Notes: generated from the sequence alone by a model not told the origin. 64,000 nt of DNA from Waddliaceae bacterium (GCA_963783885.1 CAWAPJ010000008.1:96001-160000); one strand, 5' to 3'. Shown: positions 1 to 64,000, counted from the stretch's first letter. Numbers and translations are program-made.

Positions 1-727
1 TGAAATGATCGCTGCTTTCGCTGTCTATGAAGTCGAGTATGGAAGGGGCATTGGCGACAAGCTCTAAGTCTTTTTCATCTTTGGAGTCCAGGATGCGGAG
101 AGGATTGATTTCAAAGCGTTTTTGGCTCTCTTTTGACAGTTTGTCGAAATAAGGCTTCAGATAGTCCTTCAAGCTCGCGGCGAATTTGTCTCTGACGTTT
201 TTGTCTCCGATGCAGTTAATGTGGATGTCGAGGTTGTTCAGCCCCAGGCGCTGAAGGAGAGTATACAGCAGGTCGATCACTTCGACATCCTGTTCGGGTG
301 ACCGGTTGCCGATGGTTTCTACTCCGAATTGATGGTGCTGCCGGTACCGTCCTGCCTGCGGACGGTCGTAGCGGAACATGGGAGCGATATAAAAGAATTT
401 TTGGTGCTGCCCGAGATTAGCCAGGTTGTTTTCGATAAAAGAGCGCATAACGGGCGCTGTTCCTTCAGGCCTCAAAGCCATCAGGCGGTCTCCTTTGTCC
501 TTAAAGAGATACATTTCTTTTGAAACGATGTCGGATTCCTCTCCGGAGCTTCTGGTAAACACCTCGGCTCGTTCGAAGATCGGGGTGCGGATTTCGCTAT
601 AGCCATATTCCCGGGCTGTCATCCGAATGATCATTTCAACATAATTCCAGACATGACTGCAGCGCCAGAGTTCCTTGGGATCTTCGGGGAGAATATCAAA
701 AAGGCCGGTGGGAATCTTGTAACTCAT
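1..727 (-). CDS. hisS: Histidine--tRNA ligase, N-terminal part (runs off the left edge)
   Basis: Manual minus-strand translation from ATG 727: MSYKIPTGLFDILP...EIRTPIFE...SDIVSKEMYLFKDKGDRLMALRPEGTAPVMR...APMFRYDRPQAGRYRQHHQFGVE, the class II HisRS motifs. Absent from the ORF track because it is truncated. Confidence 0.95.
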   Translation of the reverse strand, partial: MSYKIPTGLFDILPEDPKELWRCSHVWNYVEMIIRMTAREYGYSEIRTPIFERAEVFTRSSGEESDIVSKEMYLFKDKGDRLMALRPEGTAPVMRSFIENNLANLGQHQKFFYIAPMFRYDRPQAGRYRQHHQFGVETIGNRSPEQDVEVIDLLYTLLQRLGLNNLDIHINCIGDKNVRDKFAASLKDYLKPYFDKLSKESQKRFEINPLRILDSKDEKDLELVANAPSILDFIDSESSDHF

Positions 728-773
728 AGTTCATCGATATTACAAAAATTTGCATTTATTATGAAGAGGGAAT

Positions 774-2564
774 TTAGTGAAGAGCCGTTCCTGGTGTCAC
801 CTTGCCTTCAGGCGATAGGATTTTTCCGGAAGCTTGAATGAGGGGGTTGTAGGGCAGTTTCATTTTTCTGTTGATAGAAGTCTTTTTCATATATGCCAGG
901 AGGCCTGAAGATTTCAGGCTGAAGATAAATTGTTTTTTCGTCAGAGTCTTTCTGCGGAGCACGTATTCTTTATAAAGGCGGCTTAAACTGTGACTGATCG
1001 TGCGCTGCTGGCTGAGGTCGGTTTCCTGGTATTTTTGCAAGTAGCTGACAAGCTTTTCTTTAAAATTCTTATTCGGCTGATCGTTGTTGCTGCTGATTAA
1101 CTCGTAAATTTTCACACCGATCTCTTTTAAGGCATGTTTTCTTGCCTTGTTCAGATTCGCCATTTTCTGATTGAGTTCCGAATGGAAAGTGATCGAAGGG
1201 AGGCTTGTATTCAGTGCGATTTGTTTTTGCGGCTCAGCGTTCCGGCTCATGACAAGGAGTTCGGTTTTGCCGGGAAGATGGGTTTTTTTATCATAGGTAA
1301 AGTAGCCGACTAAAAGGCGCTGGACATCGATGTAGCCGCTGAGATTTTTATAGGCTTTCACTGCGGTCTTCATCCCTTCGGTTGTGTAAAAGACCAGGTT
1401 GGGCGTTGAGATCATGCGGTTTAAGTCCTGCAGATAATCGCTTGTGATCCCGCTTTCAAGAGCGTCGATCAGCAAAGGTTCGGTAATTTTGTAGTAGCGG
1501 GGGGCATTATAGACCAGATTTTGCGCTCCGGGGGCGATGATTTTCAACTCTTCCGGAGGAGTGAACTGAGCTTTCGGATCGGATTTGCCCAGCCTGTCGA
1601 TGGGAATGAGCCTCCCTTCATTGACAAGCAGCGCGATCCGTTTCATTGTCGCCGCGTTCAAGTCGTTGGCGTTGAAAATAATCCTGTTCAACGGTTGGAT
1701 ATCCCTTACTTTCCTAAGCTCCATCTGAGTCGAGTCGATGACAATCGAATCTTTAGGGCTGAACCATCTGATGAAACTGGGTTTGGGCTGCGCGAGGAGG
1801 AGAAAGCGCGACGCGTCATGGTTTGTGTAGATTCTGAGGATATAGGGGAAGTCGGCAAAGTTCCCTTGAGAATCTATGTTGCAGCAGGTGCGGGAGGATT
1901 TGGGGATGATCTGCCCCAGGATTTGTTCGAGGAATATAGGGTCCGACCAATTGCGGTTGGGAGGTTTGATGCTTTGGGTTTTGGCATAAAAAAGGGCCAT
2001 CGCTGCGTCGGAAAGTCCTCTTGCAGCTCTGAGCTCCTCTTCATCGGTTTTGGCGTGGCTGCTGAAGTAAAGAGTGAACGCCGCAGCACTGACAAGGAGT
2101 AAAATCGCCGCGGCAGAGACGCTTACCCAGAAAGGACCCTTGGGAGGATTATCGCCGCTTTTGTTTTCTTCGGGAGCCTCTTCGAGAGAATCGACTTCTT
2201 TCATCAGTAGCGAGACATCGCCGGCAGTCGATTGTGCGGCTTTTGTCGAAACGGAGCCTTCCTGGACAAGGTCGTCAATTTTATGAACAACCACTTCCAC
2301 ATCGTGAAACATCAAAATAGTGCCTTCTCTGAGAGTGCGCCTTCCGAAAGGAAAGTCGTTGTATTTAACGAGGGGATCGTTGGCCAGATTATGGATGGTA
2401 TAGCGTCCTCCCTCTTCAATGATCTTGGCATGAGGCGTCTCGAGTTTTTCTAGGGGCAAAGGGATATCGACATCGGATGAGGATTTCGGACCAAAGGTGA
2501 TCTCGCGTTTTGCAGAGCAAAATTTTTTTTCGCTTTCATTATGCTTAATTATCAGCGTGATCAT
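774..2564 (-). CDS. Membrane-anchored protein with N-terminal FHA-like domain
   Basis: N-terminal ITFG...HAKI...YTIHNL...N...L.EG.IL pattern (degenerate FHA), one TM helix (FWVSVSAAAILLLVSAAAFTLYF) and a large C-terminal domain. ATG 2564 preferred over TTG 2585. Confidence 0.6.
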   Translation of the reverse strand: MITLIIKHNESEKKFCSAKREITFGPKSSSDVDIPLPLEKLETPHAKIIEEGGRYTIHNLANDPLVKYNDFPFGRRTLREGTILMFHDVEVVVHKIDDLVQEGSVSTKAAQSTAGDVSLLMKEVDSLEEAPEENKSGDNPPKGPFWVSVSAAAILLLVSAAAFTLYFSSHAKTDEEELRAARGLSDAAMALFYAKTQSIKPPNRNWSDPIFLEQILGQIIPKSSRTCCNIDSQGNFADFPYILRIYTNHDASRFLLLAQPKPSFIRWFSPKDSIVIDSTQMELRKVRDIQPLNRIIFNANDLNAATMKRIALLVNEGRLIPIDRLGKSDPKAQFTPPEELKIIAPGAQNLVYNAPRYYKITEPLLIDALESGITSDYLQDLNRMISTPNLVFYTTEGMKTAVKAYKNLSGYIDVQRLLVGYFTYDKKTHLPGKTELLVMSRNAEPQKQIALNTSLPSITFHSELNQKMANLNKARKHALKEIGVKIYELISSNNDQPNKNFKEKLVSYLQKYQETDLSQQRTISHSLSRLYKEYVLRRKTLTKKQFIFSLKSSGLLAYMKKTSINRKMKLPYNPLIQASGKILSPEGKVTPGTALH

Positions 2565-2675
2565 TGACCCCTCGGATCGATACAAAATTAGTGCTTAGTT
2601 CTACCACATTTTATATTTTAACGAAAAGCGGCATGAGGAGTTTGACAAAAAGCGCAATTAGAGAACAACGCCTAG

Positions 2676-2831
2676 ACCCTGATTGCTACCTAAACCTCAG
2701 CTAGAGCTTACACGAGTATTCCAGATACAACTGTAGCGTCGACGGCAAGGGTAATCCCTTGCCAAGTCGCTACACGCAGTAGATGGTGTGCTCGTGTAAG
2801 CTCTAGCTGAGGTTTAGGTAGCAATCAGGGT
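2676..2831. mobile_element. 156-bp palindromic MITE related to the IS982-family element at 10509-11548
   Basis: Ends ACCCTGATTGCTACCTAAAC...GTTTAGGTAGCAATCAGGGT. Perfect inverted arms 2676-2716/2791-2831. 5-bp direct repeat CCTAG at 2671-2675 and 2832-2836. No transposase. Confidence 0.92.
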
Positions 2832-2921
2832 CCTAGAGCCATTAACGAAACGAAATACTTATTTTAAAATTCTTAAGTTGTGAATCTAAACAATTAGAAG
2901 GCACTGCAAATCAATAAACTA

Positions 2922-2950
2922 TTGACAATAAATGTGATATATAGTAAATT
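2922..2950 (+). promoter_or_regulatory. Sigma66/sigma70-type promoter
   Basis: TTGACA-17 bp-TAAATT, followed by an AAGGAG RBS before ATG 2977. Confidence 0.55.
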
Positions 2951-2976
2951 TTTATTGTTAAATAAGGAGATTATTT

Positions 2977-3693
2977 ATGTATTTGACTCCCCCGCATTCA
3001 CCAAAACATACTGAAATTGAAAGACCAAGACGAGGTCAAAAGAGGGCTCCGTCTCATAGACTGAATCTCTACACAGATCCGAAGACGAATAAGAAAATTT
3101 TGAAAACCAAAACTTCTACTCTGGTCCTGAAGTCATTTGCCGATGGGGAATTTCATAAGGTTTGGGAAGTCGAGGGGAAGCCGGGCATTTTGATTAAGAC
3201 GCCGCATTTTAAAAGGCGCAGGCAAGAGATCGAACAGTGTTCAAAAGACACAAAATCAGCCTATGATACCCTTTCAAAACGAACAGATCTTCGGGTTGCC
3301 AAAATTACTACATGGATCGAGGACGAGGGTTATTCCATAGTCGAAAGAGTCGATGGAATTCCACCTTTAGCAAATATACGTCCTCTTCTTGCGAAAATGA
3401 TCACAGATCCAAAGCAATGCTATATAGAGGATTTCATGCCGAGAAACATTCGTGCCGACAGCAATGGGACAGTTGTTGTCATTGACCCTACCAGAAACTA
3501 TAACGAGCTGTCATCACAAGATGATAGGGAAGAAATGGCGCTGAAGATCGCCGATTATTATAGAGCTTGGGCTGATGAAAATGCCAAAATCTATCTAAAA
3601 GAGGATATTAACGTCAATGTGCTGTTAGAACTTTCAAAAGATCTCTTCAATCGTGTTGATCAGAGGCTATCAATCGTGAAAGGGTGTTCTTGA
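2977..3693 (+). CDS. Hypothetical protein with divergent protein-kinase-like fold, putative secreted effector
   Basis: FADGEFHKVW (Gly-loop-like), ILIK (catalytic Lys), DFMPRN (D-x4-N catalytic loop) and VVIDP (DFG-equivalent). Disordered Pro/Arg-rich N-terminus. Confidence 0.5.
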   Translation: MYLTPPHSPKHTEIERPRRGQKRAPSHRLNLYTDPKTNKKILKTKTSTLVLKSFADGEFHKVWEVEGKPGILIKTPHFKRRRQEIEQCSKDTKSAYDTLSKRTDLRVAKITTWIEDEGYSIVERVDGIPPLANIRPLLAKMITDPKQCYIEDFMPRNIRADSNGTVVVIDPTRNYNELSSQDDREEMALKIADYYRAWADENAKIYLKEDINVNVLLELSKDLFNRVDQRLSIVKGCS

Positions 3694-3831
3694 TCAATCC
3701 TCCTTCCTACTCTTGAAGCATGTCTCACCAAATACTTACGTCGGAAAAATAAAAATTGCCCGATTGAGGGTGGAATTTTTTGCTAAAATTTCTTATACTG
3801 TAGAATGTTTAATCATAATTTTTAAGGGAAG

Positions 3832-5184
3832 ATGATTACTCAGGTTTTTGGTTTCTTCAAGGCGGCAAGCCCTGCCCGGCCGATAAACGACGAAGCTGCG
3901 GTTAAAAACCAATACCGCTATTGGCGCCTACGCATTTTCTACTCGATGTTTATCGGCTACGTATTCTACTATTTCACCCGCTACAGCTATATTGCCGCCC
4001 TTCCCGCTCTGATGGCCGATCTTGGATATGAAAAAGTGCAGCTTGGCCATTTGGGGACAGTTTTTGCCCTCACTTATGGGCTGAGCAAATTTGTCAGCGG
4101 CATCCTTTCAGACCGGTCCAACCCCCGCTATATAATGGCTGCCGGGTTGATTGTCACCGGCTTTGTGAATATTTTCTTCGGCATGTCTTCTTCCATCGTG
4201 ATTTTTGCTCTGCTCTGGGGAATTAACGGATGGTTTCAAGGCTTCGGCTGGCCTCCCTGCGCCCGCCTCCTCACCCACTGGTATTCTCAAAACGAGAGAG
4301 GGGGATGGTGGTCGACGTGGAATGCCTCGCACAATGTCGGAGGGCTCGCGATTCGTTTTCTGGCCGCGGGATGCACCGCGTATCTCGGCTGGCGCTATGC
4401 TATGTATGTTCCGGGAGTTTTGTGTGTTTTGATGGGATTTTTTCTGATCAACCGATTAAGAGATACTCCTCAGTCTTTGGGGCTTCCCTCTATTGAAAAG
4501 TTTCGAAATGATTATGGTGCTCTCTCGGAAAAAGAAGTTGAAGAGGAAGAAAGGGAACTTTCAACTAAAGAAATTCTTTTCGGGCATGTTCTGCTGAACC
4601 CCTATATTTGGCTTTTGGCCCTTGCGTATTTTCTCGTTTATGTCGTTAGGATCGGCGTTGTCACCTGGGGGGTTCTTTTTCTTGTCGAATCAAAGGGGTA
4701 TTCCAATATATCGGCGAATTTCTGCTTGTCACTTTTTGAAATTGGAGGGTTTTGCGGAAGCTTGTCCGCCGGCTGGATCTCTGACAGGATTTTCAGGGCC
4801 AGACGAGGTCCGGTCAATGTTCTTTTTGCGCTGGCGATGCTCATTTCCATAGGTTTTTTATGGTTTGTTCCACCAGGTTTTTATTGGATGGATTGGGCCG
4901 GAATGATTCTTGTTGGATTTAGTGTTTTTGGTCCGCAAATGATGATCGGAATGGCCGCCGCCGAGCTGGCGCATAAAAAGGCTTCGGCGACAGCCACAGG
5001 ATTTATCGGTTGGTTTGGCTATTTGGGAGCGGCCGCTGCGGGATATCCGCTTGCCAGGATTGCTCAAGATTGGGGGTGGGGAGGTTTTTATTTTGCCTTG
5101 GCATTTTGCTGCCTGGCTTCTATTCTCTTTCTCCTTCCTCTTTGGCCGGCGGGCGCCCGCAGGGCAGAGCCGACGCCGGCTTAA
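3832..5184 (+). CDS. uhpC: MFS hexose-phosphate/Pi antiporter (UhpC/GlpT family)
   Basis: YWRLRIFYSMFIGY, NGWFQGFGWPPC, ERGGWWSTWNASHNVGG and GPQMMIG motifs. Position between hisS and dnaE matches Chlamydia. Confidence 0.9.
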   Translation: MITQVFGFFKAASPARPINDEAAVKNQYRYWRLRIFYSMFIGYVFYYFTRYSYIAALPALMADLGYEKVQLGHLGTVFALTYGLSKFVSGILSDRSNPRYIMAAGLIVTGFVNIFFGMSSSIVIFALLWGINGWFQGFGWPPCARLLTHWYSQNERGGWWSTWNASHNVGGLAIRFLAAGCTAYLGWRYAMYVPGVLCVLMGFFLINRLRDTPQSLGLPSIEKFRNDYGALSEKEVEEEERELSTKEILFGHVLLNPYIWLLALAYFLVYVVRIGVVTWGVLFLVESKGYSNISANFCLSLFEIGGFCGSLSAGWISDRIFRARRGPVNVLFALAMLISIGFLWFVPPGFYWMDWAGMILVGFSVFGPQMMIGMAAAELAHKKASATATGFIGWFGYLGAAAAGYPLARIAQDWGWGGFYFALAFCCLASILFLLPLWPAGARRAEPTPA

Positions 5185-5200
5185 CATTTAGGGGGGAAGT

Positions 5201-8200
5201 ATTTCGTTCGTACATCTACACAATCACTCGCAGTATTCGATACTGGATGCTCTGTCTCCCGTGGATATCATTGCAAAAAGAGCCTCTGAATTTCAAATGC
5301 CGGCGGTCGCTCTAACCGACCATGGCAATATGTTCGGTGTCGTCGAATTCTACAAAGCCTGCAAGCAAGAAGGTGTGAAACCCATTATTGGATGCGAGGT
5401 CTACCTGGCTCCCGGCTCCCGCTTCGAAAAAAAGAAGGGTGCTTACAATAAAGCTTCCTACCATTTGACGCTTCTCGCAAAAAATCAGCAGGGCTATCAC
5501 AATCTTTGCAAGCTCTCGTCAATCGGTTATCTCGAAGGGTTTTATTACAACCCTCGGATTGATTGGGAAGCTTTAGAAAAATACCATGAAGGGTTGATCT
5601 GTTTATCGGGTTGCCTTAGCAGCGAAATTTCCCAGACGATCATCCACGGCTGCGAAGAAGAGGCGCTAGCAAAAATCAGACAGTACCGGGAACTCTTCGG
5701 CGACGATTTTTACCTCGAGATTCAGCGGCATCAAATGTCGGAGGAGGCCATAGAGACGGACGGGCTGAGGAAAGAGGCGTGGCTTGAGCAGTTTTATCAC
5801 GACTTTTTGTCGAAGCAGCTTCAGGTGTCTGAAACTTTGCTAAAAGCCGCAAAAAAGGAAAGCATTCCCCTTATTGCAACAAACGACTGCCATTATATCG
5901 ATAGGGATGACTGGATGTCGCACGAAATTCTCCTCAATGTCCAGTCGGGAGAACCGTGCGAGATTTGGGAGATGGACTCGCTGGGCAATCCAAAATTTCG
6001 AAAGCCCAATCCCAAAAGGCGCACCTATCCCTCCCACGAACTCTACTTCAAATCAAAAGAGGAGATGCATAGCCTTTTTCACGATCTTCCCGATGCTATT
6101 GAAAACACAGTCAGAATCGCCGAAATGTGCGATGTGGAGCTGGACTTTAAGACAAAACATTATCCGGCATACATCCCTCCTTCGCTCGAGGGAAAAAAAT
6201 ACACGAAGAAAAAGCAGAAAGAAGAAGCGGAAAACTATCTTCGCCAGCTATGTGAAAAGGGGATTGCGCGGCGCTATACTCCCGAGAGGCTCGCGGAAGT
6301 GGAAAAAATTTATCCCGGACAGGATTCCATGCAGGTGGTTCAGGACCGCCTTGAGCTTGAAATGAGCATCATCGCCCCGAAAGGGATGTGCGACTATCTC
6401 CTCATTGTTTGGGACTTCATCAACTGGGCCAAGGGACAGGGAATTCCCGTGGGGCCCGGACGGGGATCGGGGGCCGGATCGATTGTCTGCTATCTGATCG
6501 GGATCACCGATATTGAGCCGCTTCGCTTTCAACTATTCTTTGAAAGATTTATCAATCCGGAGAGGCTCTCATACCCCGATATCGACGTTGACATCTGCAT
6601 GTCAAGGCGCGGCGAGGTCATCGCTTATACTCTCAACAAATACGGCAAGGATAACGTCGCGCAGATTATCACATTCGGCACAATGAAAGCTAGGATGACC
6701 GTTAAAGATGTCGGCCGTGTCCTAAATGTCCCTTTGAGCAAAGTGAATCAGATCTGCAAACTCATTCCCGAAGATCTCAACATCACTTTGGAAAAAGCTC
6801 TGGAAAAAGATCATGAACTTAAGAGTATGGTCGACAGGGACGAAGACACGCGGCGGATCATGGAGCGGGGAAAGAAACTTGAAGGCTCCATCCGCAACAC
6901 GGGCATTCATGCTGCCGGCATTGTCGTCTGCGGAGATCCTCTGACCGATTATATTCCGATTTGCAATGCCAAAGATTCCGAGCTTCCCGCAACGCAGTTT
7001 TCCATGAAGCCGGTCGAACAGGTCGGAATGCTCAAAATGGACTTTTTGGGGTTGAAGACTCTGACCTGCATTAAAATGTGTGTCGATGAGATCAGGGAAA
7101 ACCATAGCAGGGAGATCGACTGGGTTAACCTTCCTCTCGACAACGAAGCTGCCTATGAGATTTTGAATCAGGGCAAGACGATGGGGATATTCCAGATGGA
7201 ATCTGGAGGCATGCAGGAACTTGCCCGGAAACTTCATTTGGACCGCTTTGAAGAGATTTTTGCCGTCGGCGCCCTTTACCGCCCCGGTCCCATGGATATG
7301 ATTCCCTCGTTTATCAATCGCAAACATGGACGGGAGCCGATTGAATACGATCATCCCTGGATGGAAAACATTCTTTCCGAAACCTATGGAATTATGGTCT
7401 ACCAGGAACAAGTGATGCAGATCGCTCAAAAAATGGCCGGATACACTCTCGGCGAAGGTGATGTGCTCCGAAAAGCCATGGGGAAAAAAGACCATGACGA
7501 GATGACAAGGCAAAGGGAAAAATTTAGAAAAGGGTGCATTGAAAACGGAATTGACGAGGAGACAGCGACCCTTGTCTTCGACAAGATGGAGAAATTTGCC
7601 TCTTACGGCTTCAATAAATCGCACGCCGCCGCTTATGGCTATATCACATACGTCACTGCTTATCTGAAGGCAAACTACCCCAAAGAGTGGCTTGCCGCTC
7701 TGATGACCTGCGATCGCGACGATACAGCCAAAGTGGCGAAATTCATACGGGAGAGCCAGGCAATGGGGATTGCGGTCCTCCCTCCCGACATCAATGATGC
7801 CGGGGATACATTTGCCGGGGCAGAAGAAGGGATCCGCTTTGCTATTTCGGCGATTAAAGGGGTGGGATCGGGAGTCGTGGAATCCATCTGTGAAGAGAGA
7901 CAAAAAAATGGCCGTTATCAAAGCCTGTACGATTTTATTAAACGAATCGATACAAAACGTGTCGGAAAAAAAGTGATCGAATGTTTAATCGACGCCGGAT
8001 GCTTTGATTTTACCGGCTGGAGCCGCGATGCCCTCCGGGAAAGCGTCGAACCGATGTACGATGCCAGCTCGCGGGAGCAAAAGGATAAGGCTTTGGGATA
8101 TATGAGCCTTTTCGACAATCTCGGCGACACGCGGGAGGATCAATTTGCCAATCCCCCAAAAGTTTTGCATCCCACTTCAAAAAACGAGCTCCTTTTTAAA

Positions 8201-8914
8201 GAAAAAGAGCTATTGGGATTCTTTTTGACAGGACATCCTATGGATGCGTACAAGGACATCATGCAGAGGCTCTCTTGCGTGGCGCTTCGCAATATAGAGG
8301 AAATGGACAATAATTCTGTCTTTCGTTCCGCTGTCCTCATTGAAACTGTCGGTATCCGTTTCTCCAATAAGACGCAGAAGAAATTCGCCATACTCAATAT
8401 CAGCGACGGCATGGTGAGTTATGAGCTTCCCATCTGGCCCGACATTTACGAGCAGAAAAGCCATCTCTTGAATGAAAACCAGCTTCTCTATGCTGTCTTA
8501 GAGTTGGAAAAGGACGGAGGCGACGTGAAGCTGTCATGCCGTTGGCTGGACGATCTCACTCTCGCATCCGAGGAGATGATTGCCGAGTGCGACAAAGCAT
8601 TTGATAAAGCGAAATTTTTTTCCACGAGGAAAGAACAAATGAAAGACAAGCAGCCAAAACAGCCGAAGAAAGAAAAGAAAGGGCCAAGCCAATTTCAAAT
8701 AAAAGTCGACGCCGAAAACTTTCGGCACACCCATGTCTTGAAGCTCAAAGAGCTCTTTGAAAAAAGCCGGGGCGAGACGAAGGTCTCTATCAACTTCTTC
8801 ACAGGGGATAAAAAAATAGCCTCCGTCCATATAGACCATCCTTGGGGAATCGACGTCAGTCCGTCGCTCAAATCCCAGGTTAAATCGCTTGACGGCGTTC
8901 TTGATGCGGGTTAA
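5201..8914 (+). CDS. dnaE: DNA polymerase III alpha subunit; start placed at non-canonical ATT 5201
   Basis: The PHP motif FVHLHNHSQYSILD lies in frame upstream of the track's GTG 5261. Other motifs: ALTDHGN, GPGRGSGAGS, PDIDVD, GFNKSH. Confidence 0.95.
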   Translation: MSFVHLHNHSQYSILDALSPVDIIAKRASEFQMPAVALTDHGNMFGVVEFYKACKQEGVKPIIGCEVYLAPGSRFEKKKGAYNKASYHLTLLAKNQQGYHNLCKLSSIGYLEGFYYNPRIDWEALEKYHEGLICLSGCLSSEISQTIIHGCEEEALAKIRQYRELFGDDFYLEIQRHQMSEEAIETDGLRKEAWLEQFYHDFLSKQLQVSETLLKAAKKESIPLIATNDCHYIDRDDWMSHEILLNVQSGEPCEIWEMDSLGNPKFRKPNPKRRTYPSHELYFKSKEEMHSLFHDLPDAIENTVRIAEMCDVELDFKTKHYPAYIPPSLEGKKYTKKKQKEEAENYLRQLCEKGIARRYTPERLAEVEKIYPGQDSMQVVQDRLELEMSIIAPKGMCDYLLIVWDFINWAKGQGIPVGPGRGSGAGSIVCYLIGITDIEPLRFQLFFERFINPERLSYPDIDVDICMSRRGEVIAYTLNKYGKDNVAQIITFGTMKARMTVKDVGRVLNVPLSKVNQICKLIPEDLNITLEKALEKDHELKSMVDRDEDTRRIMERGKKLEGSIRNTGIHAAGIVVCGDPLTDYIPICNAKDSELPATQFSMKPVEQVGMLKMDFLGLKTLTCIKMCVDEIRENHSREIDWVNLPLDNEAAYEILNQGKTMGIFQMESGGMQELARKLHLDRFEEIFAVGALYRPGPMDMIPSFINRKHGREPIEYDHPWMENILSETYGIMVYQEQVMQIAQKMAGYTLGEGDVLRKAMGKKDHDEMTRQREKFRKGCIENGIDEETATLVFDKMEKFASYGFNKSHAAAYGYITYVTAYLKANYPKEWLAALMTCDRDDTAKVAKFIRESQAMGIAVLPPDINDAGDTFAGAEEGIRFAISAIKGVGSGVVESICEERQKNGRYQSLYDFIKRIDTKRVGKKVIECLIDAGCFDFTGWSRDALRESVEPMYDASSREQKDKALGYMSLFDNLGDTREDQFANPPKVLHPTSKNELLFKEKELLGFFLTGHPMDAYKDIMQRLSCVALRNIEEMDNNSVFRSAVLIETVGIRFSNKTQKKFAILNISDGMVSYELPIWPDIYEQKSHLLNENQLLYAVLELEKDGGDVKLSCRWLDDLTLASEEMIAECDKAFDKAKFFSTRKEQMKDKQPKQPKKEKKGPSQFQIKVDAENFRHTHVLKLKELFEKSRGETKVSINFFTGDKKIASVHIDHPWGIDVSPSLKSQVKSLDGVLDAG

Positions 8915-9016
8915 CCGCTCTCAAATCTTTGGCAGGTTACAGTTCCCCAAAAGCAAACAGTTTGAGTAGAATTTTTTTTGGTTATTTGTAAAATTAACAT
9001 AAATCAGCAGAGGTTT

Positions 9017-9796
9017 ATGAAATTGAGATTGGTATTTCTGTCTATTCTATGTTTTTTCCAAATCCATGATTTAAAATGTGTCGATATAAAACCTCGGGAG
9101 GAAGTTTACACAATTACATCGAACGATTTAGTCGCTACCATACCGAAAACCGGGACAAATTTATTGCTAAAGTGCCTGAAGCTCATTAAATTAAAACATG
9201 GAGATAGCAGCTTGACATCCTGGCGGCATGAATGGCGAAGTGATGACACAGATATTGTGTCTATAGGTCCGACTCAGTCAAAAATAGACTTCATTCAGAA
9301 AAACCACATGAATTTGGTACTTATCATTCGCGATCCAAGAGACCTAGTCACGGCAATCGCCAGATGTGAAACGAAAAAGATTACCTCAGAACTTATTGAC
9401 GACATTATTAACTTTCCCGGAAAGCATTTATCTAAAGTGGCTTGCGATTTTCCCTACTTTTTAAAGTATTCTTCCTTTTTGGAAGTCTATGAAGAATATC
9501 TCGAATGGGATCAGTATCCTTTTGCCTACATTGTCCGTTTTGAGGATCTGATTGGCGAAAAGGGCGGAGGAAGCAAAGAGAGGCAGATTCAGGAAATCTT
9601 GAATATCGCCAGTCATATCGGAAAACCTTTAAGCTTTGATGAGGCCTGTTCGGTAGCGAGTGAATTATTTGGAGGGACTCCGACTTTCAAACAGGGAAAA
9701 ATTCAGGATTGGAAGAAACATTTTTCAGAAGAAAACCTGAAAACATTTAATCGTTTGAATGGAGATCTGCTTGAGATTATCGGCTATGAAGATTAA
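9017..9796 (+). CDS. Sulfotransferase-domain protein with signal peptide
   Basis: TIPKTGT (5'-PSB loop), RDPRD (3'-PB), VRFEDL and TFKQGKIQDWK. Hydrophobic N-terminus from ATG 9017. Confidence 0.8.
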   Translation: MKLRLVFLSILCFFQIHDLKCVDIKPREEVYTITSNDLVATIPKTGTNLLLKCLKLIKLKHGDSSLTSWRHEWRSDDTDIVSIGPTQSKIDFIQKNHMNLVLIIRDPRDLVTAIARCETKKITSELIDDIINFPGKHLSKVACDFPYFLKYSSFLEVYEEYLEWDQYPFAYIVRFEDLIGEKGGGSKERQIQEILNIASHIGKPLSFDEACSVASELFGGTPTFKQGKIQDWKKHFSEENLKTFNRLNGDLLEIIGYED

Positions 9797-10244
9797 ATTA
9801 TTGCTGGCATTTTTATTTTTGCAGGGATTCATCAATCTTACTGAGGCGGTTGATGCTGCGGAGATTGAAGAGTGTCTTGTGATCACTATCCCAAAGGCAG
9901 GAACGCACCTTCTAGTTAAATATTTCCAGATTCTCCTAAGACCCTGATTGCTACCTAAACTTGTTGTCAGGTTTGAAGATATCGTCGGGGATAAGGGGAA
10001 GGGGAGCCGTTTGATGCAGCTGCAAACCTTCCAAGCTATCAATGAATATCTAAATATCTCTGTCGAGGAAGATGAATTTGTCGAGATAGTCGATTCTCTG
10101 TGGGGAAAAGATGATCCCGAACAGATACATCAGCCCACTTTTTTCAAAGGTTATATAGGAAGATGGGAGGAGGAGTTTGACGATCTCGATAAAGCCATCA
10201 TGGAAGACTTTTATGGCCGGCTCATTTCCGAACTGAGATATTAA
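9786..10244 (+). pseudogene. Second sulfotransferase paralog, disrupted by an IS end and an internal deletion
   Basis: The 5' part MKIKLL...TIPKAGTHLL and the 3' part VVRFEDIVG...TFFKGYIGRW are joined by the IS terminus at 9941, which introduces TGA. The central RDPRD region is missing. Confidence 0.85.
9941..9967 (+). mobile_element. 27-bp remnant of the IS982 left end
   Basis: ACCCTGATTGCTACCTAAACTTGTTGT is identical to 10509-10535 and is preceded by CTAAG. Confidence 0.9.
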
Positions 10245-10528
10245 GCACATTTATAGAGACTCAAGCATCCTAATTGCTGACCATAGCAACCAGATTTTGC
10301 AGAGCTTCAGGGATTGCTTTTCTTAGCTTAAGCCTAATAGTAAAAAAGAGAAGAGGAGCGAGAAGGCCTTTGACCCTTAAATTGTGTTGAATCCGAACCT
10401 GCGAATCACTGATTTTTTCAAGCTGGTGTGTGAAGACCAACTTCGTTCGGGGCATTTTTGTGATGTTGACATGAGATGTTTGGGTTAAATCAGAAATGCA
10501 CCCCTTTGACCCTGATTGCTACCTAAAC

Positions 10529-10645
10529 TTGTTGTTAAAGTCTTTCGTTGGATTCAGATGCGTAGACTCGATTTGAAGGCAAGGGTAATCCCTTGCCGAT
10601 AATCGAGGCTTAGCAGATGAATTCAATGAAAGATTTTAACGACAA
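10529..10645 (+). other. 117-nt hairpin in the IS982 left end / transposase leader (candidate structured RNA)
   Basis: 10529-10556 pairs with 10618-10645 (24 Watson-Crick, 4 G.U, no true mismatch). This is followed by tandem GA/GA, CTCGATT/AATCGAG and the cap GGCAAGGG-TAAT-CCCTTGCC. Confidence 0.7.
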
Positions 10646-10686
10646 TAGTCTCTATGATACTTCCTTAGCCAAAAAAAGGGGGCATC

Positions 10687-11523
10687 ATGGAAACTTACGC
10701 AACAACAGTTTATGTCATCAGCGAAGAAATCCTTCGAATTTTGGGGATTAAAGACGATCCTCAATCTCAAATGTCCAACGCAGAAGTGATAACTTTTGCT
10801 ATTTTATCAGCAAAATATTTTTCTTGTAACTATAAAATGTCCAGATATTTATGTAAAAGATTACGATTATTCAGAGCTATTTTAAGCAATAGCCGGCTAA
10901 ATCGCCGAATTCATAAAATTCCTTGGATTTGTTGGAACGCCATTTTCCGTTTTTTAGCTCTATTTTTTAAGCAAATAAATAAAGATCAGGGTTTTGCTAT
11001 AGACAGCTTTCCAGTTTCATGTTGTCAGAAAAATAGAATCGATAAACGGAAGGTTTTTCTAGAACGAAGGTATTTAGGTTTCGCAGCTTCTAAAAAGCGT
11101 TACTTTTGCGGCATAAAAGTTCATATGATTGTGACGAGCGAAGGCAAGCCGGTTGAAGTTCTTTTCAAGCCAGGAGCAGTAAGCGATGTAAAGGTGCTCT
11201 GGGAAATGAAACTGGACATTCCACCAGATTCTAAACTTTATGCAGATGGTGCGTATAATTGCTTTGATTTAGAAGACATCTTGAAAGAAGAACAAATTAC
11301 ATTGCTTGCAAAACGGGGATGTAAAGCAAAGAATAGAGTCCGAACACCAATTGAAGAGAGGGAAATTAGCAGCAAGCCACAGATTGTCGAGACGACATTT
11401 AGCTGCATAACAAACCTTTTCCAAAGAACTTTTAAGTTCTGCACTGAACAAGGCTTTTTGATAAAAGTATTCTGTGCAATTCTTGCCTATAGTGTTTCGT
11501 TTTTATGCTCGTGTAAGCTCTAG
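10687..11523 (+). CDS. IS982-family DDE transposase
   Basis: MSNAEVIT, SRLNRR, AIDSFPV, YFCGIKVHM, LYADGAY and IVETTFS motifs. Confidence 0.9.
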   Translation: METYATTVYVISEEILRILGIKDDPQSQMSNAEVITFAILSAKYFSCNYKMSRYLCKRLRLFRAILSNSRLNRRIHKIPWICWNAIFRFLALFFKQINKDQGFAIDSFPVSCCQKNRIDKRKVFLERRYLGFAASKKRYFCGIKVHMIVTSEGKPVEVLFKPGAVSDVKVLWEMKLDIPPDSKLYADGAYNCFDLEDILKEEQITLLAKRGCKAKNRVRTPIEEREISSKPQIVETTFSCITNLFQRTFKFCTEQGFLIKVFCAILAYSVSFLCSCKL

Positions 11524-11791
11524 CTAAGGTTTAGGTAGCAATCAGGGTCTTTGGTTTCAGACAGCCAGTCGTTCCTTTTGCAAAATCTCCATTGAGATGA
11601 CTCCACTCAAGGTCTTTATCCCACTTATGCCAGTTTGGGACATCTTTCCAAATATTCCAAACCTCATCGGGTGTGGCATTTGCTGTCATTTCAACATTGA
11701 TTTCCCAATTAAACATAATGAATCTCTTTTGATAAATGATTTTATCCATCTAGGAAGTGTTTGTCTAAAGAAATAACTGTATAAAAAATAT

Positions 11792-12412
11792 TTATCTAAA
11801 TGAATAAATGATAAAGAAGGCGCCGAAAGCGATAATGGCGCCGCCGACAAACTTGCGGATGAGGTTTAAGTAGCGGAATTTGATGCGGGTTCTTAAGAGA
11901 GAGGCTGTGAGAGAAAGCAAGGTCCACCAGACCATGGATCCCCCAAAGACACCGGCGACCAAAATGGACGTTTCGGTATGAGTCCTTCCCCCTTCAGTAG
12001 CTGCAAGACAGGCGAACAGCGTTCCGAATAAAATGATGGTCAGGGGATTCGATATGGTAAAGAAGAATGTCGAGAGGAAGGCCTGTAGTTCGGTCGTGTA
12101 GGCTGCCCCGGAAAAATGTTCGATCGGCGGGGCTGTGAAAATGCGCCATCCTATGTAGCACAAAAAACTTCCTCCGAAAATACCGAAAATAAGATAATGT
12201 TCGAGGAGCCATACTGAGATGGACGTGAGGCCCCAGCCCGCCAGCGCCGAGTAAAATGTATCGGCGATAGCGGCCCCGAGGCCGGCGAGAAGCGCGACGC
12301 GAAATCCTTGGGAAAAGCCGTAATTAAGGCATAATATACCTATGGGCCCCAGAGGGGCCGAAACTGCCAGACCAATCACGATACCGTTGAGCGCTTCGTA
12401 CATAATTCCCAT
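11792..12412 (-). CDS. LysE family translocator
   Basis: APLGPIGILC, GLGAAIAD and TISNP motifs; multi-TM, 206 aa. Confidence 0.85.
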   Translation of the reverse strand: MGIMYEALNGIVIGLAVSAPLGPIGILCLNYGFSQGFRVALLAGLGAAIADTFYSALAGWGLTSISVWLLEHYLIFGIFGGSFLCYIGWRIFTAPPIEHFSGAAYTTELQAFLSTFFFTISNPLTIILFGTLFACLAATEGGRTHTETSILVAGVFGGSMVWWTLLSLTASLLRTRIKFRYLNLIRKFVGGAIIAFGAFFIIYSFR

Positions 12413-12514
12413 AATGTTAAGATACTGCGAAGGGAATTACAAGGGAATTCCTATCTTTGATCTTGACAGTTAGAAACTTGTTACTTACTCTTATTGTAAA
12501 TTGAAGGGATTTTC

Positions 12515-13492
12515 ATGATAAGACGAACTTTTTTTCTTGCCATTTTCCTCTTGGGGCTGTCGTTTCAGCAAGTTTATGGAGGATACACGATACATAATTG
12601 GAACATAGTCGATGTCGATAATTTGGCCACCCTGACTCCAGAGAAGCATTACCAGTATGGATGCGAGGCCTACCACTTTCAGGACTGGAAAGAGGCGGCC
12701 CGCCACTTTCAGATTGTCTCTCACAATTTTTCCCATACTCAGATGGGCATCGAATCAAAATTTTATTTAGGGATATCTCATTTTTATTTTGGCGAGTATG
12801 AATTCGCGAATGAGGCATTCTCAGACTATTTGCGATGCACCAATAATCCCGAGCATCTCGAAGACGCAATTGAATACAAATATCTGATAGCGCAAGCGTT
12901 CCGCGCCGGGGCAAAACGGCATATCATGGGGTCCAAACACCTGCCCGCCTGGCTGGACGCCACGGAGCAGGCCATCGAAACTTATGATGAAATCATCACC
13001 GCTTTTCCCTGCCACCGCCTTGCTGTGGAAGCTTTGTATGATAAAGCCTGCCTCCTCTGGCAGATTGAAGACTACCGGGGAGGGGTTGAGTCGTTTACGA
13101 CATTGATCAGGCGGTTTCCAAAGCACGAGAAGGCTCCTGAAAGTTATTTGATGATCTGCCGCCTCTATTTGGCACAGGCTTCAAAGGAATTTCAAAATCC
13201 CGATATTTTGGCTTTGGCAGAACTTAACGTGAAAAAATTCGAAAATGATTTTCCGACAGATGAACGTCTGGAAGAAGCCAGGGGGTATGTGCAAAAGGTG
13301 AAGGAAACTTTTGCTCAGGGACTTTATGATACGGGAAGGTTTTTTCAGAGGTGCCGTCAGCCGGAGGCATCTATTCTCTACTACCAAAGCGCCATTGATC
13401 AGTTTCCCGAAACACATGTTGCGGATCATTGCCGCATGAGGATGGACCGCCTTGGCGTTAAAGTCGCCGCTGAAGATGAAATCGATTATTAG
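12515..13492 (+). CDS. bamD: BamD-like TPR outer-membrane assembly protein
   Basis: Signal peptide, TPR repeats, GRFFQR...ASILYY; position before lptE-rsbW. Confidence 0.7.
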   Translation: MIRRTFFLAIFLLGLSFQQVYGGYTIHNWNIVDVDNLATLTPEKHYQYGCEAYHFQDWKEAARHFQIVSHNFSHTQMGIESKFYLGISHFYFGEYEFANEAFSDYLRCTNNPEHLEDAIEYKYLIAQAFRAGAKRHIMGSKHLPAWLDATEQAIETYDEIITAFPCHRLAVEALYDKACLLWQIEDYRGGVESFTTLIRRFPKHEKAPESYLMICRLYLAQASKEFQNPDILALAELNVKKFENDFPTDERLEEARGYVQKVKETFAQGLYDTGRFFQRCRQPEASILYYQSAIDQFPETHVADHCRMRMDRLGVKVAAEDEIDY

Positions 13493-14039
13493 AAGGTTGT
13501 TAGCGATTGCCCTGATTTTCACCCTTCCCGGCTGCGGATACCGGATGGGGTATGGGGAGATTCCTGCTTCTTATCACAGTATAGCCGTCCCCTTTGCCGA
13601 AAATGACGCTACGGGGGCCTTCACTGCTGAATTGGTTCATGTCCTTTCAACTTCAGGGGCTTTTGTTTATGATCCCTGCCGTCCGGATCTCATTCTCAAG
13701 GTAAAGATACTGGAATATTATGATGAAAATATCGGCTTTCGGTATGATCGCAATAAACAGGGGAATATAGAAAAGACCTTGGTCCCTTCAGAGACTAGGC
13801 GGTTTGTCAAAGTGGAAGTGGCTCTCTTCGACACCAGCAGCCGTTGTTTGGTTTTAGGACCCGATATTTTGCGGGCTAATGTGGAATTCGATCATGAATT
13901 TAACTCCAGCCGGGATGCTGTAAACGTTTTCTCGTTGGGCCAGGTGACTGATGTTGATGGGGCTATCGATGCGGCTTCCAAACCGTTGAATGCCGCGATG
14001 GCGAAAAAGATAGTCGATTACATCGTTAACGCTTGGTGA
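13476..14039 (+). CDS. lptE: LptE-like lipoprotein
   Basis: Lipobox LPGC-GY, SIAVP and C-terminal AKKIV; ATG 13476. Confidence 0.6.
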   Translation: MKSIIRRLLAIALIFTLPGCGYRMGYGEIPASYHSIAVPFAENDATGAFTAELVHVLSTSGAFVYDPCRPDLILKVKILEYYDENIGFRYDRNKQGNIEKTLVPSETRRFVKVEVALFDTSSRCLVLGPDILRANVEFDHEFNSSRDAVNVFSLGQVTDVDGAIDAASKPLNAAMAKKIVDYIVNAW

Positions 14040-14485
14040 GGAAATCGGTGCCTATTCGTCAAAATGTAATCAAATCCTTTGAGGCTAAGTTGGATAGCCT
14101 ATATTCTATGCTGAACCTCATCAAATCCTACGCCGAAGCGATGGGCTTTGAAGATAAGGATCTGTCCCGGATAGAGCTTGCTTCCGAGGAAGCTTTAGTC
14201 AATATTATCGAATATGCTTATTCTGAAAAAGAAAACGGAGTCGTTGAGATTTCCCTAGCCGGCGCTAGTGCCGGGGAACTTCAGATAAAAATAATCGATG
14301 AGGGGATTCCCTTCAATCCACTGTCAAATTCCAAAAAATTTAAAATCAAATCATTCGAAACCAACCCAACTATCGGGGGCTATGGGACTTATTTTATTAT
14401 CGAGCTGATGGATAGGGTTGAATACGAAAGGCAGGGAAACGCCAACATCTTGACTTTGATCAAGCAGCTTCCTGGTAGGACCTGA
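14036..14485 (+). CDS. rsbW: Anti-sigma factor Ser/Thr kinase
   Basis: ELASEEALVNIIEYAY, DEGIPFNP and GGYG (HATPase_c). Confidence 0.85.
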   Translation: MRKSVPIRQNVIKSFEAKLDSLYSMLNLIKSYAEAMGFEDKDLSRIELASEEALVNIIEYAYSEKENGVVEISLAGASAGELQIKIIDEGIPFNPLSNSKKFKIKSFETNPTIGGYGTYFIIELMDRVEYERQGNANILTLIKQLPGRT

Positions 14486-14900
14486 TAAGCTGCTCAGTCT
14501 CATGAATTTCGTCGAGTATTTTTTCCAGCACCCTTAGAACAAGCCAGGAAGTGTTATAGACGCCGGATGTCACAAAGGCCATCTCCAGGGTAGGCAGCGG
14601 TTTTTTATTGAGGGCGATGAGAACGCTTGTCCTTTGATCTTTTTCATCCTGATTCGGGACAATCCATACAATGAATTCATCGTTGATAAGAGTGATTTTT
14701 TCTTGGGTTTCAACGACATGAAAATAACGTGTAATGACCTCATCTTCGATAGATCTGACATCGGAAAAATGAAGTAAATCCATGTCCTTTAATATCTTAA
14801 GATTTATATCTAAAATTCCTTCATGCAGCAAATGAGGCAATTTTCTTATAAATCTCTTGTAACACTCTTCTATGACGGATAAATTATGCATATTTGTCAC
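14460..14900 (-). CDS. Conserved chlamydial hypothetical protein
   Basis: 146-aa ORF convergent with rsbW; FHVVETQEKITLIN and GVYNTSWLVLRVLEK. Confidence 0.65.
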   Translation of the reverse strand: MTNMHNLSVIEECYKRFIRKLPHLLHEGILDINLKILKDMDLLHFSDVRSIEDEVITRYFHVVETQEKITLINDEFIVWIVPNQDEKDQRTSVLIALNKKPLPTLEMAFVTSGVYNTSWLVLRVLEKILDEIHETEQLIRSYQEAA

Positions 14901-15024
14901 CTAAAAGCTCATTCTCAAATCTTTCTAATTATATTTTACACTATAAGCAAATAATATGCCACTCGATGGATTTGCCTTAATTATCTCAAATAGGCTATGA
15001 TAGGTGTTTTCTTAAGGCGAGAAT

Positions 15025-16125
15025 ATGGTGATTAGACGTTTTTTTTACTTTTCCTTGATTTTAAGCGCATTTTGGCAGTGCGCGCTATCCGGTCAGCAGG
15101 CTCCGCTGATCTTTGAAAAAGAGAAGCCAAAGCCCCAAATTCGCATTCATAACAGGGTGCTTGCGAAAGTGAATCAAAAGCCGATCACAGTCCTAGACCT
15201 CATGAAAAAGATGGATATGGTCTTCTATCAGCAATATCCGCAATATACCTCAATCCCGGAGCTTCGTTATCAGTTTTATATGGTCAGCTGGAAGCAGGTT
15301 TTGGAAGAGCTGGTGGATAAAGAGCTGATAATGGCAGACGCAGGCGAGGTGCATATGGAGGTCAGCGGCGCCGACATCCGGCAGGAAATGGAAGAGCTTT
15401 TCGGGCCGAATATCATTTTAAACCTGGATAAAGCCGGCTTGACCATGACCGAAGCGATGAAGATTGTCGAAGAAGAGATTACTTTGCGGCGCATGATGTA
15501 TGTGAGGGTGCAGTCGAAAGCGATCAAGGATGTTACGCCTCAGGAGATACGGCGTGCCTACGACCGCTACATTCAAGAGTATGAACCTTCCGACCAATGG
15601 CTGTACCGCATTATCACAATTCGCGATCCCGATCCCAAGAAGCTAACCAAGATTGCAGACAAAATCAGCGAAAAAATAAACGTAGAATCTGTCAGCATTG
15701 ATGATGTCTCTTTATGGGTAAAAGGCATCGAAGGGGTGAATTTGTTCACTTCGGTAAAAGTCTCTGACCTCTACGAGCAAAACGACAAAGACCTTTCTCC
15801 CAAATACCGGCAGCTTTTGAGCGGGCTTGCTCCCGGCCGGTATAGCCTCCCGCAGAAACAGGTCAAGGAGAATGCCGAAATTTACAAAATTTACTTCCTT
15901 GAAAATTATGTCGCCGACAATCCTCCCGAGTTTTATGATATGGCGTCGAAGTTGAAAAAAGAACTAATGATGAAAATTGCGGATGCGGAAACCGCCGAAT
16001 ATAAAAAGCGCCTCAGAAAACAATTTCCCGTATCCTTGATAGACAATTTAATCTCCAATAATTTTGAACCGTTCACACTTGAGGCCAATGGGAAGAAAAT
16101 TGAAATTCCTCTCCCTAACAGCTAA
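15025..16125 (+). CDS. SurA N-terminal-domain chaperone-like protein
   Basis: Signal peptide, NRVLAKVNQKPITVLD and VLEELVDKELI; upstream of rsmA. Confidence 0.6.
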   Translation: MVIRRFFYFSLILSAFWQCALSGQQAPLIFEKEKPKPQIRIHNRVLAKVNQKPITVLDLMKKMDMVFYQQYPQYTSIPELRYQFYMVSWKQVLEELVDKELIMADAGEVHMEVSGADIRQEMEELFGPNIILNLDKAGLTMTEAMKIVEEEITLRRMMYVRVQSKAIKDVTPQEIRRAYDRYIQEYEPSDQWLYRIITIRDPDPKKLTKIADKISEKINVESVSIDDVSLWVKGIEGVNLFTSVKVSDLYEQNDKDLSPKYRQLLSGLAPGRYSLPQKQVKENAEIYKIYFLENYVADNPPEFYDMASKLKKELMMKIADAETAEYKKRLRKQFPVSLIDNLISNNFEPFTLEANGKKIEIPLPNS

Positions 16126-16997
16126 TGTATAGGCCGTCCGATCTTCACAGACTTCTTAAGGAATGGGGCGCACAGCCGAAAAAAAGCCTTTCTCAAAATT
16201 TTCTCATCGACGGCAATATTATCCGCAAGATTGCGGATGCGGCAAATGTGCAGCCGGGAGATTTTGTTCTGGAAATCGGTCCGGGCCCGGGTGCGTTGAC
16301 GCAGGATCTTTTGCAAAGAGGAGCCCGCGTGATCGCTGTTGAAAAGGATCGGGTGCTTGCAAACAGATTGACAAGGCTGCAAGGGGAACTGACAGTTTAC
16401 AATGATGATATCCTCGAGTTTGATTTTGCCCAAAAACTCGATCCCTTTTTAAAAGGCCAAAAGGCCAAGGTCATCGCCAACCTGCCGTATCACATCACCG
16501 CTCCTATTCTTACAAAGTTTGCATGCATGCATGATCGAATCGATTCAATGGTGTTTATGGTGCAGCATGAAGTGGCCAGGAGAATGACAGCAAATCCGGG
16601 AAGCAAGGATTACGGATCTTTAACGCTGTTTTTGAATTATCACTGTCTGGCCGAGTACGTTTTCAAAGTGAAGCGCACCTGTTTTTACCCGGTACCGAAA
16701 GTCGATTCCGCCGTTGTGCGTCTGCAACTGAGGGACCCCCCTTCTGTTTCAGATCCCGAAAGTTTTCTCAATATTGTTCGCCAAGCATTTGAAAAGAGGC
16801 GGAAAATGCTTCGCAATTCTTTAAGCGGCGAATATGCCCCGGAGGCTGTTGTTCGGGCTTTGGAGCAAAGCGGACTGAATCCCAAGGCTCGCCCCGAAGA
16901 ACTTTCTCTCGATCAGTTCATCCGATTTTATGAACAATTACGGGCCTCTATTCACCCACCACATGCGGAAAATAATGAGGAAGGCTATGGCGATTGA
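16125..16997 (+). CDS. rsmA: 16S rRNA adenine dimethyltransferase
   Basis: KKSLSQNFL, LEIGPGPG, ANLPY and PVPKVDS. Confidence 0.95.
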   Translation: MYRPSDLHRLLKEWGAQPKKSLSQNFLIDGNIIRKIADAANVQPGDFVLEIGPGPGALTQDLLQRGARVIAVEKDRVLANRLTRLQGELTVYNDDILEFDFAQKLDPFLKGQKAKVIANLPYHITAPILTKFACMHDRIDSMVFMVQHEVARRMTANPGSKDYGSLTLFLNYHCLAEYVFKVKRTCFYPVPKVDSAVVRLQLRDPPSVSDPESFLNIVRQAFEKRRKMLRNSLSGEYAPEAVVRALEQSGLNPKARPEELSLDQFIRFYEQLRASIHPPHAENNEEGYGD

Positions 16998-18215
16998 GAC
17001 AAAGCCATACTCTGCGATGGAGGACCTTCCCTTGAAGAATCTTCGGGCACTTTCGGCAAAAGAATGCCCGATGTTTTTTTGAGCCAAAAGAGGAACTCGT
17101 TTCAGGATTTTTCTTTGGCTGTCAGCGAAGACGATCTCTCCTACTTTCTGATCTTTGGCGACGGGCAGCGCCAGGTTTTTCACCCATACGAGCCAGGCCT
17201 TGACATCGGGGTCTTCTCCTTTGTGGTATTCGAGCCGATAGTTCTCCCGGGAATGAGTATGAATGGGACCCGAAGCTCCCTTCAATTTTAACGTATACCT
17301 CTGTGGTCCCGATTCCAGGAGTGTTTTTGCAAGCTTGGGCTGTTTGAAAGCTTCTTCAAACAGGGCTACGGCGTCTTCAAAATTGTGGCGCCTTTCTTTA
17401 GCGTGCATGAGAACAGCGATCAAAGTGCGGTCTTTATATTCGGCTGCTGCAACAAGGGTTTCTTTGGCGTGGGAGCCATGCCCGGTTTTAATGCCAATGG
17501 CCTTGTCATAATAGTAATTCGACGAGGGTCTTATCAGTTTATTCGTCTGCACGAGGGTCACAGGGTTTTGTTTGTTTGTTTTCGGGCGGCGGTATTTTTC
17601 CGTTGAAACGATTTTCCGAAAAACAGGGTTTTCCATGGCCTTTTTGGCAATCAGGGCCATGTCATAAGCCGTGGTGATGTGATCGGGATGGTGATGGCCA
17701 TGAGCGCAGACGAAATGAGTGTCTTTGGCCCCAAGGTTGCCCAGATAATTGTTCATCTCACCGATGAAACGGTCGACCGAACCGTCACCGGCATACTGGG
17801 AGATCACATTGGCAGCATCGTTTCCCGAAGCAATCATCATGCCGTAGAGGAGAGCTTCGAATGGCAGGGATTCACCCGACTTAATGCCGATATGAGAGCC
17901 GCCGACTTCGATCCAATGGGGATTGATCTTGAAGTTGGCCCTTTCCCTTTGTTTTTCTGTGACCGAAGCGACGGCCTCTCTTTTCGCTTCGATCATTTCA
18001 TCCAGATGATCCCCTTTTTTTTCTAGGGCATAGAGGGCGGTGGCGATTTTTGTGATGCTGGCGGGGTAATGGGGATCATGGGAATTTTTATCAAAAAGAA
18101 TCGCACCAGTTTCGGCATTGATGAGAATAGCGGAATCGGCCCTCACATCGATATCGAGCTGTCCATGCAATGCGGAGAGCAAGAAGCATAATGAAATTAT
18201 GAGATAGCGAAACAT
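16938..18215 (-). CDS. D-alanyl-D-alanine carboxypeptidase (peptidase S11)
   Basis: PASITK (SxxK), SGNDA (SxN) and KTG; C-terminal TM anchor. Confidence 0.9.
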   Translation of the reverse strand: MFRYLIISLCFLLSALHGQLDIDVRADSAILINAETGAILFDKNSHDPHYPASITKIATALYALEKKGDHLDEMIEAKREAVASVTEKQRERANFKINPHWIEVGGSHIGIKSGESLPFEALLYGMMIASGNDAANVISQYAGDGSVDRFIGEMNNYLGNLGAKDTHFVCAHGHHHPDHITTAYDMALIAKKAMENPVFRKIVSTEKYRRPKTNKQNPVTLVQTNKLIRPSSNYYYDKAIGIKTGHGSHAKETLVAAAEYKDRTLIAVLMHAKERRHNFEDAVALFEEAFKQPKLAKTLLESGPQRYTLKLKGASGPIHTHSRENYRLEYHKGEDPDVKAWLVWVKNLALPVAKDQKVGEIVFADSQRKILKRVPLLAQKNIGHSFAESARRFFKGRSSIAEYGFVSIAIAFLIIFRMWWVNRGP

Positions 18216-18225
18216 ATTTGAGATA

Positions 18226-19365
18226 TTACTTCACCGGCTTTTTAAATGCCACACCGTAAAAGCCGTCCATTTCCCCTTTTTGGGGAAGGCTTTGAAACGG
18301 CTCGTCTGCGAGCTGAAGGCCGTAAGTGTTTAGAAAATGATCGAGCTGGTTTTGATTCTCTTCTTGCAGCAGGCTGCAGGTGGCATAGACGATATGGCCG
18401 CCCGGTTTGACAAAGCTGAGCCCGCGTTCAAAAATGACTCTTTGCTCGGCGGCCAGGCGCTCGAGCATTTCATTTGTGAACTTCCATTTCATATCGGGAT
18501 TCCGTCTCAGTGTCCCTGTTCCCGAGCAGGGGGCGTCGACTAAAACCCAGTCCATTTTTTTCTTCAGCTTGAAAAGCCTTTGCGATCCGGCATTGATGAC
18601 TTGCGCATTTTCCACTCCGGCCCTTCGAAGCCTTTTTTTTGCCTCTTGCAAAGCTCTTTTGCGAATGTCGTGAAGATATATTTGTCCCCGGTTTTTCATT
18701 TCTGCGGCAACAGCCAGAGATTTTCCTCCCGAGCCGGCGCAATAGTCCATAAACTGATCGCCGGGTTTTGCGCGGACCAGTTCGGCTAAAATTTGACTCC
18801 CTTCATCCTGAACTTCGAAATACCCTTTTTTAAATTCATCTAAGCTGAAGAAATTCATTTTTTTATCGAAAATGATACCGTTTCTTGATGTAGCTGCCTT
18901 TCTGACGGGAAGATCTTTCCACAATCTGAGAAGTTCGCATCGCGAGATTTTCAGAGTGTTTGCCCTCACGAAAGTCGGGGCCTGCCGATTAGACTGTAAG
19001 CAAAGCTCGACAGCTTTAACCTTTCCGAAAGAGAGGGTCAGGCGGTCGAAAAGATCTTTAGGAAAGCTAACGCAGCTGTGAAGCGGCAGCGATTCCCGAT
19101 AATAAAGAAGAGGATTTTCAAGACGGCCTTTCACACTTTGATATGTCTTCAGACGCTCTTCCCACGTCGTTTTTTGAGAAAGGGCGTCTAAAAGTCCCAG
19201 CCACCGAACCATATCATAGGCGGTTTGGGCGACAAAGGCGCGGTCTTTTGATCCCAATGCCTTATTGGAACGAAAGTAGTGATTCATCAGAAGATCGAGC
19301 GGCAAAGATTGCCGGCTATACTCGTCTAGCATTTGGAGGAGGTGAAATTGTCGAAATGGGATCAT
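18226..19365 (-). CDS. RsmB/NOP family RNA m5C methyltransferase
   Basis: EVQDEGSQ, DYCAGSGGKS, VDAPCSGTG and YATCS. Confidence 0.9.
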   Translation of the reverse strand: MIPFRQFHLLQMLDEYSRQSLPLDLLMNHYFRSNKALGSKDRAFVAQTAYDMVRWLGLLDALSQKTTWEERLKTYQSVKGRLENPLLYYRESLPLHSCVSFPKDLFDRLTLSFGKVKAVELCLQSNRQAPTFVRANTLKISRCELLRLWKDLPVRKAATSRNGIIFDKKMNFFSLDEFKKGYFEVQDEGSQILAELVRAKPGDQFMDYCAGSGGKSLAVAAEMKNRGQIYLHDIRKRALQEAKKRLRRAGVENAQVINAGSQRLFKLKKKMDWVLVDAPCSGTGTLRRNPDMKWKFTNEMLERLAAEQRVIFERGLSFVKPGGHIVYATCSLLQEENQNQLDHFLNTYGLQLADEPFQSLPQKGEMDGFYGVAFKKPVK

Positions 19366-19443
19366 GCATCCATTATAACAGAAAAGAATTATTGGCAAAT
19401 TAAACACTTGTGTGTAAATACTTATTTTTAAAAGGGGCCATCA

Positions 19444-20571
19444 ATGCAGCAGACCAATATTTATACAAAAAAGAATTCAGGCGACTATTTCAAGGACAAT
19501 TGCCGCGATAGTCTGACCGGAAAATTACTTGGGGAAGGGTTTGCATCTCATGTCTCCAATTTCAAAACCGAGGAAGTCGTCATTAATTTTGCAGACAAGT
19601 CCCTAATCGGCACGGTCAATGATAAAGAGTATGACAATTCTCCCATTTGCTCGCCAATCAATCTTTTTTGCTACTATCCCAAACAGCGTCTGCAAAATGT
19701 CAAACCTGGCTGGCTCAAACATCTTTTAACGGCCTTCACTTCGATGTTTTCCCTGGTTTTTAAAAAGGCGAAGTTTAACAGGGTTGTCCAAGTGAATAAT
19801 AAGCCTTCCGATGCAATTGCTTATCCCGGGCTCAGCTTGCGCGAGGTCCGAAACTGTTTGCAAAACCTTATTTCTCACTTTCCAAACCATGCGATTATTT
19901 TTCCCAGAATTGATAAAGTTTCTTCGAAAGAACTTTATGAAAATTTATTGAAGGCGGGATTTTGGATGGTGCCCACCCGCACCGCTCATATCTACTTTCC
20001 CGATGGCAGCCACTTCAAAAGAAGCCATACGAAAAGGGATTTTTCTTTTTTAAAAAAACAGGCCTACACATTTGTGCCGCATAAGCAGATTTTTGAAAAC
20101 GACCTTGAACGGATTCATGAGCTCTATCAATTGCTTTTTTTGGAGAAGCACAGCAGGGAGAATCCCGATCTGACACTCAAATTCTTTAAGGAAAGCCACC
20201 GGCACTGTTGGTACAATTTCTTCGGAATCAGAAATGAAGAGGGGATAATCGATGGATTTTTAGCCTATGAAGTTCAAGACGGGGTCATGGCCTGCGGCCC
20301 TTTGGGGTACGACACGTCGATGCCGCAGGACAAGGGGCTGTATCGAATGATATTCGCCCATAGCTTAAAAATCGCTGAGGAAAACGGCTGGATATATAAC
20401 TTTGGCGGGGGCAATGAAACCTTCAAAATGAATCGGGGAAGCCATCGTGCAATCGGATATACTGCCGTTTATTGCAAGCACCTTCCTCTCTATCGACGGT
20501 TCCCCTGGTGGGTTCTCGGCAGGCTGGGTCATAAAATCACCGTCAAAATCTTAAAGTCCGTTTTGTTCTAA
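19444..20571 (+). CDS. GNAT-fold (FemAB-like) hypothetical protein
   Basis: C-terminal GYDTSMPQDKGLYR and NFGGGNETFKMNRG resemble acetyltransferase-fold proteins. Confidence 0.5.
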   Translation: MQQTNIYTKKNSGDYFKDNCRDSLTGKLLGEGFASHVSNFKTEEVVINFADKSLIGTVNDKEYDNSPICSPINLFCYYPKQRLQNVKPGWLKHLLTAFTSMFSLVFKKAKFNRVVQVNNKPSDAIAYPGLSLREVRNCLQNLISHFPNHAIIFPRIDKVSSKELYENLLKAGFWMVPTRTAHIYFPDGSHFKRSHTKRDFSFLKKQAYTFVPHKQIFENDLERIHELYQLLFLEKHSRENPDLTLKFFKESHRHCWYNFFGIRNEEGIIDGFLAYEVQDGVMACGPLGYDTSMPQDKGLYRMIFAHSLKIAEENGWIYNFGGGNETFKMNRGSHRAIGYTAVYCKHLPLYRRFPWWVLGRLGHKITVKILKSVLF

Positions 20572-20606
20572 CAATTTAATTACAAGCTCTTCTATAGTAA
20601 ACAGAC

Positions 20607-21953
20607 ATGGAAGCGAAACTGACCAACGGTCCTGTCGGCAGAACTTTAATGAGGCTCACAAGCCCTATGGTATGGGGTCTGCTGGCTGTCATCTCGCTTA
20701 ACCTCGTCGACACGTATTTCGTCGCCAGGCTCGGTACAAAAGAACTTGCCGCGGTCAGTTTTACTTTTCCCATTGTGATGATTTTAATGAACCTGACGCT
20801 CGGCCTTTCAATCGGCGCCGGCTCCGTCATTTCCCGTGCCATAGGCGGGGGAGACAAAGAGAGAGTCAAGAGACTGACATCCGACAGCCTCATTTTTGTT
20901 TTCTGTCTTATGTTGGTTTTGATGTATCTCGGACAGATTTCAATCAGTCTTCTTTTCGGCCTTATGAACGCACCGCAGGATCTCCTCCCTTACATCCAGT
21001 CTTATATGAGGATCTGGTATTACGGGCTTCCGCTTATGGCAGTGCCGATCATCGGTAATGCAGCCATCAACGCCACTGGCGATATGAAGCTTCCCGGATT
21101 GATGATGCTGGCCGCCGCACTCATCAATCTCATTATGGATCCTTTGCTGATCTTTGGCTATTGGGGATTTCCACGACTCGAAGTTGCCGGAGCTGCGCTG
21201 GCGACTCTGATATCGTATGGGACGGCCTTTTGTATTTCTCTTTTGGATCTTAGGTTAAGGAAGAAGATGCTGACCTTTCACCTTAAATTCTCTGAAATGA
21301 TCGAATCCTGGAAAGACCTTCTTCGGGTAGGGCTTCCCGCCGCCGCTTCGCAAATGATTGTCCCTTTGACCAGTTCGATTACGGTATGGATGCTGGGATT
21401 TTTTGGTCCGGCCGTAGTCGCGGGGTATGGGGTTGTTTCCAGGCTTGAGGCTTTTTCTTTAATCGTTGTAATCGGCATGGCAACCAGTTTGTCTGCCTTC
21501 GTCGGCCAGAATTGGGGAGCAGGGCATTACCAGAGAGCCTTGAGGGGAATTAGGATCGGGTATGTGTTTGCCGTTTTGTGGGGGCTGATCATTGCGTTTG
21601 TCCTTTTTATGGGTTCACAGTTTCTCCCTAAATTTTTCAATCCCGATCCCGACGTTGCCGGAACTGTGGCTCAATATCTCCTTTACGTCCCTTTAAGCTA
21701 CTGCGCTGCAGGGAGCCTTTTTGTGACCAATTCCTATCTGAATGCTATCGGAAAATCGCATGCCGTGGCGATTATCTCTTTGCTCAGGTATTTTGTGCTC
21801 TATCTCCCTCTCGCCATACTCGCCATGTCCTATATCGGCCCCATAGGGATTTTCGGGGTCATCTCTCTGGTCAATTTCGTTGCCGGAATCGGGGCTTATT
21901 TTTGGGGAAAGAGCTTCCTGGCCAAAAAGATTGATCTGCTTGCCTCTTCTTGA
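20607..21953 (+). CDS. MATE family efflux transporter
   Basis: NLVDTYFVARLG, NLIMDPLLIFG and GQNWGAG. Confidence 0.92.
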   Translation: MEAKLTNGPVGRTLMRLTSPMVWGLLAVISLNLVDTYFVARLGTKELAAVSFTFPIVMILMNLTLGLSIGAGSVISRAIGGGDKERVKRLTSDSLIFVFCLMLVLMYLGQISISLLFGLMNAPQDLLPYIQSYMRIWYYGLPLMAVPIIGNAAINATGDMKLPGLMMLAAALINLIMDPLLIFGYWGFPRLEVAGAALATLISYGTAFCISLLDLRLRKKMLTFHLKFSEMIESWKDLLRVGLPAAASQMIVPLTSSITVWMLGFFGPAVVAGYGVVSRLEAFSLIVVIGMATSLSAFVGQNWGAGHYQRALRGIRIGYVFAVLWGLIIAFVLFMGSQFLPKFFNPDPDVAGTVAQYLLYVPLSYCAAGSLFVTNSYLNAIGKSHAVAIISLLRYFVLYLPLAILAMSYIGPIGIFGVISLVNFVAGIGAYFWGKSFLAKKIDLLASS

Positions 21954-21985
21954 TATAATGATAACTTTCTTTAGGGAGGAAATGA

Positions 21986-22384
21986 ATGAAATTTTTTCAA
22001 TCGATACTGATGCTTATCGCACGAATTGCGATCAGCGTCATCTTTTTTGCCGCGGCATATGATAAAATTACCCATTGGGAGACGACAATCAGCGATATGG
22101 CCTTAAAAGGAATCGGGCAGACATCTATATTTTTATTTTTAGCTTGCATGATCGAATTTATTGGCGGGCTTTCTCTTGTCTTCGGGTTTAAAATTCGATG
22201 GGCCGCCGGGATATTAGCTTTATTTTTAATTCCCGTAACTCTCTTATTCCATAATTTTTGGAGTTACAGCGGAGCCGAAGCCAGTCTGCAAATGATTATG
22301 TTCATGAAAAATCTTGCCATATTCGGAGGGCTTCTCTACGTGTTGGTATCCGGCGCAGGATTCCTCTCTGTTGATAAAAAATGA
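21986..22384 (+). CDS. DoxX family membrane protein
   Basis: ARIAISVIF, FHNFW and FMKNLAIFGGLL. Confidence 0.88.
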   Translation: MKFFQSILMLIARIAISVIFFAAAYDKITHWETTISDMALKGIGQTSIFLFLACMIEFIGGLSLVFGFKIRWAAGILALFLIPVTLLFHNFWSYSGAEASLQMIMFMKNLAIFGGLLYVLVSGAGFLSVDKK

Positions 22385-24009
22385 CAACAATTTTATTTGT
22401 TTTATCCTTTTTGATAGCTGCCTTCGGGCAGCCTAACTTGATTCCCTGGATCGGCCTCATAGCCGCAATTTGCGGTTTCACCCTCTTTTTTCGTCTTCTG
22501 CTCGAGATACCCTCCTGGAAAAAGCGGTTTTGGCTGGGAACGCTGTGGTTTTCTCTCGTTCAGATGGTTCAGCTCTACTGGTCGCTTGGGCATCCCTTTT
22601 ATTATATTTATCTTGCCTACGCCCTCCACGTTTTTTTTCTCGGGCTGCAATTCGGCATTCTTTCCCTTTTCATAACACCTGAGAAAATCCGGAAAATTCG
22701 CTTTATCTTAGGGCTTTCGGGATTATGGGTTCTTTTCGAATGGTCACGCCTTTATTTTTTTTCGGGCCACCCCTGGAATCCTGTCGGTCTTTCCCTTAGC
22801 AGCAGTCTTTATGCGCGTCAGTTCGCTTCGTTCTGGGGAATTTACGGGCTGACCTTTTGGGTGATGCTTGTCAATCTGTTCTGTTTGAGAGCCTGGTATC
22901 GTTTCAATCTTTCCGGATGGGTCTCGGCCGCAGCTTTAGTCCTTGTTCCTTATCTTTACGGATTTATCCACCTCCAAACTCATTCTTTACAGGATCATGA
23001 AAACCTCACAAAAGTCGCTCTCATTCAAACCAACTTTCCCATTGAAGAATCTTTAGGCAAAGATAAAAACGACTTTTTTTCTCTGATTAAAAGCGAATGG
23101 CGCCAGATACTTGAACTGGGAAAAAAAGTTCAGGGCAAAAATGTCGATCTTATTGTTCTTCCTGAGCTTGTCGTTCCTTACGGCACCTATTTTCTCGTTT
23201 TCGACTATGAGGAAACTGTTCAGGCGTTTCGGGAAATTTTAGGTCCTGAGGCCGTCGAAAAACTTCCAGAAAAACGGCAGCATCTTGCTATGGAGGTTGA
23301 TGGAAAGTGGCTGGTTAACAATGCCTTTTGGGTTCAGGGGCTTGCCAACGCTTTAGAGGCGAATGTGATAGCAGGCCTCGAAGACCGCGATTATCTGGCT
23401 GAAGGGGAGTATCGAAATTACACTGCAGCTTATATGTTCAAACCCCAAAGATATTCCCTTCAACGTTATGAAAAAAGGGTTCTTGTTCCCATGGGGGAAT
23501 ACATCCCCTTCGCTTTTCTCCGGGATCTTGCGGCAAAATATGGAGTGTCGGGATCTTTTTGCTGCGGAAAATCTGCTAAAGTTTTCCACGGCTGCAAAGT
23601 TCCTCTTGGCATTTCCATCTGTTATGAGGAAACCCTAGGCCATATGATGCGCGAAAATCGCCTGCAGGGAGCCGAAATGCTTGTCAATATCACAAACGAC
23701 GGATGGTTTCCCGATAAAGGGTTGGCAAAAAGCCATCTTGAACATGCAAGACTCCGCCCTGTTGAAATGGGCATTCCACTAATCCGCTCCTGTAATACCG
23801 GGGTGACCTGTGCTATAGACTCCTTTGGACAGGATATCGCTGTGCTTGGATCCACACCGTATGAACAGGAACACGCGCAAGATGTTTTGATCGCCGATGT
23901 TCCCGCATACACATACCGGACTCCCTATACATGGTTTGGGGATCACCTGATCATCGCACTGAGCGCGGTACTTTTTGCCTTCGCTGTTTGCAGCGGTCTA
24001 TTCAAATAG
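22381..24009 (+). CDS. lnt: Apolipoprotein N-acyltransferase
   Basis: LPE, YEKRVLVPMGEYIP, ICYE and TNDGWF. Confidence 0.92.
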   Translation: MTTILFVLSFLIAAFGQPNLIPWIGLIAAICGFTLFFRLLLEIPSWKKRFWLGTLWFSLVQMVQLYWSLGHPFYYIYLAYALHVFFLGLQFGILSLFITPEKIRKIRFILGLSGLWVLFEWSRLYFFSGHPWNPVGLSLSSSLYARQFASFWGIYGLTFWVMLVNLFCLRAWYRFNLSGWVSAAALVLVPYLYGFIHLQTHSLQDHENLTKVALIQTNFPIEESLGKDKNDFFSLIKSEWRQILELGKKVQGKNVDLIVLPELVVPYGTYFLVFDYEETVQAFREILGPEAVEKLPEKRQHLAMEVDGKWLVNNAFWVQGLANALEANVIAGLEDRDYLAEGEYRNYTAAYMFKPQRYSLQRYEKRVLVPMGEYIPFAFLRDLAAKYGVSGSFCCGKSAKVFHGCKVPLGISICYEETLGHMMRENRLQGAEMLVNITNDGWFPDKGLAKSHLEHARLRPVEMGIPLIRSCNTGVTCAIDSFGQDIAVLGSTPYEQEHAQDVLIADVPAYTYRTPYTWFGDHLIIALSAVLFAFAVCSGLFK

Positions 24010-24071
24010 GTTGCTCAAAATCGGATTTTTACCTATTATTACCTCTTTTAGACACTATTATTAGCTTTTAC

Positions 24072-24953
24072 GTGGTAGTTTTAGATCCAGAATTAGAAAT
24101 CCTTACACGAAACCAGCGAACACTTTCACAGCCGGTTGAATATTCGGGTATCGGCATTCATTCAGGAAAGGAGGTGACAATTCGGTTTTGTCCGGCTGAA
24201 CCCGGAACCGGTGTCTTCTTTCAAAGGATCGATCTGCCCGGAGAGCCGACGATCAAAGCCTCTGTTGATAATGTCATCGACACGACAAGAAGCACTACGA
24301 TAGGGGGATTGGGAGTCTTTGTCAGTACTGTCGAACATGTTCTTGCGGCGATCAAAGCCTATGATATAGACAATGTTTTGATACAAGTATCGGATAAAGA
24401 GCCTCCAATAGACGATGGAAGTTCGCAGATTTTTGTCGATATGATCGAAAAGAGCGGCATCAAGCAGCAAAATCAACCGGCTCCGATCATTAAAATCAAA
24501 CATCCGGTTTATTGGTCCCGCGGCGACGCCCACCTAGTCGCCCTCCCGTACGAGGGGTTCAGGGTCAGCTACTCGCTGCACTATCCTGACGACAAAGCTC
24601 TTCAAAATCAATTCTTTTCCTCATTAATCACTCCGGAAAATTTTAAAAACAACATGGCTTGCTGCCGCACTTTTTCCCGGTACGCCGAGTTGGAGTATCT
24701 GATTGACCGCGGATTGATCAAAGGGGGAAGCATGGCAAATACACTTGTTGTCAAAGATAATGTTGTTTTCAGCAAAGGGGGGCTTCATATAAAGAACGAA
24801 ATGGCCGGGCATAAAGCCCTGGACCTGGTTGGAGATTTAAGCCTTCTCGGCTATAGTTTATACGCCCATGTGATTGGATACCGGACAGGACATGAAGCGA
24901 ATGTTTTATTTGCCAAAGAATTACTTAATTCCATTATGACGGAGAAAAAATAA
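24072..24953 (+). CDS. lpxC: UDP-3-O-acyl-GlcNAc deacetylase
   Basis: QRTL..., GIGIHSG, STVEH and HKALDLVGDL. The start is approximate (GTG 24072). Confidence 0.93.
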   Translation: MVVLDPELEILTRNQRTLSQPVEYSGIGIHSGKEVTIRFCPAEPGTGVFFQRIDLPGEPTIKASVDNVIDTTRSTTIGGLGVFVSTVEHVLAAIKAYDIDNVLIQVSDKEPPIDDGSSQIFVDMIEKSGIKQQNQPAPIIKIKHPVYWSRGDAHLVALPYEGFRVSYSLHYPDDKALQNQFFSSLITPENFKNNMACCRTFSRYAELEYLIDRGLIKGGSMANTLVVKDNVVFSKGGLHIKNEMAGHKALDLVGDLSLLGYSLYAHVIGYRTGHEANVLFAKELLNSIMTEKK

Positions 24954-25420
24954 TGGCGGTTAACACACATAAAGATATTCCAAAAGAGCTTAGCTATAAG
25001 GAGATTTTGAACATCCTTCCCCATCGCTACCCTTTTCTGCTTGTTGATAAGGTTATAGATGTGAATCTGGAGGAAAGACTGATCGTAGGTCAAAAGAATA
25101 CCAGTATAAATGAACAGTTTTTCCAGGGGCATTTTCCCGATATGCCTATAATGCCTGGGGTCCTCATCCTGGAAGCTCTCGCTCAAACGGGGGGAATATA
25201 TATTTACCTCAAAGGATACGATAAACTTTGCGCCCTGCTCAATATCAATAACGCAAAATTCCGCAGTCCTGTCACTCCCGGCGATATTTTAACTCTTCAT
25301 GTCTCAGAAAAACACCTAAGCGGAAAAGGAGGTAAATTTCAGGGGCGGGCTATGGTGGGCGAAAAATTAGCCGCCGAAGCAGAAATTGGTTGCGTTTTGA
25401 TAGAAAAAGATACAATTTAG
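24953..25420 (+). CDS. fabZ: 3-hydroxyacyl-ACP dehydratase
   Basis: LPHRYPFLLVD and FFQGHFP...MPGVLILEALAQ. Confidence 0.96.
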   Translation: MAVNTHKDIPKELSYKEILNILPHRYPFLLVDKVIDVNLEERLIVGQKNTSINEQFFQGHFPDMPIMPGVLILEALAQTGGIYIYLKGYDKLCALLNINNAKFRSPVTPGDILTLHVSEKHLSGKGGKFQGRAMVGEKLAAEAEIGCVLIEKDTI

Positions 25421-25447
25421 GATTTAAATCGTTAAAAAGAGAGTAAT

Positions 25448-26320
25448 ATGACTCAAGCTAGGATTCACCCGGCCGCTTATGTTGAAGAGGGGGCCAAAAT
25501 TGGAAAAAATGTCACGATAGAACCTTACGCTGTCATCAAAAAAGATGTCGAAATTGGAGATAATGTCCTCATCAAATCCCATGCCTATATTGAAGGACTG
25601 ACCAAGATAGGGGAAGGTACTGTCATTTACCCGGGAGCCAGCATCGGCTGCCCGCCTCAAGCTATCAGATATCGCGGTGAAAAATCGGTGATTGAAATCG
25701 GCAAAAATTGCCAGATTAGAGAATATGTCACAATCAATTCTTCACTTGGAAGCGATTCCATAGTCCATATAGGTGACAACTGCATGATTATGGCTTATTG
25801 CCATCTGGCTCACAATAGCTGGCTAGGGGATCATGTCATAATGAGCAACAACGCCGCATTGTCCGGGCACGTTGTCATTGAAGATCACGCCATTATCGGC
25901 GGAAAAACCGCCATTCACCAGTATGTCCGCATAGGCAAATACGCGATGATCGGCGGGTTCAGCCCTATCGGCCAGGATGTTCCGCCATTTACTATCGGGC
26001 GAGGGGAACCTTTCAGGTTCGGCGGACTCAATTTAGTCGGCTTAAAGCGTCACGGGTTTCCCATTGAGACTCGAAGGGAGCTCAGCCGGGCTTTCCGTTT
26101 GATTTACCGCTCTAAACTTAAGCTGGATGAAGCCTTGAGCCGCATTCAAACCGAATTGGAGCCTTTGCCAGAAATTAAATATTGGCTTGAATTCTGCAAA
26201 ACTTCCAAGCGCGGTTTGATCGGTCTTGGCGGTGTTCACAAAAATCAAAACATTCACAGCGATTACTACCTCGAAGACGAGCTCGAAGAAGTAGGTGAGT
26301 GTATGGCAACCTCTGTATAG
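25448..26320 (+). CDS. lpxA: UDP-GlcNAc O-acyltransferase
   Basis: Hexapeptide repeats, HLAHN, HQYVRIG and GLNLVGLKR. Confidence 0.95.
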   Translation: MTQARIHPAAYVEEGAKIGKNVTIEPYAVIKKDVEIGDNVLIKSHAYIEGLTKIGEGTVIYPGASIGCPPQAIRYRGEKSVIEIGKNCQIREYVTINSSLGSDSIVHIGDNCMIMAYCHLAHNSWLGDHVIMSNNAALSGHVVIEDHAIIGGKTAIHQYVRIGKYAMIGGFSPIGQDVPPFTIGRGEPFRFGGLNLVGLKRHGFPIETRRELSRAFRLIYRSKLKLDEALSRIQTELEPLPEIKYWLEFCKTSKRGLIGLGGVHKNQNIHSDYYLEDELEEVGECMATSV

Positions 26321-26328
26321 AAGTTTTC

Positions 26329-27276
26329 ATGAAGATCGTTTTTTTCGGCACGCCTGTATTTGCAGCAAAAACCCTTGAGTATTTGATTGATCAGGGAGTC
26401 GAGGTTGCAGCGGTTGTTACAAAACCCGACAAGCCAAAGGGGAGATCGGGCCGTCCATTGCCGCCGCCTGTCAAAACAGTCGCACAGGAAAAAATCCCCG
26501 ATGTTTCTGTTTTCCAACCTCAAAAAGCTTCATCTCCCGAATTTATCAGGACTCTGTCCCATTTTTCGGCAGATGTTTTTGTTGTCGTCGCCTATGGGGA
26601 AATCATGAAGCAGGAGCTGCTCGATATGCCAAAGCTTGCCTGTGTCAACGTCCACGCCAGCCTCCTTCCTAAATACCGGGGCGCAGCGCCTATCCAACAG
26701 GCTATCATCAGCGGAGAAAAAGAATCCGGAGTGACGATCATGTACATGGTCAAAAAACTCGATGCCGGCCCTATGATCAAACAGGCAAAAGTCAAGATCG
26801 GCCCCAATATGACCGCCGGAGAGCTGCATGATCTGCTTCAGCAGGCCGGCGCCGAAATCCTTGTGGCGGCGCTCAAGGAAATGGACCGCGGTGTCATAAC
26901 CGAGGTTCCTCAAGACGACTCGCTTGCCACATACGCAAAAAAAATCGAACCTGAGGACTGCCGGGTGTATTGGGAGAAATCGGCCCGCAGCCTATTCAAT
27001 TTGATCAGGGGAACCGCTCCTGTTCCCGGCGCTTGGTGTCCTGTCCTCATAAAAGGGGAGCAAAAGCGGATGAAAATCTTATCCGCCAGAGTTGTTCAAG
27101 GGTACACAGAAACTCCCGGCAACATACTCGCCTATGGGCCGGACGGTATTATTGTCGCCTGTGGCGAGGAGTCACTTCGACTTCTTGAGCTTAAGCTTGA
27201 AGGTAAAAAATCCATGACTGCCGAAGAATTTGCGCGCGGAATCCCGCAAAAAGATATTCAATTTATTTCTCCTTAG
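26329..27276 (+). CDS. fmt: Methionyl-tRNA formyltransferase
   Basis: MKIVFFGTP, NVHASLLPKYRGAAPI and LDAG. Confidence 0.96.
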   Translation: MKIVFFGTPVFAAKTLEYLIDQGVEVAAVVTKPDKPKGRSGRPLPPPVKTVAQEKIPDVSVFQPQKASSPEFIRTLSHFSADVFVVVAYGEIMKQELLDMPKLACVNVHASLLPKYRGAAPIQQAIISGEKESGVTIMYMVKKLDAGPMIKQAKVKIGPNMTAGELHDLLQQAGAEILVAALKEMDRGVITEVPQDDSLATYAKKIEPEDCRVYWEKSARSLFNLIRGTAPVPGAWCPVLIKGEQKRMKILSARVVQGYTETPGNILAYGPDGIIVACGEESLRLLELKLEGKKSMTAEEFARGIPQKDIQFISP

Positions 27277-27292
27277 TATATGATCGCTTCCA

Positions 27293-27895
27293 ATGATGAA
27301 TATATCGAGCTTGATCACACGCATTCCCACTATTTTTAATAACCATGCTCCGAAAGGAGCGCTAGTGGCGGTGCTCGACATCACCCAAAAGGTCTTGCTG
27401 CTTGCTTTGAAATATATCGGTCCTATCCGGCAGAGCGGTTTCTTTATTATGGGAGGGCAGGATCTCTTTTTAGGAGCCAAAAAAACCATTCGCCGCTGGA
27501 AGCATATAGGCAGGGATGCAAAAGTCACCCGAGCCTTCTGTAAAGTCTTAGCCGGCTCCACTCTCATTATGTCTGGCATTTTCGGTCTTTGGTCTTCGCT
27601 CGATTTTATTAAAAAGGGTTTCAATACATCTTTGAATCACCAACTCTTCGCCGCCAGCAATATCTTTTTTCTGTTTTCCAGCATATTAAGACTGAAGACA
27701 TGTCTCGACGATTACCTGGAAGCAAAAAACCAACCTGCGGAAATTTCCGCCATGATGGGAATCGGCGCCAACTTGTATTACATCATCGCCGCCTCTTTGA
27801 TGCTTTTCACTGCTCCCACCGCTTTTGTCATCATCCTCTGCTGCGTTGGAACTGCAACATCGTTTCTGCAAGCGATATACGACTTTTCTCATTGA
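27293..27895 (+). CDS. Hypothetical membrane protein
   Basis: 200-aa ORF with several hydrophobic helices and no recognised motif. Confidence 0.55.
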   Translation: MMNISSLITRIPTIFNNHAPKGALVAVLDITQKVLLLALKYIGPIRQSGFFIMGGQDLFLGAKKTIRRWKHIGRDAKVTRAFCKVLAGSTLIMSGIFGLWSSLDFIKKGFNTSLNHQLFAASNIFFLFSSILRLKTCLDDYLEAKNQPAEISAMMGIGANLYYIIAASLMLFTAPTAFVIILCCVGTATSFLQAIYDFSH

Positions 27896-27956
27896 TTATT
27901 TTCGCATTTCTGTGCTAATGTCTCCTTCAAAACTTTCAACTTCAAGGCGGAAAACT

Positions 27957-28745
27957 ATGTCATCATCACCTGCACTATCGAGTTGTCTTTATAACGGCAT
28001 TAAAGAATACATGGGTTCCCAACAGGGAATGTACGACGCCATCCAAGGCTTAGGTCTTTTTTGTGGAACAGTTCCCTTATTTAGCGGTTTAAACGAAATC
28101 GTTCAAGATCACTTAAGCTTACAGGATGCCTTCCAGATGCTTCCCGACAGCATGGATGCTCTTGCGGATCTGAAAAAGAGCTTCAGCGATTTTGGAAAGC
28201 AAGACGGCATTTTGAACAAATTAAAAAGCATCAAGTTCGATTTCCTTTCCATTGTGTTGAATGCAAGCGTATTGACTTTAGACGGGCTCACTATTGTCGC
28301 AGTTTGCAGCGCGGCAAAACTTATGGATTTCGGCAAGCTGGCATCAGGCATCGGGGCCTTTCAAATATTTGGCATCGCTCCTTTGGCATTTGTGGCTAAA
28401 ATTGCTCTTAGTCCCGCAATACGCGTCGTCTATATTGTTGTCCTCACCTCAAGTACACTTTTAGAGATCCGAAAAATAGCAGCGGCAAAAGGAGGACATG
28501 AAGCCAAAAGGCTGGAAAACAGTCAAATCCGTCGTGAGGCTCAATTCAAAATCTCAAGAAATGTCACAAGAATCGCACTTCAGGTTCTGGCGCTCTCAGC
28601 TCTTGCAAATCCCATCCTTTTAGTCGGCATGGGTGCGGTGGCCGCGATTACAGGGACGGCAGAAGGAGTGATGAAGACTAATGCCATGAGGAAATACTTC
28701 AATCCTGACTACAATTCCACCCCCACATATGCTCCCAGAACATAA
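27957..28745 (+). CDS. Hypothetical hydrophobic protein, possible inclusion-membrane/secreted protein
   Basis: Ser-rich N-terminus (MSSSPALSS) and long hydrophobic segments; start uncertain. Confidence 0.5.
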   Translation: MSSSPALSSCLYNGIKEYMGSQQGMYDAIQGLGLFCGTVPLFSGLNEIVQDHLSLQDAFQMLPDSMDALADLKKSFSDFGKQDGILNKLKSIKFDFLSIVLNASVLTLDGLTIVAVCSAAKLMDFGKLASGIGAFQIFGIAPLAFVAKIALSPAIRVVYIVVLTSSTLLEIRKIAAAKGGHEAKRLENSQIRREAQFKISRNVTRIALQVLALSALANPILLVGMGAVAAITGTAEGVMKTNAMRKYFNPDYNSTPTYAPRT

Positions 28746-29229
28746 AGAATCCCGTCTGCCGCCTCATGAATGGGCGGCAGTCATCCTCATTCTCGCCTCT
28801 CTTGTTTCTTTAGCCGCATTTGCCGCAATGAAAAGCCCGCCTTTGCAGGCTCCCGAGCTGCAGAATGTTATAACCGTCAAAGTTCGGGGTGATGTTGAAA
28901 ATCCCGGATACTGCACGATTCCTAAAGGAGCTCTCCTTAAAGCTATATATCCCTTAGTCAAACCAAAATATGAAACCGAGGCTGTTGGCCTTCATTCTGA
29001 CTCAAAACTCTACGACGGACAAAACATTAAATTCAAAAGTTTACTTGTCAATGTAACAGTGAAAGGGGCGGTTCGCAGGACGGCAAGCCTGAAGCTGAAG
29101 AAAGGAGCGGTTCTTGCCGAATATCTGGATTGCCTTGAGCTTGAGCCTGATGCCGATGTGGAAAAAGTGAAGAATCGCCTGATACGGAGACAAAATCAGA
29201 CAATTACCATACCCCGTAAGAAGGTTTAA
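28729..29229 (+). CDS. SLBB-domain protein
   Basis: N-terminal TM and two V.V.G.V..PG-type repeats (VKVRGDVENPG; VTVKGAVRR). Confidence 0.65.
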   Translation: MLPEHKESRLPPHEWAAVILILASLVSLAAFAAMKSPPLQAPELQNVITVKVRGDVENPGYCTIPKGALLKAIYPLVKPKYETEAVGLHSDSKLYDGQNIKFKSLLVNVTVKGAVRRTASLKLKKGAVLAEYLDCLELEPDADVEKVKNRLIRRQNQTITIPRKKV

Positions 29230-29633
29230 CCCGGATTTTGATCACTATTTGGCAAATCTATACAGATTGTTTGGCGATCCTGTCATAAACTGCTCCTTGC
29301 CAACACGTAAAACATATTGGATTCGTCGCAATTTTGGCAATATCATCCAAAAATTCTGCATATCTTACCCCAAATAGTGTGCGAAATTCGGGCTTAGGTG
29401 ATTTTTTTTTATTCCTTCTATTGCGCATAAATCCGTCCTTTGCTATTCTAAAACCTTTCAAATTCATTAAGTCCGCTGTGCATTGCGAAATGCGCTAGCT
29501 GCCTAAAGATTTAGCAAAATCCGGGAGGTGTCTAGTTAAGCGGTACGGCGAGTTTTGGATGTTTACTAATAGATATGCGAGGAAGTTTCTCCCTGATAGT
29601 GCGGAGAACCCTAACTGATGAAGGAACTAGTGT

Positions 29634-30299
29634 ATGGGACGTAAACTGATGGGTAAAAAGCGCGGTATGATGCAGATGTTCGATGACAGCGGAAATGTTG
29701 TTATCTGCACCGTCATAGAAGCCGAGCCGAATGTCGTGACGCAGATTAAAACAGTCGAACGCGACGGCTACGATGCGATTCAGCTGGGCTTTGAGGAAAT
29801 TAAAGTGAAAGATCCTCGAACAATGGATAAGCGTGTTAAGAAGCCTCAGCTTGGACATTTTAAGAAAGCGGGACTCGCTCCCAGACGATATCTGACAGAG
29901 TGTCGGATTGACAATACGGGCGAGTATGAGGTTGGTCAGGAAATTGGCGTCGGCATGTTTGCCGATGTGCCTTTTGTCGACGCGACGGCAACATCGATCG
30001 GAAAAGGGTTTCAAGGATTGATGAAAAAATATAATTTCCGCGGATACCCAGCAACCCACGGTACCGGTCCGGTTCACAGGCACGGCGGTTCTACAGGAAT
30101 GAGAAGTACGCCGGGGCGTTGCTTGCCGGGCGGAAAAAGAGCAAGTCAGATGGGTGGAAAACGAACAACTGCTCAGGGGCTTGAGGTTGTTATGGTGAAT
30201 GTTGAAGATAACCTGATCATTGTCAAAGGTTCGGTTCCTGGCCCAAAAAATGGCCTGGTCACCCTTCAGGAAGCAACAAAAAAAATGGCTATGAAATAA
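29634..30299 (+). CDS. rplC: 50S ribosomal protein L3
   Basis: GKKRGM, DGYDAIQLG, GKGFQG and KGSVPG. Confidence 0.97.
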   Translation: MGRKLMGKKRGMMQMFDDSGNVVICTVIEAEPNVVTQIKTVERDGYDAIQLGFEEIKVKDPRTMDKRVKKPQLGHFKKAGLAPRRYLTECRIDNTGEYEVGQEIGVGMFADVPFVDATATSIGKGFQGLMKKYNFRGYPATHGTGPVHRHGGSTGMRSTPGRCLPGGKRASQMGGKRTTAQGLEVVMVNVEDNLIIVKGSVPGPKNGLVTLQEATKKMAMK

Positions 30300-30312
30300 T
30301 CGGGAGTAAGCA

Positions 30313-30996
30313 GTGGCAAAGCTAAAAAAATACAATCTTTCCGGGAAGGAAATTGGTGCGGTAGAAGTCGACGATCGCTTGGCCAAGGCTGAAGCCAACA
30401 GCCAGTCGATAAAAGATTATATAATTGCGATAAGAGCCAACGCAAGACAGTGGTCGGCAAATACGAAGAATCGGTCGGAAGTGAAACACACTACCAAAAA
30501 GCCAAGGCCTCAAAAAGGGACCGGCCGCGCTCGGCAGGGTTCTCTTGTAACTCCTCAATATCGAGGAGGGGGAATCGTGTTTGGCCCCAAACCGAAATTT
30601 GATCAGCATGTACGGATAAATAAAAAAGAAAGGCGGGCAGCGATACGTTATCTGCTTGGCGAGAAAATTCGTCAGCAGCGTCTGTTTGTCATTGACGCTT
30701 TAAACATGGAGCAGCCAAAGACAAAAGCGATCGTTCAGTTCATGACGGCGCTTGGAAAGAAGGAAAGGGCTCTGTTTTTGGGCGAAGTCAACGAGCGGGA
30801 AGTCGAAGTGGAAGGCGAGAAATCGAAAGTATCGATTCATGACGAAGGTCATAGAAACTTTGCGAAAAGCGTCAAAAATCTTCCAAAGGCTGAATTTAAA
30901 CTAGCGAAAAATATTAGTGGCTATGATCTCATGCTTGCCGGTGATTTGTTTATCACCGAAGCAGCATTGCAGCAAGTAGCGGAATGGTTATTGTAA
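30313..30996 (+). CDS. rplD: 50S ribosomal protein L4
   Basis: QKGTGRARQGS...GGGIVFGPKP. Confidence 0.97.
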   Translation: MAKLKKYNLSGKEIGAVEVDDRLAKAEANSQSIKDYIIAIRANARQWSANTKNRSEVKHTTKKPRPQKGTGRARQGSLVTPQYRGGGIVFGPKPKFDQHVRINKKERRAAIRYLLGEKIRQQRLFVIDALNMEQPKTKAIVQFMTALGKKERALFLGEVNEREVEVEGEKSKVSIHDEGHRNFAKSVKNLPKAEFKLAKNISGYDLMLAGDLFITEAALQQVAEWLL

Positions 30997-31008
30997 GAAG
31001 GTTAGCAT

Positions 31009-31353
31009 ATGAAAAAACGTAATCCAAGGCAAGTTGTCAAGCATAGGCATGTGACTGAGAAGTCGACAATTTTGGAAAGCTTGAAAAATGCCGACAGTAA
31101 CCCATGTATCTCACGTTGCGATAAGCCGAAATATGTGTTCATTGTTGACAGGCTTGCCAACAAGAAAGAGATCGCTCAGGCAGTTGAAGAAATTTATAAA
31201 GATAAAAATGTAAAGGTCACGTCGGTCAATACAATCAATGTGAAACCTAAATCAACCAGACTTCTCCGTACACGCAGGGGAATTGGGAAAAAAAACGGCT
31301 TTAAGAAAGCGATTGTCACCTTAGAGCCTAAAGATACATTGGAAAATGTTTAA
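31009..31353 (+). CDS. rplW: 50S ribosomal protein L23
   Basis: VTEKS, ANKKEI and KKAIVTL. Confidence 0.95.
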   Translation: MKKRNPRQVVKHRHVTEKSTILESLKNADSNPCISRCDKPKYVFIVDRLANKKEIAQAVEEIYKDKNVKVTSVNTINVKPKSTRLLRTRRGIGKKNGFKKAIVTLEPKDTLENV

Positions 31354-31371
31354 TGGAGCTTAGGTAATCAA

Positions 31372-32216
31372 ATGTTAAAGAAATTTCGACCAAGAACTCC
31401 TGGGACTCGGCGGCTGATTCTGCCCGCTAATGAAAAGTTGACAAGAGTTAACGAGAAACTTCGTAAAAAAGTGAAGCCGACCAAAAGCTTGCTGCTCAAG
31501 AAAACGCGGACAAACGGCCGCAACAATAAAGGGCACATCACCTGTCGTCATCGCGGCGGAGGCCATAAACGGCAGTATAGAATTGTGGATTTTAAAAGAG
31601 ATAAAATAGATATCCCGGCTCGAGTAGCGTCTATCGAATATGATCCCAATAGATCCGCCTACATTGCCCTTCTAAATTACAGAGATGGCGAAAAGCGATA
31701 TATTTTGGCCCCTCAAGGCTTGAAAGAGGGCGACACGGTGCAAAGCGGCGACAAAGTTCCTTTTAATATAGGGTGCTGCATGATGCTGAAACAGATGCCG
31801 CTTGGCTCGGTTATCCACAACATAGAAATCAGGCCCGGGCAGGGTGGAAAGCTTGTCAGATCCGCCGGACTCTTTTCACAGCTTGTCGCCCGAAGCGACG
31901 GAATGGCGACGATCAAGATGCCGTCCGGAGAGATCAGAACAGTGAACGAGAATTGTCGAGCGACATTCGGCGCAGTATCAAATCCCGAGCACAGTCTTCG
32001 CGTTGAAGGCAAAGCGGGCAGAATGCGTTGGAAAGGAATCAGGCCGACGGTACGAGGCGTCGTTATGAACCCTGTTGACCACCCTCATGGCGGCGGTGAA
32101 GGGAAGAGCAAGGGGAATATACCCAGACTCCATGGGCGACATATGTCGGCGTGAAAACACGCTCTAAGAAGAAATCAACCAAGCATATTGTAAAATCACG
32201 GAAGAAGAAGAAATAA
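31372..32216 (+). CDS. rplB: 50S ribosomal protein L2, with an apparent 1-bp deletion near 32122
   Basis: [15 protein letters not shown] and [13 protein letters not shown]. The conserved tail (QTPW...KTR...) is in the -1 frame and ends at TAA 32216. Confidence 0.95.
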
Positions 32217-32218
32217 TT

Positions 32219-32479
32219 ATGGCTAGGTCATTAAAAAAAGGTCCATTTGTCGATCATCATCTGATGAGAAAAGTGATGAAAGCTAAAGAAACCAAATCAA
32301 GCGAGCCCATCAAGACCTGGTCTCGCAGATCAATGATTATTCCGGAGTTTGTCGGTTTGACATTTGAAGTTCATAATGGACGGAAATTTTTAACAGTTTT
32401 TATTTCGGAAAACATGGTAGGTCATCGTTTGGGGGAATTTTCTCCCACTCGAACATTTAAAGGCCACCCTAAAAAATAA
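32219..32479 (+). CDS. rpsS: 30S ribosomal protein S19
   Basis: [19 protein letters not shown] and [11 protein letters not shown]. Confidence 0.97.
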
Positions 32480-32492
32480 AGGTTCGTAAAAC

Positions 32493-32819
32493 ATGGCTCG
32501 AGCAACGACAAAGTATGTAAGGATTAGCCCGCGGAAGGCTCGCCCGGTTGCTGATTTGATAAGGGGACTCAGTGTTGAAGACGCTGGTTTGCAGCTGCGT
32601 TACAGCAACACTAAAGCAGGCTCGCTGCTTAAAAAAACGCTGGACAGCGCTGTTGCCAACGCGGAAAATAATGAAGATATGAATCGAGACGACCTGAAGG
32701 TGCTCGAAGTCATGGTCGATGAAGGCCCGGTAATGAAGAGGGCCAGGCCAAAGAATAAGGGTGGGAGCCACCAAATTTTAAAGCGTATGTCCCACTTTAC
32801 AATTGTTGTGGGAGAATAA
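32493..32819 (+). CDS. rplV: 50S ribosomal protein L22
   Basis: RISPRKAR, SAVANA and VDEGP. Confidence 0.96.
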   Translation: MARATTKYVRISPRKARPVADLIRGLSVEDAGLQLRYSNTKAGSLLKKTLDSAVANAENNEDMNRDDLKVLEVMVDEGPVMKRARPKNKGGSHQILKRMSHFTIVVGE

Positions 32820-32828
32820 GGAGACGAA

Positions 32829-33476
32829 ATGGGTCAAAAAACACATCCAAAAGGTTTTCGGTTAAAACTCAAGAAAGACTGGAATTCGAGGTGGTTTGCC
32901 AACAAGCAGGAATTCGGCCATCATTTGGAGGAAGATTATAAGATACGTAAATATCTCATGTCTTTGCCGGTTTGCAGCGGAACATCAAAAATTATTATCC
33001 GCAGAATGAGTGAAAAAATCGAAGTCGTTATCTGCACTTCACGACCTGGGCTTGTAATTGGAAAAAAGGGATCTGAAATCGAGTCTCTGAAAACAAAATT
33101 GTCAAAAATGACCGGCAAAGAGGTTTTTGTCGAAGTAGAAGAAATCAAAAGACCTGATTTGGAAGCGAAAATTGTGGGTGAAGTCATTGCCGGAAAATTG
33201 AAAAAGCGCGTGTCCTTCCGCAAAGCGATGAAGTCGGCATTGCAATCGGCGATGGATGCAGGTGCTCAGGGAATCAAAGTTCAAGTTTCCGGACGTCTTG
33301 GCGGTGCTGAAATTGCCCGAACTGAATGGTATAAAGAAGGCAGCATCCCATTGCACACGCTGAGAGCCGACATAGATTATGCAACAAGCCGCGCGGAAAC
33401 CACATACGGCACCATAGGAGTCAAAGTGTGGATCTATCGCGGTGAAATGAAATTACATAAGAGAGAGGCGGTGTAG
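32829..33476 (+). CDS. rpsC: 30S ribosomal protein S3
   Basis: MGQKTHP, SGRLGGAEIAR and PLHTLRADIDY. Confidence 0.97.
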   Translation: MGQKTHPKGFRLKLKKDWNSRWFANKQEFGHHLEEDYKIRKYLMSLPVCSGTSKIIIRRMSEKIEVVICTSRPGLVIGKKGSEIESLKTKLSKMTGKEVFVEVEEIKRPDLEAKIVGEVIAGKLKKRVSFRKAMKSALQSAMDAGAQGIKVQVSGRLGGAEIARTEWYKEGSIPLHTLRADIDYATSRAETTYGTIGVKVWIYRGEMKLHKREAV

Positions 33477-33479
33477 ATC

Positions 33480-33899
33480 ATGCCTTTGATGCCAAAAAGA
33501 ACAAAATATCGAAAACAGCAAAAAGGACAGCATAAAGGCCTTGCTCAATCGTCGAATGTCGTCAATTTTGGCGAGTTTGGGATTCAAGTATTAGACCGTG
33601 GCTGGATAACCGATAAGCAAATTGAAGCAGCTCGTGTGGCGATTAACCGTTATTTGCAACGGCGAGGAAAAGTTTGGATTCGGATCTTTCCTGACAAGCC
33701 CGTAACAAAAAAACCCGCTGAAGTGCGGATGGGTAAAGGGAAGGGCGGAGTCAGCCATTGGGTTGCTGTCGTAAGGCCGGGAAATATCATGTTTGAAGTT
33801 GGCGATGTCTCGGAAGAGATGGCCAAGGATGCGCTTAGGCGTGCTGCCGCCAAATTGCCGCTAAGAACGCGATTTGTTGAACGTGTTGAAGAAGTATAG
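33480..33899 (+). CDS. rplP: 50S ribosomal protein L16
   Basis: [17 protein letters not shown] and RMGKGKG. Confidence 0.97.
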
Positions 33900-33907
33900 A
33901 GGTTAAC

Positions 33908-34102
33908 ATGTTGAAAGCTAAGGAATTAAGAGATCAAACAGTTGAAGAGCTCGAGTTGATGTATCACGATACTATGCACGAACTTTACGAACTTGTTTAC
34001 CAGGCCAAAATGGAAAAGCCCGAAAAACCGCATTTAATGAGGCATAAGAGAAAGTTGATTGCCAGGTTGCTTACGGTATTAAAAGAGAAGCAAGCAGGTT
34101 AA
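33908..34102 (+). CDS. rpmC: 50S ribosomal protein L29
   Basis: KAKELR and IARLLTV; position in the operon. Confidence 0.93.
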   Translation: MLKAKELRDQTVEELELMYHDTMHELYELVYQAKMEKPEKPHLMRHKRKLIARLLTVLKEKQAG

Positions 34103-34115
34103 AGTTGAGGAAGGA

Positions 34116-34358
34116 ATGAAGCAGTCAAAAAGAAATCAAAGAAAAATAAAGCAAGGTGTAGTCGTATCCAACAAGATGGAGAATACAGTGCGCGTAGAGG
34201 TCAGCCGAACCATTAAACACAAGCGTTACGGCAAAACTTTTAAGCAAAAAACGGTTTGTTATGCGCATACTGAAAATCCGCTTGAAATAGGAGATAAAGT
34301 CACCATTATGGAAACTAAACCCATCTCCAAGTTGAAACGTTGGAGAGTGGTAGCTTAA
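34116..34358 (+). CDS. rpsQ: 30S ribosomal protein S17
   Basis: GVVVSNKM and ETKPISKLKRW. Confidence 0.95.
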   Translation: MKQSKRNQRKIKQGVVVSNKMENTVRVEVSRTIKHKRYGKTFKQKTVCYAHTENPLEIGDKVTIMETKPISKLKRWRVVA

Positions 34359-34378
34359 GCAAATATTGGTAAGGAATT

Positions 34379-34747
34379 ATGATTCAACAAGAAACAGAAC
34401 TAGAAGTAGCTGATAATACTGGTGCGAAAAAAGTTAAGTGTATTAAGGTATTAGGCGACTCGAAAAGACGGTATGCGTCTGTGGGCGATATCATCGTTTG
34501 TTCCGTAAAGGAAGCTGCTCCGGGCGGAAATATAACTAAAGGTAAAGTCGTTAGGGCGGTCATTGTGAGAACGCGCAATACCATCAATAGAAAAGATGGG
34601 TCAAGGCTTAGTTTTGATACAAACAGCTGCGTATTGATTAACGAAAAAGGCGAGCCCATAGGAACGAGGATTTTTGGTCCCATTGCGCGCGAACTGAGAG
34701 AAAAGAAATATTTGAAAATTATTTCTCTGGCCCCAGAGGTGATATAA
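34379..34747 (+). CDS. rplN: 50S ribosomal protein L14
   Basis: [21 protein letters not shown] and SLAPEV. Confidence 0.97.
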
Positions 34748-34760
34748 AATAGAGGAAAGC

Positions 34761-35111
34761 ATGTCAAAGCGAACAAATAAGATTAGAAAGGGTGATAAAG
34801 TTGTTGTCATTGCCGGTAATAACCAAGGACAGACTGGCACTGTTCTTAGATGCATGGATAACGATCGCGTGCTTGTGCAAGGAGTCAATGTGCGGAAAAA
34901 GCATATGAAGCCGACGCAGGAAAGCCCTCAAGGCAGCATCATCGACATTGAGAAGCCGATACACGTCTCTAATGTGCAGATTTGCGATGATGCGGATAAG
35001 CCGGTGAAGCTAAAAGTGAAATATGACGATAAAGGAGACAAAGCTTTTTTTTACGTTAAAGACGGCAAAGAAGTTGTCTACAGATCGGTTAAAAAACACA
35101 CATCTGCGTAA
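34761..35111 (+). CDS. rplX: 50S ribosomal protein L24
   Basis: KIRKGDKVVVIAG and EKPIHVSNV. Confidence 0.96.
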   Translation: MSKRTNKIRKGDKVVVIAGNNQGQTGTVLRCMDNDRVLVQGVNVRKKHMKPTQESPQGSIIDIEKPIHVSNVQICDDADKPVKLKVKYDDKGDKAFFYVKDGKEVVYRSVKKHTSA

Positions 35112-35196
35112 TCAGTAAAGATTGCGTAATAAATGAATCGTAGGCCCTAAGGCCTGAAAAAATAAAACCCGGGTTTTTAAGCCTTAGGTGGACAGT

Positions 35197-35754
35197 ATGG
35201 CAAGATTAAAAGAAAGATACAAAAATCAAGTGAAAACTGAGCTTCAAAAAAAGTTCGGTTATAAAAATGTTATGAAAATTCCCCGGGTCCGAAAAATTGT
35301 GATCAATATGGGGATAGCAGAAATTGCCAGAGATAAGAACTCTCTGCAAGACGCTTTGAATGAACTTGCACTTATAGCCGGTCAAAGACCGATAACGACA
35401 CGTGCAAAAAAGTCAATTTCAAATTTTAAGCTTCGTCAGGGAATGCCTATCGGAGCTAAAGTGACCCTTCGCGGGGAGCGCATGTATGAATTTATGGACA
35501 GATTTTTTAATATCATATGTCCCAGAATTCGAGATTTTAGAGGTTTTAAGTCAGGAACCGACCGGAGTGGAAATTGCACATTAGGACTTGACGACCATAC
35601 GGTTTTCCCTGAGCTAAACCTCGATAAAGTTAAGCAGACAAAAGGGATGAATATCACTTTTGTTACCGACGCAGAAAGCGATGAGGAAAGCATCGAACTA
35701 CTGCGACAATTAGGGATGCCCTTTAAAGATTTTGAAATAGTTTTAGCAAGTTAG
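35197..35754 (+). CDS. rplE: 50S ribosomal protein L5
   Basis: KIVINMG, AKKSISNFKLR and PRIRDFRG; ATG 35197. Confidence 0.97.
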   Translation: MARLKERYKNQVKTELQKKFGYKNVMKIPRVRKIVINMGIAEIARDKNSLQDALNELALIAGQRPITTRAKKSISNFKLRQGMPIGAKVTLRGERMYEFMDRFFNIICPRIRDFRGFKSGTDRSGNCTLGLDDHTVFPELNLDKVKQTKGMNITFVTDAESDEESIELLRQLGMPFKDFEIVLAS

Positions 35755-35764
35755 GAGAAAATAA

Positions 35765-36163
35765 ATGGCTGTATCCGATCCGGTAGCAGATTTTTTGACA
35801 AGGATTCGTAATGCGCTGAAAGCCGAACACCGCTTTGTCGATATACCCTGGAGTAAATTGAAGCAGAATATTGCCGAGATCCTTAAAGAAAAAGGTTTTC
35901 TGGAAAATTTTATTGTGAAGCACGAAAAACGGGGTGGAGTGATGAGAGTTTTCCTAAGATATGGCAAAAATCGCCAGCCGATTATCCGAGGATTAAAAAG
36001 ACTGTCAAAACCTGGCTTGCGTCGCTTTGTCGGCAGTAAGGATATTCCCTATTTTTATGGAGGCTTGGGCGTTCCGATTTTATCCACCTCGAATGGAGTT
36101 ATGTCGGGATCCGAAGCTCAGGAAAAAAATGTAGGCGGCGAGCTTTTGTGCTTGGTTTGGTAG
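35765..36163 (+). CDS. rpsH: 30S ribosomal protein S8
   Basis: DPVADFLTRIRNA, SKPGLR and GGELLCLVW. Confidence 0.97.
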   Translation: MAVSDPVADFLTRIRNALKAEHRFVDIPWSKLKQNIAEILKEKGFLENFIVKHEKRGGVMRVFLRYGKNRQPIIRGLKRLSKPGLRRFVGSKDIPYFYGGLGVPILSTSNGVMSGSEAQEKNVGGELLCLVW

Positions 36164-36181
36164 CGATAAGGAGTTAATGAC

Positions 36182-36724
36182 ATGTCACGTAAAGGTAAAG
36201 TCCCCATTCCACTCCCAAAAGGGGTTGAAGTGAAGCAAGATGGGATTAATTTAACAGTCAAGGGTCCGAAGGGATCTCTTGAACTTAAAGTTATGCCTAT
36301 CATTGGGGTAAAAGTAGAAGAAGATAAGATTGTAGTTTCACTCAAGAAAGACAATCCCGACCACAATAAATGGCTGGGGCTGTTTAGGTCCCTCATCGCA
36401 AACATGGTGATCGGGACTACGCAGGGCTTTCAAAAGAATCTCGCAATGGTCGGGGTGGGCTACCGAGCCAATGTTCAAGGCAATAGCCTGAATCTTCAGG
36501 TGGGATACTCTCATCCGACAATGGCTGAAATCCCCGAAGGAATCGACGTGAAAGTCGAAAAAAATACTAAGATCATTATCTCTGGTATAGATAAGCAAAA
36601 AGTAGGACAATTTGCCGCGGATGTACGCAGCGTCAGGCCGCCTGAACCTTTTCAGGGCAAGGGAATTCGTTACGAAGACGAGCATGTCAGACGTAAAGCG
36701 GGTAAAGCAGCGGCTAAGGGGTAA
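36182..36724 (+). CDS. rplF: 50S ribosomal protein L6
   Basis: VKGPKG, GVGYRA and RPPEPFQGKGIRY. Confidence 0.97.
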   Translation: MSRKGKVPIPLPKGVEVKQDGINLTVKGPKGSLELKVMPIIGVKVEEDKIVVSLKKDNPDHNKWLGLFRSLIANMVIGTTQGFQKNLAMVGVGYRANVQGNSLNLQVGYSHPTMAEIPEGIDVKVEKNTKIIISGIDKQKVGQFAADVRSVRPPEPFQGKGIRYEDEHVRRKAGKAAAKG

Positions 36725-36730
36725 TTTGTT

Positions 36731-37099
36731 ATGCATAACGAAATAAAAATCAATCGGAAGAGAAAGCACAAGCGTGCTTTGCGGGTTCGCAAAAAAGTAA
36801 GAGGCAGCTCAAGCAAGCCCCGTCTTAGCGTTGTGAAATCGAATAAGCATCTCTATGCGCAATTAATTGACGACATTAACGGCAAAACTTTGGGATCAGT
36901 ATCAACGCTTTCCAAAGAAGTTAAAAATACAGATGCCAAAAAAAATAAAGAGACAGCGAAAAAACTGGGCGAGTTGATTGCTGCTATAGCTAAAGACAAG
37001 AATATAAATGAAGTTGTATTTGATCGCGGGCCATTTAAGTATCATGGCATACTTGCTGAATTGGCAAACGCAGCTCGTGAAAATGGCTTGGCATTTTAA
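36731..37099 (+). CDS. rplR: 50S ribosomal protein L18
   Basis: PRLSV..SNKHLYAQLIDD and VVFDRG. Confidence 0.96.
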   Translation: MHNEIKINRKRKHKRALRVRKKVRGSSSKPRLSVVKSNKHLYAQLIDDINGKTLGSVSTLSKEVKNTDAKKNKETAKKLGELIAAIAKDKNINEVVFDRGPFKYHGILAELANAARENGLAF

Positions 37100-37113
37100 G
37101 GTAGGTTTAATAA

Positions 37114-37584
37114 ATGGCTAGACAATCCGACAAAGAGTTACAAGAAAAGGTTTTGTTCATAAACCGGTGTTCGAAAGTAGTCAAGGGTGGAAGGAAATTT
37201 AGTTTCTCCGCTTTGATACTGGTGGGCGACGGGAATGGTAAAATCGGCTACGGCTTTGCTAAAGCCAATGAGCTGACCGATGCGATACGTAAAGGCGGCG
37301 AGAGCGCGCGGAACAATCTAAAGGAAATTTGCATGGAAGGGACAACAATTCCTCATGAAACTAAAGTGAAATGGGATGGAGTTGAAGTGCTGTTAAAGCC
37401 AACCCCTGAAGGTGCAGGAGTTATTGCGGGATCCCTCGTAAGAGCCGTTTTGGAAATGGCAGGCATTAAGGACGTTATGGCCAAGAATTTGGGCGGTAAC
37501 AATCCAATCAATCAAGTAAAAGCAACATTTAAAGCTTTGCTTTCCTTGCGACCACGCGAGGAAATTAGGCAGCAGAGGAAATAG
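37114..37584 (+). CDS. rpsE: 30S ribosomal protein S5
   Basis: KVVKGGRKFSFSAL and GVIAG. Confidence 0.97.
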   Translation: MARQSDKELQEKVLFINRCSKVVKGGRKFSFSALILVGDGNGKIGYGFAKANELTDAIRKGGESARNNLKEICMEGTTIPHETKVKWDGVEVLLKPTPEGAGVIAGSLVRAVLEMAGIKDVMAKNLGGNNPINQVKATFKALLSLRPREEIRQQRK

Positions 37585-37586
37585 TT

Positions 37587-38039
37587 ATGAGTAATCTTTC
37601 TAACTTAAAAAACACGCACCGCCCCAAAAAGAAACGGAAAACTGTTGGACGCGGCAACGGTTCCGGGCTGGGAAAGACCAGCGGCCGCGGGTTTAAAGGC
37701 GCCGGCTCGCGCTCCGGTTATAAACGCCGCTTGGGTTATGAAGGGGGCCAGTTTAGGCTTTTCATGAAATTGCCTCACCGCGGATTCAGCAATGCGGCAT
37801 TTCGAAATGAATTCGAGAGCGTCAATCTTTATGAAGTCGAAAATGTGTTTAATGACGGAGAAGCCGTCAATCTGAATACACTTAAAGACAAAGGTTTGAT
37901 TAGCCGAAAATGCAAGCAAGTTAAAATCTTGGGTGTAGGGGAATTGACAAAGAAGGTCTCTTTTGAAGTTCAGGCAGTATCCTCCGGAGCCAGGGAAAAA
38001 TTGCAAAAAGCAAATATTTCATTTACACTTGATTCTTAA
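37587..38039 (+). CDS. rplO: 50S ribosomal protein L15
   Basis: GRGNGSGLGKTSGRG and YEGGQ. Confidence 0.96.
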   Translation: MSNLSNLKNTHRPKKKRKTVGRGNGSGLGKTSGRGFKGAGSRSGYKRRLGYEGGQFRLFMKLPHRGFSNAAFRNEFESVNLYEVENVFNDGEAVNLNTLKDKGLISRKCKQVKILGVGELTKKVSFEVQAVSSGAREKLQKANISFTLDS

Positions 38040-38098
38040 ATCAGGTATTTTGTAGGTCCAAAACTTAAAAACAATCGAGGCCATGCAAGCAGGTATTT

Positions 38099-39469
38099 AT
38101 GATAGGTGAGATAAAGCGAGTCTTCCAACTTCCTGAACTAAAGTCAAAAATAATGTTTACACTACTGATGTTGGTTGTCTGCCGCATTGGAGTCTATGTA
38201 CCTGTTCCCGGGATTAACGGCGAAGTTGCTTTGGCCTATTTTCAAAGCTCAATGGGCGCCGGTCAAAGCCTCTTTCAGATGGTGAACATATTTTCTGGAG
38301 GAGCTTTTGCGAAAATGACAGTCTTCGCATTGACTGTCCTGCCTTATATATCCGCTTCCATCATGCTGCAGCTCTTTGTCGCTCTTCTTCCCGGCCTTCA
38401 AAGGGAGATGCGTGAGAATCCGGAGCTTGGCAAGCGAAAAATCAATAAATATACCCGTTATCTAACTGTTTTTCTCGCGTTGATGCAATCTTCCATATAT
38501 GCCCGTTTTGCCCTTCAGATGAATGCCAATACACCGGGGATTGTCGAACCTGAGCTCCTCTACATGACCATTTTTGGTGTTCCCTGGGTTTTTTATCTCG
38601 TAATATCGGCCACAATGACAGCCGGTGTCTTGCTATTGATGTGGATAGGAGAACAGATTACGGAAAAAGGGATCGGCAATGGGATCAGCCTCATCATTGC
38701 TCTCGGCATCTTGTCGCAGCTGCCCAGCGCTATGGGACTGATTTTCCAACAATTGAATCTTGATTCTCAAGAGCCTGGTCAAATGTCATGGGCGATTGTT
38801 GCCTTGCTGCTCGCGGTCTTTGTGATCGTGATCATTGCTACGATTCAAGTAATACAGGGCCATAGAAGAATACCTATACAGCATGCCAGACGGATTGTCG
38901 GCAGAAAAGAGATTCAGGGAGGGGCCTCCTATCTTCCCTTAAAGGTCAATTACGCCGGGGTGATTCCTGTTATCTTTGCCTCCTCGGTTCTTATGTTTCC
39001 TGCAACTATTATGAAATTTCTCTCTCCAGAATCATGGCTTGGAAGATTTGCCAACTATTTAACAATGGGGACCATGTCGTATCTCATTATATTCTGCTTT
39101 CTGATCATATTTTTTACATACTTCTGGACCGCCACTCAATTCAGGCCCGATCAAATCGCTTCAGATATGAAGAAAAATGGAGCTTTCATACCCGGTGTCA
39201 GACAAGGACGCCCAACTCAAGAATTTTTAGAATCCACAATGAACCGCATAACGTTAATCGGAGCCGTATTTCTTGCCTTAATCGCCGTTTTGCCAAATAT
39301 TATCGGGAGGCTTCTCAGCATCCCTCAAACAATCAGCTACTTTTTTGGCGGAACTGCCCTTTTGATTCTAGTTGGAGTCGTATTGGATACCATGAAGCAA
39401 ATCGAGTCCCATCTGCTTATGAAACGATATGACGGATTTATGAAGAAGGGAAGGATAAGAGGCAGGTAG
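38099..39469 (+). CDS. secY: Preprotein translocase subunit SecY
   Basis: [33 protein letters not shown] and FGGTALLI. Confidence 0.97.
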
Positions 39470-39540
39470 AGAAGTTTACACTGGCCAAATATTAGAATTT
39501 TTGGTATGATTTTCATACAAATATAAATAAGGAGATTTAA

Positions 39541-39909
39541 ATGCCTAGAATTATAGGTATCGATATTCCGGACAATAAAAGACTAGAGATTAGCCTGACG
39601 TATATTTACGGGATTGGACGACATTTAGCAATGGAAATTATCAATAAGCTTCAGTTCGATCCGGGTAAAAAAGCCAAAGAATTGACCCAGGATGAAATAG
39701 GACGGCTGAATGCGCTGCTTCAATCGGATTATATGGTCGAAGGTGATTTACGCAGGGACCGTCAAAACAACATTAAGCGGCTCATCAATATCCATTCCTA
39801 TAGAGGTTCTAGGCATCGACTTGGTCTTCCGGTCAGAGGGCAGAGAACTCAAACGAACGCGCGGACCAGAAAAGGAAGAAAGAAAACAGTAGCTAATAAG
39901 AAGAAATAG
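39541..39909 (+). CDS. rpsM: 30S ribosomal protein S13
   Basis: LTYIYGIG and [17 protein letters not shown]. Confidence 0.97.
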
Positions 39910-39920
39910 GGAGTAAAAAT

Positions 39921-40322
39921 TTGACTGCTAAACCAACACCAGGAAAAAAAAGCACGAAAAAGAAAAAGGCGCTTCATGTCCCCACAGGGGTTGTTCATGT
40001 CAAGGCGACATTCAATAACACCATAGTGACCATTACCGATATGGCAGGGCACGTTGTATCCTGGTCATCTGCGGGAAAATCAGGATTTAACCATTCGAAG
40101 AAATCATCTGCCTATGCAGCGAATGTTGCAGCTCAAAATGCTGCGCGCGATGCTATGACCTACGGTATGAAAGAAGCGGAAATCATAATTAAAGGACCGG
40201 GAGCCGGCAGAGAATCGGCTGTAAGAGGTGTTCAGAGCACCGGCCTGATGATCACGCAAATCAAGGACGAGACCCCTGTTCCGCACAATGGATGCAGGCC
40301 AAAAAAGCGTCGAAGAGTTTAA
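39921..40322 (+). CDS. rpsK: 30S ribosomal protein S11
   Basis: [21 protein letters not shown] and PHNGCRP; TTG start with a GGAG RBS. Confidence 0.96.
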
Positions 40323-40373
40323 ATTTTTAACAAAATTATTTTTTTGTTTGCAAACCAGTTTTAGGAGAAACAA

Positions 40374-41501
40374 ATGGCAGTAACTTATGGCAAGTTTGAA
40401 ATGCCAACAAAAATCACAGTGAATGAAGACAAAGCCAGGCCGAACTTTGCCCAGTTTATCGTAGAACCGTTTGAACGGGGATTCGGGCACACATTGGGCA
40501 ATTCAATGCGCCGAATTCTATTAACTTCCCTTGAAGCGCCTGCAATTGTATCGGTTAGGATCGAAGATGTTCCTCACGAGTATATGTCCGTAGAGGGCAT
40601 TATCGAAGATATGACCAATATCGTACTGAATCTCAAAGGGGCTCTTCTAAGAAAATTGCCATCAGACAATAGTGATTCTGCCCGCGATATCCGTGTTATA
40701 ACCTCCATTATTGAGGTCACTCAGGATGATTTAGACGAAAATGGCGGATATTACGAAGTCAAACTTGGCGATATCGTCCAGGATTCGTATTTCGAAGTCG
40801 TTAATCCGGATCACAAGCTATTTACCGCAACAGTCCCTATGAAAAGACAAATCGACCTCAAGGTTAAGATTGGGCGTGGATATGTTCCAACGGAAAGACT
40901 TGAGATATCTGATAAAGGCGTTGGGGAAATTCTCTTAGACGCTGCGTATTCACCCGTAAGGCTGGTCAACTACTTTGTCGAGCACACTCGGGTCGGAGAA
41001 GCGACAAATTACGACAGGCTTGTACTGGAAGTGGAAACGGATGGAAGAGTCAGTCCTGCCGAAGCGGTTACGTTTGCGTCGCAGATAGGACTCAAACACT
41101 TCGATGTGTTTAATCAAGTGAAGACACACGCGATCGTATTCGAGGACAGAGAGAAAAAATCATCTTCCGAAGATGACGAATTGCTTGAAAAGCTGGCCCT
41201 GAAAATCGATGAAATTGAACTTTCTGTACGTTCGACAAACTGCCTTAGCGGAGCCAACATTGAAACAATTGCGGAACTTATCTTAATTCCCGAAAGAAAA
41301 ATGCTAGAATTTAAGAATTTTGGGAAGAAATCTCTAAATGAAATCAAACAAAAGCTTCATGAGATGGGTCTGTCGCTTGGCACGGACCTGTCAAGATATG
41401 GAATTACACTTGATAATGTGAAACCAAAAATGCGTGAATACCATGAACTTCATAGAGAAAATCATGAGGCGTTAGCAGGCGAGGAGCGAAATGAGGCATA
41501 G
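40374..41501 (+). CDS. rpoA: RNA polymerase alpha subunit
   Basis: [32 protein letters not shown] and NFGKKSL. Confidence 0.97.
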
Positions 41502-41919
41502 AAAAAAAACAGCTAAACTTGGGAGAAATACCTCCCATCGCCGTTGTATGATGGCAAATTTACTGAAGTCGCTTATTTACAACGGACGAATCACAACGAC
41601 TTTGGCTAAAGCCAAAATCCTTAGGTCTTATGCCGATCGTATGGTCACCTTAGCGAAAAAAAATACATTAGCAAGCAAAAGGCAGGCTATCGGCAAGTTA
41701 ATGATCCGGTTCAACGAATTGACGCCTAAACAAGCCAGGCAAGCTAAATCGGGAGATAAAAGTTCGTATAATGTTGATCGTCAGGTCATTGATATTTTAT
41801 TTAACGAGCTTGGCAATAGATTCTCCGAAAGAGACGGGGGGTATACCCGCATTATTAAATCGGGGAATCGAACCGGTGATAATGCACAAACATGCGTCAT
41901 TGAGTACCTTGAGGCTTAA
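41491..41919 (+). CDS. rplQ: 50S ribosomal protein L17
   Basis: MRHRK...LGRNTSHR and GGYTRI. Confidence 0.97.
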
Positions 41920-41955
41920 TTTTCCTATATGAGGGGATTGTTGGGAGTATAATAG

Positions 41956-43065
<1,110 letters not shown>

Positions 43066-43141
43066 ATATACTGGAAATGGGCAAAGCTTTTTGCCTTTCC
43101 TAGTTAAAGCCATAGTCTAATTAAAACAATAGGAATTAATC

Positions 43142-43884
43142 GTGGACTTTACAAGAGAACCTGTGATTGAGACGGTGATTACTCCTCGGGAGGGTTGCAA
43201 ACTCGTAATTCGCAGTAGTAAAAGCACCAGTCAAGAAGAATATTTTGTCGATGCCGTAGAAGTTGTGTCATTTGGCAATGCCTTCTTCTATCGCTCTTTG
43301 GAAAAACCAAAAAGCTTCTTACTTCCTGTCATTGATTATGAAGTTCTTGAGGTTCGGGAAGCGCGCATGGTATTAAAGCATGTAGGAAGCGACAAATCAA
43401 TTAAAATAGGTGGAGGCCGTTCGGATAAGCCGGAGAAAAAAGAGGCCAAGAAGGAGCAGGAGGAAAAATCCCCCAAAAAAAGAGAACGCCGCCGGCAGCA
43501 GCGAAGACGCCGTCCTGCCAAAGGGGAGGAGCATCAGCCCGAGAAGGTTGAATTGCCCAAGCCTCCGGAAAATTTATCTGAAACAGAATCGCCTGCCGAT
43601 TCCGACGAGAATCTCCGTCGAACATCATAAGATCATTGCTTAGCAGTCCTCCGCCGCTCATATCCGAGACCATCAACCAATACCGCGAAAGCTATGGCCA
43701 GGCATTTTATGAAAAGGACGAAGAGTCTGAGGAAGAATCCGAGATCCCTTCGCTTGAAGAAGTACCCGAAGAACCGACCGACGATCCTCCACTCGAACCC
43801 TATGCGGAAGAGCAGGAGCTGCCGGCGGAGTCGCAAAAGTCCTCCATACTCAAAGACCTTTGGAATTTTTCAGACGAGCAGTAA
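43142..43884 (+). CDS. grgA: GrgA-like chlamydial transcription factor, split by an apparent 1-bp frameshift
   Basis: The N-terminus FTREPVIETVITPREG.KL..R.SK...VDAVEVV matches my recall of Chlamydia GrgA (CT504), which also follows gapA. It has a basic central region. The PPPLISE tail is in the -1 frame. Confidence 0.75.
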
Positions 43885-43890
43885 TCAAGC

Positions 43891-43917
43891 GGGCCCGATT
43901 CCTCGGGCCCTTATTTT
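43891..43917 (+). terminator. Rho-independent terminator
   Basis: GGGCCCGA-TTCC-TCGGGCCC followed by TTATTTT. Confidence 0.75.
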
Positions 43918-43919
43918 CA

Positions 43920-43948
43920 TTGACTCCAAGCCCATAATTTGGTACATT
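43920..43948 (+). promoter_or_regulatory. Promoter of tRNA-Leu
   Basis: TTGACT-17 bp-TACATT, 21 bp upstream of the tRNA. Confidence 0.55.
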
Positions 43949-43969
43949 TTTAAGTTCCGAATCCTCGAT

Positions 43970-44052
43970 GCTCGGGTGGCGGAATGGTAGACGCTGGGGA
44001 CTTAAAATCCCTTGGTAGAAATACCGTGTGGGTTCGAGTCCCACCTCGAGCA
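43970..44052 (+). tRNA. tRNA-Leu (anticodon TAA)
   Basis: Acceptor GCTCGGG/CTCGAGC, D-loop GGAATGGTAGAC, anticodon arm GGGGA-CTTAAAA-TCCCT, long variable arm and GGTTCGAGTCC T-arm. CCA is not encoded. Confidence 0.95.
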
Positions 44053-44174
44053 AACTTATAATAAGCAGGTTATGATTTTTTAAAACAGAAGTTGTAACCT
44101 TGCTAAGTTTACAAGGCACACCTATGGCACAATTATAAAAGATAAATAACGGCAAAAATCGACAATATACGATA

Positions 44175-45188
44175 ATGAATCAAGAGAAATTTAAGGTTAC
44201 ATCAGCAGAGGAACTTCTGTTATTGGGTAATGTCTATGTTGCTTCTCGTGCTTTGCATACCGTAGCTCAGATGAAGATAGCCGACTTGTTTGAGGGAAAA
44301 TCAGAGTCAGTTGAGAGCCTGGCTCAGAAACGCGGTTTATCTCCCTTAGCACTTAAGCGTATTTTACGAGTCCTTTCTCCTTTTGGAATTTTTAATGAAG
44401 ATGATGATGGTTCTTTTTCCCTAACAGAAATTGGATGTATGCTTAAGTCAGGCCATCCCTCTATGATGCGTAATCTTCTGTATTGTGAAGATTGTCGTTG
44501 GAATAGCTTTGGTCAAATGAGCAACACTACAAAAACTGGGAAAACGGGATTTTCTAAGTTATACGAGAAGGAATACTTTGAATACATTAGTCAAATCCCT
44601 GAGTTGCAGGAGGGGTTTGATAGACATATGAAAGCTGTTTCAAAAAATGAAGACAGAGTTATTGCAGCAAAGCTGCCTCTTCAAACTAGAAAACAATGCA
44701 CAGACATAGGATGTGGAAAAGCAGGTCTTCTCAGTGCTGTTTTAGATTGCTACCCACAAATCAAAGGAGGGGCCTTTGAGCTACCTGGTGTTGCAGAGGA
44801 AGACATCGACAAGTTGTCAAAAAAATATCAGGGTCGTATCGAAGTTTTTTCGGGAAGTTTTTTTGATGCTCTTCCATTTTGTAGTGATTCCATTATTCTA
44901 AAACGTATTCTACATGACTGGGATGATGAACGTTGCGTCGAAATTCTTTCTAGGTGCCGTGAAGCGTTAACTGAAACGGGCGAGATTTATATCGTTGAAT
45001 CCATACTGAAAGGCAAACAAGACCCCTTACTGTTGCGGATATTTGACCTATTACTATTGACGGTTTTCGGTGGATTTGAGCGTTCATTGGAAGAGTATAA
45101 AAAAATATTGTTCAAATCAGGACTGAAGGTTCAATATATTATATCGACCGAAGTGCCAATGTCTGTTATTGTCTGCTCTAAGTCTTAA
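44175..45188 (+). CDS. SAM-dependent O-methyltransferase (COMT/ASMT-like)
   Basis: N-terminal dimerisation wHTH, DIGCGKA, GSFFD, KRILHDWDD and GGFERS. Confidence 0.88.
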   Translation: MNQEKFKVTSAEELLLLGNVYVASRALHTVAQMKIADLFEGKSESVESLAQKRGLSPLALKRILRVLSPFGIFNEDDDGSFSLTEIGCMLKSGHPSMMRNLLYCEDCRWNSFGQMSNTTKTGKTGFSKLYEKEYFEYISQIPELQEGFDRHMKAVSKNEDRVIAAKLPLQTRKQCTDIGCGKAGLLSAVLDCYPQIKGGAFELPGVAEEDIDKLSKKYQGRIEVFSGSFFDALPFCSDSIILKRILHDWDDERCVEILSRCREALTETGEIYIVESILKGKQDPLLLRIFDLLLLTVFGGFERSLEEYKKILFKSGLKVQYIISTEVPMSVIVCSKS

Positions 45189-45206
45189 GAGTATGAGGAA
45201 GAGTTT

Positions 45207-45631
45207 ATGAGCTTAGATATTATTGCAAGCTTTCCTCCAAAAGAAGAGGAGGTGCTAGCATTAAGAAAAGGTCTACAAGCCTTTAACGTGAAGACATTAT
45301 CTCAGCTCGAAGACAGCGTTCATGAGTTTGGGTTTTTTCTGTATGAAAAGGGTATTGTTTGAGGGGGTATTACGGGACGAACTTTTCTTGGGTCACTTCA
45401 AATAAAGTATCTCTGGATTAGTAAAAATTGTCAAGAGAAGGGTTTTGGAAGGCAGTTGATAAGTCAGGCAGAAAATTTGGGAAACAATATGGTTGTAGAT
45501 TTTCGATTGCCGATACCTTGTCCTTTCAATCCTTAGGGTTCTATAAAAGGGTTGGTTACTCAATAGAGTTAGCTCAAAAAGGCTATGACAATGATGAAAT
45601 TGCCTACTATCTAAGAAAGCAGCTTTCATAA
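45207..45631 (+). pseudogene. GNAT acetyltransferase pseudogene
   Basis: MSLDIIAS...EKGIV*GGITGR...LWISKNCQEKGFGRQLISQAE has an in-frame TGA at 45360-45362. A frameshift near 45475 then leads to FGKQYGC...TLSFQSLGFYKRVGY. Confidence 0.8.
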
Positions 45632-45767
45632 GAACTAGATTTTCGAAAGGGGAAGCTGATTTTTGGTGGGAATGGACTGCTGAGCGTAAGACTTTACAAG
45701 ATAATGGAAGTTAGTGCACGTGGTTCAGTGACTCCTTGCATTTTTTTCATGAAGAGGAATTAAACAA

Positions 45768-46313
45768 ATGACGACAGGTCATGTATTTATAGCAACAAGC
45801 CTTGATGGATTTATAGCTAGAAAAGACCATGCCCTTGATTGGCTGCCTCAGGAAAAAATAGAAGGTGAAGACCTTGGATATGAAACTTTTATATCAAGTA
45901 TCGATGGACTTATCATGGGACGGGGAACGTTTGAAAAGGTTCTTACTTTTGGAGATTGGCCTTACCAGAAGCCTGTGATTGTGTTGAGTAAAACCCTAAC
46001 GCAAGATGCTATTCCAGATGAATTAGAAGGAAAAGTTCGCTTATCTCAGCTCACACCAAGAGAAATTATGCAATCTCTTAATCAAGAGGGATGGAAACGC
46101 GCCTATGTGGACGGCGGGCAAATTGTCCAATCTTTTCTTAAAGAGGGTTTGATTGATGACATAGTCGTTACTCTTATTCCGATTTTAATAGGAGAAGGAA
46201 TTCGACTTTTTGGAAAAACTGATAGTGATGTAAACCTAAAGTTAGTCGCTTCGCAGGCTTTTCCTTTATCGGGGATGGTTCAAAATCAATACAAAGTTCT
46301 TTATTCTGAATAA
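45768..46313 (+). CDS. Dihydrofolate reductase family protein (RibD C-terminal-like)
   Basis: FIATSLDGFIA, MGRGTFE, YVDGG and IPILIGEGIRLF. Confidence 0.88.
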   Translation: MTTGHVFIATSLDGFIARKDHALDWLPQEKIEGEDLGYETFISSIDGLIMGRGTFEKVLTFGDWPYQKPVIVLSKTLTQDAIPDELEGKVRLSQLTPREIMQSLNQEGWKRAYVDGGQIVQSFLKEGLIDDIVVTLIPILIGEGIRLFGKTDSDVNLKLVASQAFPLSGMVQNQYKVLYSE

Positions 46314-46476
46314 TAAAACGATTTAAGTGTCTGATTATGTATCTTCCTAGCGATTTCGAAAATAGCCGCTGCACCAATATCATGAAAATGATAACATTGG
46401 TGCATGGGAAGGGCTTTGTTGCGTAATTAACCACAGAGCTCACAAGAGCGCACAGAGAGAATATGAGAGATTTGAT

Positions 46477-47421
46477 TTAAGCTGCTATTAATTCACTTTC
46501 AGGCATTCCCAGCTTTGTCATTATATTTAGTGCTTCACATTTTGCCCTTGATTCAGCCCTTTGGGTTTCCAGAGTTCTACTTCTTAAATCATTTCCAAAG
46601 AATCGTTTAAATCTAAACATGGCTGTTTCTGCAAGTGATCGACTATGATAACCTTTCAACTTTTTCCATAATTTTCTTGCATCATCATCACCTCCTAAAC
46701 CTGAAATTTCCAGCAAACTGATATTCCGCATCTTCCAAGAAGGAGATATGTTTTCTCGAAAAACAGCATTCCTATTGGGTGGAATAATAGGAATTGAGCC
46801 GTGAACTACATTTGCAGCATAGCATCGCTTAGTATCATAAGCCCCATCTCCATATGTGCGCTTAACTGATTTCGGCATTACCTCGAGAAGTTTTGGATAC
46901 ACTTCACAATCTGCAACGTTATTTTCAGTAAGAATTTCGAAAATAATTTCGTGAGAGTCAGGGCAGACTGCCAGATGGAGCTTTCTCCATGTTCGCCTTT
47001 TACTGATTCCATGCTGCCTAACTTTCCATTCACCCTCTCCGTACACTTTCAAACCGGTTGAATCGATTACAATATTGGTGACTTTTTTTTTCGAAAGTTT
47101 CTTCAACTCTTGCCCCAACAACTTAGCTCTCCGACAAATTTGAGTATAAGAAGGAATCGATAAACCAACAGATAAAATCATAACAAGAGATGTCAAAAAT
47201 CCTTCGAGTGCTCTCAATGGAAGATGAAAAACCGATCGAATAATGAGCGCGGTGAGAATAGCGTCATCAGAATAGAGTTTTGGACGCCCCTTTTTTCCTA
47301 TTTCTTTTGGAGCCATCCACTTATTGATAGCATCTTCAGAAAACCAAACAGTTATGCTTCCCCTTTGAATAAGAGATTTGTTATAGTCGTTCCAGTTGCG
47401 AATGCGATATTTTGCCTTCAT
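46477..47421 (-). CDS. IS5-family (IS903 group) transposase
   Basis: YRIRNWNDYNKSLIQRGSITVW, IDSTGLKVYGEGEW, RRTWRKLH, GDGAYD and GYHSRSLAETAMFRFK. Confidence 0.95.
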   Translation of the reverse strand: MKAKYRIRNWNDYNKSLIQRGSITVWFSEDAINKWMAPKEIGKKGRPKLYSDDAILTALIIRSVFHLPLRALEGFLTSLVMILSVGLSIPSYTQICRRAKLLGQELKKLSKKKVTNIVIDSTGLKVYGEGEWKVRQHGISKRRTWRKLHLAVCPDSHEIIFEILTENNVADCEVYPKLLEVMPKSVKRTYGDGAYDTKRCYAANVVHGSIPIIPPNRNAVFRENISPSWKMRNISLLEISGLGGDDDARKLWKKLKGYHSRSLAETAMFRFKRFFGNDLRSRTLETQRAESRAKCEALNIMTKLGMPESELIAA

Positions 47422-47505
47422 CTTGATCCTCCAATTTGTTGCAACTAAAAATTAGAGTATTAGGTATTTGTCGGCAAGCTCGCATTCGCCCTTTTTGGAG
47501 AAAAG

Positions 47506-47913
47506 ATGACTAGTACCCACACAACTGAAGAAGCCAACCAAAAAAGAAATGACCTTTTAACAGGGGAAATCATAGGTGCTGCGATTGAAGTTCATCGAAG
47601 ATTAGGTCCAGGCTTGCTTGAATCGACATACGAAACTTGTCTTTGCTACGAGTTGAACCTTGCGGGTTTGAAAGTTAACCGGCAGATACCAGTACCTATT
47701 ATTTATCGTGATAAAAAGCTAGACTCAGGCTACCGGATCGATATGATAGTGGAAGATAAGGTTATTTTGGAGATAAAATCTGTGGCCAATCTCTTGCCTG
47801 TTCATGAGGCCCAACTTCTATCCTATCTTAAGCATAATGGTGGTGGCAGAGGTTTGCTCATCAATTTCAATGTAAAACTTCTAAAAAATGGGATTAGGCG
47901 TCTAATCATTTAA
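47506..47913 (+). CDS. GxxExxY family protein (PD-(D/E)XK-like)
   Basis: IIGAAIEVHRRLGPGLLESTYE, YRIDMIVEDKVILEIKSV, AQLLSYLK and GLLINF. Confidence 0.92.
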   Translation: MTSTHTTEEANQKRNDLLTGEIIGAAIEVHRRLGPGLLESTYETCLCYELNLAGLKVNRQIPVPIIYRDKKLDSGYRIDMIVEDKVILEIKSVANLLPVHEAQLLSYLKHNGGGRGLLINFNVKLLKNGIRRLII

Positions 47914-48177
47914 TTCCTCTCTCATAATCTCTCAGTGAGCTCGGTGGTCTCAGTGGTGATTTATGCAACAACGCCGCGAAAAGTAGCCCATTCAGTTAAT
48001 TTTTTATTGTAATATAGCAGTACAAGTTTTTCTATTTTTCCATTTGGGCATTTGACCTTATTTAAAAAACAGCGAAGGAAATGAGAACAATAAACTGGGA
48101 GTTTACCTGTGACAAAGCTCGCGACAAGATAGGCATTATTCAAAGGTTAATAGTTTGTATGTGCCTCCGGAATTTAT

Positions 48178-48735
48178 TTAAAGAATTTTATTGACTAGCC
48201 TATAGAGAACGTGGGGGCGCAAGGGGTGCCCCTCCGGAAGTTTGGAATGATTAAAATCGTCTTTGGGGTCGCGGGTCATGCCCAGCTTTTCCATCAATTT
48301 GATGGAACGGATATTCCGTGCGCTCGTGAATGAAACAATCTCTTCAAGCTTTAAGTCCTCGAAACCATACTTTTTAACTTTTGAAGCGGCTTCGAATGCG
48401 TATCCTTTCCCCTGATGTTCATAGGCGAGTCTCCAGCCGATTTCAATACAAGGGGTAAAGGATGCAGGAAAGTCCTGGTAGTGGAGGCCGACAAAGCCAA
48501 TGAAGGGGGCGCCGCCGATCACTTCTACCGCCCAGAGCCCATAGTCTCGTTCCTCGAGCTCCCATTGAATTTTTTCTGCAAGGGAGTCGCTTTCTTCTCG
48601 GGTCAGCGGGGAGGGAAAAAATTCCATCACTCTTTTGTCGGCGTTCATTTTGGCAAATTCAGAAAGATCTTGGGGTTTCCATTGCCGTAAAATCAGTCTT
48701 TTAGTCTTGAGTGTCGGGACTGGCATTGTTTTCAT
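48178..48735 (-). CDS. RimJ/RimL-type GNAT acetyltransferase
   Basis: LKTKRLILRQW, EIGWRL..EHQGKGYA and NIRSIKLMEKLGM. Confidence 0.9.
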   Translation of the reverse strand: MKTMPVPTLKTKRLILRQWKPQDLSEFAKMNADKRVMEFFPSPLTREESDSLAEKIQWELEERDYGLWAVEVIGGAPFIGFVGLHYQDFPASFTPCIEIGWRLAYEHQGKGYAFEAASKVKKYGFEDLKLEEIVSFTSARNIRSIKLMEKLGMTRDPKDDFNHSKLPEGHPLRPHVLYRLVNKIL

Positions 48736-48826
48736 ATATTTTATGCTGTTTAGTCATTTCTAACAAGATGATTTGTCCGAAAATGTTTCTTGCTTTATGA
48801 TTCATGATCTATTTTGAGAGGGGATA

Positions 48827-49255
48827 ATGACAACAGAACCGAGAGTCGGCGTGGGAGTTTTGGTAATGAAGGAAGGTGCGGTTCTTTTGGGCGAGAGGAT
48901 CAATGCCCATGGCGCCGGAACATGGTGCCCTCCGGGAGGCCATCTGGAGTTCGGGGAAACCCCGGAGGAGTGCGCGGCAAGAGAATTGGAAGAAGAGACA
49001 GGTCTTGTGGCTAAAGAGGTCGTTGCCGGTCCCTGGACAAATGATTTTTTTGAGATCGAGGGCAAACATTATATAACTTTATATATGATTGTTCCAGAGT
49101 TCAAAGGAACTCCTGTGGTTAAAGAGCCTGATAAGTGTTTGCAGTGGAAATGGTTTGAGTGCGACAGGCTGCCCTCTCAGCTTTTTTTGAGCTTGTCAAA
49201 TCTGCTCAAGGAAACTTCGTTATTTGAATTGATTTCTAAAACGATTTCACCGTAA
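48827..49255 (+). CDS. NUDIX hydrolase (NUDT15-like)
   Basis: PRVGVGV, Nudix box GGHLEFGETPEECAARELEEETG and EPDKC..W.W. Confidence 0.92.
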   Translation: MTTEPRVGVGVLVMKEGAVLLGERINAHGAGTWCPPGGHLEFGETPEECAARELEEETGLVAKEVVAGPWTNDFFEIEGKHYITLYMIVPEFKGTPVVKEPDKCLQWKWFECDRLPSQLFLSLSNLLKETSLFELISKTISP

Positions 49256-49282
49256 AATCGCCGGTATTTACGGAGGTTTTCT

Positions 49283-49714
49283 ATGTTAAGACATCTTTTC
49301 TCACTTTTTTTAGTCAGCGGAGTTCTCTCTGCCGATCCTGCGGCTGTCTGCGTTCCCCACGATTCGATTCCTAAATTCGGTCATAACGGAAATACCTTTC
49401 AGACACTTTCCTCGAAAGCTTTGGGAGCTAAGGAGTATGAAGTCTGGAGATCGAGCATCGCGGTGGGGTCGAGAACTACCAGGCATGTTCATGAAACCGA
49501 AGAAGTTTTTATCATCCTTCAAGGAAAGATTTTAGCAATTGTCGGAGATGAGGAAATTCTTTGCGAGGCGCCTTCAACACTCATCTGCCCGGCAAATGTC
49601 GCTCATCAGCTATTTAATGTCGGAGACGTGCGGACCGACCATTTTCTGGTCATCGGCATCGATTCGGCCATCAATGATGAGGACGGAAATGAAATGCATC
49701 TCCCTTGGCGGTGA
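49283..49714 (+). CDS. Secreted cupin-domain protein
   Basis: Signal peptide, HVHETEEVF and PANVAHQ. Confidence 0.8.
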   Translation: MLRHLFSLFLVSGVLSADPAAVCVPHDSIPKFGHNGNTFQTLSSKALGAKEYEVWRSSIAVGSRTTRHVHETEEVFIILQGKILAIVGDEEILCEAPSTLICPANVAHQLFNVGDVRTDHFLVIGIDSAINDEDGNEMHLPWR

Positions 49715-49723
49715 AGTTGATTT

Positions 49724-51085
49724 ATGAGCCGAGTCAATTTTTTTACACCTGTTCGTTACAAGGGACATAATTCTCTTAAACATTGCGTTTACAATAGCAT
49801 CGAAACCTATTTCTATCTTGGGGGAAAAAAGGCTTATGTCATCCCCAACAGCGGGAAGGATGGAGAGCGGCAGGTCGATATTATCAAAAAGAGAAATCAG
49901 CTATCCCCGATAAAAGCGGCTTCCTATTTAACCGGAATTATTCCTTTGATCATGATCATTGCGAAAATCCTGTTTAGGGCAACGCATAAATTTCAGGCTG
50001 TTTCATCAGAACAAACCCTTCAGAAAGGCGTTGTGATCAATGAAGATATAAAAAACAGCGTCGCGTCTATTATGGGGCATGTTTTGAAAAGGAATTCTCA
50101 ACAAGGGGTCACGTATTATAATTCACAAGCCAATCACCGCGTATTTTCATTAGACTCCGCTCCGGGTTTAGTTTTTAAATTGAAGGCAGATAAAAAGCTT
50201 TGTGTCGTGGGCAGGGATGATTCTATGCGGGCGCGGTATCAAAGTATGATATTTGCCGAAAGAGTGTGCCGTATCCATAATCTCGGACTTCTTACGATTC
50301 CGAGAGCAAAGCTATTTACAGTACCCTTTAAGAAAGAAAAGTTTGACGTCATTGCCGAGCAAAAGTTAAATATTTCTTCAGAAAAGAGCATTCAAGATCA
50401 AAAGCTCATTCAACAGCTGATAGTTTTTATCGCAAAGACAGGTTTTAGCGATGTCGAATGGCGCAATATTCCTTTGACGAATGATGGGAAAATTGCTTTG
50501 ATTGATATTGAAGAAATGAAGAGACCTGAACAGGGGATCTTCGGGCAAAAAAAGCCTGCAAGGCGAGGTCTTGTCCGATGTGTTGATCGCGAGCATATCG
50601 ACTTTGTTATCAAACAAGCAAGAAAACATGGGATTTATCATAAGGAAAATGCGGCGGCAGCAAAAATCGCAAGACTTAGGGAATTGGATGACGACAAAGT
50701 GTTAAAAGAATTTTATCGAGAGAAAAATATTATAAGTGGGAATGAACTGCTGAAGGTTGATCTTAACTGTCTTGGACTTGACTTGCAACAAACGCAAAGA
50801 TTCTTTGTCAAAAACAAATCAATCCATGTGACTTTAGCAGTAGCAACGAAATTCGTTGTGGATGCGATTAATAAAGCGATTCAGAGCATGTCAGACAAGC
50901 CGGTAGCGCTAAAACAAAAGCGGCGAATGCTGCTTGATATTAATAAGGATGTTTTTGGGCAGTTTGACAACTTTATGCTTGGAAATAAATCTTGGCTTTT
51001 CTGCATTGTTGATGCCCTTGTTGCCCATGGCTACCTCTACAAAATAGAATGTCATGATGATAGAGGCTATATAGTACAGGCTTAA
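49724..51085 (+). CDS. Chlamydial DUF648-like protein with kinase-like central region
   Basis: N-terminal FFTPV..., YFYLGGKKAYVI and KAASYLTGIIPLIMII; central VFKL, SDVEWRNIP and IALID. Confidence 0.6.
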   Translation: MSRVNFFTPVRYKGHNSLKHCVYNSIETYFYLGGKKAYVIPNSGKDGERQVDIIKKRNQLSPIKAASYLTGIIPLIMIIAKILFRATHKFQAVSSEQTLQKGVVINEDIKNSVASIMGHVLKRNSQQGVTYYNSQANHRVFSLDSAPGLVFKLKADKKLCVVGRDDSMRARYQSMIFAERVCRIHNLGLLTIPRAKLFTVPFKKEKFDVIAEQKLNISSEKSIQDQKLIQQLIVFIAKTGFSDVEWRNIPLTNDGKIALIDIEEMKRPEQGIFGQKKPARRGLVRCVDREHIDFVIKQARKHGIYHKENAAAAKIARLRELDDDKVLKEFYREKNIISGNELLKVDLNCLGLDLQQTQRFFVKNKSIHVTLAVATKFVVDAINKAIQSMSDKPVALKQKRRMLLDINKDVFGQFDNFMLGNKSWLFCIVDALVAHGYLYKIECHDDRGYIVQA

Positions 51086-53269
51086 TCACTCTCTAGCTTT
51101 CACGGGTTTATAGGCGGCAGAGTATTTGTTTTGGCAGCTGGGCTCTTCCTTCACATAAATATCTCGCTTGGGATAGGGGATCTGGAAGCCGCATTCGGTA
51201 ATGGCCGATTCGAGTTCCCAGTAGAAGGATCCTTTGACCGAGCCGTGGTTGCCCGAGCGGAAGACGTTTGTCCAGACGACAAGCTCGAACATCAGGCCGT
51301 TTTCCCCGAAATCGACAAGCCAGCATTGGGGGTCGTTCACACCTTGCGCTTTTCCGACTGTGGCGGGTACATTGAGGGCGGCTTTGATGGCGGCCTCTTC
51401 AATCTTTTCTTTGTCTGTGCCGAAAGCAACACAAAAGGGGATGTGGAATCGTTTGTAAGGGTCCCGCCTGGTCCAGTTGGTGTAACGTTCGGAAACAAGC
51501 GTTGAATTGGGGATGACGATGTCTGTTCCGTCCCAGGTACGGATGATGGTGTTTTGCACGTGAATCGCCGAGACAGAGCCCCAATGTCCATCGTTCATCT
51601 CAATATAATCGCCCACTTTGATGTTGCGGGTAAAGAGAATGATCAGACCGCAGACAAAGTTATTGACGATGCTCTGCAGACCGAACCCGATACCGACGCT
51701 GAGCGCGCCGACGACGATAAATATCCTGTCGAAGTCCAGGCCAATGCTGGTCATGGCGATGACAAGGCCGATGGTGAGGATGACATAATGGATCAGCCGG
51801 TTGATCGAATAGATAAAGCCGTGGGAGACATTCGTTTTTTTCCTGAAGGCATTTGAGAGAAGTTGACGCACAAAATAGGAAACAAAATAGGTGAAGATCA
51901 GGACGAGGAGGGCTTTGACAATGTTTTTGACTGTAATGGGCTGCTCGCCGATTTTAAACAGGGTTTGGTTGTACCAGGCGATGATGCCTGTGCAGCAGTT
52001 TTCGATTGAATCGAGCGTTCCCGACCACCACCGGCTGAGAGGCGATTTTTGGCTTTGAATGATTTGACCGAATTGTTCGAGCACGACGCCGGTCGTGAAG
52101 ATTTTTCCTCCCACTTGCTGAAGGAGGAGGCGGTTTTCCTGAATGAGTTTGATTCTTTCAGCCTGGAGGTTTTCGATTTCGTTGTCTGGCGAGGGCTCCT
52201 CTTCGGCAACGGACTTAAAGCGATTCAGTTCTTCTTCGTTTTTCTTTTCCCATTCGCTTTTCTGATCTTTGATATTGGCAAGTTTGCTAGACCAGCTTTC
52301 ATAGTCCTTCTCAAGCTGCTCGATATCCTCCGGGGGGCTTCCTATGCCTAATTTGATCTGCTGCATCAGGACTGCCAGTTCCGCGGCAAGCTCTTTGACT
52401 GATGTTTTATGCTCTTTTAGTTGCTGTAGCGAGCCTTTCAGCTTCCCCGAGAGGGAATTATCGGTAACCGGCAGAGCTTTCAGTTCATGCTGGAGCGATT
52501 CATGGCGGGTTTTTTCCAGCTCTTGTTTTGCCGAAGACAACTCGCTTTCGATTTCAGCGATATTGATGTCACCATAGTCAATGTGTTTTCTGGCGTAGTT
52601 AAGCTCTTCCTCGGAATTATCGAGTTGATCACCTGTGATGTCGATTTTTTCCCGTGTTACCCTCAGTTTTTCTTTATTGATAGCAACAGTGAATCGGGTG
52701 TTGAGGATTTCAAGGCCTTGAATCAATTTCTGAAAGTTGTTCTCTTTCATTTCCTGATAGGAAACGATGAGTTTATCCAGATGGTTTGAGAGCTTCGACA
52801 GGCGGTTGCTTAAAAACTTGGCTTCTTTTTTTTCGCTATCTAAAAGCGACCGCTCATAAGAGACCTGTTTGGCGACATCGATCTGCTGCTGGAGGCTGTA
52901 GCTGTCCAAAAACGGCTTAGGGGCGGGCTTTTCCCCCTTTTCTTGTCTGACTTCGGCATACGCTTCCATATTGCCGGACAGCCTTTTAATCAGAACGGCC
53001 GCTTGGTCCTTTTGCTCGCTTTCCAGTCCTTCAAGAATCTTTTCGAGCTCTTCCTTGATAGCTTCAGCGTGTTTTTTATAATTTTTGCCTTCGACAATAA
53101 AATAATCCCACCAGTTGGTTTTGAGATTCATGGGATTGGGAAGTTCGACTTGAACAGCTGTCCCTTTCTTGTCTTGGGCACTCAATAATGGCGAACAAAA
53201 AACACTGCTTAATAAAACTAATGAAATTAACAATCTTTTGATAAACATTGGCAAATCACCTATATTCAC
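51086..53269 (-). CDS. MscS-family mechanosensitive channel with large periplasmic coiled coil
   Basis: GALSVGIGFGLQSIVNNFVCGLII, IKVGDYI and IVIPNS. Confidence 0.9.
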   Translation of the reverse strand: MNIGDLPMFIKRLLISLVLLSSVFCSPLLSAQDKKGTAVQVELPNPMNLKTNWWDYFIVEGKNYKKHAEAIKEELEKILEGLESEQKDQAAVLIKRLSGNMEAYAEVRQEKGEKPAPKPFLDSYSLQQQIDVAKQVSYERSLLDSEKKEAKFLSNRLSKLSNHLDKLIVSYQEMKENNFQKLIQGLEILNTRFTVAINKEKLRVTREKIDITGDQLDNSEEELNYARKHIDYGDINIAEIESELSSAKQELEKTRHESLQHELKALPVTDNSLSGKLKGSLQQLKEHKTSVKELAAELAVLMQQIKLGIGSPPEDIEQLEKDYESWSSKLANIKDQKSEWEKKNEEELNRFKSVAEEEPSPDNEIENLQAERIKLIQENRLLLQQVGGKIFTTGVVLEQFGQIIQSQKSPLSRWWSGTLDSIENCCTGIIAWYNQTLFKIGEQPITVKNIVKALLVLIFTYFVSYFVRQLLSNAFRKKTNVSHGFIYSINRLIHYVILTIGLVIAMTSIGLDFDRIFIVVGALSVGIGFGLQSIVNNFVCGLIILFTRNIKVGDYIEMNDGHWGSVSAIHVQNTIIRTWDGTDIVIPNSTLVSERYTNWTRRDPYKRFHIPFCVAFGTDKEKIEEAAIKAALNVPATVGKAQGVNDPQCWLVDFGENGLMFELVVWTNVFRSGNHGSVKGSFYWELESAITECGFQIPYPKRDIYVKEEPSCQNKYSAAYKPVKARE

Positions 53270-53286
53270 ATTAAATAACTATTTTA

Positions 53287-55317
53287 CTAAAAAAATGTTT
53301 TATTTTCTAGAATTATCTTTGATTGATAGTCGGGACGATAGTTCCAGGTCCAGGAAGGGTGTAAAATCTTTTTTTGAAAAAGAGCGATCTTTCCGTTTTT
53401 TTCTTTGGCAATGACGCGGGTGCCTGAGGGAACTTCTATATGGAAGTTCCCCGGGAAGGTCAGATTTTCCGCGAAAAATTCACCGTTGCCATGGATGATG
53501 ATTTCGCACGATTCTTTCCGAGGATAATCGCCTTTCCACCATTCTGTAACTTGGTTTCTGTCGATTCCTTGATTTTTGACTGTGACATTGATCAGTTGGC
53601 ATTTTCCGCATTTGTCGGAATATTGGAGCACACCCTTGTCGTTTAAATGGCCTAGCGGGGAGACGGCAAGAATTCTGAGGCTGCCGTCCAGATGAAGATC
53701 CTGCATTTGCAGTTCGGCAATTTCCAGAACCATCTCGCTTCCATTGGTCAGTCTGCCCCCCTGGACTTTTTGACGGATGACGTCGTCGGGACCAAGGGCT
53801 GGATGAAAATCGATGATGACATTGGGTCCATAAGAGAGATATTCTTCCAAGGAGGCTTGGGAGGGAAGCCTCATAGAGAAAGCTTTTCGGTTTTTTTTCA
53901 ATAGGTCGTAAAACGCCTGGACGGGAGTTTGAGCGAGTTCTTTTCCCTTATCATAGGAGCGTTTTATGGTCGATGAAACTTCAGAACGCTCATGAAAAAT
54001 GGCAAAGCTTGGAGGGTCCTCCGGTGTTTGATAACGAATATTGTCGGCGACTCCTTGCATGATGGTTTCCAGCCTGCCTCCGTGGACTTTGCGGCCGTCG
54101 ATTGTCGGAAATTGGCTTTTCATATTGATCATGAGGCCGGGGAGGGGGTTTTGCCTGATCGCCTTTTTGACAGCGTCTATATCTAAAAACATGATATTCG
54201 TATTCGAGGGAAAGATCTTGCTTTCATTAAAGCTTGGAGCGGTATATTCGATATTGGTTAAACAAAATGTAGGGGGCGTTGTGGAAGCGTCTTTTTTGAC
54301 AACGAGCTTTCCTTCGGAAATGTTGCGGGGCCGTTTGCAGGTGAGAGTGCCGAAGGCCGCATCTGTCCAGAGTCCGGCTCCGATAAGTTCGGGAAGGTAG
54401 CGCCAAGCAAGGGGATTGTTGATCTGTCTGGTAATCACCTTTTTTCCAGCCATTTTGTCCAAAAGGCCGCTGTCTAAAGCCAGCTTCCATATCGCTCCGT
54501 GGCCGCCCGGTTTTAACTTTAAATCGCCCGGGGCGAAAAAAGCCCATCTCCCTTCTTCGGTAATCACCGGCACTGAAGGCTGCACAAGAAAGTGATAGGA
54601 ATCCTTAGGGCGATGATATTTGATCAGTTCCCGTATGCGGCGGTCGTTGTCTTTCTCATGAGAAGTCATCAGCACAGTAGGAATTATCACCTGCTTCCCA
54701 AAGAGCTTAAAGTGGAGGTACTCGAGCGCCTGCAGATCGCGGTAAATTCCGTCAAGGAGAGGCCTGCCGTTGAATTTGAAGTTGGCTGCGGGGAGGCCTT
54801 CTCCGGTTTTCGGATCGATGTGGCCCAGCCTGTCTGCGGCACCTCCTACCGGAGAGGCAACGATAAGCCGGCCGATATTTTTTATGCCATGAAGAATCAT
54901 TTCGTCTTTTCTTTTTCCAAAATCGAAATCAACAGGCTGTTCTAATGAGATATGGGGACTGCTTTTAGATTTTTTTCCCGATATAAAATCGAGGGCGGCC
55001 AGATGATAGCCGACTACACCTCCGATCGTGTTGTAAAAAAGCTCGGTTAGGAGGAGATTGTCGGCCAAAAGCTTGAGATTTAAGTTTTTTTGGTTAAAGA
55101 CCGCATCTTGTTCCCCAAGGGCAATGAGGGCTGCGAGGGCGACACGTTTATCAAGGGGGAACGTTTCGATCAAGCAAGAGACATTCGGGTGGGAGTCGAG
55201 ATACCGGCTCACGTCGGGCTCGCGGATAATCCGTTCATACTTTTCCGCAGGGGTTCTAAGCGCTTGCAATTTTGCAACCAGTTGAGTGAGGCAGCCGATC
55301 TTATCTGTTGTATTCAT
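53287..55317 (-). CDS. UTP--glucose-1-phosphate uridylyltransferase (UDPGP family, plant UGP3-like)
   Basis: GGAADRLG, LMTSHEKDND, KPGGHG, RQINNP, GGRLE and HPALGP. Confidence 0.75.
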   Translation of the reverse strand: MNTTDKIGCLTQLVAKLQALRTPAEKYERIIREPDVSRYLDSHPNVSCLIETFPLDKRVALAALIALGEQDAVFNQKNLNLKLLADNLLLTELFYNTIGGVVGYHLAALDFISGKKSKSSPHISLEQPVDFDFGKRKDEMILHGIKNIGRLIVASPVGGAADRLGHIDPKTGEGLPAANFKFNGRPLLDGIYRDLQALEYLHFKLFGKQVIIPTVLMTSHEKDNDRRIRELIKYHRPKDSYHFLVQPSVPVITEEGRWAFFAPGDLKLKPGGHGAIWKLALDSGLLDKMAGKKVITRQINNPLAWRYLPELIGAGLWTDAAFGTLTCKRPRNISEGKLVVKKDASTTPPTFCLTNIEYTAPSFNESKIFPSNTNIMFLDIDAVKKAIRQNPLPGLMINMKSQFPTIDGRKVHGGRLETIMQGVADNIRYQTPEDPPSFAIFHERSEVSSTIKRSYDKGKELAQTPVQAFYDLLKKNRKAFSMRLPSQASLEEYLSYGPNVIIDFHPALGPDDVIRQKVQGGRLTNGSEMVLEIAELQMQDLHLDGSLRILAVSPLGHLNDKGVLQYSDKCGKCQLINVTVKNQGIDRNQVTEWWKGDYPRKESCEIIIHGNGEFFAENLTFPGNFHIEVPSGTRVIAKEKNGKIALFQKKILHPSWTWNYRPDYQSKIILENKTFF

Positions 55318-55386
55318 TGTTCTTATTGTTAAAATAGCGAATTTTAAGAGCCTCTTCAAATAGATTCAAGGAATTTCTAAAAAATT

Positions 55387-56361
55387 ATGAATCAGGAAAC
55401 ACAAGAAATCCGGACTCTCGATTTTAAGCCTTTTCCTTTGTTTAAATCCGGATATTATCAAACAATTTTAGGGAGTTTTGGTTTTCCGGTGATGAGTCCT
55501 CCTTCTGTTCAGGAGCTCATTCGACTTGAGGATGGAAATCAGCTCTGCTGCCGCATGTTTGCACCGAAGGAATGGGAGGAAAATGGCCGTATAGTCGTTT
55601 TACTTCACGGCATGGGAGGGTCGAGCAGCTCGCATTATATTCGGCGGATGGCGGCTAAGCTTTTCCGTTTGGGCTATCTTGTCTATTGCATCAATAGGCG
55701 CGGCTGCGGTTGCGGAGAGGGGTTGTCCAGGTTTCTTTCCCATGCAGGATATACCCGGGATATTCTCATTGTTCTTGAAGAGTTGAAGAGGCGTTTTCCC
55801 AAAGCGTCAATACAAATGACAGCCTTTTCAATAGGGGGGAACATCTTGTTAAAGCTCCTCGGAGAGCTTGGAACCGAAGGGCAAAAATATCTCTCTCATG
55901 CGATCGCTGTTTGTCCTCTTGTCGACATTGCCGATACTGTAAAAACCATTGATCGTTTTATGGAAAAATATTATTTAAAGACGCTTGTCAGTCTGGTCAA
56001 AAGTTGCGAGGAGGCATTTCCGGATGAGGAAAAGGCGGCATTTCCAAAAAACATGACACTCGATGATTACAATCGTCTATACATTGTTCCCAAATGGGGG
56101 TATTCAAGCGTCGAGGAATATTATAAAAAGAACAGCTGCACTCATTTTGTCCCTCATATTGACGTTTCCTGCGATATTCTCTTTTCACAGGATGACCCGA
56201 TCATTCGATCCCATACAATCGAATCGCTCAAGGCGCCTCTGTCAATGCGACGATGGAGAACAAGTTTTGGAGGGCACATGGGATTTTTAGGGTATGTGCC
56301 CGGAAATTTAAACATTCGATGGATGGACCATCAAATCCTTGAGTGGATAATAAACCGATAA
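55387..56361 (+). CDS. YheT-family alpha/beta hydrolase
   Basis: HGMGGSS.S.Y, FSIGGN, DDP and GGHMGF. Confidence 0.85.
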   Translation: MNQETQEIRTLDFKPFPLFKSGYYQTILGSFGFPVMSPPSVQELIRLEDGNQLCCRMFAPKEWEENGRIVVLLHGMGGSSSSHYIRRMAAKLFRLGYLVYCINRRGCGCGEGLSRFLSHAGYTRDILIVLEELKRRFPKASIQMTAFSIGGNILLKLLGELGTEGQKYLSHAIAVCPLVDIADTVKTIDRFMEKYYLKTLVSLVKSCEEAFPDEEKAAFPKNMTLDDYNRLYIVPKWGYSSVEEYYKKNSCTHFVPHIDVSCDILFSQDDPIIRSHTIESLKAPLSMRRWRTSFGGHMGFLGYVPGNLNIRWMDHQILEWIINR

Positions 56362-56381
56362 AAGTGTTTGATATATCAACG

Positions 56382-56407
56382 ATATTGGGATCTTGCGATC
56401 CCAATAT
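56382..56407. terminator. Hairpin between convergent genes
   Basis: ATATTGGGATC-TTGC-GATCCCAATAT (GCAA tetraloop on the minus strand); weak U-tract. Confidence 0.55.
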
Positions 56408-56416
56408 AAAAGACTA

Positions 56417-56680
56417 TCAGGCGTTTCTTCTTCGACCTTTATTTTCGTTGGCTTCCTGTACAGAAATTGCCCGGCCATCTATTTCCTTGCCATCAAGTTC
56501 TGAAATTGCTTTTTGCCCATCTTCCTGATTGGCAAATTGAACAAATCCAAAACCTCGAGATCTCCCGGTATCCCGGTCTAAAATGACACGGGCGCTTTCA
56601 ACGGCTCCAATAGACTCGAATTCTTCTCGCAACTTTTCCTCGGTTACCGAGTAGGCAAGATTTCTCACAAATAAATTCAT
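56417..56680 (-). CDS. RRM-domain RNA-binding protein
   Basis: RNP2 LFVRNL and RNP1 RGFGFV. Confidence 0.93.
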   Translation of the reverse strand: MNLFVRNLAYSVTEEKLREEFESIGAVESARVILDRDTGRSRGFGFVQFANQEDGQKAISELDGKEIDGRAISVQEANENKGRRRNA

Positions 56681-56894
56681 AACTTAGCTCCTTAACAACG
56701 TTACAATCACATTCAAATCTCTTCTTCTTTCAAAGGAGAGGGTGATGAAGTGATGTTAGAATAATAACATTTATAGGCAATTATAATCTACATAATTCAT
56801 ATAAATAGCGATTTTTTGTTAGATTGGGTTGTGTGCCCTCAAAAATTGACAATTGTCTAGGGTGCAATTATAGTGTCTTTTTAAGAGGGGGATT

Positions 56895-57452
56895 ATGCAA
56901 AAGACTGAACATTATAATGTCTTTGTGGACGGAATTTTCGATCTGTTTCATGCAGGACATGAAAATATATTTAGACAGGCGGTTCAAAAGGGAGAAGAAA
57001 GGGCAGGCGGACGGCAGGTTCGACTGTTTGTGGGAGTATGCGGCGATGGGGTTTCCGAGTATAAGCGAAATCCCATTATGGACCTCGATGAAAGATGCGC
57101 TGCCGTGAGAGCAAACAGGCTTGTTCATAGGGTGATTCCCAACAGTCCTATAAGGCTCAATGCTTGTTTTCTTCGAGAACATAAAATCCAATTGGTCGTT
57201 CACGGAGACGACTTTGATAAAAAGAAAGCCGACTATTACTACGGCGCTGCGGCCAAAGAGGGCAACTTCGCTCTGGTTCCTTACACAAAAGGCATTTCGA
57301 CAACGGAATTGATCTTTCAAGCTAAAGAAAATGGCGAATTTCCCTGTTCGGTAAAGCCTACTCTGTTAAATGAGTGTGTCCTTATTGAAAGAATTAAAAA
57401 GAGAAGTTGGGAGGATCTGGGTATAAGGGTCCTTGAGAAAAGTCCTTTATGA
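56895..57452 (+). CDS. Cytidylyltransferase (choline/ethanolamine-phosphate CT-like)
   Basis: DGIFDLFHAGH, ER, VVHGDD and YTKGISTT. Confidence 0.8.
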   Translation: MQKTEHYNVFVDGIFDLFHAGHENIFRQAVQKGEERAGGRQVRLFVGVCGDGVSEYKRNPIMDLDERCAAVRANRLVHRVIPNSPIRLNACFLREHKIQLVVHGDDFDKKKADYYYGAAAKEGNFALVPYTKGISTTELIFQAKENGEFPCSVKPTLLNECVLIERIKKRSWEDLGIRVLEKSPL

Positions 57453-57523
57453 TCGGCCCTCCTTACTTTAAGACCCTATTGAAATTCAGCCCGAAAATGT
57501 AAGGAAGGCCTTATCATCAGCAT

Positions 57524-58600
57524 TTAGAAACCGACTCCTGCGCGGACAGTCAACCCTTGGTAGGTAATGTTTCCGTGAGGACCGAACTGAAAGCCGTCGG
57601 CCTCGCCGCCGCTATTGATAAAAAGGAAGCGGTTCAAGCTCCACCATACCTGGTTTTCCCAGCCTGCAAAGACAAAACCTTCATAGCAGTTGCATATTGT
57701 CGTGTCGTAGCGAAGCCCGAGAAGCAGCTCGGTGACGGGAACCAAAGCGCAGTTTTTCATATGATAGCCCATATTTTTGATATCTTTAGATTTCGCATCA
57801 TTGATATCTGGATTGTATTTGTCTTTGCGATGGACGTCGATATCCGACCAAAGGGTAGCCACTGCAATTCCGCCGACTAGTCTTAAGCAAGGCGAGAATC
57901 TCCAGGCAGCGTCGAATCCGCCGCGAAGGCCGATGCCGTTGAAATCGGTTTTGTTCTCGATATCGACCATTTCGGTGATCGTTGTCGTTGGTCTTCTTTC
58001 GTAGTGGATATTATATTTGATCTCCTGCCAGGCGGCCTTGAAGCCTAAGTGCGGGCGGAAATCAAAGCAGCAGTTGATAGAAAAGGTTCTTCCCAAGCCA
58101 AAATCCAGGACGTTGAGAGTCGAATCCCATTTCGCATTGGTATTTGCTAAAGGGAGTGAAGGATCGGGTGTAAAGGGCCGGTTATATATTAACGGCTGGA
58201 GTTGGACGGATGCGTTGTCGCTGAGTTCTTCTTTTTGAAGGCATTGCCCCAGCCAGGTGTATTGGGCGTAGAAGTCCCAGTTGCAGCAGTCGAGGTTGAC
58301 AAAGACGCCGACTCTGAAACCCGGCTCCAGTTCGCATTCGGGCGACACTATAGTTCCGTCGTTTTCGATGGCTGTTTCATAGGTTAAGCCCATACCCCCT
58401 TTTCGGGCAAATTCCAGCCCTTCGGGGTGCACTTGCCAGAGGATAAAATCGGCAAAGACAAGGAAGTCGGGCATATCGCAGGCGCAGGGATCCCAATAGG
58501 TCTCCTCGCAGTAGGGGTCGTAGTCTGCCGAAAGAGTTCCGGTCATTATGATAGATGCCGCTAAAATTGCAGCGGTTTTTTTAATTTTTTGAAGAAACAT
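57524..58600 (-). CDS. Cysteine-rich MOMP-like (Lpg1974-type) outer-membrane beta-barrel
   Basis: Signal peptide, ADFILWQ, PGFRVG, FRPHLGFK, GWENQVW and terminal GLTVRAGVGF. Confidence 0.8.
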   Translation of the reverse strand: MFLQKIKKTAAILAASIIMTGTLSADYDPYCEETYWDPCACDMPDFLVFADFILWQVHPEGLEFARKGGMGLTYETAIENDGTIVSPECELEPGFRVGVFVNLDCCNWDFYAQYTWLGQCLQKEELSDNASVQLQPLIYNRPFTPDPSLPLANTNAKWDSTLNVLDFGLGRTFSINCCFDFRPHLGFKAAWQEIKYNIHYERRPTTTITEMVDIENKTDFNGIGLRGGFDAAWRFSPCLRLVGGIAVATLWSDIDVHRKDKYNPDINDAKSKDIKNMGYHMKNCALVPVTELLLGLRYDTTICNCYEGFVFAGWENQVWWSLNRFLFINSGGEADGFQFGPHGNITYQGLTVRAGVGF

Positions 58601-58672
58601 TGATATCGCTCCTTTTATTTTTGACGAAAGATAACATACTAAAGGAGATGATAAATGGAATCAACCGGAAAT

Positions 58673-58707
58673 AAAAAAAAGGTCCTGACTCTTTCGAGTC
58701 AGGACCT
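58673..58707 (-). terminator. Rho-independent terminator between the two porin genes
   Basis: Minus strand: AGGTCCTGACTC-GAAA-GAGTCAGGACCT followed by a T-run. Confidence 0.9.
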
Positions 58708-58734
58708 GATGTCAGCACTTAATCCAAGTTGAAA

Positions 58735-59877
58735 TTAGAAGCTGAATCCAGCTCTAACAGTCAAACCTTGGTAAGTGACGTTTCCATGTGGACCAAACTG
58801 GTAGCTGCTGCCTTCTCCGTCAGAATCACTATTGACGAAGATGAATCTGTTAAGATTCCACCAAACTTGGTTTTCCCAGCCGACGAATACAAAAACATCG
58901 TAGCAGTCGCACATGGTTGTGTCGTAGCGAAGTCCGAATAACAGTTCAGTTACCGGAATCAACGCACAGCGATCTGTTTTAAGATCGAGGTTGTTGTACG
59001 GATCTACTGTATCTACATCATTCGTGTAGTAGTCCCTGCGGTGGACTTCTATATCCGACCAAACGGTGGATACGGCAACTCCTCCAACCAAGCTGATGCA
59101 TGGAGAGAATCTCCAGGCAGCGTCGAATCCGCCTCGAAGACCGATACCGTCAAAGTCGGTCTTGTTATGGATGTCGACACGCTCAGTGACTGTTGTCGTA
59201 TCTGCGCTTTCGTAGCGGACTTTATATTTCAGTTCCTGCCATGTAGCTTTGAACCCTAAGTGAGGGCGGAAGTCAAAGCAGCAGTTGACAGAAAATGTAC
59301 GGCCAAGGCCGAAGTCCAATACGTTGTATGTTGAGTCCCACTCGGCTCTTGCGAGGCTGAGAGGATTCAAAACATCAGGATTAAGTCCTAGATTCCAGAT
59401 AAGCGGCTGAAGATCAACAGCTCCATCTCCTACAGTCGGCTCATAGGGGTTTCTCACTTCATGGTTGAAGCAATTATTCAACCATGTGTATTGGGCATAG
59501 AAATCCCAGTTGCAGCAACCGAGATCAACGACCAACCCGACTCGGAATCCCGGTTCGAGTTCGCACTCAGGGGAGACAATGTAGCCATGTCCGTCAACCG
59601 CAGTTACTGCACTAGCGCCAAAGCCATCCTTACGTGCATATTCCAATCCTTCCGGATGGACTTGCCAGTAAATAAAGTCGGCATATACGACAAAGTCGGG
59701 CAGCTCGCAGGCGCAAGGATCCCAGCATGTATCCGGACAGCAATTATCCGCATAGTAAGGATCGTAAGCGGCTGATAGAGAACCGACGGTGCCTGTCAAA
59801 GTCAACAAAGCCGCGCCAATAGCTAAAGCTTTGTTAAAGGTCCCTTTAAAGGACGCTCCATTTTTGTGAAGAGACAT
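58735..59877 (-). CDS. Cysteine-rich MOMP-like outer-membrane beta-barrel (paralog of 57524-58600)
   Basis: Same motifs as its neighbour, terminal AGFSF, and an AGGAG RBS before ATG 59877. Confidence 0.8.
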   Translation of the reverse strand: MSLHKNGASFKGTFNKALAIGAALLTLTGTVGSLSAAYDPYYADNCCPDTCWDPCACELPDFVVYADFIYWQVHPEGLEYARKDGFGASAVTAVDGHGYIVSPECELEPGFRVGLVVDLGCCNWDFYAQYTWLNNCFNHEVRNPYEPTVGDGAVDLQPLIWNLGLNPDVLNPLSLARAEWDSTYNVLDFGLGRTFSVNCCFDFRPHLGFKATWQELKYKVRYESADTTTVTERVDIHNKTDFDGIGLRGGFDAAWRFSPCISLVGGVAVSTVWSDIEVHRRDYYTNDVDTVDPYNNLDLKTDRCALIPVTELLFGLRYDTTMCDCYDVFVFVGWENQVWWNLNRFIFVNSDSDGEGSSYQFGPHGNVTYQGLTVRAGFSF

Positions 59878-60115
59878 TGATGTCACTCCTTTTTTTGTTT
59901 AGTTTCTATTTCGCAAGCGTTGAAATAGCCTATCACCACTATTTAGGCGATGTCTTCCTTACATTACAAAAGAGTTAAATTACTGGCAATATAAATAGTA
60001 AAAAAATGTATTTGGTATCTCCGAAAGAACCTTTTCATTCAAAAAGCATTGGCTGAAAATGGTAAATTAATTTATAATATGAACGTAAAATCTTTATTTT
60101 GCTAGAGATACTGGC

Positions 60116-60664
60116 ATGAAGGAATCTTACAGACTGAACACAAGTAATCCCGGAAAACTGAAGGAATATCAAAGTTTTTTCGAAAAACACGGATTGCGGC
60201 TTGATGTTTCGGGTATCGATCTCGTTGAAATAGATGCCGATCCTCTCACTGTCATCATCCATAAGGCCAGTCAAATCGACGACGGTGTTTTGGTCGATGA
60301 TACCAGCCTGGAAATAGAAGATTGCGATATCGGAGTCAATATCAAATGGCTTCTCGATGATCTGGACAAGAATTTGGGAAGAAAAGCTGTCTGGACAGTT
60401 TTTCTGGCTCGAAGGCAAAATGATAATGTGTATATCTATAGCGGAAAGGTTGCCGGTCGGATTGTCTTGCCCAGAAACCGTGGCGGTTTTGGATTCGATC
60501 CCTATTTTCTTCCGGAAGCAGCGGCAAAAACTTTGTCGGAAGATAAACCGGACTGTAACAATGCAAGAGCTTTGGCTGTCAAGAATTTAGTGGAAGAAAA
60601 ACCTTTTGCGATACGTTCTCCCATATATCATTGGGAAGGACCCTGGCAAAACAAGCATACATAA
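60116..60664 (+). CDS. Ham1/ITPase-family non-canonical purine NTP pyrophosphatase
   Basis: TSNPGKLKE, VDDTSL and FGFDPYF. Confidence 0.88.
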   Translation: MKESYRLNTSNPGKLKEYQSFFEKHGLRLDVSGIDLVEIDADPLTVIIHKASQIDDGVLVDDTSLEIEDCDIGVNIKWLLDDLDKNLGRKAVWTVFLARRQNDNVYIYSGKVAGRIVLPRNRGGFGFDPYFLPEAAAKTLSEDKPDCNNARALAVKNLVEEKPFAIRSPIYHWEGPWQNKHT

Positions 60665-60675
60665 AGGAGATGTAT

Positions 60676-61089
60676 ATGTATCCGGTTTCCCAAACCCCGC
60701 TTAACTCTCAATATTTCGAAGACCAGTTAAGAAACCTAGTCCAGGACTCCCTGGAAAAGCTGAGTCAAATTGCTTGTAACAGTTTCAATGAGCAAGACCA
60801 TCCTATCGTCAAAAGCGTTATTTTGGAGACAATGGAGCCCGGGCTGTCGAGTTTCCACTTTGGGAATAGGCTCTATGAGAATCTCAAAAAAGTTAGCCAA
60901 AATGCCGCTAACGATTACAGTGCTAGTGCTCAGCAAACCATCCATGGGTTGCGCCTTCAAACAACTTCTTTAAAGAATCGGACATGCCTCTATAATGAAC
61001 TTGCCAGGATAAAGCAGCTCCATAAAGAATTTGTGATTTCTCATTTGTCGGATTTGATCAAGGAACTGAGAAAACGGCTTGAGAAATAA
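60676..61089 (+). CDS. Hypothetical helical protein
   Basis: AAGGAG RBS before ATG 60676; no recognised motif. Confidence 0.55.
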   Translation: MYPVSQTPLNSQYFEDQLRNLVQDSLEKLSQIACNSFNEQDHPIVKSVILETMEPGLSSFHFGNRLYENLKKVSQNAANDYSASAQQTIHGLRLQTTSLKNRTCLYNELARIKQLHKEFVISHLSDLIKELRKRLEK

Positions 61090-61108
61090 CATCTCAAGCC
61101 GTCTTAAT

Positions 61109-62677
61109 CTATTTCACTGCCGCCCGGCTTTTAGCTCCAAGCCTTTCGAGTATATGGCTGCCGACCCTAAGCGCGTTGGCAATGATTGTCAGCGAGGGGT
61201 TGACAGCTGACGCAGAAGGGAAGAAGCTGGCGTCGACGACATAGAGGTTGTCGAGGTCGTGAGCTTTGCAGTTGATATCGAGGGCCGATGTTTTGGGATC
61301 GGTTCCGAAACGGACCGTCCCGCACTGGTGGGCAACGCCCGCAATGGGTATTTTCTTTCCTAAATAAAGATTGTTTCTCAGCAGTTTTTTCTCGCACCCG
61401 ATATGTTCGAGTATGCTCTCGAGTTTATTGATGAGCTTTTGGTGCGACTGCAGGTTGTTTTCCGTATAGGCCAGGTGAAGGCGTCCGTCCTTGTCGACTG
61501 TGACTCTGTTGTTTGGGTCGGGCAGATCTTCTGTTGTCAGCCAAAAGTCGATCGAGTGGGTCGCCATTTCTTCCAACACTTTCAGGGGAGTGACTTTGGG
61601 CGCGTCTCCTTTTAGCATTTCCGCGTCCGATTTGCCGAGCATCTGGATAAGCCCCATTGGGTATTGATAGTCGTCTGCGCCATAGTAAAAGTCGGTCAGA
61701 GCGAGTGTTTTTTGAAATTTCGTCAGGTTCGGATGAATGGAGAGGGCCATCAAAGCGCTGTTGTTGTGGCACATATAGTGCCTGCCGACGACATCGGAGC
61801 TGTTGGCAAGCCCTTTGGGGTGTTTGTCGTTTGCCGAGCGGAGCAAAAGGGCGGCCGAATTGGCGGCGCCGCAAGAGACGACAACGATATCTCCGGTATA
61901 GACGCTTTCGCTGCCATCGTGCTGCACATGCACCCCGGTAACGGTTTTTCCTGAATCGTCAGTTGTCAGCTTTTGTACATAGCTGTTTCTCACAAGGGTG
62001 ACATTGCTGTTTTCAAGCGATGGGTCGACAGCGACGACCTGAGCGTCGGCCTTGGCGTCCACAAGGCAGGGGAAACCGTCGCATGTGCTGCATTTGATGC
62101 AGGGACTTTTGTGCCAGTTGGACTCGTCAAGCCTAAGGCCCAAGGGGAGATGAAAGGGTTTAAACCCCTTTTTCTCAAGATCTTCCGAGAGCTTCTGGAT
62201 GCGCGGCTCATGGGCGACGGGCGGATATTTGTAAGGGGATTCATCGGGAGGCTCTGTCGGATCTTCTCCTCTGAGTCCATGAACATGGTAGAGCTCTTCG
62301 GCTTGCAGGTAGTGAGTCTTTAAGTCTTGATAGTCGAGAGGCCAGGCAGGGGAGGTTCCTCCTTTGTGCTTCACCTCGCCGAAGTCCGTCTCCCTCATCC
62401 GCATCAAGGCGGCGCCGTAGAGTTTGGTGTTGCCGCCGACGCCATAGAAAGCCCCGGGGCGGAATTCCTGCCCGTCTTTATCGACCCACATTTCCTGGGT
62501 GTGGTATTTCTGGTCGAGAAAGACCGCTTTGGACCGCCAGTTGTCTTTTTCGCGGGGGAGGTAGTCGCCCCGCTCTAAAATGAGGATTTTTTTATCGGAA
62601 TTTTGCGACAGATGGCGGGCGAGGGTGCCCCCGCCGGCTCCGCTTCCGATAATGATCACATCGAAGTGCTGGTCCAT
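61109..62677 (-). CDS. GMC family oxidoreductase
   Basis: IIGSGAGGG, VGGNTK, CIKCSTCDGFPC, HQCGTVRFG and NPSLTIIANALRV. Confidence 0.92.
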   Translation of the reverse strand: MDQHFDVIIIGSGAGGGTLARHLSQNSDKKILILERGDYLPREKDNWRSKAVFLDQKYHTQEMWVDKDGQEFRPGAFYGVGGNTKLYGAALMRMRETDFGEVKHKGGTSPAWPLDYQDLKTHYLQAEELYHVHGLRGEDPTEPPDESPYKYPPVAHEPRIQKLSEDLEKKGFKPFHLPLGLRLDESNWHKSPCIKCSTCDGFPCLVDAKADAQVVAVDPSLENSNVTLVRNSYVQKLTTDDSGKTVTGVHVQHDGSESVYTGDIVVVSCGAANSAALLLRSANDKHPKGLANSSDVVGRHYMCHNNSALMALSIHPNLTKFQKTLALTDFYYGADDYQYPMGLIQMLGKSDAEMLKGDAPKVTPLKVLEEMATHSIDFWLTTEDLPDPNNRVTVDKDGRLHLAYTENNLQSHQKLINKLESILEHIGCEKKLLRNNLYLGKKIPIAGVAHQCGTVRFGTDPKTSALDINCKAHDLDNLYVVDASFFPSASAVNPSLTIIANALRVGSHILERLGAKSRAAVK

Positions 62678-62687
62678 CGGCTGCCTC

Positions 62688-63551
62688 CTATCCATTAGTT
62701 GTGAATCCGGCATAAAGGGTCATGCCGCCGTCGACAAAGATCGTCGTGCCGTTGACATAGTCGCTGTCGTCCGAGGCGAGCCAGACGGCTGCCCGGCCGA
62801 TATCCTCGGGTTCGCCGATTCGGTTGTAGGGAATCAGTTCCATCAGCTTTTCATAAGCTTCGGGAGTGTCCCATGCATCTTTGTTGATGGGCGTCCTGAT
62901 TGCTCCAGGGGCGATAGCGTTGACGCGGATGCGGTGCGGCGCCACTTCCTGGGCGATGCTTTCCATCATCATTTTGATGCCCCCTTTGGACGAGGCATAG
63001 TTGACGTGGCCTGCCCAGGGAATTTCTTGGTGGACTGAGCTCATGCAGATGATTTTTCCCGCGGCGCAGGAGACTTCTTTTCTGACGCCCCTTCGCTTGA
63101 ATTCTTTGACCGCTTCTCGGGCGCAGAGGAATTGTCCGGTCAGATTGACGCTGAGAACCAGATTCCATTTGGCCAGGGTCATCTCTTCAAGCGGAGCGTC
63201 CTGCTGCAGGCCGGCATTGCTGCAGAGAATGTCGATAGTGCCGAACTCCTGCCGCATTTTGTCGAACATGTCGGTCACCTGGTCTTCCTGCGAAACATCG
63301 GCCTGATGCGCGTAGACATTTTTGCAGCCGTTTTTTTTAATTTCTTCGACAACTTCCTGGGCTTTATCTCCCCCTTTGTGGTAGTTGACAACCACGTCGG
63401 CTCCGGCAAGGCCCATGGAAATAGCGATTCCTTTGCCGATCCCCGAGTCGGCTCCGGTAACGAGGGCTTTTTGCCCCTTCAGGACCTTTTCTATTGGTTT
63501 TGAGGGCATTTGCACATCAGGCAATTGCTGTTTTCTTAGAGCTCCTCTCAT
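62688..63551 (-). CDS. SDR oxidoreductase, glucose 1-dehydrogenase-like
   Basis: [22 protein letters not shown] and DGGMTLY. Confidence 0.88.
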
Positions 63552-64000
63552 GAATTTCTCCTCTTATTTCTTCCCCGCCGGATTGCTGGAGCAGTTTTGC
63601 CGTCAGGCCTGTCCATCCGGTTTGATGGCCGGCTCCCAAGCCGTATCCTGTGTCTCCATGAAAGTATTCATTGAACAGGATGCAGTCTTTCCAATGGGGG
63701 TTTTTTTGAAAAATAGTTCTATCACCGTAGATGGGGCGCTTTCCTTCTTGGTTTTTTAAAAATAGGCAGTTTAATCGGCGCGACAGCTCTGTCGCAACAT
63801 CCCAGAGGTTCATGTACTGCCCGGAACCTGTGGGGCATTCCACTTTAAGATCGTCACCGTAGTAGTGGTAAAATTTTTGAAGCGATTCGATAATGAGAAA
63901 GTTGATCGGAAACCAGACAGGCCCTCGCCAATTCGAGTTGCCTCCGAAAAGTCCGCTTTCCGATTCCGCCGGCTGGTAGCTGATGTTGAATTCCTGGGTG
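63517..64000 (-). CDS. GH63/MGH1-like glycoside hydrolase, C-terminal part (runs off the right edge)
   Basis: The frame is open to the window end: [16 protein letters not shown]...ECPTGSG...[23 protein letters not shown]. Confidence 0.85.

What the first reader, a model, noticed from the sequence alone, without database searches (positions are those of the whole stretch)
2676..2831. MITE and IS982 left end share one hairpin scaffold with different, compensated stems: candidate transposon-associated structured RNA family
Seen in sequence: the 156-bp MITE and the IS left end (10509-10645) have nearly identical geometry. Both have a 20-bp TIR and a 28-nt stem arm, then a tandem GA/GA mismatch starting exactly 48 nt from the element end (G2724; G10557). 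After 20 or 21 nt comes the identical cap GGCAAGGG-TAAT-CCCTTGCC (2744-2763; 10578-10597), and exactly 19 nt later the partner GA (2782; 10616). The stems themselves are different sequences that each still pair: CCA-GA-TAC/GTA-GA-TGG versus TCA-GA-TGC/GCA-GA-TGA; TGTAGCG/CGCTACA versus CTCGATT/AATCGAG; and unrelated 28-nt outer arms. Inference: conserved lengths, a conserved internal loop and covarying stems suggest selection on a folded single-stranded structure, not simple decay of an IS. Possible roles include a transposon-encoded regulatory or guide-like RNA with a variable stem, a nuclease-processing substrate, or an ssDNA recognition hairpin. I know of no such described structure for IS982 elements.
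Basis: partly seen in the sequence, partly recalled or inferred. Interest (0 to 1): 0.85.

Follow-up and report, generated by a model that had tools for sequence, protein, structure and literature searches.

The report
Conserved folded hairpins inside IS982 ends
A group of jumping genes in environmental chlamydiae carries a long, carefully conserved DNA hairpin just inside each of its two ends, and the small repeat flagged here is a fold-back copy of one such end; what the hairpins do is not known, but evolution has clearly kept their shape.

Summary
The full-length IS982-family element of this genome is 1144-1148 bp. It carries one ~117-nt imperfect hairpin directly inside each 20-bp terminal inverted repeat (TIR): an L type and an R type.

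- The window's IS copy (10509-11548, 1040 bp) has lost its R hairpin by deletion.
- The 156-bp MITE (2676-2831) is TIR + R hairpin + TIR.
- So "MITE versus IS left end" is really a comparison of the R and L modules.

The scaffold recurs in 32 of 151 genomes of the order. It persists where transposases are only 30-40% identical and TIR and cap sequences differ. Constant features are a start at nt ~21, a ~28-bp stem, an AGAT/AGAT tandem G·A loop and a GA-rich loop below the cap.

- Covariation is strong: 86.6% of cells paired versus 54% in shuffles.
- The fold is strand-specific. 48 of 48 copies fold better on the strand read 5'→3' from the tip inward, with 204 G·U pairs versus 9 A·C mismatches.
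- Relatives outside chlamydiae (924-965 bp) lack the hairpins.

A guide-RNA role is rejected. Whether the active form is ssDNA/cruciform (favoured) or read-in RNA remains untested. I found no description in the searched literature or in Rfam.

The parts
2676..2831 (+). 156-bp MITE = TIR + R-type subterminal hairpin + inverted TIR. It lies in a divergent intergenic region between ORFs 774-2585(-) and 2977-3693(+).
   Evidence: The sequence matches the right-end module of full-length IS copies such as G000:C17:25866-27010.
2671..2675 (.). Target-site duplication CCTAG, left copy. The right copy is at 2832-2836.
2696..2811 (+). R-type hairpin. The + strand is the better-folding one under RNA parameters. 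Outer stem 2696-2723 with 2784-2811. Tandem G·A loop at 2724-2725 with 2782-2783. Cap at 2744-2763.
   Evidence: RNA energy -80.2 kcal/mol versus -73.1 for the complement. With DNA parameters the two strands are about equal: -42.0 versus -42.8.
10509..11548 (+). IS982-family insertion sequence, a 1040-bp copy that has lost the interior of its right-end hairpin. TSD CTTTG at 10504-10508 and 11549-11553.
10509..10528 (+). Left terminal inverted repeat (20 bp).
10529..10645 (+). L-type subterminal hairpin. Tandem G·A at 10557-10558 with 10616-10617. Cap at 10578-10597.
   Evidence: -70 kcal/mol versus -48 for the complement.
10647..10695 (+). Small stem-loop that pairs an anti-Shine-Dalgarno stretch (CTTCCTT) with the ribosome-binding site (AAGGGGG), and CTATGAT with ATCATGG (the start codon). 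A -10-like TATGAT lies at 10653-10658.
   Evidence: The same arrangement occurs with different sequences in most of the 9 left ends folded. The -10 reading is a consensus resemblance I read from that output, not a tool call.
10687..11523 (+). Transposase gene (278 aa in this copy). The C-terminus is altered by the hairpin deletion.
   Evidence: NCBIfam NF033520 IS982 family scores 149.8 bits against a cut-off of 130. Pfam DDE_Tnp_1_3 scores 55.2 bits.
11509..11528 (-). Remnant of the tip-proximal arm of the R hairpin left after the ~105-bp deletion.
   Evidence: alignment of 16 IS copies.
11529..11548 (-). Right terminal inverted repeat.
9941..9967 (+). Solo relic: the TIR plus the first 7 nt of an L-type arm. 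It sits inside a truncated sulfotransferase paralogue.

Best explanation
**Shown**
- A clade of IS982-family (DDE) insertion sequences in environmental chlamydiae carries a ~117-nt imperfect hairpin module immediately inside each 20-bp TIR.
- The two modules (L at the transposase 5' side, R at the 3' side) are old paralogues. They share one scaffold: start at nt ~21 from the tip, a ~28-bp outer stem, a symmetric AGAT/AGAT loop (tandem G·A), a 3-bp helix, a variable inner stem, a GAA/RA loop, and an 8-9-bp cap with a 4-nt loop.
- Stems covary freely. The fold is good only on the strand that runs 5'→3' from the transposon tip inward. That is the opposite physical strand at the two ends.
- The window's MITE is TIR + R module + TIR. 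Its outermost stem pairs are perfect complements of each other, as expected if one arm and the TIR were copied from the other by fold-back (template-switch) synthesis.

**Inferred (about 0.45)**
- The module is a cis-acting part of each transposon end. It acts as folded DNA, either a hairpin on the non-transferred strand or an extruded cruciform.
- It sits at a fixed distance from the tip and is read by the transposase or a host factor. It would promote or gate transposition.
- Copies that lose it are dead ends.
For: **Both ends, same polarity and same register**
- 17 of 17 ends from 6 genomes fold from nt 21 to nt 136-139.
- The tip-to-AGAT distance is 47-51 nt in 30 of 39 diverse copies, and a 3' AGAT is present in 37 of 39. 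The 30 is my own reading of the positions listed.

**Covariation**
- 39 of 46 pairs show compensatory change in 17 sequences. 38 of 38 do in 39 sequences.
- 86.6% of cells are paired versus 54.1% in shuffles (0 of 500 reach the observed value) and 37-48% when partners are slid. The covariation score is 0.855 versus 0.25.

**Strand specificity**
- 48 of 48 model hits fold better on the inward strand with RNA parameters, with 204 G·U pairs versus 9 isolated A·C mismatches. With DNA parameters it is 46 of 48.
- For the 16 distinct ends whose orientation is fixed by an adjacent transposase gene, the counts are 73 G·U versus 4 A·C (my sum of rows).

**Depth and distribution**
- The scaffold persists where transposases are 32-39% identical and the TIR and cap sequences differ.
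- The model hits 32 of 151 genomes of the order.
- Non-chlamydial relatives at 33-41% identity are 924-965 bp and have no such hairpins.

**Recurrent loss versus long-term retention**
- Of 16 aligned IS copies in this genome, 4 have deleted the R hairpin completely and 2 partly, at different junctions. One junction position is shared by two divergent copies. All 16 keep L.
- In a 15-copy non-autonomous family (G053), variants shared by at least 2 copies keep pairing at 6 of 6 paired positions. Private variants keep it at 7 of 15. One-sided Fisher p is about 0.03, computed by hand.

**Evidence that hairpins form in DNA in vivo**
- Arm-converted, perfectly palindromic copies exist (C16 right end, C2 left end).
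- The MITEs have fold-back architecture.

**Against an mRNA-leader role**
- A -10-like hexamer sits about 5-8 nt after the L hairpin and directly before the anti-SD stretch in 6 of the 9 left ends folded, and about 16 nt after it in a seventh; the other two are weak or absent. This is my reading of that output. The native mRNA probably starts downstream of the hairpin.
Against: - There is no experiment and no transcript data. No listed sequencing run is RNA, so RNA versus DNA is undecided. G·U/G·T wobbles and tandem G·A pairs are tolerated in both.
- In a MITE one hairpin serves both ends, so only one end has the 'good' strand. Yet MITEs have intact TSDs. A good hairpin at each end is therefore not strictly required.
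- Hairpin-less IS982 relatives transpose without any such module. It is an add-on, which fits regulation as well as end recognition.
- One R-deletion junction position occurs in two copies. That could mean an R-less element moved.
- For MITEs the strand was chosen by the model, which favours the asymmetry. The sequences are kin, so the counts overstate independence.
- DNA-level quasipalindrome correction can produce paired changes without selection, and such conversions are seen here.
Confidence: 0.45

Rival explanations
1. RNA-level insulator or processing site. Transcripts that read into the element from outside fold into a ~55-bp double-stranded hairpin at either end. By construction these transcripts are the inward strand at both ends. 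The hairpin is cleaved (for example by RNase III) or blocks progress. The effect would be to uncouple transposase expression from host transcription at the left end and to prevent antisense interference at the right end.
For: - The favoured strand at both ends is exactly the one a read-in transcript would carry.
- About 9% of pairs are G·U, and purine-purine mismatches are common, as in structured RNAs.
- Long MITE hairpins are known RNase III substrates in Neisseria Correia elements (recalled, not looked up).
- The element already has one RNA-level device against read-in transcripts, the anti-SD stem-loop.
Against: - No U-tract follows the hairpins, and no terminator-like site was found at the ends.
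- The anti-SD stem-loop already silences read-in transcripts at the left end.
- A conserved distance from the tip is not needed for an RNA role.
- The loops are A/T-rich tetraloops, not the stable GNRA/UNCG types (read).
- 55 bp is far more than an RNA device needs and costs the element frequent deletions.
- No RNA data are available.
Confidence: 0.27
2. Single-strand priming signal. If the element moves by copy-out/paste-in, whichever strand is circularised carries exactly one 'good' hairpin next to the junction. That hairpin could act like a plasmid single-strand origin or the F-plasmid Frpo ssDNA promoter and start complementary-strand synthesis.
For: - It explains why the good strand is opposite at the two ends, and why one hairpin suffices for a MITE.
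- Single-strand origins are long imperfect hairpins that are strand-specific, conserved in structure and variable in sequence (recalled).
Against: - The transposition pathway of IS982 is unknown. The review PMC7335449 has no occurrence of 'circle' or 'circular', and a passage found lists cut/paste, copy/paste and co-integrate as open alternatives.
- No circle junction was seen in DNA contigs of 4 runs, though contigs could hardly show one.
- No junction promoter is evident by eye.
Confidence: 0.1
3. No selected fold. The conserved blocks (TIR, AGAT, GCGTAG, cap) are double-stranded protein-binding sites. The palindromy is a historical accident kept up by template-switch 'quasipalindrome correction'.
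For: - Arm conversion to perfect palindromes does occur here (C16 right end, C2 left end).
- On one strand the two AGAT motifs are direct repeats, as binding sites could be.
Against: - Correction would erase mismatches. Yet the G·A loops and one-strand wobbles persist across transposase divergence down to about 30% identity.
- The 204:9 G·U to A·C asymmetry flips strand between the two ends of one element. No replication or transcription bias would do that.
- Private mutations in decaying copies are only about 6:3.
- The AGAT motif does not co-vary with the TIR sequence (read).
Confidence: 0.08
4. Guide or bridge-like RNA. The variable stems specify target or donor DNA by base pairing, as in IS110 bridge RNAs or the TnpB ωRNA.
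For: It is a structured module encoded at a transposon end with variable sequence.
Against: - The variable segments are fully base-paired within the hairpin, and the internal loops are 2-5 nt.
- 23 insertions of near-identical elements share only C-N-N-N-G with no further conserved flank.
- The transposase is an ordinary ~280-aa DDE protein with TIRs and a 5-bp TSD.
Confidence: 0.02

Closest known systems
Subterminal imperfect hairpins of IS200/IS605 elements (recognised as ssDNA by the Y1 HUH transposase TnpA)
   Same: Imperfect palindromes just inside the element ends. They are strand-specific, and non-Watson-Crick features are conserved. This matches the abstracts listed (PMC6006769, PMC5027513).
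   Different: - Here the enzyme is a DDE transposase of the IS982 family, with 20-bp TIRs and a 5-bp TSD.
- The hairpins are about 117 nt rather than a few tens.
- The good strand is opposite at the two ends (two-fold symmetry) rather than the same top strand.
Integron attC sites (recalled, not looked up)
   Same: Structure rather than sequence is conserved. One strand folds into the active form, and imperfect pairs mark that strand.
   Different: attC is a recombination site for a tyrosine recombinase in gene cassettes, not part of a transposon end. It lacks the tandem G·A scaffold.
Hairpin-forming bacterial MITEs (Correia/NEMIS, ERIC, RUP; recalled) and the IS982-derived MITE of Cardinium (PMC9769881, passages read)
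   Same: A short non-autonomous element with the parent's TIRs and a TSD. The whole element can fold into one long hairpin.
   Different: - In those elements the hairpin comes from TIR pairing or internal decay.
- Here the parent IS itself carries two self-contained, conserved hairpin modules, and the MITE is a fold-back copy of one of them.
- The Cardinium paper has no occurrence of 'hairpin', 'stem' or 'secondary structure'.
Read-through protection structures of IS10, IS50 and IS200 (recalled)
   Same: The small anti-SD stem-loop at 10647-10695 fits this kind. It can form only in transcripts that start upstream of the element's own -10-like hexamer.
   Different: The large hairpins do not touch the ribosome-binding site, occur at the right end too, and are ten times longer.
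Registered IS982-family elements (ISfinder list as tabulated in PMC7335449, read)
   Same: Single DDE transposase, AC-starting TIRs, TSD within 2-10 bp, length within 845-1282 bp.
   Different: - The family's mean length is 996 bp.
- The three Parachlamydia entries are 952-1023 bp, and their transposase genes start at nt 105-128, so they have no room for a full left-end module and are the short type (I did not examine their sequences).
- The review text has no passage on subterminal hairpins.

Membership tests
IS982 family insertion sequence | Transposase matches the curated IS982 model above its cut-off | tested here: met
   NF033520 scores 149.8 bits against a cut-off of 130. Pfam DDE_Tnp_1_3 and DDE_Tnp_1 also hit.
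IS982 family insertion sequence | TIRs with the conserved positions 5'-AC(N)6T(N)5TT (PMC7335449) | tested here: inconclusive
   AC at positions 1-2 and T at 9 are met. Positions 15-16 read CT, not TT (read).
IS982 family insertion sequence | Length 845-1282 bp and direct repeats of 2-10 bp | tested here: met
   Full-length copies are 1144-1148 bp. 23 of 30 elements over 100 bp have a perfect 5-bp TSD.
MITE | Short, non-coding, carries the TIRs of a parental IS, flanked by a TSD, multi-copy | tested here: met
   156 bp with the same 20-bp TIRs and TSD CCTAG. 11 elements of 156-159 bp occur in the genome.
Any Rfam RNA family | Match at or above a family's gathering score | tested here: not met
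   The only hit in the window is a tRNA. The E-value scan of 4 loci gave only sub-threshold plant miRNA-precursor and similar hits, for example 35.5 bits against a gathering score of 79.
Kink-turn | Three-nucleotide bulge followed by tandem G·A pairs (recalled definition) | tested here: not met
   The AGAT/AGAT loop is symmetric 2x2 with no bulge. The cap-proximal GAA/RA loop has a 1-nt excess only.
IS200/IS605-type single-strand transposon | HUH Y1 transposase, no TIRs, no TSD | tested here: not met
   DDE transposase, 20-bp TIRs and a 5-bp TSD.
Guide/bridge RNA of a transposon | Unpaired variable segments complementary to target or donor DNA | tested here: not met
   The variable segments are paired within the hairpin. 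Targets share only CNNNG.
Intrinsic terminator | GC-rich stem followed by a U/T run | tested here: not met
   No terminator-like site was found at either end of the full-length copy.

The most novel reading that the evidence does not exclude
A lineage of DDE (IS982-family) transposons has become dependent on a folded single-stranded DNA module at each end. The hairpin forms on the non-transferred strand, carries tandem G·A pairs and sits a fixed 48 nt from the tip. It would be read by the transposase or used as a priming signal on a single-strand intermediate. That would be structure-specific end recognition of the kind so far tied to HUH transposases and integron integrases, now found in a classical cut-or-copy DDE element.
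Probability: 0.35. Interest if true: 0.85.

Novelty: new variant of a known kind. Interest (0 to 1): 0.66.

Why it matters
- DDE insertion sequences are thought to be defined by short double-stranded TIRs. A deeply conserved, covarying, strand-specific 117-nt fold at both ends would add a structural layer to end recognition or control in such an element.
- It explains how a family of palindromic MITEs is born, by fold-back copying of one end.
- It gives a clean, testable system: hairpin deletion, strand flip, compensatory swaps and GA-to-Watson-Crick changes in a mini-transposon.
- It supplies a covariance model that finds these elements and their relics across environmental chlamydiae, where they are now largely unannotated.

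Tried and rejected
- **RNA evidence.** The look-up of sequencing runs listed 20 holders in 17 studies and none on record as RNA. No RNA holder is listed, so expression is untested.
- **Read laying.** Read laying on DNA contigs of 4 runs showed no joints, circle junctions or deletions. Contigs could hardly show them.
- **Rfam.** Nothing was found at gathering thresholds. The E-value scan gave only sub-threshold generic long-hairpin hits.
- **Promoters.** The sigma-70 scan of a full-length copy found no + strand promoter at the left end. It found 3 sites on the - strand inside the transposase gene, which is within the chance expectation of 2.5 ± 1.6.
- **Related loci.** The search for related loci with an 8-protein alignment failed for lack of a conserved stretch. 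It was repeated with 4 proteins.
- **Second transposase-binding site.** I considered that the AGAT motif is a second copy of a TIR binding site, because TIRs of some relatives read CCAGAT. This is rejected. The TIR position varies (CAGAT, CTGAT, CAAGT, CGGTT) while AGAT stays constant (read).
- **Cruciform-dependent promoter.** I considered that extrusion joins the TIR's TTGCTA (-35-like) to the -10-like hexamer after the L hairpin. The resulting spacer is only 12-14 nt by my count, so this remains speculation.
- **Independent palindromic repeat.** I considered that the hairpin is an independent repeat that invaded the IS. Every cap copy I checked among the 54 in the genome lies in an IS or MITE or at a contig edge, so none appeared solo. 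This was by inspection, not exhaustive.
- **Chimeric MITEs.** Two chimeric L/R MITEs (C1:93451, C5:72964) cannot fold. They look like in-situ deletions between the two caps of resident IS copies, because their cap loops have opposite orientation. They do not show that hairpin-less elements move.
- **Earlier notes of this scan.** They held nothing on this structure.

Full report
**1. The observation**

The sequence is as described.
- The 20-nt TIR occurs five times in the window: at both ends of the MITE, at both ends of the IS, and once solo at 9941. Shuffles give none.
- The 20-nt cap occurs twice, against none expected.
- Reading base by base, the GA dinucleotides begin at 2724 and 10557, each 48 nt after the element's first base. 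Their partners begin at 2782 and 10616, each 19 nt after the cap.
- The MITE folds into one continuous 156-nt hairpin (-122.2 kcal/mol, z -20.3).
- The IS left end folds from nt 21 to nt 137 with the same succession of stems and loops.

**2.

I laid out the whole genome and searched it for the two motifs.
- There are 85 TIR hits and 54 cap hits at up to 3 mismatches. They pair into 32 elements.
- The commonest full-length form is 1144-1148 bp, not 1040 bp. It has a cap-bearing hairpin at both ends.
- The left module (L) is the one in the window's IS. The right module (R), read from the right tip inward, is the MITE's sequence.
- The window's IS ends ...ATGC|TCGTGTAAGCTCTAGCTAAG+TIR. Its R module has lost about 105 bp.

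So the MITE and the IS left end are the R and L modules of one element.

The genome's MITEs come in three sorts:
- R-only: window, C19, C31, C35, C43.
- L-only: C3, C10, C12, C36.
- Two L/R chimeras joined at the cap.

In the pure MITEs, the stem next to the second TIR is a perfect complement of the first arm, whereas the IS has wobbles or other sequence there. This is what fold-back (template-switch) copying of one arm plus the TIR would give. A simple deletion would not give it.

**3. The element**
- The transposase passes the curated IS982 model at 149.8 bits against a cut-off of 130.
- 23 of 30 elements longer than 100 bp have a perfect 5-bp duplication. It always reads C-N-N-N-G, most often CTWAG, with nothing conserved further out.
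- About 2 nt after the L hairpin a small stem-loop pairs an anti-Shine-Dalgarno stretch with the ribosome-binding site and start codon.
- An SD-sequestering stem-loop of this kind, built from different sequences, appears in most of the nine left ends folded from seven genomes (G149 has no clear one, and the call printed folds only).
- In 6 of these a -10-like hexamer lies about 5-8 nt after the hairpin, directly before the anti-SD stretch. In a seventh it lies about 16 nt after the hairpin. The other two are weak or absent. This is my reading, a consensus resemblance only.
- If that is the promoter, the native mRNA starts downstream of the large hairpin and within or after the anti-SD stretch. 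Only read-in transcripts would then be silenced. That is the classical fold-back design recalled from IS10 and IS50.

**4. Is the scaffold conserved elsewhere?**
- Transposase relatives occur in 25 of 201 sampled genomes of the order at E ≤ 1e-20.
- In elements 54-73% identical in protein (G072, G147, G086, G044, G149), both ends carry the same scaffold with unrelated stem sequences. 17 of 17 ends fold from nt 21 to nt 136-139.
- RNAalifold on these 17 gives 46 pairs, 39 of them with changes on both sides.
- A covariance model built from them finds full-length matches in 32 of 151 genomes of the order at E ≤ 1e-3. In a second sample it finds 25 of 151 at E ≤ 1e-5, with 0 of 27 in the family of 1.0-1.2-Mb genomes.
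- Many hits are MITEs or deletion derivatives in genomes where only transposase fragments or none were found.
- Folding 48 non-overlapping hits shows the scaffold even where the TIR, the cap and every stem differ and the neighbouring transposase is only 32-39% identical.
- On a MAFFT alignment of 39 diverse copies, all 38 consensus pairs show compensatory change.
- In that alignment 86.6% of cells pair, versus 54.1% in shuffles (0 of 500 reach the observed value) and 37-48% with slid partners.
- The 5' AGAT lies at nt 47-51 in 30 of 39 copies, and a 3' AGAT is present in 37 of 39 (the 30 is my filtering of the listed positions).
- A second purine-rich loop (5' GAA/GAC opposite 3' GA/AA) flanks the cap in most copies (read).

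**5. Limits of the family**
- Transposase relatives outside chlamydiae (Poribacteria, Chloroflexota, Desulfobacteraceae and others; 33-41% identity) have related TIRs (ACCCAAGTTGC...).
- In 13 of 19 loci examined the element measures 924-965 bp. In three loci no TIR was found, two gave spurious TIRs, and one is chlamydial.
- The model finds nothing above 18 bits there.
- Their left ends hold only the small SD- or AUG-sequestering stem-loop.
- The registered Parachlamydia IS982 members tabulated in PMC7335449 are 952-1023 bp.

The two hairpins are therefore an innovation of one chlamydial clade. They add about 2 × 90 bp to the element.

**6. Strand specificity**
- All 48 hits fold better on the strand read from the tip inward than on its complement with RNA parameters. 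The helices hold 204 G·U pairs against 9 isolated A·C mismatches. With DNA parameters 46 of 48 fold better.
- For MITEs the model chose the strand, which biases the count. For the 16 distinct ends whose orientation is fixed by the transposase gene, the counts are still 73 versus 4 (my sum).
- The good strand is the top strand at the left end and the bottom strand at the right end. No replication or transcription bias across one element would flip like that.
- Between two IS variants in this genome, all five stem differences in the L module interconvert Watson-Crick and G·T pairs on the inward strand (read).

**7. Turnover**
- The palindromes are costly. Of 16 aligned IS copies, 4 have lost R completely and 2 partly, at different junctions. 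One junction position recurs in two divergent copies. L is intact in all 16.
- Two copies show one arm converted to the perfect complement of the other, erasing the G·A loop (C16 right end, C2 left end).
- So DNA-level hairpin events do happen. They tend to destroy the imperfect features, which nevertheless persist across the clade.
- In a 15-copy non-autonomous family (G053), variants shared by two or more copies keep pairing at 6 of 6 paired positions. Private variants keep it at 7 of 15, with a wobble to A·C ratio of about 6:3.
- The numbers are small, but the direction is what selection through propagation predicts.

**8. Mechanism**

What is shown is a selected, strand-specific fold in fixed register with each tip. 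What it does is inference.

I favour a DNA-level role at the ends, at about 0.45. My reasons:
- The module is two-fold symmetric, like the TIRs.
- Its distance from the tip is held to ±2 nt over deep divergence.
- The native mRNA probably excludes it.
- Its length and A/T-rich loops suit DNA hairpins better than RNA devices.
- Fold-back MITEs and arm conversions show that the DNA does fold in vivo.

The main rival, at about 0.27, is action in read-in transcripts, which carry exactly the favoured strand at both ends. A priming-signal role on a single-strand intermediate, at about 0.1, would explain why one hairpin suffices for a MITE. A guide-RNA role is contradicted by the target data.

**9. 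Known or new**
- Rfam holds nothing like it.
- The IS982 review has no relevant passage for 'hairpin', 'stem-loop', 'palindrom', 'MITE' or 'subterminal'.
- The Cardinium IS982-MITE paper has no occurrence of hairpin, stem or secondary structure.
- Five searches found no description. The term sets were IS982 + hairpin, IS982 + MITE, miniature inverted + Chlamydiae, five terms on subterminal hairpins, and IS982 + chlamydia.
- Supplements were not consulted. The ISfinder database itself could not be searched.

I class it as a new variant of a known kind, namely structured transposon ends and hairpin MITEs, in a family and enzyme class where it was not expected.

Noticed in passing
window 10647-10695 (and the equivalent position in L003, L028, L007, L012, L008, L019): A small stem-loop pairs an anti-Shine-Dalgarno stretch with the transposase ribosome-binding site and start codon. 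A -10-like hexamer sits directly before the anti-SD in most relatives. This looks like the classical design that silences only read-in transcripts.
   Followed up: partly
window 9759-10244, relic at 9941-9967: A paralogue of the neighbouring sulfotransferase-domain gene (8978-9796; Pfam PF00685, 30.5 bits) lacks its middle part. In its place is a 27-nt relic of the IS left end, 568 bp upstream of the intact IS and in the same orientation. This is probably an IS-mediated adjacent deletion.
   Followed up: partly
G000:C16:21325-22468 (L034) and G000:C2:83630-84669 (L035): Two IS copies in which one hairpin arm has been rewritten as the perfect complement of the other, erasing the G·A loop and the wobbles. 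These are natural examples of quasipalindrome correction.
   Followed up: partly
G000:C1:93451-93606 (L044) and G000:C5:72964-73119 (L045): Chimeric 156-bp elements made of the outer arm of R and the outer arm of L joined at the cap, with opposite loop orientation in the two copies. They look like independent deletions between the two caps of resident IS copies.
   Followed up: partly
L059:1501-2204 (G053) and 15 related ends L161-L176: A ~704-bp non-autonomous derivative with a hairpin module at each end and a remnant of the transposase N-terminus. It is multi-copy in a genome where only a 22.9-bit transposase fragment was found. Its two subfamilies differ by a compensatory G-C to A-T change next to the G·A loop.
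   Followed up: partly
G000:C6:40378-41470 and G000:C28:22409-23036: Two contigs carry differently deleted versions (1093 bp and 628 bp) of an IS with identical flanks on both sides. This is either a duplicated region or heterogeneity in the assembled population.
   Followed up: no
R-type modules of G086, G149, G044, G007, G104, G027, G102, G088, G033 (alignment A5, columns ~40-45 and ~133-137): A further conserved internal loop in the outer stem of many right-end modules: 5' GCGAA(G) opposite 3' GCAGC. It is absent from this genome's R module.
   Followed up: no
L031:393-449, minus strand (inside the transposase 5' coding region): Three overlapping sigma-70-like sites point toward the left end. 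The best is TTTACA-17-TATAGT at 10 of 12 matches. This could be an antisense promoter, but the count is within the chance expectation.
   Followed up: no
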